A stretch of 63,852 nucleotides of DNA, counting the filler, from Craspedostauros australis (taxonomy: Eukaryota): the NCBI GenBank assembly GCA_030167865.1. It is 22 parts of 22 records of this genome, joined end to end, with 100 filler letters (N's around TTAATTAATTAA, not from the genome) between each part and the next. Parts side by side here need not be neighbours in the genome. Positions count along the whole stretch, not along the records: positions 48,877 to 53,254 come from JALAGF010003269.1; 21 more parts are not named here. One strand, written 5' to 3'. Shown in pieces: positions 1-63,852 of this stretch. The stretch's first letter is position 1, and every line of letters starts with the position of its first letter. Under the pieces are notes generated by a model that was not told the DNA's origin, made no database searches, and worked only from the letters and a program-made list of their open reading frames with translations. The position numbers and the translations under genes were made by a program.

Positions 1-132
1 TTCAACTACACATCGTGTGTGTGGTAGCCTTTCATCACGGTATCGGTCTTGGGTACCGAATACTGTGTACGCGGAATGGACAGTCAAGTCCCGGGTCAGT
101 CCCGGAGCTAGTCTGTCCCAACTCTCCCTCTC
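1..132 (-). mobile_element. Polypurine tract and start of the 3' LTR of copia copy A
   Basis: The minus strand reads GAGAGGGAGAG-T-TGGGACAG about 75 nt after the pol stop: a purine tract (122-132) abutting a TG LTR start near 120. Confidence 0.65.
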
Positions 133-205
133 GGCGTAGTGCGAAGCATGTCCCCGGTGTAAAAACCTCCATCGTTCGATCAACAGTTCACAATTTGTGG
201 TGCCA

Positions 206-2521
206 TCACCATCCCATGAGCATCCGTCGCAGGTGCTCGAATGCATCCCGCGCAAGACCCTTGGTGAAGATGTCAGCGACCTGATGTGGTGTTGGTACGT
301 GTAGGATTCGAATGAAGCCTTCCTTGACCCAGTGCCAGAAGAAGTGCCATTTGGTGAGAAAGTGTTTGGTTCGCGCCGTGACCTTGTGGTTTGTTGCCAG
401 TGAGATGCACGCCTCATTGTCTTCAAAAACGGTGCATTGGATATTGGTTTGCAGTGGTTGGTTGAGGTTTGTTGATGCGTTCACTTCGTTGATGAGTTGT
501 TGCATGGGGATGAGGGCGCGCATGGCAAGAGACAGCGCGGCGTATTCCGACTCCATTGTCGATAAGGCAATCTCCGTCTGTAGCTTCGATTTCCACACGA
601 GCGGGCAACCACCGAGGATGATGACATAGCCGGTACGTGAGCGTACTGCGTTGGGAGAATCGTCGGACTCGCGCTTGTACAGACCAGCAAAATCGGCGTC
701 GACGTAGCATTCCAAGTTGAGTTGACCCGTTGGTCGTACGATAGTGCCCATGGTGTTTGTGTGGCGGAGGTATCGCACGATCATCTTGATGGCCTTTGCG
801 TGCGGTTGGCGGGGATCGTTGCTGAATCGGGCCACTTGAGAGACGGCGAAAGCCAGGTCGGGGCGTGTGTTTGTAGTCAAGTAGAGCAGCATGCCGACGA
901 TGGAGCGGTAGTTCCATGCTTCCTTCATTGGCGGTTGGTCGGCTGAAGCGCCAAGGGCAAGTTGCGTTGTCGGTGTTACGTTTGGTTTGCAGTCTTGCAT
1001 GCCGGTGGCCTCAATGATCTTGTTGATTAGGCCGGTTTGCTTGAGGTGAATCGTGTTGTTCTTGGGGTCCCTGTGCAGCGATATCCCCAGGAATTCTGTG
1101 AAGGTGCCTTCTCGTGTGAGATCAAATCCGCGCTTACGCATGGACTCGATGAATGCGTCTGCCTCTGCTTCCGTACGCGAGGCGATGCCAGCGTCGTCCA
1201 CGTAGAGGACGATCATCATGCCGTCGCGCATGAATAGGCACTTCTCTTGATCACACGCATGGAACCCTTCCGCGAGAAGAGCGCGCACAAGGTGTTGGTA
1301 CCATAGCTTGGGAGCTATAGTTAACCCGTAGAGGCTCTTGATCAGCTTGAGGCATGTATCGGGTCCGTTGGTTGATCGGAATCCGCGTGGGAGGTGTAGG
1401 TACACAGGCCGATGGATGTCGGCTTGGACGAATGCATTCGAAAAATCAATCGATGTCGTGACCCAGCGAAGCAAAATGGACAGAATGAGGAAAACTCGGA
1501 CGGACGACCACGCGACAACTGGAGCGTAGGTGGCTTCCGTTTCGGTCATCATGTCGCCTCTGCAGCACCATCGGCCCTTGTACTTCTTGACCGTGCCGTC
1601 AGGCATTCGCTTGCGTCGGAATACCCACGTGCCTGGAAAGATGCGGTCGGTGGTGGAGGACTTTGGTACCTCAATCCATGTCCCTTTCTTCGTGAGGTCG
1701 TGAATTTCCTTGTGTGCGGCGGCCATCCATTCACTCTTGTTGTCGTCGTTCATTGCCTCGTTGAAGGAAAGCGTGTCTGGGTCGGCTTTTGACGCCTTGT
1801 AGCTGAAGTATCGGTCTGTGAGGCTGAGGTCACCGCCGCTGGTGAAGAAGCTGAGTAGGTCGTATGTGATGAGAGCGTTGTGCTCGCCGTTGTCGTTGTT
1901 GTCACGGTCGAGGATGGCTGCCATCGCATGATGCTCGGTGCGTTCAGGAGGCTCGAACTCACTTGGAGGGACTGGGATGTTCGGTGGGATCGCCGGAGCC
2001 ACTCCGAGCTGGACGAGCAGGTGATGTAGGGCGACTTCGTAGCGTTCGTTGTGTGTGGCGATATTCCAAACGCAGCTGGCTCGAGTCATGAAGTTGTACA
2101 GTCTTTCGCTGTCGTCGGGCGGCCGCATGCCGCTGTTGACTGCCGCGATTGCTCGCTCAAGGGTGTATGGCTCTCCTTCCGTCCGTGGGATGAAGTCAAA
2201 GTAGGAGACAGGCAGTTCGTATTCATCAGCAAGGATGAGGTCGTCGAGAGTATCAATCAGTCGGCGAATGGCGTAGTAGAGACATTGCATGCGGGCGTCC
2301 CTCGACGGAAATCGGAAGCGCACTACATTGTCGAAGTAGTGTTCCATGTATTGGACAACGCGTGGAAGTTGGGTCCACAGGGTTGCCATCTCCGTGGGTC
2401 CCATCTCAGAATCGTCAGAAGAATCGTCGTCATCCGCGAGTGTTTCGGGCGGATTACTTGCCATTAGGATGTGGTGTTCGTTGGTTGGCGCTCCTCCGCT
2501 TGTCACTGCGTCCTCTTGTTC
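206..2521 (-). mobile_element. Ty1/copia (CoDi-like) pol fragment, copy A: unknown domain + RT + RNase H, 5'-truncated by contig end
   Basis: RT motifs TWVFRRKR..KYKGRWCCRGD, IDFSNAFVQ, KSLYGL and LYVDD are followed by copia RNase H motifs YVDADFAG, STMESEY, EDNEAC and ADIFTKGL. Confidence 0.95.
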
Positions 2522-2621
2522 NNNNNNNNNNNNNNNNNNNNNNNNNNNNNNNNNNNNNNNNNNNNTTAATTAATTAANNNNNNNNNNNNNNNNNNNNNNN
2601 NNNNNNNNNNNNNNNNNNNNN
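2522..2621. other. Artificial contig linker N44-TTAATTAATTAA-N44 (first of 21)
   Basis: The same 100-nt spacer, with stops in all six frames, starts at 2522, 4606, 6610, 11247, 14855, 16311, 17889, 19120, 20559, 24663, 25934, 28563, 30215, 31326, 32531, 37003, 48777, 53255, 57993, 59606 and 61818. Confidence 0.98.
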
Positions 2622-3363
2622 GGAGAATCTGATAGTCGGCACCGCCTTGCGACGTGGACAGCACCAGCAACGGCCTCGAATCCTCCATCATATGCGCGAT
2701 CCTCTGTTTCGCGTCTTGGCTGGGCTCGATCGGAATCATGACCGCGTGCCCGTGGTACGCTGCGCCATCGCGTTGCCCAAGTCGGAAGGGATGATTGAGA
2801 CAATGCACCGCGAGGATGACGAGGGGCAGGAGCGGACCTTCCGGCATGGCAACGGCGATGGGCAAACCGATGGATGGAATGTTCTCGTCGAATGAAGGAA
2901 GCGGCGCGCATTGGCGGATCTTCTGTCTCAATTGAATGACGAGATGCGCCGTTGCATAGATCAACGTCTGGTACGTGATCGCAACACTCGTACGTTGATG
3001 GCTTTGCATCGGCGTTGACATCGCCATCCCATCCACCGATTCTGCTGCATCTGTCCCATTGTGAAGCGGGATCGTCAGAAAGGCCAGGTCTCTCCAGTAG
3101 CAAGGCAATGCTTCGTCTTCTGAACTGGACAAGTCTCCTGTGGATGTTTTCTGCCACACAATCGCTGGTTTGCGAAGCCAACCGATGGATTCGTCACATG
3201 CCATCGTGCGAGCAGATGATGATGATGATGTCTGGCAATTCATGGTCAATGCGGCAATGGAATCCATCCACAGCATCGCAAACGCAATGATGAACGCAGG
3301 ATGTCTGAAGCAGGCTGATGTGGATCGATTCCAAAGAAGAGATCGCGTGCAACCATCAGCCAT
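2622..3363 (-). CDS. N-terminal part of an AMP-binding/adenylation-domain (NRPS-like or AASDH-like) protein, 3'-truncated
   Basis: ITYQTL..., IAVAMPEGPLLPLVILAV, VMIPIEP and QRIAHMMEDSRPLLVLS resemble the A1/A2 region of adenylation domains. The catalytic core lies beyond the contig end. Confidence 0.65.
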
Positions 3364-3416
3364 AGCCTGTGGTACGAGCTATGCAGTGGCGTGCTCTTGC
3401 TCATCGATTGATTCTC

Positions 3417-3478
3417 TGTGATGGGATTGTGATGGGATTGTGATGGTCTCGTGATGGGATTGTGATGGGTTTGTGATG
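3417..3478. repeat. 11-bp minisatellite (TGTGATGGGAT), ~5-6 imperfect copies
   Basis: Directly visible tandem units. Confidence 0.85.
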
Positions 3479-3828
3479 TGCGAGACTGGAGACAGATCTG
3501 ATTTCTTGGCGCCAAAATCGCGTCTGTCCGCAATCCGGAAATGCGGGCATGCAGAGAACTACCAGTACAATCTTCGGTGCTGCCGCATCCCTCTATCGTA
3601 TAATAGCTCGTGCTCGCATGGAGGCAACCTCCACGATCGAACAGCCAGGTGCCAAAGGGTTGGGCTCACGTTCAAAGTGCCATGCTTGGATGATTCATCT
3701 GCATCATGATTGAACAAGTCTTCTCTTACGACTATGTACACGATAGATAGCCCGTAGATCACTAAACGAGAGAGAGAGCAGCAGCAGCAACACCAATTGA
3801 CTATTGGATCAGTTTCTACGAACGACGG

Positions 3829-4605
3829 CTACGATATGCCGCTATTTTCAGTCTCTTGTGTCGTCGATGGCGCTGCTTCATTCTCGCCTCGACGCCTCGT
3901 TTCATCAGCGCCCGCACCATCATCGTCAGAACCGCCATCAGTGAGTAACCTGTATCCTTCATCAACCGCGGCCACCTCCCGATCATCCCGCCATTTCTGA
4001 AACGCGATGATCGCCAAGGAGACAAAGATCAACAACACACCCGCCCACGTCGTCGATTGCGGAACTTGTTGAAAGACGACGACTTCAAAGAGGTAGGCCC
4101 ACACGATGTTGGAGCTGCGCACGATGCTGCCCATTCCCGCCGGTGCCAGTCGCGCGGCATGGTTCAACATGACATGGCCCGCGGTGCCGGTCAACCCCAT
4201 GGCTGCGAGGTACATCAAGATCTTGGGATCCCGGTGCATGGACCAGACTCCGTCGATGCGTTCCACCCACTCCATGTGCCCGAAGACGACCGCGATGATG
4301 AAGCTGAAGACGAGAAAGGACCACACCAATTGCAATGTGTGCACGCCCATCGTTCCGGCGCCGCGCATCAACGCCATGGCTCCAGCGCCGCATATGCTGC
4401 CCAAGATGGCAGTGATGTATCCAACCCAGTAGTAGGGAGAGTCAGCAATCCATGAGTTGCCTTTGTCGACGCCGAAGATGATGGACGGACGAGCGATGCA
4501 GATGGCGCCTGCGAGACTGACGACCGTTGCCACACAATGAGAAGGAAAGATGGGTTCTCCAAGAAACATGGCTGCCAGGAAGATCGTGAAGGTGGGGCTG
4601 AGACT
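3829..4605 (-). CDS. EamA/DMT-superfamily (SLC35G-like) membrane transporter, 5'-truncated
   Basis: Multiple TM helices with motifs SPTFTIFLAAMFLGE, GAICIARP and VWAYLFEVVVFQQVP..TWAGVLLI. Confidence 0.85.
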   Translation of the reverse strand, partial: SLSPTFTIFLAAMFLGEPIFPSHCVATVVSLAGAICIARPSIIFGVDKGNSWIADSPYYWVGYITAILGSICGAGAMALMRGAGTMGVHTLQLVWSFLVFSFIIAVVFGHMEWVERIDGVWSMHRDPKILMYLAAMGLTGTAGHVMLNHAARLAPAGMGSIVRSSNIVWAYLFEVVVFQQVPQSTTWAGVLLIFVSLAIIAFQKWRDDREVAAVDEGYRLLTDGGSDDDGAGADETRRRGENEAAPSTTQETENSGIS

Positions 4606-4705
4606 NNNNNNNNNNNNNNNNNNNNNNNNNNNNNNNNNNNNNNNNNNNNTTAATTAATTAANNNNNNNNNNNNNNNNNNNNNNNNNNNNNNNNNNNNNNN
4701 NNNNN

Positions 4706-5916
4706 AAGGGGAGGAAACCAAGCCACACAAGCAGTATGGAGGTGTCACCCACGCGAACCTGGCCAGGTACACCGCAGGATCCACCGAGGAATCTGATTCC
4801 CAGGACGGGAATGGATCGGACCTATCCTCGATTGACGCCTCGGAGCTCGCCAAGTTCCTAGTCGATTATGGAGGACACGAGGAGAACGGCAACGACCGAC
4901 TCGTGAAGATGATCACGATGAGTGACTCATCCGANNNNNNNNNNNNNNNNNNNNNNNNNNNNNNNNNNNNNNNNNNNNNNNNNNNNNNNNNNNNNNNNNN
5001 NNNNNNNNNNNNNNNNNNNNNNNNNNNNNNNNNNNNTGACGGAGGCGCACAATGCTGCGTTATCGGGAACAAGGACCGGGTCTGGAAGATTGACTACATC
5101 TACCCGCATCGGACGTACAATATCGTCGGTGCCGTGGCCAGCACGATGAGGAAGAACAACCTCGCGGTGGTAGACGCAAGTATCAAGGCCAGGACCAGAG
5201 AAGGCAACGAAGTGATCCTCCGGATCTACAAAGCCGCTCTGAACGTCGACAGTCGGGTGACACTGCTCTCCGACCACCAAATTCGAGCCAGTGGAGCCGT
5301 CCTCGATACGGTTTCGTCGGAACACCGGGCATCGTTTTCGACACCAGGCACAGGCCNACAATGCCTAATGCCTGACGAAGACACGACGATCAACTTGGAG
5401 ATGCGAGACGCGCTGATGACGTTCGACGTCTTTCCCATCATGGAGGTCGATGAGGATCTGCCCACCTATGACATCACCCCAAAGCAAGGATGGAACCCTT
5501 CAGATCACCAAGGAGGACACGTGTGCAACGTGCCCATGGGTTGCTACCTTACCAGGGACCCAATCGGAGGAGACAAGGTTGTCGACTGGGATGACCAACC
5601 TGATGCACCGCGTGACGCTGGAGCAATGGACCCAAACGCCCACAACGCATCGAAGGACCCCACGGAACCCGGGACACGCCAGGCCATAAACGGTATCCCG
5701 AATAATCCCATGGAAGGACGAGAACCCATGGACCCCTGTCAGGAATCGGGTGTTCTGAAACACCATATTGCCGCACCTCCCAAGAGTAAGGAGCCGAACG
5801 TGGGGATATTCTACATTACCGCAACTCCCACGTTTGATCACTGTGACACAGAAAAATGTGAGCTGCACGTAACTCGCGGTGGAGAACGCCACGTGCCGAA
5901 TGCGAACCATGCCTGA
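4706..5916 (+). mobile_element. Copia gag-end/aspartic protease fragment, degenerate
   Basis: KPHKQYGG..HAN gag-end-like segment, DGGAQCCVIG protease active-site-like motif and TLLSDHQIRASG. The frame ends before any integrase core; there is an internal N gap. Confidence 0.6.
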
Positions 5917-6146
5917 CGTTCATGACTCCAATGCAGGAATGCGAATCACACGTGTATGTCGCAGGGGGCGGGGATGTTTGGAATCGTGACCAACATCACG
6001 ACACGAGCGACTACGGCCCCCATGTCGCAACCAATGAGAAAAGAGTACTGGAGGAAGGCCGACATCACGAAGTGTGAGACGACCGGTGAACGAACCTGGT
6101 ATGAGGAACATCCAGGAAGCCGGTGAAGTGATCGGCAAGGTAAAGG

Positions 6147-6254
6147 GAGAAACGATGGGAGAAACGATCGGAGAGAAACGATTGGAGAGAAACGATCGGA
6201 GAGAAACGATTGGAGAGAAACGATCGGAGAGAAACGATTGGAGAGAAACGATCG
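6147..6254. repeat. 14-bp tandem repeat GAGAGAAACGATYG with strict T/C alternation (28-bp higher-order unit x3)
   Basis: Six full units at 6171-6254 alternate ...ATTG and ...ATCG, preceded by two shorter units. Confidence 0.95.
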
Positions 6255-7253
6255 GAGTCGATCGGAGATGTGGGATGGTTGAGGAGCTGAATGAGCTCCC
6301 AACCAAGGTGTTCCCTTGACGAATGGGAGACCGTGATCTGATCGAATGAACCGATCTGTGTGATGCCTACAACTCGACGTTATCTAAGGCATCGAAACTA
6401 TCAGTGGAGGACAACGTGCTTGTGTGCACGAACATGGGGTACTCGGTGGTGCTTGCATGTCCATGGTGAACTTGCGATGAATGCAAGATGGATGCCTGCT
6501 AGACCAACAGAGGGACCCACGGAGATCTCAGGAGGAGATTGAACTTTGCAATTGAGAGCAATGAAGAGCTCACAGTTCAGAGAAGTAGATTCTAACAAAC
6601 GATTAGCTTNNNNNNNNNNNNNNNNNNNNNNNNNNNNNNNNNNNNNNNNNNNNTTAATTAATTAANNNNNNNNNNNNNNNNNNNNNNNNNNNNNNNNNNN
6701 NNNNNNNNNTTCTCCCAACAGTGAAACTCGAAGCTATGACCTACGAAGAGTTCCTGAGAACGAAAATATGAATCGAGAACTTTCTTCTCGGGACAACAGT
6801 TGTCATCGCCAATACAGAAAGCTCTGATTGGCTGGGTCAGTCACATCGCATATTGACTAATTCGACCCATTTTGCCGGGTGTCCCTGATCCGAACCAACC
6901 ATCATCATGACGTCACGAGAATGACTGCTCCGAAGCGAACGCAAAAATCCAGGGTTCGCTTTGTGCCCATCAAGAACGCATCGTGGTTTCTCGCGTTGCT
7001 GTGGGAATCTGTCGAGGGGTCACCACCATCGGCAGGCATGGGGGTGGGTGGTGCTTGATGGGTGATGGGTGGGAGGAGTAAGATCCGCAATCACGGGCCG
7101 CCCTGTCGCCTCCTTGGTGGATCTTCGGCACGACCAGGCCTCGAGAGAATCAGCGGCCGCACACAAGCACAAAACACAAACACATGCACCCATTCATCAT
7201 TCATCATTCCATCTGCGGCAGCGAGAGGAGATACACCCCACCCAAGAACTCCA

Positions 7254-8518
7254 TGACAGCTTCGTCACTCCTCTATTGTGCTCTTCTCGGTTGCTCCGCA
7301 CTACTTGTACACACTTCCGCGGCCATGGCATCGAAGGTTCTGGTGGCCGGATCTGGTGTGATCGGCTTGCGCACGGCCCTGGAACTGATGCGTCGCGAGG
7401 GATTCTCGGTCGTGCTGCGATCCAAGCATGGTCCGTTGCATACCACCACGTGTTCTCAGGGTGCGGGGGGTCTGTGGATGCCGTTCCATTGCGACGATGC
7501 GCGCGTGGATGGTTGGGTGTTGGAGACTCTGGATGAGCTGCACCGGTTCGTGGGAACGCCGTCGGCGAGTGGCGAGAGTCGGCCTTCACCCGTGGAGATC
7601 GTGCCCGCCGTCATGCTGTTCCGTGACAAGCATGATCCGAACGAACATAGCAACGTCCCGGCATGGACCAAGGATCCACGGCTGGGATTTCAGCACCTGT
7701 CCGTGGCGCAGCTCTGCGAACAGAATGCGAAGATGCGGCTGAAACTTCCACCAAGGCGGGAGCTGAATGAGGCCGGATACGAAAGCGCATGGCTGCTCCA
7801 CCTGCCGATAGTGGATCCGCTCAAAATGCTGCCGGCGATGCTGGAGGAGATCAATGAGATCGGCGCTCAGCGCAACGATCCGGTGGACATCGACCTCGAG
7901 ATGGGCGATGCCGGATGTTACGAATCCCTGGAGCACATGGTGGAAGATGCAAAACGGTTGGGATGCGATGCGGTGATCAACTGCTCGTCGTTGGGGTCGA
8001 GGGAGATCGCAGATGACAAGCAACTTCTGCCTGCACGCGGCATTCTTCACCACTACGATCGCTCTAACTGCTTGAGGCGCGATGGCATCGCCGCCGATGA
8101 ACTTGGAGCATTGGTCAACGATGCTACCATCATGACGGAAGAAGCGCCTTGGGGATCAGAGACAAGACCGGCCTACATGATTGCACGCGGCGATACCATC
8201 GTGGTGGGTGGTTCGTATCTGGAGCACGACATACGGACAACCCTCAGTGACGAGGAATCCGAGATGCTGCTGAGCAACGCGAACTTCCTGGGCATCGACA
8301 CCGATCGATGCAAGCCATCGGGTGAGTGGGTAGGGTTGAGACCGTATCGCAATCCTTCGAGATGCGAGATTGACGCAAAGTACAACGGGCGAGATGACGA
8401 GGGTAGCGACAACAGCATGCGGGTTGTACATTCGTATGGATACGGTGGCAGCGGATGGACAGTGTACTCCGGGGTTGCGACGGAAGCGGCAAACATCCTT
8501 TCCAAATCAGGGTCGTGA
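7254..8518 (+). CDS. DAO: D-amino-acid oxidase family FAD-dependent oxidoreductase
   Basis: VLVAGSGVIGL (GxGxxG), SQGAGGLWMP, VINCSSLG, WVGLRP and VVHSYGYGGSGW. The start codon is uncertain (7184, 7254 or ~7325). Confidence 0.85.
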
Positions 8519-9308
8519 AGATCGATTCAACCCATGCGGAAGCATCCAAGAGCAAATCACAGTAGCAGCTTGGCCGGTGGATGCAGGTGCAACTTCTCCC
8601 TCACTTCCCGATCAGTTGCTCTCGACCATAACACAGCCTCGAGCAGAAGGAACATATGATAGATCGTCCTCTATGCATGGGACAGAAGATGAGAACACGA
8701 TACCCCGTACGTACAAGTAAGGATCGCACTCGTACTCGTGGAGCATGTACTAACTATGGCAACAATCGTACCGCACCACCTGCCAAACCATGTACAAGCA
8801 TAAGTACGTTCGCTCTCTCAAACCAAGGCCTGCGTTGTGAGCGGTGATCACAGCACGTCGAGGGCGCCCGTCTTTGTGTGTGGTGCGGTATCAAATGAAT
8901 ACGAATAGTGTCATCAAGAACTGCAACAAGATCCTGTCTTCACAAGACCTCCACCGAAAGGCCCATCATCCGTTGCCTCTTTTACTCCTGGATCTGCCCC
9001 ATCCTGCGGTACGAGCCTGGCTACGTAGCTCTTGAGCGGTACCATGATGCCGTACCCCGTAGCAGCTGCGGAGGTAGCTTCGTCCAATCCCATGTATTGA
9101 ACACCAAGCGTCCGTGGAATGGTGAAGACAGCTGACGGGCTGATGCATGTTCGTGAAGCAAAAGCTATGGGCAGCAGCCGAGCAAGATTCAGGAACACGG
9201 CTGTCGATCGAATCAGAGTTGGTGTAGTTGTTGGATAGTGTTGCTGCTGGTGATGTCAACGTCGATAGTGGATTGTTGATAGTCAATTTCAATTTGTGGA
9301 AGGAAAGC

Positions 9309-11246
9309 AATAATAATAACTCAGTGATTACATCATAGATGTGCCATAAGGCTTTACCCTCGCCGTCGCCGGCCCCGTAGGACCGAGCTTCGAGCGAGCT
9401 GTCGAGATTCTACTCAATCTAGGCCTAGCCACGTTGCCATGGCCTGTCGTTCCGCTTGCATGGAACGCGACCGCCGTCGGGCTTTGACTGCGGCCTGTAC
9501 TGCCGTCATCGAATGCACCCATTGTCGCATTTGGGTTTCGGTGCCGTACTCGATGTTGCGTCCGTCTCGTAAGAGCTGCAGTTCTGACGCTGTCATGTCT
9601 TGGCTGGCACTCTGGGTTATCCGGCGCACCTGCCTGCGCAATTCCTGCGTAGTTGGGTGCTGATCCCCGTCGTGCACTTTCGCATTTCTCGCCGTCCATA
9701 TCGTCCAAGGTACTTTCCAGATCCACCGGATTACCTCTCCTGCCCATGCCCTAGCGTCCGGGAAAAAGCACTCGTGCGTCGTCATCCACTGCCTCTGCGT
9801 CCGTACCCAATCCTTGTGTAGGAAGCCTGCTAGCAGAGGATACCAACCTATCGCGCTCTGAGGTCCATCCGTTCTCAACTTCCGTCTCCACCGCACTAGC
9901 CCCACTCGCATGTTCTGGACCAGTCGCGGGGCCGTACCAATTCTCACCATGGTAGCGATCAGATCGGCCGTGGAGTCCTGCCAAGCTTCCTGGTGTTCCG
10001 GGCACTGCAGCACGTGTTCCGTCGTTTCCTCGTGGGGACAGAATTGGCACTTCGCCGTGGGTCGCTGTCCCATCTGATGCAATTTCTTGTTGACACCGAT
10101 GAAACCCGAGGACCACTTGGACATGAAGGTGACCATCGTCTTGCTCTTTTTGGCCGACCTCGTTGACCTGTACGTATGCCAGTCCACCGCTGCGGCCTGT
10201 TCGTCCTCCCACTGAAACTTCGATGACCAATAAGTGGCAGCTTCCGCCGCCTGTAGTATCTCGTTCAATGCGTGCTTGTCCACATGCGAGGCATCCGTGT
10301 CTCGGAGACGTAAACGCCACCTGTCAGTGCTCGTGCTCCATCTTTTCACCATTCGGCGTTGTGCTGTCTCAACCCAAAACCGCTTAGCATTGTCGTCGAC
10401 AATCACATTGAGCCGCTCCAGGGTGGTCAGCGTCTTCCCAGTATCATCCTGGTGACCTTTGACCCATTCCCATTTTAGGGTGGCCCGAATCTGGCGCCGA
10501 AGCTTCCGAATCTCGGTGAGCACGTCCCAGTCTCGTTGGTGTGGGCGGAGCTCGTCCTCCTGCGCTCGTTGCATGGCCTGTTTACCGTCCAAGGCCAGCG
10601 TAATCACGCAGTCCTCGTCCAGCCCTGGCATCCTGGATATGACTGCCAGAGACGCCCATACACCTGCCAGTTCGCTTCTGTAGGCGCTTTGTACTTCTCT
10701 GGGTCCTGGAACAAAGGTGTTGCAGCTCATGCTGGCGTTGGACTCGGCGTCAAACAGTATCGATGACGAAGTCCCTCGGAAATCCTTGAACGAACCGTCA
10801 CTCACCACCAGTAGCTTTCCACGTCTGGCCGCCCTTACTGCGTCATGAGGCTGTAGGTCCCCCTGCAGCTGCTCGACCGGGTTGTAGCCTTCCGAGGGCT
10901 CGTCGCTCGGCTCAGCCAGGCCCACGTGGCCATCCCACTCGATTCCCGTTTCAATCATCGTGACAGACACGCGCTTGGCCCCCGTTGGGAGCACCTCGAC
11001 GTGTCCAGCCCTAGTGAATCGCTGTCGACGGGTCCGGCTGGTGAGACGCTGCCTGTATCGCTGGATTGGACGAGTAGCCATGTCAAAGATCACATCTGTG
11101 TACGGTAGCTTCCACCACCGCCAGGTCCTATCATCGCTGTGCCACCTGCCCAGGGGTTGGTGGAGCGTCAAGCCTCGGAAGCACATGAATTTGCACCACC
11201 GCTGCCATTCCTTCCACCAGCCGCTCGGGAGGCGGTCAGGTTGGCT
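9309..11246 (-). mobile_element. Non-LTR retrotransposon 3' part (Ambal-like): RNase H + C-terminal Zn finger, ORF stop at 9414, short (TTA)n tail
   Basis: RNase H motifs VSDGSF, SAYRSELAG, LDG, WVKGHQDD and NVIVD; zinc knuckle CQFCPHEETTEHVLQC; minus-strand TTATTATTATT about 95 nt after the stop. Confidence 0.8.
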
Positions 11247-11373
11247 NNNNNNNNNNNNNNNNNNNNNNNNNNNNNNNNNNNNNNNNNNNNTTAATTAATT
11301 AANNNNNNNNNNNNNNNNNNNNNNNNNNNNNNNNNNNNNNNNNNNNATCAACAGTTCACAATTTGTGATGCCC

Positions 11374-14300
11374 TCACCACCCCATGAGCATACGGCGCAG
11401 ATGCTCAAATGCGTCCCGCGCGAGGCCCTTAGTGAAGATGTCGGCAATTTGGTTGGGTGTCGGCACGTGAAGGATCCGAATGAAACCCTCCTTGACCCAG
11501 TGCCAGAAGAAGTGCCACTTGGTTAGGAAATGCTTGGTTCGTGCCGTGACCTTGTGATTCGTTGCCAGTGAGATACACGCCTCGTTNTCCTCAAACACGG
11601 TGCACTGGATGTTGGTTTGCAGCGATTGGTTGAGGTTGGTTGATGCTTTCACTTCGTTGATAAGTTGTTGCATCGGGATGAGAGCGCGCATGGCGAGAGA
11701 GAGAGCGGCGTACTCCGATTCCATTGTGGACAAGGCGATTTCCGTCTGCAGCTTCGATTTCCACACAAGCGGACAGCCACCGAGGATGATGACATACCCT
11801 GTGCGGGAGCGTACTGCGTTTGGGGAGTCGTCGGCCTCGCGCTTGTACAGGCCTGCGAAATCGGCATCAACGTAGCATTCCAGGTTGAGTTGACCCGTCG
11901 GGCGTACGATGGTTCCCATGGTGTTGGTGTGACGAAGGTAGCGCACTATCATTTTGATTGCCTTTGCGTGTGGCTGGCGAGGGTCGTTGCTGAATCGCGC
12001 CACTTGAGAGACGGCGAAAGCCAGGTCGGGGCGTGTATTCGTAGTCAAGTAGAGTAGCATGCCAACGACGGAGCGGTAGTTCCATGCCTCCTTCATCGGA
12101 GGTTGATCAATGGACGCTCCAAGGGCAAGTTGTGTTGTGGGTGTCACGTTGGGTTTGCAGTTCTGCATGCCTGTAGCGTTGATGATCTTGTTGATGAGGC
12201 CGGTTTGTTTGAGGTGGATGGTGTTGTTCTTGGGATCTCTGTGTAGCGATATTCCCAGGAATTCCGTGAAGGTGCCTTCTCGTGTGAGATCAAATCCGCG
12301 CTTACGCATGGACTCAATGAATGCGTCCGCTTCTTCTTCCGTGCGCGAAGCAATGCCAGCGTCGTCCACATAGAGGACGATCATCATCCCATCGCGCATG
12401 AACAGGCACCGTTCTTGATCACACGCATGGAATCCTTCTGCGAGGAGAGCACGTACAAGGTGTTGGTACCATAGCTTGGGAGCTATAGTTAACCCGTAGA
12501 GGCTTTTGATCAGCTTGAGGCATGTATCGGGTCCGTTGGTTGATCGGAATCCGCGTGGAAGGTGTAGGTATACCGGACGATGGATGTCGGCTTGTACGAA
12601 GGCGTTTGAGAAATCAATTGACGTTGTGACCCAGCGAAGCAAAATGGAAAGGATGAGAAAGACGCGAACAGAGGACCAGGCAACGACCGGAGCGTAAGTT
12701 GCTTCTGTTTCAGTCATCATGTCGCCTCTGCAGCACCACCGTCCCTTATACTTCTTTACCGTGCCGTCGGGCATCCGCTTGCGCCGAAACACCCACGTGC
12801 CAGGGAAGATGCGATCAGTAGCGGTGGATTTTGGCACCTCAATCCAAGTCCCCTTTTTGGTAAGGTCGTGAATTTCTTTGTGTGCGGCTGCCATCCATTC
12901 TTGTTTGTTGTCGTCGTTCATCGCTTCGCTGAAGGAGAGGGTGTCGGGATCGGCCTTGGATGCCTTGTAGCTGACGTGTCGATCCGAGATGCTGAGATCG
13001 CCTCCGGTCGTGAAGAAGTTGAGTAAGTCGTACGTGATGAAGGCGCGGTGGTGGTCGGTGTGATCGTCACCATCGTGCTCAAGGGTTGCTGCCATCGCGT
13101 AGTGTTCGTCGGTTTCGTCATTCTCATGTTGTCGTGAAGAATGGGCGTTTGTCGGAGCTGAGGCACGATGTTCGGCCGGTTCAAATTCGCTTGGCGGAGC
13201 CATGATTGTCGGTGGGACCTCCGGCGCGACGCCGAGTTGGATGTGCAGGTGCAGTATGCCGATTTCAAAACGCTCGTCGTGCGTAATGAGGTGCCAAGCG
13301 AAACCCGCTCGTCGCATGAAGTCCTGCACCCGTTCGTCTTCGTCCGGTGGTCGTAGGCCATTTTCCATGGCGGCGATGGCCCGTTCCAAAGTGTATCGCT
13401 GACCTTGTGTTCTTGGTATGAAACCGAAGTATGAGACGGGGAGGTGGTATTCGCCTGTTTCGAGCATTTCTTCGACGGCATCGACGAATCGGCGAATGGC
13501 GTAGTAAACGCACTGGCTCCTTACGGCTTCCGTCGGGAATCGAAATCGCACTACATGGTCAAAGTAATGGCCGATGTGTCGAGTGATGTTGATATGGTGT
13601 GGCCAAAGGTGGCCGATGTCGATGGGGCGCATTGTGGTGCCTGGAAGTGGATCGTCGTCTTCCGAGGACGAGTCGGAGTGATTGCGCATCATGAGGATGT
13701 GGTGCTCGTTGGTTGGTGTTCCTTTGCTGGCTGCCGCCTCTTCTTGTTCCTTGTGCATTCTAGCTCGGATTTCGAGTTGCTGGATGCGAAGCATCCTTTC
13801 CATCTCAAGGTCGCCCTGTGCCCAACGTCGTTCCTCCCAGGTCAATTCGGTGATGTCGATTGTCGCCAGATTTCGGAGCATGGAGTCAGCGTTGCGCACC
13901 AGATCGTGGGCTTTCTGTGTTACTATTTCGTTTGTGTGGGTTGTGTAGCACTGAAGAGTCGCGCGGCAGGTTTGGAGAGCATACTTCATGTCTTCCACGG
14001 CTTGGTCTTTGCTAGGTTCACTTGTCGCGATGGTGGTTACGTTTGCGCTGGCTTCGGATGGTTGTGTGATGTCGTCGGCCCAAGCCACTTTTCCGCCCAA
14101 AGTGTCGTAGGTGAGGCGCTCAACGGTCCGTCGCTCTCGTGGTGTGCGCTTGTTGATGCGTTCAGAGCGGCGTAGTGGAGGCGGTTTTGCCTTTCTAATC
14201 GTTGGTTGTTCTGTTGGTACAGTGATGGATTGGCGCGGCGGTGAAGTTGGAGGAGAGTCGATCGGTGGTTGCACGTCGTCGTCACTGTTGCCGTTAGCAA

Positions 14301-14854
14301 CTCCCTCTGTCGGTGGCAACGGTTGAGGGAGGCTTGTCGGAGTCTCTTCGGCTCCCTCTTTCGACGGCATTGGTGGTATCGGCTTGTTGATATCGATGGT
14401 TGTTGGCGAGCGGCTGGTTTGCTGAGGTGGTTGCACTTGGTCGATTGGGGTGACTTCGTTCTTCGTGTGTGATGTCACGGGTTGCCTCAAAATGTGAGTT
14501 GGTGAATTTTGTTCACTCACAATCGGGGTTCTTGTGTTTGGCGTTTCTGACAACAATTTTGCTGGCGGATCGTCATCGTGTGAGGGAAGGAATCGCTGAT
14601 GGTCGGCTTCATCCTCTCGCTCGATGTCCTGCTCTTCCATAGCAACGACATCGTCGTCATCGAACGGTATTTGATACGTAGTATCGCCGAACATGTGTGT
14701 CCATTCCGTTGAATTGTAGTCTGGGAGGTCAGCCAAATCAGTCGCTATCGTCGCAAACCAATCGTCAAATACAACGTGAAATTGTGGTGTGATTGATCCT
14801 GTCCTCGGCGAGAGGACCAGCGGAACCGTGGATGCGTGGCGAGCGGAGAGTCCC
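11374..14854 (-). mobile_element. Ty1/copia (CoDi-like) pol fragment, copy B: integrase C-end + long linker with unknown domain + RT + RNase H
   Basis: The frame is open to the contig edge and includes the integrase C-terminal motif TGSITPQFHVVFDDWF (about 14757-14804). RT/RH protein is nearly identical to copy A and the 3' UTR is shared. Confidence 0.95.
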
Positions 14855-14954
14855 NNNNNNNNNNNNNNNNNNNNNNNNNNNNNNNNNNNNNNNNNNNNTT
14901 AATTAATTAANNNNNNNNNNNNNNNNNNNNNNNNNNNNNNNNNNNNNNNNNNNN

Positions 14955-16310
14955 TCACATTGGGCCAGGTATGCGAGTTGGTTGACTTCTGTTGCTGTGA
15001 GGTTGCAGGCAAAAGAGATGGATGTCGTGTCCCATGGGGGGTTCGTGTTGCACCCTGGTGGGTTCTGCCTCGGGTTCCCTGGATGGTTTGTTAGGGTGGG
15101 TACCCTTTGCGGTGGCGCGGTGTTCACGCCTGTCGTGACTGGATCCGCTGCGATGGTCTGGATTATGGATCTGATCGTTCCATGGACGATGTTCTTCCAT
15201 GGGATGCCTTTCTTGGTGCCTGTTGACAAAACAGATCGTTTGTTTTGCTTGGTCCTCTTATTCCCTCCCCTTTCTTCGGGGCTGTCATCCATGCGTTGGT
15301 ATGATGGTGGTCCCGACGAACACGGAAGATACGAAGACCCTGGGTCAGAGTCTCCCCTGTCTGGCGCATCGGGGCTCGTTCGCGGATTGTCCTTCTCGGT
15401 GGCACGCGTCGTGTGTGCCTTCGCCGTCCGTTTGGTTAGCGTTTGGGATCGGGTGACGGGTCCTGTGTTCCGTGCCTCCCCTGAATTGGGGATCCCGGTG
15501 GGTCGCGTCAGTTTGTCGGTCTTGTTCTCCCATGTCCGCGGGTGTGTCGTCTTGGCTGTCGCTGCATATCCTCTTTTAGGTGGGGTCTTGGTCTTCCATC
15601 CTTGTGGGGTACCGGACAGTTCCAGCGGGGTCCGTGTGCTGGGGTTATCCGCCTCGGGGTCCATGTCTTGNTCGAAGGTGACACGCCTGTTGTTGTTTAT
15701 ACCCTTCCTGAAGGGGCGGACCACGCTTCGTACCAGTACACGTCGAGATTCGTCATCCAGCACGTGGTAGGTGAGGAAATCCCCATGGGACTCTGCCACG
15801 CCGAGCCAGTACCCTGATTTCTCCTTCGAGTTCGGAAAGGTAGCGTTGGGGTCATGGTACAAGATCTTCTCGTAGAATTGGAAAGTCAAGAGCGCAGAGA
15901 TGTCGACGGTTTCTCCGTGTCGTACGGTGTATGGGATTGTGTATCGTAGGGACGGGTCTGATGTATGGTTGTGCACGTAGCACATGTATCGGAAAGCGTG
16001 GAACCATGCTTTTGGCGGTGCCCCTGTCCGGTCAATGAGTGTCGTGACACATCGTTTCATGTACAGGATGGCATTGTGTTCGGCCGGGTTCTGTTGCTGG
16101 TTGTGTGGTTCTGTCAGCCTTGATTTGATGTGGAGGTCCCTAAGAAGCTTGAGGACCTTCTCTCCGGTCTGTTCCTTCGCGTTGTCGCTGTGGAAGGCCC
16201 ATGGTGCTCCCTCAGTCCTGATGAAGTCCTGGAAGGCGACGAAAACTCCTTCTTTCTTCTTCAGGCCATATGCGTTGATCATGTGGGAGGATGTCCCGTA
16301 GAAGATTTGC
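14955..16310 (-). mobile_element. Copia integrase core and downstream linker fragment
   Basis: FQDFIRTEGAP..HSDNAKEQ, TEPHNQQQNPAE (D,D-35-E region), GETVDIS, GYWLGVAESHGD and VRSVVRP. Confidence 0.9.
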
Positions 16311-16411
16311 NNNNNNNNNNNNNNNNNNNNNNNNNNNNNNNNNNNNNNNNNNNNTTAATTAATTAANNNNNNNNNNNNNNNNNNNNNNNNNNNNNNNNNN
16401 NNNNNNNNNNC

Positions 16412-17584
16412 GTGACTCCCTGGGTGTGCGCGGGATGCCATATGTTTGTGTGTGCACAGTCAAATGAGGAAAAGAGGGCGTGGATGGAGACACAGGGGAT
16501 ACCACCTACCCTGGCACTGTGCAATTTCCCTGTGAAGAAGGTGGCAGCGGTGGTCGAGAACACATGCCATCATCTTCTCCACCGCAACCCAACATTATGG
16601 TGTTCTGAAACCAACCTGGACTACACCAAGCGCAGCACAAATGAGGAGGTCCGACAGAAGAAGGCAGATGCCCGGGCAAAGCGTGCTACCGCAAGGATCG
16701 CCCAAGAAAGAGCAAGACTTGCCACGGAAATTGCTGCAACTGCAGAAGCTGATGCCGAAGATGCATTGCTTGCCCAGGCCTCTGCTGTTCCTGCCCATGG
16801 ACTGAACAATACTGGTGCGAACATCTCAGATTGTACCGATGGACCAGATGGAAGCAGGGGTGTCATGGCGCCAGATGCAACCATGCAGATCATGGGGAGG
16901 GGAGATCAGGACAAGTACGAGCCAGGGGCAAGCAGCGAGGCCCCATTCGTGGCCGCTGCGGACGCTGTGGAAGAACTGGGCACTGATCTCCGCAGAAGCG
17001 AAACAACCATGGCACAGAAAACAAACAATGTACCACCATCCATGATAGACACATTGCTTCGACACACGTTGGTCAGAGATGGACACAGACGGAATGCACT
17101 GGAAGGAGACTTTGATTGCCAGTCAGTATCGACCAATTCAGCAAGCGGAGATGTACATGTTGGAGCAACTGTGGTGCAACGATCTGGTTCAAGACTTCGG
17201 AAGAGACGAAGAGGAGAAAGAAGGGGCGTCCCAGCAACTTTGGGTCAGACGACGTGCGATGCCTCTTCTTCGACATTGTCTGTTAGCATCGATCGTGACT
17301 TTGGAAATGGCAACAATCATCCTGCCACATCAAAAGGAACTCCAGGAGGAACGCGAATCGAGTATGGATCATGTGATGAAGATGTGATTTTGGTGGATAC
17401 GAGAAGAGAAGCCTCTGCCTCCGTCCATGTTGCTGCCAAGAATTCGACACCAAGTCCAAGCAGAGGTGCCAATGCAAGAGATGGAAGTCCAAACAGACTA
17501 TCGCGCACAATAAAGAAGGAACTCGCGGCAGCCAGGCAGCGTACGAGGAAACGGATGCGATCAAGAAATGATAATTGTATGTAA
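16412..17584 (+). CDS. Hypothetical protein fragment (Cys-containing N-part, coiled coil, low complexity)
   Basis: 390-codon open frame from the contig edge with no recognisable domain. Confidence 0.3.
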   Translation: MTPWVCAGCHMFVCAQSNEEKRAWMETQGIPPTLALCNFPVKKVAAVVENTCHHLLHRNPTLWCSETNLDYTKRSTNEEVRQKKADARAKRATARIAQERARLATEIAATAEADAEDALLAQASAVPAHGLNNTGANISDCTDGPDGSRGVMAPDATMQIMGRGDQDKYEPGASSEAPFVAAADAVEELGTDLRRSETTMAQKTNNVPPSMIDTLLRHTLVRDGHRRNALEGDFDCQSVSTNSASGDVHVGATVVQRSGSRLRKRRRGERRGVPATLGQTTCDASSSTLSVSIDRDFGNGNNHPATSKGTPGGTRIEYGSCDEDVILVDTRREASASVHVAAKNSTPSPSRGANARDGSPNRLSRTIKKELAAARQRTRKRMRSRNDNCM

Positions 17585-17988
17585 GGATCCAGGAATAATG
17601 GAACTGTCATAAGATTAGATTTGCAAGGAACTCATGTGCCATCAGGAGGAGAGAGAGGATGCACTGTTGTCGCCAAGTATTTGTGAAAAGGCGCACCAAA
17701 AGCACCAGAATCCGGTGCCGGGATTGTGAAGGAGACAGCGCCGAAAAGCTGATGCATGATGAGAAGCACGGCAAGCATGTTGGTGGATGCAGGTACCAGA
17801 CATCGAAATAGCAAGGTAGAATATGATTACCCCAGATCCCATGACGTCGAGAAAGCAAGTCAGGCGCACGGAAAGGAACCCCTGAGACNNNNNNNNNNNN
17901 NNNNNNNNNNNNNNNNNNNNNNNNNNNNNNNNTTAATTAATTAANNNNNNNNNNNNNNNNNNNNNNNNNNNNNNNNNNNNNNNNNNNN

Positions 17989-19065
17989 ATCAACTGCAAA
18001 GACAGCAATGGTTCCACTCCCCTTCATGACGCATGCCGCACTGGCCAGCTGGAGTGTGTGAAGTACCTCATCAAATCATGCAAGGCTGACATCAACTGCA
18101 AAAACAACGATGGTTCCACTCTCCTTCATCTGGCATGCTTCAATGGCCAGCTGAAGTGTGCGGAGTACCTCATCAAATCATGCAGGGCTGACATCAACTG
18201 CAAAAACAACAATGGCAACACTCCCCTTCATGACGCATGCCGCACTGGCCAGCTGGAGTGTGTGAAGTACCTCATCGAATCATGCAGGGCTGACATCAAC
18301 TGCAAAAACAACTCTGGTTCCACTCCCCTTCATGAGGCACGCTCCAACGGCTACCTGGAGTGTGTGGAGTACGTCGTTGCATCAGCCAATGCCAATAACG
18401 ACATCCAACGCAACAACAACAACATCGACATCCAAAGCAACAACAACACAATCGACATCCAAAGCAACAACAACACAATCGACATCCAAAGTAACAACAA
18501 CAACAACAACAACATCCAAAGCAACAACAACACAACCGACATCCAAAGCAACAACAACGAAATCAACATCCAAAGTAACAACAACAACACCAACCTCCAA
18601 CGCAACAACAACAAAATTGACATCCAAAGCAACAACAACAAAGTCGACATCCAAAGCAACAACAACAAAATCAACATCCAAAGCAACAACAACAACAACA
18701 ACATCCAAAGCAACAACAACAAAATCGACATCCAAAGTAACAAGAACAACACCAAAATCCAAAGCAACAACAACGAAATCAACATCCAAAGCAACAACAA
18801 CAACACCAACCTCCAACGCAACAACAACAAAATTGACATCCAAAGCAACAACAACAAAGTCGACATCCAAAGCAACAACAACAAAATCAACATCCAAAGC
18901 AACAACAACAACAACAACATCCAAAGTAACAACAACAAAGTCGACATCCAAAACAACAACAACAACACCAACATCCAAAGCAACAACAACAACACCAACA
19001 ACATCCAACACAATTGGTTCTGTTGTTGGCGCTGTTGGAAGGCTCCGCGCACAGAGAATCAGTAG
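17989..19065 (+). CDS. Ankyrin-repeat protein, C-terminal half, with Asn-rich repeats and a Cys/Trp tail
   Basis: 34-aa ANK units (GSTPLHDACRTGQLECVKYLIESCRADINCK), then ~200 aa of (I/D)IQSNNNN repeats, then WFCCWRCW. Confidence 0.9.
   Translation: MNCKDSNGSTPLHDACRTGQLECVKYLIKSCKADINCKNNDGSTLLHLACFNGQLKCAEYLIKSCRADINCKNNNGNTPLHDACRTGQLECVKYLIESCRADINCKNNSGSTPLHEARSNGYLECVEYVVASANANNDIQRNNNNIDIQSNNNTIDIQSNNNTIDIQSNNNNNNNIQSNNNTTDIQSNNNEINIQSNNNNTNLQRNNNKIDIQSNNNKVDIQSNNNKINIQSNNNNNNIQSNNNKIDIQSNKNNTKIQSNNNEINIQSNNNNTNLQRNNNKIDIQSNNNKVDIQSNNNKINIQSNNNNNNIQSNNNKVDIQNNNNNTNIQSNNNNTNNIQHNWFCCWRCWKAPRTENQ
18395..19012 (+). repeat. Coding minisatellite, (AAC)n interspersed with GACATCCAAAGC
   Basis: Directly visible; encodes the Asn-rich region. 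Confidence 0.95.
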
Positions 19066-19219
19066 TTGTAACACTCTTTGGCTGTAAGTGTTTCTGTTAC
19101 TTGTTACTGTAGTTGTTACNNNNNNNNNNNNNNNNNNNNNNNNNNNNNNNNNNNNNNNNNNNNTTAATTAATTAANNNNNNNNNNNNNNNNNNNNNNNNN
19201 NNNNNNNNNNNNNNNNNNN

Positions 19220-20241
19220 CAGTTGATGTCAGCCCTGCATGATTCGATGAGGTACTTCACACACTCCAGCTGGCCAGTGCGGCATGCGTCATGAAGGGGA
19301 GTGTTGCCATTGTTGTTTTTGCAGTTGATGTCAGCCCTGCATGATTTGATGAGGTACTCCGCACACTTCAGCTGGCCATTGAAGCATGCCAGATGAAGGA
19401 GAGTGGAACCATCGTTGTTTTTGCAGTTGATGTCAGCCTTGCATGATTTGATGAGGTACTTCACACACTCCAGCTGGCCAGTGCGGCATGCGTCATGAAG
19501 GGGAGTGGAACCATTGCTGTCTTTGCAGTTGATGTCAGCCCTGCATGATTCGATGAGGTACTTCACACACTCCAGCTGGCCGGTGAAGCATGGAGTGGAA
19601 CCAGAGTTGTTTTCGCAGTTGATGTCAGCCCTGCATGATTCAAAGAGATACTTCACACACTCCAGCTCGCTTTTGTGGCATGCCCAATGAAGGGGAGTGG
19701 AACCATTGCTGTCTTTGCAGTTGATGTCAGCCCTGCATGAGTTGATGAGGTACTTCACACACTCCAGCTGGCCGGTAGCGCATGCGTCATGAAGGGGAGT
19801 GGAACCAGAGTTGTTTTTGCAGTTGATGTCAGCCCTGCATGATTCGATGAGGTACTTCACACACTCCAGCTNNNNNNNNNNNNNNNNNNNNNNNNNNNNN
19901 NNNNNNNNNNNNNNNNNTTTGCAGTTGATGTCAGCCCTGCATGATTCGATGAGGTACTTCACACACTCCAGCTGGCCGTTGGAGCATGCGTCATGAAGGG
20001 GAGTGGAACCATTGTCGTCTTTGCAGTTGATGTCAGCCCTGCATGATTCGATGAGGTACTTCACACACTCCAGCTGGCCGGTCAAGCATGCCACATGAAG
20101 GAGAGTGGCACCAAGGATGTATTTGCAGTTGATGTCAACTCCTTCATTCTGCGTCTGGTTCTGCTTCTTCCATTCTTTCAACACCGACAAGTTGCCTATG
20201 AAGGAAGCATCAATGAGTTCATCGATTGTAACATTCGGCAT
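19220..20241 (-). CDS. Ankyrin-repeat protein, N-terminal half of the same gene as 17989-19065
   Basis: ATG at 20241 followed by ~9 near-identical 102-bp ANK repeats. 19220-19533 is the reverse complement of 17989-18302. Confidence 0.9.
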
Positions 20242-20484
20242 TTTGAGAGGATAGTGGATGGTTGCTGGACGATTGACGTTGGACGTTGAACGTTGGACGA
20301 TTGGCGACGGATTGGCTGTCGAGGAAGAGTGTAGCTCGAGTTACCCTTGGCAGAGATATCGATGGTGCGTCTTCAATAGCTTGTATTATTATGAGTACCA
20401 TACGCTGTGTGATGAGTATGAGTGGCAATTCGATGTCTGCCGTTGATGTGCTCGAGTATGGGGTTGAGTGGTGTGTGTCATTGT

Positions 20485-20558
20485 CTTGATCGCGTGGTCC
20501 TCTCCTTCCCTTGATCGCATGGTCCTCTCCTTCCCTTGATCGCATGGTCCTCTCCTTC
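20485..20558. repeat. 25-bp tandem repeat x3 (CTTGATCGCATGGTCCTCTCCTTCC)
   Basis: Directly visible; runs into the contig end. Confidence 0.9.
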
Positions 20559-21002
20559 NNNNNNNNNNNNNNNNNNNNNNNNNNNNNNNNNNNNNNNNNN
20601 NNTTAATTAATTAANNNNNNNNNNNNNNNNNNNNNNNNNNNNNNNNNNNNNNNNNNNNTCAGCCACAGCCACTGCTTCATGACCGTCATCACTGATTGTC
20701 ATGACCTACACTGCAGTGTAACTACATGTGCGGAGAGCAAGGCACTGTATTGACTGTCTACTCTGTTGCACTGAATCAAGTGCATCAGTGCAGGGTCTCG
20801 CCTAGTTGTGTGGCATCGTTTCTTCACCCTACTAACACCAATAAGCTTACTCATAATAACAGACAAGGATTAGCTACAAAGCACTCTACTTCTCATCGTT
20901 ACAAGTTATAACTCTTCAAACAGCACACCTCTCTTGAACTGCATCACACGGCTATCCCGAAGCCGGCAGATTCACGAGGCATTCTCCACCGATTCGCGAC
21001 GC

Positions 21003-24000
21003 CTACGCTCGAATCCTAACTGAAACCCCAAGCCGATCTACTCCGAGGCAATGCCAGAAGTGGGTCGCGTCTTCCTGTTTGCCACAGCTAGGACACAGGT
21101 CTGACTTCCGCAACCCCCACTGCTTCATGCGTTTGCCCATGGGCGCTTCGCCGGTGACAAGCTTGACCGTAAGAAGCCGCTTGATCTGATCCAGCTCTCG
21201 CAAGGACCGGCCGATAACCTCCCACTCAACCTGTTCCAGCTGCCGTACCACTCCTCTCCTCTCGAGGACGTGAACCATGCCATCGCATATTGGACCTCGC
21301 GACACCGCCGAGTACGTTACCCTGGTGACTTTGCCAAGCGAGACGAAGGAAACTTGCTCCCCGTGTATGTGCCCACCGTGGATCTCACTCATTGGGATCG
21401 ACTCTCGCGCTATTCGGGCCAACTTGTCTGCCACCACGTTCATTCTCGCCCACCGGTCTAGGGTGCTCCATCCTGCTTTGTCGTCTTGATGTCCTTTCAC
21501 ATGACGTCCATGGATTTTGATGGGTATCGTGATGCTCAACGTCCGGACCGCCCTCTGCAAGTCGGCATCTGTGGACGTGGGGGACAGTGCCCACTCGTGA
21601 TCCAGGGCTTTGAGAGCCCCCAGGTTGTCACATCCAAGAACAACTGCACCGTCGACGACCCCGTGTGCCGTGCATATGGCACTGAGCATTACCAGCACGC
21701 CGTATATTCCAGCCAGTTCTGCCCGCTGCGACTGCATGACTTCGTTTGTCGCTGGCGCCAGATTGAGGACAAGCAGTTGTGCTCCGCAGCCTTCATGCTC
21801 TGCCAGAATGATCGCCCCAGACGCACCTTTCCCTTCCGCCACTGAGCCGTCACTGCAGGCTACCGCTGAACCCTTCCGTATGGACTCCGCTACCGTTTCC
21901 CAGTCACCTGTCTTTTCGTAGCGTTGTATTGACCATTTTGTCGACCTTGGCATTTCTTTCAGCAGTTGGTCCATTGTCACCTCGTCGGTATGCGTCTCCT
22001 GCAAGCCTTCACCAGTTCCCGCAACCACAATCCGATCTCCTTCCATATATCCGTCTACAATGTGCGTTGCCGTTCCCACTGTTCCATCGGATGGCTCGTA
22101 GAGCTTGGCGCGTCGTCGCCGTGGAATTCGCCGGAAGCACGACCTGGGTTGCTCACGCATAGTGAGACGATCACCTCCTGGATCCCACAAAACCGCTGGC
22201 ACCTGCGACGAATATTGCCTCCACTTGCCCAACGGATGGGCCAGTCTGGCGACTCTTGTCCTGGAGACCTGAAACAGCCTTCGAACGACCTGACCCCGCT
22301 GCCTCCAGTTGGCCAGACTCACGGAACCTATCGGTGGCCACGCCATTCGGGATTCTCTGAGCGGGATGGGTTCCGGACTCCCCGCGGCCGGGTGGAGATG
22401 CTCTCCGTCCACCGTCGTGATATCCGACATCCAGAAGATTCGCTTTTTGATGCGGCACAGGTTGATGACGAGCTCGACTTTCTTGCCGAGCTTGAGGGCT
22501 CTGACGCGCTCCATGATTGGCGCGTCATGTTCGCGAGGGGCATGCAGTATCCTTTGCTCCCACTGCACTGTTTTTCCCACCCTTGCTGCTTCTTGCCATA
22601 CCGCCTTTATCCACGAATCTGTTGCTAGATGCTCCCACTGCGCTGGGTCCTGTTGGAATACCTCTGGCACCCCTACCTGCAATGTCATGATCTCCAGTGA
22701 GGTCCTCATGAGCTTTCCAGTGAGGGTGTGCTGCCCCCAGTGCCTGGCGAGCATTTCGAGGTGCTTCGCCACCTGCACGTAGTAGAGGTGTTGCACTCCC
22801 AATCCAAAACGCTCGAGGGGGCCAAACACTATCCTTCGCGACATATTGCGTTGGACTCCAGCCGCTGGCAACGCTGCCTGGAGCACCGGCCTCATGATTC
22901 TCTCCGTGGCGTCCTTCGTAAATGTGGAACTGGTCAACGGATACTCCAGAGTTTTCCAGATGGTGGCCTTCATGGCAATCCACGTGTGGGTCCTTAGCAT
23001 GCGACTTCGCTGCACCTTGTCTGCCCACTTCTCTGCTTTCTCCATGTAGTATGCCTCATTGTCATCTTGCACGCCGTTGTGCCGAACCATGACTCCCAGA
23101 GCCTTCCTGGCTTGGCCCACCTGCAGTCGCAGAAGAGTAGCCCTTTGCTGACTGTCAGGCTGCCGGATGCTGATGTCTCCTGGCTGCTCGTCGATGCGTT
23201 TGTACTGCCATTGTTGCCCGTCCCATTTGAAGACCATGAGGTACCAGTAGCTTTTGCTGGGCTCCAAAGCACCCCCTGTCGCTCTCAACATTCCTTCCCA
23301 CGAGTCCACTATCCGTTGTACTTCTGCCGTGCATGCTTCGGGATCGTTGACGTCAGCTTGGACCGAGTGGATAAGGTCCGTATCGTCCACGAACGAAAAA
23401 CACACGAGCTTGGTCTCTTCTGCCGTGATAGGACTCGTCGCGCCGAACCCGTAGCCTTTCGCTGCCATTGCTTGCATGATGGGAGAGCTCATAGCCACCC
23501 ACCCAGCTGGCGATATGCCTAGACCTTGCAGCAGCCCCTGCAACTTCGTGCCACGTCGTGGATATGTCCTGGACGATTTTCCAAATCCAGTGAGAACGTG
23601 GTGCTGCATGGACTGAATGGCTGAGGTGACGCTGCGGCTCACCGTGGTTGGAACACCGAGACGTTGCATACTGAGTTCGAGCGGCACGTGAGCCATTCGA
23701 TCATAGCAACTTTTTGCATCGTTGGAGCATATGCAACTGGGTGATGCCGTCATCCGTACGATGTCGTCCGTCATCCGGTTGTTCAAGCTGACTTCTGCCG
23801 CGCTCCGCTGCTTGCGGCTGCCATATTGCTCCTTGGGCAGCATCTGATGCTTCTCTGCATGCTTCATCATCACTTTGCCGATCCATTTCAAGTTGACGTT
23901 GAAATCCCCTTCGACCAGGCTGATGGTTCGAAATCTTGAGACTCGGAAGTTGCCCGGTTCCTTCAGTAGGGTGACATCCGTGCATACCAGCCACTGCTCC

Positions 24001-35900: not shown

Positions 35901-36283
35901 AAGACAGAAAGGACACGAGAGGAGACGACCATCTCGGAAGAGGAATGCAAGGAATCGCTGAAAGCGAAATACATCGGCATTTTCAGTGAGTGTGATGTGG
36001 GAAAAAACGGATGTGATGTCGCCAGACTCGCAATGAACCTCGTCGAACAGTTTCACTTCATTCCCGCGGTCCAGAATTAACTCACGAGGAATTCAGGCGC
36101 GATTAGCGATAAGCTGGTAGTAAGCAATTTAAAACTTAAATATATTCATTGGAAAGCTCTGCTCAACAGCTTTCTAAAGATGCAAAGAAACTGGCATTGT
36201 ATATGTAGATGTTGTTGTCAACAATTAACATACCTAAAACTGAAAACGTTAAACGATATTATATCGTGTAGGTCATGAAGGGA
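32921..36283 (-). mobile_element. Complete piggyBac-like DNA transposon (3363 bp) with 13-bp TIRs
   Basis: TCCCTTCATGACC (32921-32933) and GGTCATGAAGGGA (36271-36283); subterminal inverted TATCGTTTA/TAAACGATA (32954-32962, 36250-36258); TAGTA on both flanks. Confidence 0.85.
32960..35241 (-). pseudogene. piggyBac-like transposase pseudogene (3 in-frame stops, 1 frameshift)
   Basis: Collinear motifs AIDEMM, KPIKEGYK, MDNLFT, GTAR..RGFP, WVDNN and YNHWMGGVDRCDQ, plus a C-terminal Cys-rich domain (YCCY..CSLCKVHAC). Stops at 34660, 34135 and 33790; frameshift near 33410. Confidence 0.9.
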
Positions 36284-36545
36284 TAGTACTATACAATGAA
36301 ACACAGTGACTCATCCTATGGTATGAAAATATACTATACTCTCCACAGTATAATCGGATGAACATAATGCTTATCTTAACAATCCGCAAATGACAACATA
36401 ACAACCCTGGACGGGGTCATACAAGGAAAATGGTGATGCGAGGAAGGACTCAATGGATTGACAAAAACTGATTTCGTCTTTGGGGCAGATTTGACAACGG
36501 GACTGATGGTCGTGACTTGAGATCGGGGTGGGCGAGGCTGGCCGG

Positions 36546-36610
36546 TTATGAAATTATGACCCTTACAACCACCTCCAGTGGAGGTGGTTGTAAGGGTCAT
36601 AATTTCATAA
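36546..36610. repeat. Perfect 32-bp inverted repeat with a 1-nt spacer
   Basis: TTATGAAATTATGACCCTTACAACCACCTCCA-G-TGGAGGTGGTTGTAAGGGTCATAATTTCATAA. Confidence 0.97.
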
Positions 36611-37623
36611 TCTGGGCCTCTCGGCCAATCATATCGCTTCATTTAGGGCACAAGATACCTTTNNNNNNNNNNNNNNNNNNNNNNNNNNNNNNNNNNNNNN
36701 NNNNNNNNNNNNNNNNNNNNNNNNNTTGTCCGCGAATATGAACGCTCCTCGGAGACCGTTCATAATTTCATAATCTCTCTGACGAGTCGTGGTAGTCCAA
36801 AATTCGTTCTCAACGGCTACATCAGAGGGAAACTTTGTGCTCACACCAGATTGATCCGATGTGCTCTACTGCAAATTGATTATTCGTTCCCACCCGTTGC
36901 ATCGCAACTGTCTGTTGAAATTTAACTCCTTCTTTAGATGCACCTAGTGTACCTCTGTATTTATCATCTGATGAACTCCAGCGGATCATATCTTCCCACC
37001 ATNNNNNNNNNNNNNNNNNNNNNNNNNNNNNNNNNNNNNNNNNNNNTTAATTAATTAANNNNNNNNNNNNNNNNNNNNNNNNNNNNNNNNNNNNNNNNNN
37101 NNTGTTGCTGGTTTCCATTGTGAGACTGGTCAACGTGGAGTGTTGTTGGCTGTCCTGGCCTGGCACATTCTGTTGTTGCCGCGTGCAGTCATCATGTTGT
37201 CTTGTGGAGGAAGAGTCACACGATGTCTCTTCCTCTGTTGTGACTCGTTTTTCATGACGTGGAATACGTTCCCTGTGACGTAGAAGACGGATCAGCGAGA
37301 GCAAACACACAATAGCTCTAAATATCCAATCGCCGTTTCTCCCAAAAGCAAGCAAACCAGTGACAACAAGGGGCCAAAACTCCACAACTAGTGTTATCGT
37401 GAGTGCATCAACTGCGACCTGGAGGTAGTACGCACACACAAACATGTGAAAGAGTCTCGAAGTGGCGATTGTTGGTGAAGCTCTACACAACGTCGAGCTG
37501 ATCATTTCGACTGACATCAACATTCGGCATTGCACATTTCGTACGATCGATTGTACTCTATTGGACTAGAGTACGACCTATTATAATATATAATAATAGT
37601 TAGCTTGGACAGGACAGCGCAAG

Positions 37624-40101
37624 ATGGACGCCGACGACGCATCATCGCACGAGCAGGAGCACGAACTGCTCTCTGTCATCCAGCACTATTATGAGGACAA
37701 AGACAACATGCGCAGCGACGATGACAACGACAACAACGACAACAATAAGAACAGCATCGTCAACGCAGACAGCACCGGCAGTGCAACAGCGACACCGCCA
37801 AATCCAAGCGCAAAGACAAGTGTTGGTCCAAACGATGCAGAAGCATCCGCTGGTCTGCAGAAATATGCTCGTGACAAGGCCCCACGGGACAACTCCTCCT
37901 CGTCCCATCCATCCCGCAGCGATTCCTTCCAGAAAAGGGCCACACAGGCTTTGGCTTTCGTTGATGCAGCGGACGATGATGGTAGCAGTGGTGGCAATGG
38001 CGATAATGGCAGCGACGACATTGATCGGATTGATGGGGGTCGATTTACCGCTCCCGGCACTGAAAGTGACACCAATAAGCAAGTTCAGGCAGATATCAAC
38101 GAAGATGACGGCATTGTGAACTTGGATTTGGCCTTCACAAACGAAGTGGGTCCATCCACCAACCTCTACCCTCAAGAAATAGTGAAGGAACGATTGGAGG
38201 GCTCTACTCACTCAGATCCTGATGATGTGCCCAGCATGCGAGGTTCGAAGCAATCTCATCAACGCCCATCGCATACATACTCGACGGCATCGACTATGGC
38301 AGGTTCCACCACCACCGCCAACGAACAAATGGACATCACCGAGTTTTCGAGAATGCGAGAAACAGAAAAGATGATGCATATGCAAGGAACGGCAACGCAG
38401 CAGTTGCATCAACGCTATCGAGGGTCACAGGAAAAGGAGAAGCAAGCTGTGAGCAGTCGTGTCGCTGGCAGCAAGGCCAGCGTCGGCTCACGTAACCGCG
38501 CAAAGTTTGGTTCCGTCGCATCTAGAGTTCACCAATCACCTCGCACAAACTCTGGGCCCGTTGTTGGATCCCGTGATGCGTCGCAGGACATCAACGATGG
38601 TGCTGGCCATGGAAATGCCGAATCAGTCACTGGTGTTTCTTCATCCACCGGTGGTCCCCACAGTGATTCATATGAGCATGCGTTGGAAGCAGGGACCATC
38701 ACCTCAACCCAAGGCGTTGATGGCGCGGCTCCCAATAATGCCGTCGCTGCGATGCTTGTAGAAGATGACAACATCGACGAGATCCGCGACAACGCGCGCC
38801 GGCGAGGAGAAGACAAGGTTCGGCAACAACTGGGCGCCGAAATCGTCGCATCCAAGATCGAAGTTGTGGAAGAGAATAAGCCAGGGTCTGACAAACGAAG
38901 ATTGGGCATTGTGTTAGCGATCGCCTGTGTTGCAGCAATCGCTTTGGCTTTGGGCTTGGTGTTTGGACTGTCCTCTGATGACACAGAGCCAACACTGGTG
39001 TCGTTTGAGAGCCGAGTCCCAACCGCCCAGCTAGAACCAACTCAAGCACCATCTCTGTTTCCGTCCTCCCAACCTTCGTTTGCGACTGCACCGCCCACGC
39101 AGCAGGAGACCCTTCTGCGAAATTCCCTCATCCGGCAGGTAGCGATTGAAACGTCAGGTGCCGAATACTTCTCGGGAAGCAATTCGACACGCCAAGATGC
39201 CCTCGATTGGATGATCAACGAAGATGTACTCACGGTATCCAACACGACGGAATCGATCATCAAAGAACGGTACATCGTGACGTTGGCGTACCTGTCCATG
39301 ACGGGGGAACTGCTGACTCTCCCAAACAAGTTCTTGTCCGCGAACCTAACCACCTGCGAGTGGGGCAGCGACATCAACCCTGCCAGACAGCAACCGTTTA
39401 TCCAATGCGATGATGATGGTCGCGTCACCAGCTTGCACTTTCGCGAAGCCGGTCTCATCGGCACCTTCCTCCATGAGCTGGGTGCGTTGGAACGGTTGCA
39501 ATTCTTTGATTTTGCTTCCAACGGGATGAGCGGCCATCTCCCGACAGAGCTGGGCGACCTCACGAATCTGGTCTACTTTGACATCTGTAAGTACTCTTTC
39601 GTACAACATCATGTGGACGGTCTGCATGTGCTGATCACTCGCGTACGAGTGTCCTATGCGGCTCTGCACTCGCTGTGCGGGTGCTCTGGAGAGCACGGTT
39701 TCGCACCACAGACTTTCGCATGTATTATAATACACAACCTGCTCACGAAAACCCCCTCCTTCACCACCGCCCTTTCAATTGCACTACTTCCTGCAACAGC
39801 CCTGAACAACATCGACGGCATACTGCCAACAGAATTCGACAAGATGGTCAGTCTGCAGGCGCTGCATCTATTTTGGAATCCCAATCTCGGTGGCGTTCTG
39901 CCTTCGTCATTCTCCAGACTGCAAAGCTTGCAGGTGCAAGGCACCAACCTGACCGACTTGCAGAACATTTGCGGTCCGGGAAACATGGGCGGGTTCTTCC
40001 TGTCCAATTGTTTCGAAGACGACGTCGAATGCACCTGCTGTCAAGTGTGCTGCACAGCGGCGCTGGACTTTGAGTTGTGCGGTCCTCCGAATGCGCCTTG
40101 A
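37624..40101 (+). CDS. Single-pass LRR receptor-like membrane protein; probable intron 39587-39799
   Basis: Disordered N-terminus, TM (LGIVLAIACVAAIALALGLVFGL), PT-rich stalk, QDALDW..ERY..CEWG cap, plant-type LRRs and a C-terminal CTCCQVC. Removing GTAAGT...ACAG restores FDISLNNIDGILPTEF. Confidence 0.88.
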   Translation: MDADDASSHEQEHELLSVIQHYYEDKDNMRSDDDNDNNDNNKNSIVNADSTGSATATPPNPSAKTSVGPNDAEASAGLQKYARDKAPRDNSSSSHPSRSDSFQKRATQALAFVDAADDDGSSGGNGDNGSDDIDRIDGGRFTAPGTESDTNKQVQADINEDDGIVNLDLAFTNEVGPSTNLYPQEIVKERLEGSTHSDPDDVPSMRGSKQSHQRPSHTYSTASTMAGSTTTANEQMDITEFSRMRETEKMMHMQGTATQQLHQRYRGSQEKEKQAVSSRVAGSKASVGSRNRAKFGSVASRVHQSPRTNSGPVVGSRDASQDINDGAGHGNAESVTGVSSSTGGPHSDSYEHALEAGTITSTQGVDGAAPNNAVAAMLVEDDNIDEIRDNARRRGEDKVRQQLGAEIVASKIEVVEENKPGSDKRRLGIVLAIACVAAIALALGLVFGLSSDDTEPTLVSFESRVPTAQLEPTQAPSLFPSSQPSFATAPPTQQETLLRNSLIRQVAIETSGAEYFSGSNSTRQDALDWMINEDVLTVSNTTESIIKERYIVTLAYLSMTGELLTLPNKFLSANLTTCEWGSDINPARQQPFIQCDDDGRVTSLHFREAGLIGTFLHELGALERLQFFDFASNGMSGHLPTELGDLTNLVYFDICKYSFVQHHVDGLHVLITRVRVSYAALHSLCGCSGEHGFAPQTFACIIIHNLLTKTPSFTTALSIALLPATALNNIDGILPTEFDKMVSLQALHLFWNPNLGGVLPSSFSRLQSLQVQGTNLTDLQNICGPGNMGGFFLSNCFEDDVECTCCQVCCTAALDFELCGPPNAP

Positions 40102-40751
40102 TATGGTGACATGGTACGGGAGCTCATAGACGATGAGTACAGCCTCCCCTACAGGAAATGCGACGAGTATGCACCTGAATACTGTCATGTTTGGGTGTCG
40201 TGGAATGCAAAGCTCAGCGAGAATAATATTCTAATATTCGAATCATACACGTACCGGCGATCTGTACCATAATACTACTGGCTAGAGTAAGTCATAGAGA
40301 TTCCTCTGCTCTGTACGAGTGCGCATCAAATGGAACTGCCACAGGCGAGCGACTCTGAGTAAGGTGTGTCGTTCGTCCATGTTGATAGAAGTTTGTGACA
40401 ATCTGTGTGGCGAAGGCAGAAAAGAAAACGGCGGGTGGTCCGCGTTTGGGGCATTGGCGCCACTGGTCCAAACGAAGCGGAGCACAACAGGCGAAGCAGG
40501 AGAAGGCGATGACCACGTACATACGTACTACTACTCGTACGCGTATGATCGTGTGCTCGTCCGGCAAGGGATCATTGCCGATCATTTGGAGACTCCTCCC
40601 ATGAGCCATCTTCTTCTTCTTTTCCATGGCTGATCTCAGCAGCTGGACTTCCATGCATGATCACGAGCCTCCTCACAGTATAACGACAGCTGGTCGAACT
40701 CCAATCGCAACACTTTGACAACACCGATCACAGGATAAGCACAACGCCATC

Positions 40752-42515
40752 ATGTCAAGCCGCGCATCCAAGGATGACATCCACAACAGAAGAAAAGATG
40801 AGAGCAAACCATTCACTGCAGAGAAGGAGATGCACGACCACTCCAAGATGATCCTCGCACTGGTCGGCGGCGATGCATCGGAGGAGGAGAATGGACGGCG
40901 CGATTCTGCTATCGATGATCGATCACACAGCAAGAAGCAAGAGGGCGGCGCAAACGCGATGCGACACAAAGAGCATGGCAACACAACCAATGTGATGAAT
41001 GCTCACAAAGTCAATGGAGAAAAGGTGATTGCCTCACCGACATCGGCCAACCGCCAAGGAGCAACGGGACCACCGGTCAACGGCAGCAGCGACACTACCG
41101 ACGGCAAGGACCAGAAGTCTGAGAACGACGAAAGCGAACAACTCTTGACGCCGACACGATTGGTGCAATCCCAACCACACCATCGCAATCGATCACTCCT
41201 CCGGCCCGGTGCCATCCGCGTGCATCAAACGCGAGGCGGTGCCTATCTGGAACGTCCCGACTTGGTCCCCGTGGATGACGATCGTGGAGTCGATGAAGTG
41301 TCCACAAGCAACCAGCAGGACTCGGTGCTTCCGGCAATCGCTGCCACAGGTGGCGGTGTCGTCGCAGCGACGCTGGTGGACACCGACAATGCTGAGACCA
41401 ATCCGAACATTGCAAAGATCGAAGATGACGCGCAGCGGGAAGGCGAAGCAGAAGCAAGGAAGCAGATCCTGAAGGACGTGGTGATTGCGGAGATTCCCAT
41501 CGATGGCGACGACGATGCAAATAACGCGAACGATGAACGACGCAAACGATCCCGACGTCTTGTCATGATTGCTGCGGTCTGCGGAGTTGTGATCGTCGGC
41601 GCGATTGTCGGTGGCGTTGTGGGGGCCTCGTCAAAAGGGAGCAACAGCAGCCAGGCATCATTCGCTCCCTTCACGATGCAGCCGACGGATGTACCAACGT
41701 TGACCCCTTCCATTTTTCCGACGCCGGCACCCAGTGCACTACCAAGCGTGCTGCCGTCGCAAGAACCGAGCTCTGCGGAAGATGTCGAGGTCGATGCCTA
41801 CATCACCAGCGTTGTTTTCAACCTCACGGATGCAACAGCGTTCGAATCCGACTCCTCCGTCGCGACCCAGGCGTTGCAATGGCTGACGCAACGCGACCGT
41901 TGGATTACCCGCAGCACAACACAGCGGCAGGTGAAGGAACGCTACATCCTCACAGCGTTGTACCTCGCGACGAATGGAGACGATTGGAAGAACACGTACA
42001 GCTTCTTGATGCCCGACGTTGCGACCTGCGCATGGGGAGAGAATCCTGGACCCGTCGTCGTGTCGCCGCCGTTGAATTGCGATGGCGACGGGCATGTCCG
42101 AGTCATTGCACTGATCTCCAACGACCTGTCGGGGTACTTGCCAAGCGAGATTGGTGGGATCCAATCATTGACGCGGCTGGAACTTGCGTTCAATGAGCTG
42201 GATCGCACCATCCCCAGCGAAGTGGGGATGTTGTCACAGTTGGAGCTCCTGGAACTGACCATGAACCGCTTGTCTGGCACCATCCCGACCGAGATCGGCA
42301 ACCTCGATGTGTTGGACTCGCTGAACCTCGCTGACAACGCAAATCTGACCGGTCCCATTCCAACGCAAATGAAAAACCTGACGCAAGTGGGACAGCTGCA
42401 GCTGCGAGGCACGAACATCACAGGTTTCGAGACCATGTGCACATCTCCATCACCACTGCACGTATTCTTTGTAGAATGCATCGAGGAATGCAGTTGTTGT
42501 AGTGGGTGCGCATAG
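40752..42515 (+). CDS. Single-pass LRR receptor-like membrane protein, tandem paralogue
   Basis: PGAIRV motif, TM (LVMIAAVCGVVIVGAIVGGVVGA), PS repeats, QALQWL..ERYILTALYLATNG..W, LRRs NxLSGxIPxEIG and CSCCSGC. Confidence 0.92.
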   Translation: MSSRASKDDIHNRRKDESKPFTAEKEMHDHSKMILALVGGDASEEENGRRDSAIDDRSHSKKQEGGANAMRHKEHGNTTNVMNAHKVNGEKVIASPTSANRQGATGPPVNGSSDTTDGKDQKSENDESEQLLTPTRLVQSQPHHRNRSLLRPGAIRVHQTRGGAYLERPDLVPVDDDRGVDEVSTSNQQDSVLPAIAATGGGVVAATLVDTDNAETNPNIAKIEDDAQREGEAEARKQILKDVVIAEIPIDGDDDANNANDERRKRSRRLVMIAAVCGVVIVGAIVGGVVGASSKGSNSSQASFAPFTMQPTDVPTLTPSIFPTPAPSALPSVLPSQEPSSAEDVEVDAYITSVVFNLTDATAFESDSSVATQALQWLTQRDRWITRSTTQRQVKERYILTALYLATNGDDWKNTYSFLMPDVATCAWGENPGPVVVSPPLNCDGDGHVRVIALISNDLSGYLPSEIGGIQSLTRLELAFNELDRTIPSEVGMLSQLELLELTMNRLSGTIPTEIGNLDVLDSLNLADNANLTGPIPTQMKNLTQVGQLQLRGTNITGFETMCTSPSPLHVFFVECIEECSCCSGCA

Positions 42516-43174
42516 ACGAGTCGTGCTAAAGGTAGAATACGACGTTATGACATGGATTCAGCTGAAGCGGAAGCCTGGGTCTCGCGCAGGGGAATATATT
42601 ACTGCTGTACTCTCCATAATCAGATATAGTCAATACTTCTCGATGAGCACGAGTAGAGCGACGGGCGAAACTGTAGCCTTGAAAGATGATTGAGTCGGGG
42701 TGGTCAAACGTGGGAAATTGAAGAAAAGATCGCGTCCATCGGGTTGGCGCCCCCAACACAACAACAACGCGACGACCACAGCAACTGAGTGTGTCATCCA
42801 CCACAATTCTCATTTCGCACGTGCAGACAACACACACAGAGGAACAGAGCCCAAGGGAGGCATCGAAGACTTCACACAAACACCCGCAGCACGAGTTGAA
42901 AGAAGAGCATCACAAGATCAGCCATGGTGAGAGTCCGTATCGTCGTCGACATTGTTGTTGGTGTGTCATTGATGTTGATGCGTCATTGATGTGATGTTTC
43001 CCACTGCGCTGTGTTGGAGGGAAAGAAAATAGCCACCGAATACCACACTCGAGAGTATCCCTGTGCAACTGCGGCCTGTTGAAACAGAGGAATCCACTTG
43101 GAGTGGACTGCGAGGGAGAGACCACCAGGCTGAATCATTCCGCCAACCACTCCGCAAGCACACTCTGCACGGGT

Positions 43175-44112
43175 ATGTCTGGCAGCAGACGATCTTCATC
43201 GTCACGATCGCTTGCTTCAGGAGGCAGCAGCACGAACGCATCCACTGACTCCACCACCATCCTCCCTCTGCTATCATCTGATCTCAACAACGATGCGGAC
43301 GACGTGATTCGTCCTCCAAAGAAATCACCCGCCAACAAACCATCAGCGCAGAAGTACAACCTCTTGTGTGCGGCCTACGTCGCCTATGGTCTGGGCGTTG
43401 GATACTATGCCGGCATGCAACCCATCAACGAGTGGCGGTACTTCTCGTGGCATCCATTCCTCATGACATCAGGCATGGTCATGATGATGGGCATCGCTGC
43501 CATGACCAAGAAATTGGGTGGTTATTCGAACACCAAGGTGAGTTGTGTTTGCGTTCATGTTCGTGTTTGTGTTTGCGTATGCGTATGCTGAGAAGAACGA
43601 AGTGGAAGGTATGGCATGGTGCAGTGCGGTGTGGTACAATGAAGTCAATTCCATTCCATGCGCTGACGCATTGTCCCTCCATCAAATACGTACTATTGCT
43701 CCGCCATGCGTGCGGCAACTCGCATTTGTCACATCAATTACGATCACAGAACCACGGATATTTGGCCAACGTTGGCGTGATGCTAGCATTGGGCGGACTT
43801 TACGTCATTTACCAAAACAAGGAAATGAACGGCGCGCCTCATTTCACATCCTACCACGGCAAGGCCGGTCTCGCGTTGGTGGTGGCCAGCATCGGCGCGG
43901 GCATGGCCGGCGGGATCTTCCTGCATCCCGATTTTGGAATCGACAAGACCAACAAGACGGTCCGGTTCGCGCACAAGACCATGGCGCGGTGCGTGCTGGG
44001 ATTGGCGTGGGGGACCTGCGTCGCGGGAATGTACACATTGAGCAATGATGCGCTGCCGTTGATGATCGTGGGTGCGCCCTTGGTTGTGCTCGCGCCATTC
44101 ACATTGATGTGA
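43175..44112 (+). CDS. Cytochrome b561 family protein; intron 43538-43749
   Basis: Four heme His motifs: FSWHPFLM, NTK/NHG (formed by splicing GTGAGT...ACAG), HFTSYHG and FAHK. Multiple TMs. Confidence 0.88.
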
Positions 44113-44420
44113 GAAGTCATTGAGTACAGGGAACAAAACAGTAGAGCGGAGAACTCCACTGCGCACCACGACAAAGCAAGTGAAGTTTAAGAACTAATGT
44201 TATTCTGGAAAAGGTCTATCTTGCGGTACGGATGCTCCCATTCTTCTATGTATGATCCAGAGAGGTGTCTCCTCATCCTGCCTTTAGCGAGGCTTTTCGT
44301 GGCCGCGGTGACGGTGACACAGGACGCGACAGTTTCACCGCTCCGCCTGCGTGTTCGCCGGAATACCGAGAACGGATTCGGTCCGGTCCACCCAATTCTC
44401 TTCGTGCGCATCTACGTACT

Positions 44421-46090
44421 TTACGTCTCTCCGTGTTCATAGCTCAACGAGAGGATGCCGAAAACGGTCAAAGCACCCGACAGGAACCAGCAGGAGATTC
44501 GGGATATCCCCTTGATTTCTCGAAAGTAGAAGATTCCCCACAATCCGCTGACAAGCATGGATGCCTGCACGACGGAGTATCCAACCCCCTCGCCCAAATA
44601 TTCCACCGACACGATGGAGCAGAAGTTGCCGATGCTCCACAGCATGCCTGATGCACCACCCGGCAGCCACATAGTGCCGAGGTGGAAGGACGGCAGCGCG
44701 TAGTATGCCTTGCCCATGGAACGGTGATGTCCGACGAGGTAGGCGTAGCGGATCACCCACAGCAGGATGTTGATCGTGCTCGCGCCGATGGCAAAACTGA
44801 TGAGATAGTGGCTGCCTTTCTGATCGGGAGGGGCCCAGTGCATGGGCACCATGATGGATCCGCCCCAAATACCGCAGAAAGCCGACGCCGCCACTCCCGT
44901 GTAGTACCTGGGAACCATGAAACCGAAAATCGAGACGTGGGAATCGGATTGTGAACCGCTGGCATTCTGCTCTTCTCTCATGATGCCATCATTCTCCATC
45001 TCCACAAGGACGACGCCCTCCTCGTTGCCGTCGTTCTCTGCATCCCCATCCACAGGTGTGCCAGTGTCATTCTCCTGCTGTGCCTGAGCATTGCTCGCCT
45101 TGTTGTCAGTAGTTGCTGCTTCTGACGACGCTGATTCGCTGGTCACACCCGTTGTCGTTGTCGTTGCTGTAGGGCTGGTGCTCAGTCCATCCGTTGCAAC
45201 ATCAATCTCACTCTCCACATCTGCAAAGGCGGCGCTACCATCGCTCGTGCTGGAATCACCCGAGTTCAATTCGTGATAGCTGTGCTGTCCGTTGGCCGAT
45301 CTGTCGGCCTGGTTATCAATTGAACCGCTGTTGCCGGTGGTGCTGCTACCCTTGGTTGGCGCGGAGAAGTAGGACATGCCCAGCAGACCGACCATCATGC
45401 AGGCCACGGCCAACGTTGCACCAGCCTTGGAGTGCACGTGTTCACCAAAGATGAAGATACCCCAAGTGAAGCTGACCAGGACAATGAAGGAGGATCCCAC
45501 GCCGATGCCGATGGCCAACCCGGATGTTTTGACAGCATAGACCGTGGCAACGCCTCCAGGAACCCAAAACAGTCCGCTCACAATTCCCCATGGCGTGAAG
45601 GAGAATTCCTCGCCTTTGATGAGTTGCCGAAGGGTGGAGCAAACATGGAGCGAATTCAAGGGAACAGCATCGAAGTGTGAGAAGGTTTGTCATCAACGGT
45701 TTCATCCGCAATACTCGGAGTGTGTGCTGTGAGTGAGCGCGAGATGAAATTGAATATGGTCCAGAAGAATAGCGTTGTTTTGCGTTGCATCACACCACAT
45801 AACAATGTACACAGCATAGAACAACACAACAAAACTGACGTACCGCACGGAAGCACCAACCAACAGGTGAGAAAACACATCGCTGTCTTGTACGATTGAA
45901 AGACGAGAGGATCGATGTTGACGCTGCGGGCTCTCTTGGACTTGATGGGGACGCCGAAGGTCCCGAACGCAAGCATGCCTCCCACTGCCGCAATCCAGCC
46001 CAGCATATCCGAAGCCGACGGACCGTCCGCCGACGATCCCGCTAGATCCTCGGATAGCTCCTGCGACATGGTCTGGTTGAACGAGTCCAT
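44421..46090 (-). CDS. TMEM144: TMEM144-like (DMT superfamily) multi-pass transporter; intron 45614-45843
   Basis: AFGTFGVPIK, DPLVFQSYK, FTPWGIVSGLFWVPG, GMLWSIGN, GVGYS and SGLWGIFYFREI. GTACGT...AAAG splicing joins the two frames. Alternative start at 46192. Confidence 0.85.
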
Positions 46091-47077
46091 GCCAGCGCTG
46101 AAAGGATGATCCGTGAAGAGATCCGTGAAGAGGTGGGTGAACAGGTGGATGGGGCTGTGTCCTGTTGATGTATCCAACGATGCCGGATTCATGGGCGCCT
46201 CTGTTTGGTCTCCCGACTATGCAAGTATACTGTTCTATAATATTCTACAATAGATCAGTAGATCGTAGGTTCCTCCCTGTGCTTTCTTCTGCAGAAGCTG
46301 GTGGTGATGAATCCGGCGTGTAGATCCGACAACGTGCGATCTACTATACCCACGCAAGCGCAGTTTGATGTTCTCGTGGAGTGCTTCGTTTTGCTCGCAG
46401 TGCGCTTTGTCTCGTGGGTTGCTTCCTTTCTTTCTCTCTTTCCTCAATCCAGATTTAATGAAACAGGCGCTGCAAGGGATGTCGATTGCTCCTCGCGCGT
46501 TTGACGAGGATGGCTGCTTTGTTGCCTCTCCCCTTGTTAGTCGTCAATCCCACACCCATCAAGAGGTCTATTTCAAGAGAGGATGGGTGTCAAACAGCCA
46601 CGGAAACACTTCTGTGGTGTTGCTGATTCGGCTCGTCATCTTCGTTTTGTTTCTGCCGCTTCCCGTGTTGTGTTGGCGGTGTCATGGTCATGGCATCGTG
46701 TCATGTCACGCGGAGTTGCCACGACTCACCGTTTGCCGAAAGAAATTCTGTGTCGTTTCGTTTTCTCTTGATCGAAGCGGTCCAACTAGTCTGTTTGGTC
46801 AATTTGGTCATAATCCGTGTGTATACGACGGTTATGGAACGTTAACTGTGAATTTCAAATTGCTTACCGAAATCGATTGTGTGCACAAATCATCGCACGA
46901 AGTTGCGCGTTTGGTGACTGTCGCTGCTGATGCGACGTATGATGCGAGTATAACAGCCAATAGCGATCACCTAGCACATTCCTGCAATGCTGTACTATGC
47001 GTTTAAGCTCTCAGCAGTGAACTATTGACCTTGCTGTTGTTGCTGTACTCGAACTCCCCTCAGCGAGCACGAATCGT

Positions 47078-48776
47078 TCACGCTCGGCTGCTTCCGTTCA
47101 TCAGTTCTCTCTTCGTCTTCTCGTGCATCGATCTCAGTTTCTCCACCTTCCTCATTGCACCCCATTCTCCATACAGCCGAATGGCTTCTTCCATTGCCTG
47201 NTCGGCCGCATCGTCCATCCCCATCCTTGTCAAGCACTCCGAAAGGCGCTCATTCGCCAGCGCTTGATCGTTCGTGAAGCCGCAGCTTGTGGCGAGATCG
47301 ATCGCATCCTTGAACTTCACAACGGCGGAGCCGAACTTGGATCGCACCATCTTGTGTTCTGCTTGCACCAACGCGTAGCTGTGTTGGCAGTTTGGGTTGC
47401 CCATCTCGGCCCACTTGCGGAGCTGCTTGCGGCACCGGTCTCCTTGCTTGCGGTATGTGGCTGCTTTCGATTTGCTTGAGGCCGCGTAGCTAGCGGCATA
47501 ACAGCAGATGCTGCCGCACGATGCACTGACTGGAAGGCAGGCGACTCCTGGGATCTTCTTCACCTGCTTGTGGAAGGATTCTATCGAAATGGTCGCGCCG
47601 AGCTCGAAGTCGCCAAAGAATGTGGCGAGGACCACCTGATACAACATCGCAACGATTGCGATGGCCTCGTCTATCTGTTCAGTTGGCTGTCCGAAGAAGG
47701 CCTCTTCATCATACATGTCTCCCTTCAGCTTCGCTTCGTTGTTGGAGAGACCTCGGAGATTGTGAATGGACTGCCAACTCATGTTGAGGAAGTCTTGTTG
47801 CTCGATGTGCGGCACATCATTAATGGAATGTAAACACCTCAGCATGTCTTCGTCAAGTTGGGCCAGCGGTTCACCCGTGAAGAACCTGTTTAGTAGGTGA
47901 CAGGAAACATTTCGAAAGGCTGTGTTGACATCACCGCATGCCATGCCGAGCTCGTGCCCTCTCCACAGTTCTTGCAACGTCCCCTCCATCGGCTTTATCC
48001 AATGTATCACGGCGATGTTTAAAGCGCAAATGATCTTAGTCTCGCAATTTCGGTTTGATTCGTGTTCTGTCATCTGCATGGCGATCTTGCCAATCGTTTC
48101 CGCGGTTTTGAAATCTCCCATGATAGGCCCCATGACCACAGATAGATTAGCGAAGGCGGTAGAGGAATGTGGGAGGATGCCGTGTTTCAAAGTCCTCTCC
48201 ACACACTCAAAGATGACCAAAGGAAACAATTCCGGAAGAACGAAGTATGCAACAGCAACCAGTTGGTCCAGCAGCTCCATCACAGCCACTTGTGTTGGAT
48301 CCGCACACAATGGCTTGCTTCGGAAAGACTCCACAGTCCATCTCGACGCCACTCGTTTCATCTTGAGGAGACCACGTATCAACTTGAAGTTCCTGCCCAG
48401 CTTGCTTGTGGGGAACCTGCATCCAAGTTGGCCTAACACAGACAGGATTGTTGGGATCGTCTCCTTTGTTCTGGTTTCGTTGGATTCGATGAATAAGCCA
48501 TCGGCGAGGATACGGTACGCCCGGATCTTGTCAAGGATGGAGCAGTCCAATGACAACACGCTCGAGCAGTACCGCTTCATCTCGTCAATGTTTGTATTGA
48601 TGTACGCGCACTCGGCGGCCGATGAAAAGATGTCGATACTCTGATGAAGATGGGTCTTCCAATGATCAGCTGGCAACAGTGCCATTGCTGTCCGGAAATA
48701 CTCCGCCGCAGCTTGGAATGCAGCGCATTCGACAGCGAGCTGACCTGCCTTGGAGTTGAGCATGGCGATCCTCATG
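47078..48776 (-). CDS. C-terminal helical/TPR-like region of an AAA_16/STAND-type signalling protein, 5'-truncated
   Basis: LNSKAG..A...AAFQAAAEYF..AMALL..HW, AVIHWIKP, GMACGD, GNPNC, DQALANER and AIRLYGEWGA..KV resemble the post-ATPase region of multi-sensor kinase/ATPase proteins. Confidence 0.7.
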
Positions 48777-48876
48777 NNNNNNNNNNNNNNNNNNNNNNNN
48801 NNNNNNNNNNNNNNNNNNNNTTAATTAATTAANNNNNNNNNNNNNNNNNNNNNNNNNNNNNNNNNNNNNNNNNNNN

Positions 48877-51800
48877 TGATTAATACGATTAGTAAAGAGG
48901 TAAGAAGTACAGTGAAAGCTGTCACGCCCCTTGATCTTGAGGATGACCTCCGTAGAACAGGGCTGTGACAAAAGTGGTTAGATCTGGCCGTGCCAGTGCC
49001 TTTGTGAGCATATCCGCGAAGTTGAGCTTCGAAGGAATGTATATTGGGACCAATATCCCGGCTCCAACAGACTCGCGCACTCTGTGGAACGATATTGCCA
49101 CATGTTTCTTTTGTAGCAGGCTGTCCGCGATCGTCGTGTTCGAGATCACAGCCTTATTGTCGCAGAATGTGATGGTTGGAGACTTGACATGAACTCCCAG
49201 CGATCGGAGAGCATATCTGAGTGCAATAATCTCCTCAGTCACCGAGCGCAGTGCATTGAATTCCGCGCCATATGTCGATGTGGTGACCGATGTCTGCCGC
49301 TTGCTGGAAAAGTAGACAGGCGTTCTGCCAAGGAAAAGTATGATGCCTGTGTTGGATCGTCGCGTGACCAGATCATGAGCATGGTCCGCGTCCACGAATG
49401 CATACATTGGCAGCTCCGGGTAGATTGCCTCTGGAGCTCCGCTGTCGAGGTCCTCCATAGCTTCTGGGTATTCCTCCTTCATTTGCGCCACCAATTCCGG
49501 ATTGGATGGAGTCGATGGGAAGTTGTCGAATATCATTGGCTTGGAGTCGATCTGTGTGCGGAGGGTGGCCTTGTGCTTGAGGTAGCCCCATATCTTGAGC
49601 GCTCGCACAAGGTGTCCCTTGCGTGGTGATGCAGTGAAACGTGAGAGTGAAGAAGTTGCAAATGCGACGTCGAAACGTCCGAGCTGAACGACCCAGTTCA
49701 GCATGCCGATGAGCTGCTGGAACTGCTGTTGCTCGTCAGGTGTTAGTAGTTCGGTATCGTCCGTCTCTGGATGATCCTTGTTCCGCATAGGAACGTGCTG
49801 GTTGTGTAGCTGCCCGTGTTGGCGCTCGACTTTGTCCAGCGCGTTGGCGATGTACTTGTCACATCCAACGCTCCATTTGCCCTTGGCATTCCTGGAATAG
49901 TCGTTCCCAAGGTAGTACTTGGGAGGTCCGATGTCCTTGATCGTGTAGACCTGCTGGATGGACTTCATATATTTCTGTGGGTCCTTTGCCACGATCTTGA
50001 AGTCATCCACATGGGTGCAGATGTAGTCATATCCGGACTCGTCACGTCGTCTGATCCAGACGTCCTGGTCATGTCGTGATGGCTTGAATCCCATCGAGGA
50101 TAGTGTATTCGCGAAGTGTGTGTGGAATCGTTGTGCACTGGATCTGAGCCCGTACAATGCTTTCTTGAGCACGATTGTCTGGCCTTCCCGGTGGTCGAAT
50201 TCCTTGCCTGCTGTTGCGTATATCTTCTCGTTGGTATATGCGTTGACGAATGCATTGCCGACATCGCCGCAGAGCTGGTCCAGTTTGTTCGCGTCGGCGA
50301 TGACGTCGAGTATTCTCACGCTGGTCGACTTGACTGTCGATGAGTAGACACGGATGTTGTCTGCCAGCTCGATGAGGTGTCCTCCCGCCACGAGTCGTGC
50401 CTTGCGTCGCAGGTCCTGCTTGACTGCAAAGATGAGTCTGAGCTTCGTGCTCTGATATTCGGCTGATGGTCGATGGGTTGACGGATGGAATTCGAAGCAG
50501 TCGAGCTCGATGAGTGCATCGATCTCCTTCTTGGCTGCTGCTTTCCATAAGTCGTTGTTGTTGGCCTGGTCGAGTTGCAAAGCGTGTCTCATATTGCGTG
50601 GAACCTCGACTCCGTATTGAAATACAGTTGCAAAGAAGTCTTTCTTCTGCTTCTTCTTTCCTGGCCGGACCCGTCGTATGATTGTCACGTTGTCGTTGCC
50701 ATCGATTGAGAATTGATGCGTACGCTCGATTCGTTGGATGCGCCGTCTGATCGCTCGTAGTGCATGGGTTGCCCATTTCAATATCGTTTGCGATTGACGA
50801 TTGTGCCGTCCATGTCGAGTAGGCTTGTTCGCGACAATGTAGCGAGCCACGAGCTCCGGATGATCTGCCCGTAGGATGTCATATCGAAACCATTGTGTGT
50901 CATCGCTATCCCACCTTGCGTGAAGGTGTAGATGTCCGTCTCGGAAGCTGTGTCCAATGATGCTGGTGATGTCTTGCTCATTCGGATCGACCTTGTCAAC
51001 CTGATTCTGAAACATTTCATCGTGTTCGCGCTCTGCAAGAGAGCTTTGACGCCCCTGAGTCCGCTGCTCCGGTGGATCCGGCATGGGCTCCGCCGCCGAG
51101 CCGTCGGACTCCACTGAGATGTCATCATCTGGAATGTCGTCGCCGTCGTCGTCATCATCCGATATCATGCCAGCGGCGGTCTGTCCGCGCATGCCATCGT
51201 CGTCAGGCACGATGTTCGGCCGCCCAAACCATTGATCCTCTGATGGAGTAGTATTTGCGTCGACCTCGACGCCCCTGACCCGTTCAGGTCCAGGTTCCGG
51301 AATGCAGGCCGCCGCCCCTGACCGCACAGCAATCGCGTCGATGGCCTCGCGGACCTGTCGAGCGAGCTCAGCTGGCATCGTCTTGGCGCGTGCCCTGTCC
51401 CCCGAAGCGCCCCTGGTCTTGTAGTGTATGAGGTCGAGTCGAGCGATCCGCTGTATTTCCTCGTCAGTGATCCGTGGCACCTCTGCATTCTCCAGAATCC
51501 GTGGTTTCACGATGTTCCGGACGAGCGCCGTGCCTTTCTTGATATCGTCGGCCTTCGGTGACCAGATGTGGTATGTGAATGGATCGCCATGATCCCATGC
51601 GATTCCCAGGAAATATCCTGGCTTGAAGGGATGGGCCGGGAACTTCGTCATCGGTTCGAAGAACCACACCGGCTGGAAGAAAGTGAATCGAAACATAGAG
51701 ATGTCAGGAGTGTTGCCCCGAGCAAGTTCGATCGGCGTCTTCCATTGGATGCTGGCCTTGGCCGTGAAGTTCCAAACGTCGACGGCGTGCTGCACTGCGT

Positions 51801-53254
51801 AGCACCAGAATTCGAGTGGCGCAGATGCCGCCCAAATGAGTTGGTACGCGTGCCGCTTGATGTCGCCGATAGCTCGTTCCGCTCGGTTCTGGTTCTGGTT
51901 CATCGGTGTTGTGAACGAATGCTTGATCATATGCTTGGATGTTACCGCCTTCCATGCCTTGCCCGATTGTACTTGTGAGTTGTCGGAAACGAGTAGGTCC
52001 GGTGCCCCAACGTTGAGGATGAAGTCGGTTAGCGCCCCTGGCGCCATCGCCTCTCGCCGGAGTGGCTTGGTCCAAATCAGCTTTGATTCGCTGTGTATGA
52101 ACAGCTGGAAGCATTTGTAGTGTCGGATCGACTGGATGGTGGAAAAGAATGGATCTGTGTCAACTCTCCCGTGGAGTCTGTGTGGTTGCAGTACCCCTGC
52201 GCGCTGTGTACGGTATTGCCGTGGGATGAGTCGTGACTCGGCCTCGATCGGTTTGTCCGCCAGCTGGGTTGATGCCGCCATGGTCTTCTCAACCACCTGT
52301 TGTGGAAGATGCTTGAACACTTCGCCGAAGTCAACCCGTTGGTTGTTACGTCGAAGTCGTCGGTGTCTGTCGCATATCGTGATATGCTTAGTAGTGTTAT
52401 CGAGCTCGTGAGCCGTCGGTTTTCGTATGGGTATGCGCAGAGTGTTGCCGTCATGATTGGCCAGTGATATACTGATCCCCCCTGACGCGATGCGCTGTTG
52501 CCCTTGGTGTTGAAGTAGGCGATCGTAGACGTTCAGTCCGGACGCGCGCATATGATGAGTATTCATCAATGATTCCGTCTGCCTTGGGTGCTCGTCGAGC
52601 GCCACGTAGTTTGCCTTGATCAGAACCACATCCCCTGTGGGTGATTCATATGCTGCCACCGCGTCGACCATCTGGAAGGTCTCGATTTGCGATTCCATTG
52701 TTGCCCCTCGGGCTTGGAAAGTCTGCTTGTGTTTGCGGGTCACCACCCATCCGGATGCATGTACGATGTCGCCGTCCGCCCCTGAGTCCAAGATGATGTA
52801 GCCCTGGCTACCGTCCATCACTCTTGCCCTGCGAAGACAGTGTTCGACGTGCGGGTGGGTTATGCTCGACGGCGGCACTCGGGGTTCCACAATGCGTGCA
52901 CGCTTGGGCCGTCCCTCTGCAGCTGTACGCGTCTCCCCCCTACAGTCGCGGGGCTTGATACGGATGGCAACCTCAGACTGACGGCGAAGTGTGCCCGCCG
53001 TTGGTTGTCAAGAGCTGTCGCCGTATGATCCGCGTTTCTTGCCGTCGCGAGCCGGGCTCCCGTGGGGCCGGTCGCGCTTGGCTGCTCTGCGTGTGAGCGG
53101 CAGCTGGAGATTCTGTGCGAACTCCGCTGGCTTGAGTTTCTTGAGGGTCTCATCGTCGATGTTCTTCCCGTTCTTGCGGTAGTACCGCGTGGCCTCCACA
53201 AGGAGTGCCTGTTGGCAGGCTGGGAGGCGTCTGAAGACGCTGTCCGACAGCCGA
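48877..53254 (-). mobile_element. Near-complete Ty1/copia element: gag end, in-frame TGA (53008-53010), intact pol (PR-IN-chromo-like-RT-RH, stop 48922), PPT and start of 3' LTR
   Basis: PR ILDSGAD; IN VDTD..SDN..QNRAE; RT RRKARLVAGGH, DVGNAF, KALYGL, HVDD; RH FVDADHA, STYGAEF, CDN, ADMLTK. AAGGGGCG abuts TGACAG at the pol stop. Confidence 0.95.
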
Positions 53255-53354
53255 NNNNNNNNNNNNNNNNNNNNNNNNNNNNNNNNNNNNNNNNNNNNTT
53301 AATTAATTAANNNNNNNNNNNNNNNNNNNNNNNNNNNNNNNNNNNNNNNNNNNN

Positions 53355-54560
53355 CTGGACGGCGAACTTGCCTTTCACAATCTCCGTCTCGTTGATGGCT
53401 TCCGCCAGGTCATTGTTGTTGGTAGTACTGTGACTACCAAACAACCAACCGGCTGTCACGATGTTGTGTTCTTGAATGTCTGACTTGGAGAACGCAATTG
53501 CGGATGACCGGAGCNTTCCGTCGTCTTCGAANACTTCCGCGTCTGCCTTGTGNGCAACCCAGATCCTCGTGTAGGTATTGAATCCTGTGCGTGCGTACAG
53601 ACTCTCGACGAACTGTTTGATAGTCTCTCGAGAGGTCCACGGTACATCCGATGCAGTCCATGGTTTCATGTCCTTACTTCTTCGCCACGCCACAATCTGG
53701 GCCTTTGAATCAGCCCGGAATATGAATGATCTCACTTCGTTGAGGCTCGCGATCACCTGGTTGATCAGCGGATCGTTGGATTCTCTCGCCATGGGCAGGC
53801 GCACGTCAAAGAAGGTTTTGTTGAAATCGCTCAGAACGTCGTTCACGCTGGGTAGCTCAGCCTGACGAGCTGACTTCCTTGGGAAAGCCACCACCTTGCG
53901 CTTTGGTTTGCGTTGCTTTTTCTTCTTCTTCGGGTTAGGGGACGTAGTGGTCTCCTCTTCGTCTTCAAACTCGATCCCTTTGGACCGCATGAGTACGATT
54001 CGTGCCACTATCCATGCTGAAGTCTCGTGCGTGGCTCTGATCCGCCCTGCATCCCACATGTTGGGGAATATGTCGGGGGTGGCTACCAATCGGATCATGA
54101 GCTCCACCAGGTTGATGTTCTGGTCTGGCTGCAGCTTGTTGTCGTAAGCGTTTTGGAACACTTCCGTCCATTCCTCCAGCGTTTTCCCCACGTCCTCATT
54201 TTCGGAGTTCGCTTTGGTGTGCGCAATGGTCTCATCGAGAGCACCTTCTGCCCCTGTGGCGGTTGTGAAGGGTTCTGCATCCCGTGTCAGCAAATTACGC
54301 TCCCGAAGGATGTCACCCCACGATTTCTCATGGTTGTGACTCCAAATCCAACAGCCGTCATCCGTTGCGGTAATGGTTTTCGCCGCCTTCTTCCGTGCGG
54401 CTTCCCTGGACTGTTTCCGGCCCCCTCCTCCACGCCCTCCGCCGCCGTTACCACCATTGTGTCGCCCTCCTCTTCCTGCTCGTCCCGGTGCCCTTTGCTG
54501 GGTACGGGGTTGCCTTGGGCCGGCTCTGCCGGAGCCGTTTGCTGCGTCTGTGCGCGTCAT
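53355..54560 (-). mobile_element. Probable ORF1 of an Ambal-like non-LTR retrotransposon, 3'-truncated
   Basis: RGG-rich basic N-terminus, Lys-rich NLS-like patch and SDIQEHNIVTAGWLFGSH..DLAEAI, reminiscent of diatom non-LTR ORF1 proteins (recalled, not searched). Confidence 0.45.
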
Positions 54561-55891
54561 TGTCGAAGTTTTTGTTCTGGTAGTGTTTGTACACGTTCTA
54601 CGTAAGTTTTTTAGTACTGGTCCTACATACGTCTTCTCGGTGGAAGGGTCACGCGGACTATGTTCACCACGAATATGAAGTGCAGTACAATAGGACAGTA
54701 GCAGTAAGTCGAGAAGCTTCCGCTTGTGAGTCCGCTGGCCATGTGACAATTGTCTTCTGACAATCGGGAACTTGAAGAAACAGTGCATCGTTGACTGTTG
54801 CAGCTCTGTGCTGACTCAATTGAATATGATGCTGATTAATTCGATTTGAGACAACAGTTTGTCGGGATCTGCTCAGTTGATTAATCAAAGATTGCACGCT
54901 GAAGCTATTGCAGCTAGGATTGATGGGGTCCGATTGCCATTCTGATTCCATCCGACTGATTGAGTATTGCCAGATCTCTCGAGATGAAGCCAGCAGTGCC
55001 AAGGTATGGAATTCTTCAAAATGAAATCATACCCACGTGCAATATGACGCAAGTGGTTGCAAGCTCATTGTGATTTCTTGGCTGAAGCACATGTGGTGAT
55101 CGGGATGCAGCACACAGATACTTCAAGTAGTACTGATCAGACGATCAACGGGAGAATGCTGGAATGATGCGAATTCCTGAGAAGAATGTGCACAAGAGTT
55201 TGTTGTTGACACGATTGGGATACATGTAGTGTGTCCCTCATTGTCTTGTCTGATACTGGATGTCTTCCAGAAAATGGATTCGCTGTTTCAGGTGTTGTCA
55301 GAATTCGTTGTTCACACTTGAAACTCAATGACGTCATCGAATGTGCATTTCGCAGAATCAAGCAGTCGATTGTATCAACTAGTTCGTGTTCTCAACATTG
55401 AGTCCTGTTGGTCACGACTTGTATTACTCGTGTTTCATTGCATTTATCGCATTTGAGAGAAAACGTAGATACTTCCTCGAACCCCTCCTGAAAGCTACCA
55501 CCGTCGTCTTGCTGTCCTCATTACTATGCCACGCTCTGGCCTCTCTCGCTCTGCTATATTCGGTTGACAGAGGTGGCGAAGACAAGGAATCCTTGTCATG
55601 GCGGTTTCATGCCACTCTGTTGTGTACGTAGTCAGTTCAGTTCTTCCACCTGCGATACTATGCAGTTTGGCTTGCCTATCATACCATGCCATGCCATACC
55701 AGACTCGACTCATGTTCAAGGTCACCCAAATACCTCCCAACGGTGCCCTTTCCAGCATGTGAATGATCCATCTATTCAGATTATCCCTCTCTCCTCTCCC
55801 CTCCTCTCCTTTCCTCCAATGCCACCTCTCGCTCCCCGTTGAGACTGTTGAGGCTGTTGAGAAGATTGCGAACAGCCCAGGCGCCACTGCT

Positions 55892-57992
55892 TCAGGACAT
55901 GATCCATTCAATCTGCTTCTCGAGTTCCTTCTTGTTGAATGACAAAGGCTTGCAGATGAAGGCATCGGCACCCACGGCAGAAAACTCGGTGCCAACGTCG
56001 TTTGCTGACAGCCCGCAGATTCTGCTCTTTACTCCCCGTTTCCTCAATTCCTCCACCGTCTCTGTACCGAGCATCCTCTTCTCTGTCGTTGACATGTACT
56101 GGTCCATGAAGATCAAGTCAAACGATTTGCCGCTGTCACCTTGTGTTGAAACCATATCTATCGCGGTTTCGCCGTCGGGTGCTTCCTTCACGGACCAGTT
56201 CGGGAATGCCCTCTTGATGCATCGTCCGAACAGCTTGCGCAGCACTTTATCATCGTCGACAAATAGGACAGATAGGACCTCAGGAAGTCGCTTGTCTTGT
56301 GCTTCGGACATGCTCGGCAAATCAGCATTCGCGGTTGTTGTCGTTGTCGTTGTCGCCGGCGTTGCTGCCGCAGTGACTGCAGCAGCTGTCGGTGCTGGAG
56401 GTACTGATGCTATCATTGTGCTAGAATCAGGATTGTTGTGTGGTTTGCCATTGGATTTCCTCGTTGGTGCCGTTGGTGCTGTTGGCGTTGTGGTCTTGCC
56501 AGTTCCTGTCGCTTCAGATGTATGAGTATGTCCATCCGATGGACTGCCCTTGCTCTTGTCCCCCATGCCGCTGCTGTCACTGTTGTTGTTGTTGGTGGTG
56601 GTGGTGGTGGCGGCGGTGGTGTCGGCATTGTTTTCTACCTCTGTCAGTGGCTGTAACTCCACAGGGAATAATGGCAGCGGCGGCGGTGGTAGTGATGCCG
56701 GCGGTAGTGTCATCGTCTCTTGGTTGGAAGCACTGGCCCGAGCGTCTGGTGAACGTGACGAGAAAGGACTCAGAGGCAAAGGATTGCCCAGCAACGTCGA
56801 TTGGACCAATTCCGTTGATGACAAGGATTTCCGCGGTGATGGAAATGTGGCTGGGGTGGCTTTGGCATCAACACCTATCGCCCGATCAGCGTGATCGGAC
56901 TGAATGCTGGCGGTGTCTCTGTTGTTTGAGCCATTGCTTTCGCTTTCATCACCTGCAGCACTTACAGCACTGGTGCCACCGACACGATTGTCGATATTGC
57001 CGGCATTGTCGATATTGTCGGCATTGTCGACACGGGCGGTGCTGATGCGATTGTCAACGGCAAAAGCAGATTGGACAGTCATCCTGCGTTCTCTCGCCTT
57101 CTTGAATCTGTCGTCGCCGTCGTCGTCTGTTGGCGAAGATACGAGTGGATCGCCACTGTCGATTTGATCGTTAGTAGAGAATGGTGCGGGAGCGGAAACT
57201 CGTCTCGTTCGGGCCGCAGAGTTGCTGGGTGCCACATCTTCTGCTATCGATGATATGCTTGGAGAGCTGCTCCGATGCAACTGCTGTTGTCCATGAATAT
57301 GCATACTGCCGGCCTCCAGAATGCCACATGTGCTGGCTGATGTCAGCACTATCGAATGCCGGTCAGCATCGCTGTATGAATCTTGCCCGGCACTCGTTCT
57401 ACTTGAATCGAGGCAGCCTTTGTCAGACATGTTGTACTTCCAGTTGCCTCGCTCGCCTGTCCGTTGGTTGCTTCCAACTGTTTTCGTGGAGATGGCGGCG
57501 GTGGTTGCTGTGGTCATCGTGGTCGTCGTGGTCGTCGTGGTTGGCTTGCATTGGTGAATAGGAACACAACCAATATCTTCACCCTCTTCTGTTTCTGTGC
57601 TTGGTGTGCTTTGAGAAACGGCACTGCCACCGGGATCAACACTTCCATTCTCGCCATGACGACTACCGTGACGACTACCGTGGCCGCCGCCGACCACCCC
57701 CAGCTGCATGCTATTGGTACTTCTGTCGTGCAACGGCGCTGACGGCGTCTCCCTCAAATCGATGACGAAACGGGTGCCCGGCTGGCCTGGGATGCCGCTG
57801 TCGTACGATTCGTCCAACCAGATGTCACCTCCCATGATATCAATCAGGTTCTTGCATAGACACAAGCCAATCCCGGCTCCTTGTGTCGCAACATCCAGAG
57901 TCTCCTTGAACTTCGAAAACAAATGCTGGCGATCCTCGATCGGAATTCCAGGACCTGAATCCTCCACGTAGATCTTCACTGAACGACCCGAC
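55892..57992 (-). CDS. Hybrid histidine kinase C-terminal part (HATPase_c + long low-complexity linker + receiver), 5'-truncated
   Basis: G1 box VEDSGPGI, F box, G2 box GAGIGL, MGGDIWL..GTRF; receiver motifs LFVDDD, IFMDQYM, GLSAN and CKP. Confidence 0.92.
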
Positions 57993-58152
57993 NNNNNNNN
58001 NNNNNNNNNNNNNNNNNNNNNNNNNNNNNNNNNNNNTTAATTAATTAANNNNNNNNNNNNNNNNNNNNNNNNNNNNNNNNNNNNNNNNNNNNGTGTCGAA
58101 TGCGGAGCACGCATCGAACACGGAGTATCGTGTAGCACGAACACACGATGTT

Positions 58153-58177
58153 GAGAGAGAGAGAGAGAGAGAGAGAG
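58153..58177. repeat. (GA)n microsatellite
   Basis: Directly visible. Confidence 0.9.
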
Positions 58178-58310
58178 AATACAGAGAGGAGCGAGAGAGG
58201 ATCTCACGTACCGACTCATAGTCGGAGACTGAATCTACGAAACAGATTGAAGCGCCGAGAGCATCGGGCAAGANNNNNNNNNNNNNNNNNNNNNNNNNNN
58301 NNNNNNNNGT

Positions 58311-59605
58311 AATGAAATAGCAAACAGACGACTATCAACCAACACCATCTTCCACGATCGTAGGTTACCGTGAGCGGAACTTGCCAACAAAGCTAATCCC
58401 AATCCAACTACAGGGAAGAGTATTTCCAGAGCTCTGCGTGAGCTCGCAGACTTCAATGAACGAGGTCGAAAGGAGGAAGGCTATGAGAGCAAGTCATCAT
58501 CCAATGAAGACAGTGATGAACTCAGTGATGAGATAACTGACGAATCCAACAATGAAACTACAGATGACGAAGAAATCATAGACGAAGATGAAGAGATCGA
58601 GATCACTCATCACAGCACAACAGGACTATACGGGATGAACGCAATCATCACCGAAGTACCAGCGATCGACATCGGACTGTCGATGCAAGACGAGAACAAG
58701 GAACCAGAGAAGCACATCGAACCAACGACATTCGATGGAGCCTTCAATCACCCAGATCCCATCCATCGCAAGGGATATCGAGCAGCCATCAAAAAGGAGT
58801 TTGACTCCATGGATACACACAAGGTATACAGCAAGATCAAACGAGACGCCATCCCACGCGGCCGCAGATGCTGCAAATGCAAATGGGTCTTCAAGCTGAA
58901 ACGCGACAGCACACATCGAGCACGGCTCGTTGCATGTGGCTATTCACAAGTCGCAGGAGTAGACTTTCAAGAGCACTACTCACCCGTCATCCATGACGTG
59001 ACCTATCGGGTCATGATGGTGATCATGCTGATCAAGAAGATGGATTGCGCACTCGTCGATGTCGTAACGGCATTCCTACATGGAGACCTTGACAAGGAGA
59101 TCTACATGAACTGTCCCAATGGGATGGATCATCTAGCAGACGAAGCCCTGACCCTACACAAGCCAATCTACAGACTTGTGCAGAGCGCCAGGCAGTGGTT
59201 CAAGATGTTGGTATCGACCCTCAAGAATATCAACTTCGAACAGAGCGCAGCAGACCCGTGCCTGTTCTACAGGAAGACGAATAAAGGAAGCATGATCATG
59301 GCCATCTACGTGGACGATTGCTTCTGTTGCGGAGACCCCAAGGCACTGGAGACATTCCTGAAGGACATCCAAGGCAGCAAATTCAAGGTGACAATCGAGC
59401 GCGGACTCGGAGACTACCTCAGCTGCAACATTGAACTGAACCATGACAAGACTAGAGCGACATTGCGTCAACCACATCTCATCCGACATCTCATCGAAGA
59501 GTTCGGAACCAAGGTTGAAAGGATGCAGCGCTACGGGACACCGGGAACCCCGGGTCAAATCATCGTACGACCATCCGAAGATAACGGACTGCAGAAGGTC
59601 GGACC
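58311..59605 (+). mobile_element. Copia RT fragment, decaying
   Basis: CKWVFKLK..RARLVACGYSQ..GVDF, DVVTAFLHG, DPCLF and IYVDD; in-frame TGA at 58371; YRL instead of the usual YGL. Confidence 0.92.
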
Positions 59606-59705
59606 NNNNNNNNNNNNNNNNNNNNNNNNNNNNNNNNNNNNNNNNNNNNTTAATTAATTAANNNNNNNNNNNNNNNNNNNNNNNNNNNNNNNNNNNNNNN
59701 NNNNN

Positions 59706-61817
59706 CATCCTGCATCTCAATCTGATCAACTCACAATGCAGACTATTCAAATAACAAATAGCACAACTCAAGATCAGCACTACAACACTAATCTACTTCA
59801 TTGCCACATACTACTAATCTCCAGACGGTCGCCTCACGTTGACTTCATCATCAGATTCCTTGAATCTGGTAGTCAGCTAGGCCATCCCTTCCGGATCGTG
59901 TCACAACAGCACACGAAAATCCAACTGGTAGCTGCGAGTGGTTACACCAACGTTCACCAACTCTTCTGAGCATCTTCCTCTGCCAACCGCTCGCAAGGTC
60001 TCATTGAGACCAAGCCCCAAGGCTACGCTCGCAAACCGAGCAACCTGCAAGGACCCTCAGGTCCAGAGTGGACACCAAGCTCCACAGCTCGCAAACCGAG
60101 CAATACCAAGCGGACCCTCAGGTCCAAGGTGGGCACTAAGATCCACAGCTCGAAAACCGAGCATCTCGAGAGGACTATAAAGTCCAAACTGACGATACCC
60201 GATCATAACATCGGACCGCAGTAGCCTCTGCTCAAGCAAGCTCAACCGCGCCTGCAGACCAGGCACCTGCCTTCTCTAAAGCCAGCATCGTTCTTCAGTG
60301 CACAACTTCAAAACGAAGTGAAGTCGAAGCTAGAGCAGTAGAACGCAGAACAGATCGATCCCTTCGAAGTCAGAGGACCCCTCAAGGACCCGAAACCGCC
60401 CATCATGGCGGAAGAGGACCCCATCCCAACGATGGGAGAGCTGCAAGCACAGCTCGAGACCTTTCGGACTGAAAACCTTCGCCTCCAAGAGGCAACGTTG
60501 ACAGCCGAAGCCAACGCTGAAGCAGCGAACATGGCAGCAGCCGTCTCCCAAGCCGCAGCTGACGCCATCACGGACCCCAAGCCAAAAGGAAGAAAGCGTC
60601 CGGAGGACGACAGCGATGACGACGACGAAGACCTCACCACCAAGCCAATCGTTCCCATCATGGGTGGAATGAACCAGCAAGGCCGCAACTGGGTACCCTG
60701 GACAGCAGGCGAACCAAACGTGGGGTGGACTGGCCTCAAAGAAGGGTCCCAAACTAGATGAACCAACGCCCAGCAGCAGAGAATCCTCCACAACGGAGCC
60801 GACTCTGCGAACCAAGCCAAGCGCGAAACCGGTTTGACCGACAAGTTCAAGAAAGGTGGCAACATCCAGCAATTCATTCGGCTGGTACACAACCACATGA
60901 GCAAGACGGGACTCTTAACCATGGCATACATTGTCGATGACGCTGCAACCCCAACAATGACATGTGTCCTCGACTCACCTGCCTCCTTCACCCTTGAAGA
61001 CTCAACGAGGCATTTCGAAGCGTACCACAAGAAGTGGGACAACTACGACGTCCAAAACAACTGGGCAGCCGCCGCGTTCTTCCGCGACAGCCTTGACCCA
61101 GTTCTCGAAGATCAGCTCATGAACCGAATCGAAAGAAAGTATCACAACCACTTCCTAACCCTCTTCATCGAATTCATGAATAGCATCACCGCCAACTCGT
61201 TGGACGAGCAAGACAAGATTGCCAAGGACATCCGTCAAGTCGACTGCTCTCAGTTCGCTGGTGAGAACGTCGGTGAAATGGCTGTTAAGCTTCGCGCCCT
61301 CTGCAAGAGCCTCGATGACGCTGGTCGCTTCGACCTCCATCTGCTCCGCAACATCCTTGATGCCTTCCTTCAGGCAGGCGGCAAGTTCCTCTCCGGTGAA
61401 CAATACCGACGTCCCCTTTATGTGATGAAGGATGATCTTGAGACAATCCTCAAGCGTCTCCCCATATTCACGTACCAAGAAGCTCTTCCAAAGCTCGCAG
61501 CCAATGACCTCACCTGGATGGCAATCTGCAACAAAGCGCAGGCTTCGTACGACAACGAAGTACGTGGAGATCGTTGGCACGCCATTAGACGCGTCAAGGA
61601 CCGCAACATCCCCAGGCAATCGTACTTCAACAACGTAGCCAAGCATCCAAAGGCAAACATCCTTGAGCAACACAAGGGTTTCGGAAGGAACAACGCGAAG
61701 AAGAAGAATCAACCAAGGAAGCCCAACAACAAAAACGGCAATCGAAAACCGAACCAAGGTTGGGCATCCACGCCACCCAAAGCGGGTGAACCACAGCGCA
61801 AGCTTGTCTACGACAAG
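59706..61817 (+). mobile_element. 5' part of an LTR retrotransposon (probably copia): LTR end, PBS, structured leader and gag (60405 onward, one in-frame TGA at 60759)
   Basis: ...TCCA-AC-TGGTAGCTGCG junction; gag-like ORF with coiled coil, WVPWTAGEP..W, helical core (FAGENV) and basic C-end WASTPPKAGEP. Confidence 0.7.
59926..59943 (+). promoter_or_regulatory. Primer-binding site, probably for initiator tRNA-Met
   Basis: TGGTAGCTGCGAGTGGTT is the reverse complement of AACCACTCGCAGCTACCA, a tRNA 3' end with CCA, A73 and U72 as in eukaryotic initiator tRNAs. It lies 2 nt after a CA. Confidence 0.7.
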
Positions 61818-61917
61818 NNNNNNNNNNNNNNNNNNNNNNNNNNNNNNNNNNNNNNNNNNNNTTAATTAATTAANNNNNNNNNNNNNNNNNNNNNNNNNNN
61901 NNNNNNNNNNNNNNNNN

Positions 61918-62344
61918 AAGTGCGTATGAGAGAATAACGGGTGAACGATGCACATATACACGTACATCTTGACATATACTCACATGTACATCTCGACACA
62001 TGAGCAAGCAATTGTGAAAGGAGAATGGGCAAGAACGTGCCAATACTGTGCATTTCTGGGCGCAAATGCGAAACTTTCTGGCAAGGAGGGAACCAAACCT
62101 AAACGAGTTACCAGGATGTGTAGCTTCTGTAGAGTCTATATCTGTAGCGAACATTGGGATATATACCATGGAAAGACGTGAAACAGACACAAACAAAAAA
62201 GCAGTAGTTTCCAACGATAACACTAGTTGTAAGGGGTACATACTTAGTTTTCACGTAGGCCCTGGTAGGGCAAATGCGTTCAAAAAACAACTAGTGTCAT
62301 TATATCGCCCATAATATAGGCTTTAAGCTTGGGTCGTTAAGGGA
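61918..62344 (+). mobile_element. 3' end of a second piggyBac-like element (Cys-rich domain, stop 62181, terminal repeat)
   Basis: CQYC..RMCSFCRVYICSEHWDIYH; the terminus GGGTCGTTAAGGGA differs at only 2 positions from the left end of the 32921-36283 element. Confidence 0.8.
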
Positions 62345-62364
62345 TAGGAGTTATATGTCGAAAC

Positions 62365-62477
62365 AGTACTTTCACCTAGTCCTGAGTACTTTCGTCGAGT
62401 TTTGAGTACTTTCACCTAGTACTGAGTACTTTCACCTAGTACTGAGTACTTTCGTCGAGTCTGGAGTACTTTCACCT
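62365..62477. repeat. 20-bp tandem repeat (AGTACTTTCACCTAGTACTG and variant AGTACTTTCGTCGAGT), ~5.5 copies
   Basis: Directly visible. Confidence 0.9.
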
Positions 62478-62994
62478 TTTTTGAACCAGGATTTGTCTTG
62501 ATTTGAATCTATAGACGTTAAATGACGTTAAAACAAAAGCAGACAAGTATTCGGCTTAGTCAAACAGGCAATCCGAACAGGACAATTGGCGGAGAAGTCG
62601 TGTCGACCCATGACTCAGCCTGGTCGTGTTTCGTCGGTTTTCCCGTGTCTTCCAGGATAATCACCTTTGTAAGTTGTCATGAATCAATTGAGCGTGATAG
62701 TCCATCCGGGACTTGTCAGACATTTCCGATGTTGGCAGGTCACAAGGAACAACGAGCTATAGCCTCCACCACGTTGAAGAACATTGGTAAACATCAAATC
62801 ACGACAAGAAGACAACATCTGTCATGACAGACGCAGTTCCGCCCCTGCGAAAGCCACGGATCTATTCGACAACATGGGTGGAAACAGTTGGAGCTGGACG
62901 TTGAAACTGTCTGCTGCTGTTGTTGTCACTCGAGAACTATTCTTGTGTGTTAGTTGTACACTCTCTGGCTCGAATTTGCTTTGCTTTGTGGTGC

Positions 62995-63852
62995 CTATGC
63001 CAACTTTTTGCTATTGCCTTGGCATGAGTACATCACCACCTCAGGCTGCTGCTGCTGGCTCTTGATATCATTGGCGTTGATATTGTTCGAGCTTGCGGCC
63101 TTGGTCGGTGCTGCCTTCTCGGCTGATTTCAAGGCTTGCGATCGGTCCTCCTTTGGCATGAAGGGGGTGCAGATGAGGTAGATCAGGTAGAGGAAGAAGA
63201 TCATCATGTAGTTCGCCAGCGGGATGCGAACGATCTCGTGCATCTTCTTCATGCGGTCCATGTACTGGTAGGTGCCGACGACGGTGATAGCGAAGGCTGT
63301 CGTGGACAGCCGGGTGGCCCTGTCGGAAAGACCCAGGCCGTAGATCTGGGTGAGGAAGAAGATGCCCGAGAAGCCAAATCCGAACATCTGCCACTTGTTG
63401 GTTCCGTTACCATATGCGGTGACGACACCGTGCGGGATTACGCACATCTCGAGGAAGAGCTTCCAGCCGCGGTTCAAGTGCGCACGGTGGAACATGAGCA
63501 CGGACTGGCTGAGCAGCAGGAACATGTACCAGAATCCGTAGAGGTGGCCCGGAGTCGCTGCCATGGGGTGGTACCAGAAGGTGTAGATCAGACTCCACGA
63601 GAAGAAGTAGGAATGGTAGTTCTTGACGATGCTGAGGAACCGCTGGGGGAATGACATCTTGTATCCGAAGATGAGCCCACGCCAGGGCGATTCCATGAGG
63701 ATGATGACCTGCAGCATCATGGCGACGGACGCGATGGACGTGATCTCTGGCACGTCCTGCGCCAGGCCGTCGTAGAAGTAGCGCGTCTGCAGCCAGTGGG
63801 TGACGAAGCCAAACATGTGGATGCCGATCATGGCCCAATTGAACCAGCGCAT
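62995..63852 (-). CDS. Uncharacterised multi-pass membrane protein, 5'-truncated
   Basis: 285 open codons with strong GC3 bias, many TM segments and conserved-looking motifs HWLQT..FYDGLAQDVP, FWYHPM and WQMFGFGF. No function recognised. Confidence 0.75.
   Translation of the reverse strand: MRWFNWAMIGIHMFGFVTHWLQTRYFYDGLAQDVPEITSIASVAMMLQVIILMESPWRGLIFGYKMSFPQRFLSIVKNYHSYFFSWSLIYTFWYHPMAATPGHLYGFWYMFLLLSQSVLMFHRAHLNRGWKLFLEMCVIPHGVVTAYGNGTNKWQMFGFGFSGIFFLTQIYGLGLSDRATRLSTTAFAITVVGTYQYMDRMKKMHEIVRIPLANYMMIFFLYLIYLICTPFMPKEDRSQALKSAEKAAPTKAASSNNINANDIKSQQQQPEVVMYSCQGNSKKLA

Follow-up and report, generated by a model that had tools for sequence, protein, structure and literature searches.

We wondered whether an in-frame UGA that separates gag from pol in a diatom copia retrotransposon marks a copy broken by mutation or a stop codon that the element uses in making its proteins. 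The usual account of copia elements is a single open frame combined with splicing or degradation, and Tca2 is the lone case with an in-frame stop. The question is raised by a 63,852-nt stretch of DNA (the window) from Craspedostauros australis (GCA_030167865.1), composed of contigs chained by N spacers, in which the element occupies one 4378-base contig (G000:C3269, record JALAGF010003269.1; window 48877-53254).

A UGA codon separates gag and pol in one frame

The junction reads TCT-TGA-CAA-CCA on the minus strand, with the TGA at 53010-53008, gag upstream and pol downstream in the same frame, as a sequence-only reading of the locus had described. Past the TGA the frame is free of stops for 1361 codons, to 48922, where that reading had claimed more than 1300. 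It had also stated that no ATG precedes the immediate vicinity of the protease motif: the first ATG is indeed codon 64 (52818), and the D-S-G of the protease starts at codon 74 (52788). The features of the element are as follows.

53011-53253, minus: C-terminal part of gag, 81 codons, cut by the contig edge (frame reading)
53008-53010, minus: UGA in frame between gag and pol (sequence; family tally 38 TGA and 1 TAA of 39)
53002-53007, minus: CAA-CCA, a CAR-YYA readthrough context (sequence; family 10 CAACCA and 29 CAATCA)
52981-53001, minus: 8-bp hairpin of the sequence-only reading, in full register only in the window copy and its closest sisters (folds, alignment)
52980-52999, minus: 5-bp hairpin common to subfamilies A, C and D, +9 to +13 with +24 to +28, 10-nt loop (alignment fold of 7 copies)
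52869-52878, minus: alternative distant arm, its position not kept across subfamilies (folds, subfamily comparison)
52789-53007, minus: open spacer, 73 codons from the stop to the protease Asp, its sole Met (52818) not conserved (purifying selection)
52780-52788, minus: D-S-G codons, which we take from general knowledge of aspartic proteases to be the protease active site (motif recognition)
51898-52077, minus: integrase core (Pfam rve, E 0.089, under cut-off; profile A1 against solved integrase cores, E 1.2e-4)
49825-50439, minus: copia-type reverse transcriptase (RVT_2 over cut-off; pol residues 857-1061)
48922-53007, minus: pol frame, 1361 codons, order PR-IN-RT-(RH), ending in TGA (frame and domain matches)
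48877-48938, minus: purine-rich tract and beginning of the 3′ LTR, which the contig end truncates (on the model of the complete copy L039)

Judged by its sequence, the element is a Ty1/copia LTR retrotransposon. The copia-type reverse transcriptase match is strong (RVT_2, E 2.3e-18, 67 bits, cut-off 31.6), and the integrase matches, of which the Pfam one is below cut-off, lie upstream of it at pol residues of about 310-370. The window copy is truncated by contig ends on both sides; a full gag is present in the sister copy L031, which is 97% identical to it and encodes 458 aa from the Met, matching Retrotran_gag_2 (E 4.5e-7, 29.9 bits, cut-off 27), while the gag of L037 returned no Pfam match. 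The family copy L039 is complete: it measures 5.9 kb, has a 5-bp target duplication and is flanked by 170-bp LTRs, TG..CA at their ends, with a single difference in 171 bases. By analogy with L039, the first bases of the 3′ LTR in the window copy are the stop codon of pol. This stop (window 48924-48916, minus) reads TGA-CAG-CTT, one base off CAR-YYA, which is probably a by-product of the LTR end.

The silicon transporter family is matched 92 times in the genome (best E 2.6e-247), and the host is therefore a diatom. These matches are spread over many contigs, a dozen of them near full length. Their number is above that known to us for model diatoms, an excess which may come from alleles or from a fragmented assembly.

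The stop codon and its context are conserved in the family

Family copies, collected by DNA and protein searches of the element's own genome that both give lower bounds, form four subfamilies. The junction was found on 37 of 38 contigs examined, twice on two of them, giving 39 junctions. The codon at the junction is TGA in 38 and TAA in one, the sole TAA copy having a broken gag, and a sense codon in none. The sequence-only reading had named CGA or TGG in sister copies as the mark of a private nonsense mutation, and neither occurs among the 39. Single-ORF relatives do adjoin the window's family in our tree, as would be expected had a chance nonsense mutation struck a single-ORF element; with the stop carried by every junction, including those of young copies with 99% identical LTRs, such an origin is next to impossible.

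The six bases after the stop are CAA-YCA in all 39 junctions, in a tally anchored on the CA after the stop and accompanied by a separate family alignment made without such an anchor. The CAR-YYA context proposed for the window copy is therefore kept throughout the family. In terms of the readthrough motif types, the family has the CAR-YYA of Type I (UAG-CAR-YYA) after a stop other than UAG (38 UGA, 1 UAA), and CAA in place of the CUA or CGG that follows the UGA in Type II. CAR-YYA at the stops of SIRE1 and a few other retroelements is said to have been noted by the Voytas group. Because the genome is TGA-rich (0.72-0.93 of off-frame stops), stop counts within it say little on a preference for UGA. 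The gag-UGA-CAA-CCA-pol layout is real and conserved, and is most likely functional.

Many copies of subfamily B (L008-L016, L033-L036) share a gag stop 26 codons before the junction and a loss of two bases before the protease Asp, which suggests a defective lineage spread in trans. As the copies share these defects, subfamily B was not counted in the analysis of selection.

The spacer between stop and protease is under selection as protein

Across subfamilies A, C and D the spacer is 55-74% identical, and its 73 codons are kept without a stop or indel. None of the four copies tested has an in-frame stop in the spacer, while the other frames have 1-4 each, and dN/dS over codons 1-63 is 0.45-0.62. 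Being open, free of indels and constrained at this level, the spacer is taken to be translated as protein. In this family, then, selection acts on the frames to either side of one conserved in-frame stop. These observations bear on a small intron that removes the stop from part of the transcripts, so that splicing sets the ratio. Splicing governs Gag:Pol in Arabidopsis, barley and Drosophila copia, but yields the Gag-only RNA there (PMC5580714; here and below, cited papers are drawn on in excerpt). An intron would not keep the frame, stay stop-free and show dN/dS below 1 directly after the stop, nor would it favour UGA and a leaky context, and we consider it quite unlikely.

Production of Pol independently of Gag, through an internal promoter, reinitiation beyond the gag stop or a non-AUG start in the spacer, has some points in its favour: the Tca2 junction holds a minor promoter (PMC2194720), a related clade with 106-676 non-coding bases between the genes and mixed stops indicates that separate pol expression exists among these elements, and in the window copy a Met lies 10 codons ahead of the protease Asp. 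That Met, codon 64, is Thr in subfamilies C and D, and L037 and L060, from two subfamilies, have no Met before the catalytic Asp at all, so an AUG restart cannot yield the whole protease in these copies. Met is also absent before the Asp in L079, L085, L087, L104 and the own-genome families E2-E4; it is present in several relatives, which counts against readthrough. Independent expression, moreover, needs no shared frame, no single stop, no UGA and no selection on codons 1-63, and is in our view unlikely.

Between subfamilies A and C, synonymous divergence is 0.36 in the spacer, below the 0.51-0.60 of the flanking gag and protease; this pattern, absent against D, is a hint of possible constraint on the RNA. 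In the spacers of most elements an Arg-Arg motif, which might signal cleavage, lies 5-15 codons past the UGA and recurs ahead of the protease.

The window's family has at most a small hairpin after the stop

The hairpin ACGGCGGG/TTCGCCGT (53001-52981) has a fold of -11.4 kcal/mol over 36 nt (z -2.15; 7 of 200 shuffles as good), and the 156-nt region spanning it and the distant arm is not unusually stable (z -1.20, 28/200 shuffles). The 8-bp hairpin of the sequence-only reading thus forms in the window copy, but its register is broken in sisters, by an A at +10 in L031 and by an A at both +8 and +10 in subfamily C. Its alternative arm at 52878-52869 likewise exists, beginning 130 nt after the stop and about 110 nt after the 5′ arm, but at a place that the family does not conserve. 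Neither the 8-bp register nor the +130 arm was therefore accepted as a feature of the family. In subfamilies A, C and D the +7 arm finds its best partner at different places, and single-copy folds disagree between subfamilies.

An alignment fold of seven copies yields the 5-bp hairpin between +9..+13 and +24..+28, with pair probabilities of 0.83-0.87 and 34 of 35 cells paired. Its changes are one-sided only (A-U to G-U). The proposed check, covariation of the stem among family copies, turned up no structure that is strong or covaries. In the window's family the +7 arm was also rejected as a partner of the protease codons, since at -3 to -8 kcal/mol the pairing does not surpass that with non-cognate partners; this pairing likewise does not hold in L074, L080 and L082. 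A pseudoknot from the hairpin loop, inspected by eye, found no support in subfamily D.

In-frame junctions of related elements use UGA

A single scan of metagenomes gave 69 loci at 26-67% identity. By our reading, nineteen of them (18 distinct, L113 repeating L112) have gag, stop and pol in one frame, and the protease Asp follows the stop at a distance of 23-43 codons. Of the 18, five have an upstream frame truncated by a contig edge (66-200 codons), and in L110 it is broken after 40. Ten loci (6 distinct) have 106-676 non-coding bases between gag and pol, three are single frames of 1868-1918 codons, and two more are probably so but broken. L086, with a TAA 73 codons upstream and no gag, and L108 were ambiguous and left out, and 33 of the 69 loci show no junction. 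The spacer-type clade (L115, L116, L119, L124, L128, L130) represents a third way of expressing pol. L111-L113 are three near-identical elements in tandem, at a spacing of ~7.0 kb, on one 18.2-kb metagenome contig.

All 18 distinct in-frame metagenome junctions have UGA, whereas TGA makes up only 0.40-0.81 of off-frame stops in the 17 measured. The gag stop of the spacer-type elements is TGA in one of six (Fisher p 1.4e-4 against 18/18, with rows that are not independent). CAR-YYA follows the stop in none of the 18, so the context proposed in the sequence-only reading is special to the window's family and is no general signal. At these outside junctions the sixth base after the stop is A in 12 of 18, and the first is C in eight and A in eight.

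The same gag-UGA-pol layout occurs in four more copia families of the C. australis genome, E, F, G and I, while others are single frames; family E has many copies and a pol of 1300 codons. On a quick tree of 49 protease-integrase rows, from which the order of UGA gains and losses is not derivable, elements with a UGA junction are spread over five groups, interspersed with groups of the single-frame and spacer types; L073 and P0003, the closest relatives of the window's family whose junction is visible, are single frames. A search of viral contigs found no relative among 124 candidate stretches. In families I (L142, L143, L144, L161) and G (L240, L244), the 60-100 codons directly past the UGA open with a long hydrophobic stretch of membrane-like appearance; the next 150 codons of family I yielded no protease motif.

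Strict use of UGA in the in-frame class could also reflect decoding by tRNA-Sec, which would make Pol output depend on selenium. The host has a tRNA-Sec with anticodon UCA, and at some Sec codons, too, stems lie 6 nt after the UGA (PMC3159437). A SECIS was found neither by Rfam in seven elements, with models not checked on diatom SECIS, nor by a pattern of our own in seven 3′ regions, a pattern without a positive control. As pol extends to the LTR edge, the 3′ UTR is very short, and pol has UGA as its own stop; UGA is, besides, simply the leakiest stop (10.1101/2022.12.06.519325). We regard tRNA-Sec decoding as very unlikely. We also rejected a host-wide reassignment of UGA, since there is one junction UGA per element and TGA terminates pol in the window copy and in L093.

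A related clade has a predicted stem between junction and protease codons

The stem clade consists of 11 metagenome elements (SH-aLRT 99, quick tree) and L104, which was added once the stem of the clade had been spotted, and which fits it. In this predicted stem the 5′ arm begins 6-8 nt past the UGA, and its partner, 70-110 nt downstream, consists of the codons that surround the protease Asp. Pairing is -18 to -24 kcal/mol, over 11-15 bp, in nine of the 12 members and weak (-6 to -12 kcal/mol) in L091, L094 and L097. The 5′ arm tracks its partner: where the protease motif is D-T-A, D-T-G or D-S-G, the arm shows the matching change. Cognate arm pairs sum to -220 kcal/mol, compared with -133 ± 14 for permuted partners (reached in 0 of 20,000 permutations), and control arms before the stop or in the loop give -1 to -10 kcal/mol. 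Fold z-scores are -3.64 for L104, -8.1 for L098, -3.9 for L084 and -5.5 for L096.

In a MAFFT alignment of the clade, in which three arms are misplaced, 73% of cells pair, and two-sided changes occur in 11 cells. Covariation exceeds all 500 shuffles and all six slid controls, while the number of stem pairs with two-sided changes is not exceptional, being reached by 84 of 500 shuffles. A conserved, covarying stem like that placed 8-9 nt after the stop in the Type II motif is seen in this clade, and the window's family has its 5-bp hairpin without two-sided change.

Over 21 junctions, mean pairing is -18.6 kcal/mol at +7 and -10.8 to -14.7 at nine other offsets. Together with the individual folds, this suggests that stems begin 6-10 nt past the stop. 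An unrelated hairpin sits at +7 in family I, whose four copies show two-sided changes in it, and folds from +6 to +10 also occur in E2, E4 and G; E1, E3 and F have no comparable fold after the UGA.

The placement of the stems bears on RNA editing of the stop, from UGA to a UGG-like codon, with the 3′ stem as substrate. A-to-I editing of stop codons occurs in some fungi. To our knowledge no such editing has been described in diatoms, and the stems start after the stop and exclude it, which makes editing highly improbable.

Programmed readthrough as the likely mechanism

The comparative evidence makes it likely that programmed readthrough of the UGA sets the Gag:Pol ratio. The element would make one LTR-driven RNA, on which most ribosomes would halt at the UGA and release a Gag of ~460 aa. 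A minority would decode the UGA through a near-cognate tRNA and continue through PR-IN-RT-RH, giving Gag-Pol in the low ratio needed for particle assembly. We infer the readthrough itself, its rate and the residue inserted. Readthrough explains the same frame, the single stop, the choice of the leakiest stop, the leaky context, the position of the stems and the missing Met. Counting against it are the failure in yeast of the junction of Tca2, the one copia case put to the test, the lack of strong structure in the window's family, the weak pairing of three stem-clade members and the single frames of L073 and P0003. The readthrough proposed in the sequence-only reading is well supported by comparison, but its two structures are not family features and its CAR-YYA is not general.

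In the window's family, stimulation probably comes mainly from the optimal CAA-YCA context, helped at most by a small hairpin at +9. In related families a weaker context would go with a strong stem beginning 6-10 nt past the UGA. This points to a trade-off, in which the window's family relies on context and others on structure.

A more speculative extension, which we consider unlikely, is that a regulated decoder specific for UGA, either tRNA-Sec or a nutrient-sensitive near-cognate tRNA, lies behind the strict UGA use of many diatom copia lineages. Gag:Pol, and transposition along with it, would then be tuned at the level of translation by selenium or nutrient stress, and the protease active-site codons of one clade would double as a stimulating RNA arm.

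Comparison with known readthrough systems

In-frame stops between gag and pol have been described in MuLV, Tca2, the fission-yeast elements Tj1, Tosmo and Tcry, and rice RIRE2 (PMC2194720, PMC5580714, 10.1101/2022.12.06.519325, PMC2754532). Tca2 (pCal) of Candida albicans resembles the window's family in being a copia element whose gag and pol share one frame split by UGA, with a predicted structure a few bases downstream. It differs in its 8-nt purine-rich spacer and predicted pseudoknot, where the window's family has CAA-YCA and a weak hairpin, and in belonging to another host kingdom, the layout here being found in many more lineages. The Tca2 junction alone gave no readthrough in S. cerevisiae and has a minor promoter inside (PMC2194720). 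Tj1, Tcry1 and Tosmo1-3 likewise have a conserved in-frame TGA, read as programmed readthrough, and single-ORF relatives nearby; unlike the window's family they are Ty3/gypsy elements with the context GAA-TGA-CT, and the excerpt mentions no 3′ structure (10.1101/2022.12.06.519325).

Moloney murine leukaemia virus also has one stop between gag and protease that sets Gag:Gag-Pol, and a stimulator overlapping protease codons, but it is a retrovirus with UAG and a compact pseudoknot over the protease N-terminus (PMC2194720, PMC13517186). The published motifs UAG-CAR-YYA (TMV) and UAG-CAR-NBA (yeast) (PMC3159437) have UAG where the elements studied here have UGA. The TMV Type I motif is matched by CAR-YYA after the stop in 39/39 junctions of the window's family, but is absent from 18/18 outside junctions (PMC3159437, PMC2194720).

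The alphavirus readthrough stem has a spacer of 8-9 nt, 10-12 bp with a bulge and a loop of ~100 nt, and stimulates up to 10-fold. Like VEEV and SINV, the 12-member clade combines UGA with an extended 3′ stem (spacer 6-8 nt; 11-15 bp in the nine strong cases). This alphavirus-like stem is that of the related clade and not of the window's family, and its predicted 3′ arm consists of protease active-site codons (PMC3159437).

The window element shares a diatom host with the CoDi (copia of diatoms) elements (PMC2806351), and the excerpted main text of that paper contains neither "readthrough" nor "read-through" and names no stop codon, context or structure. A search of full-text literature, with subscription journals mostly outside its scope, found nothing on readthrough in diatom or stramenopile retrotransposons, and the excerpts of PMC13578239 and PMC13517186 do not cover it. 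The strategy is already known; what seems new is its use by elements of a further, large group of hosts, together with an unusual structural variant in a related clade.

One diatom genome thus has the layout in at least five families, and 18 metagenome elements share it; the signals that can be identified are a TMV-like context in the window's family and covarying stems in others. These provide testable cassettes for how copia elements pass a stop, and a first handle on the rules of readthrough in diatoms. In the stem whose 3′ arm is the catalytic motif of the protease, one sequence would be constrained both as protein and as RNA. For annotation, such elements should count as intact rather than as broken by nonsense mutation.

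Other features of the window

A frame of 487 codons at 53355-54815 (minus; 502 codons when taken from 53307) is not the gag of this element: it lies on the neighbouring contig and has no gag match, and no Pfam match over cut-off was found for it. Parts of two other copia elements lie on the plus strand, at 58374-59603 and 60342-61817. One is a reverse transcriptase with an RVT_2 match, and the other has a gag-like frame resembling the single-frame family J of the same genome, in which two in-frame segments, of 139 and 352 codons, flank a TAG at 60759-60761. The window also contains tandem repeat arrays of ~102, 27 and 32 bases (17989-20147 and 24763-25186) and a 1.7-kb duplication, 87% identical, between 179-1872 and 11347-13040.
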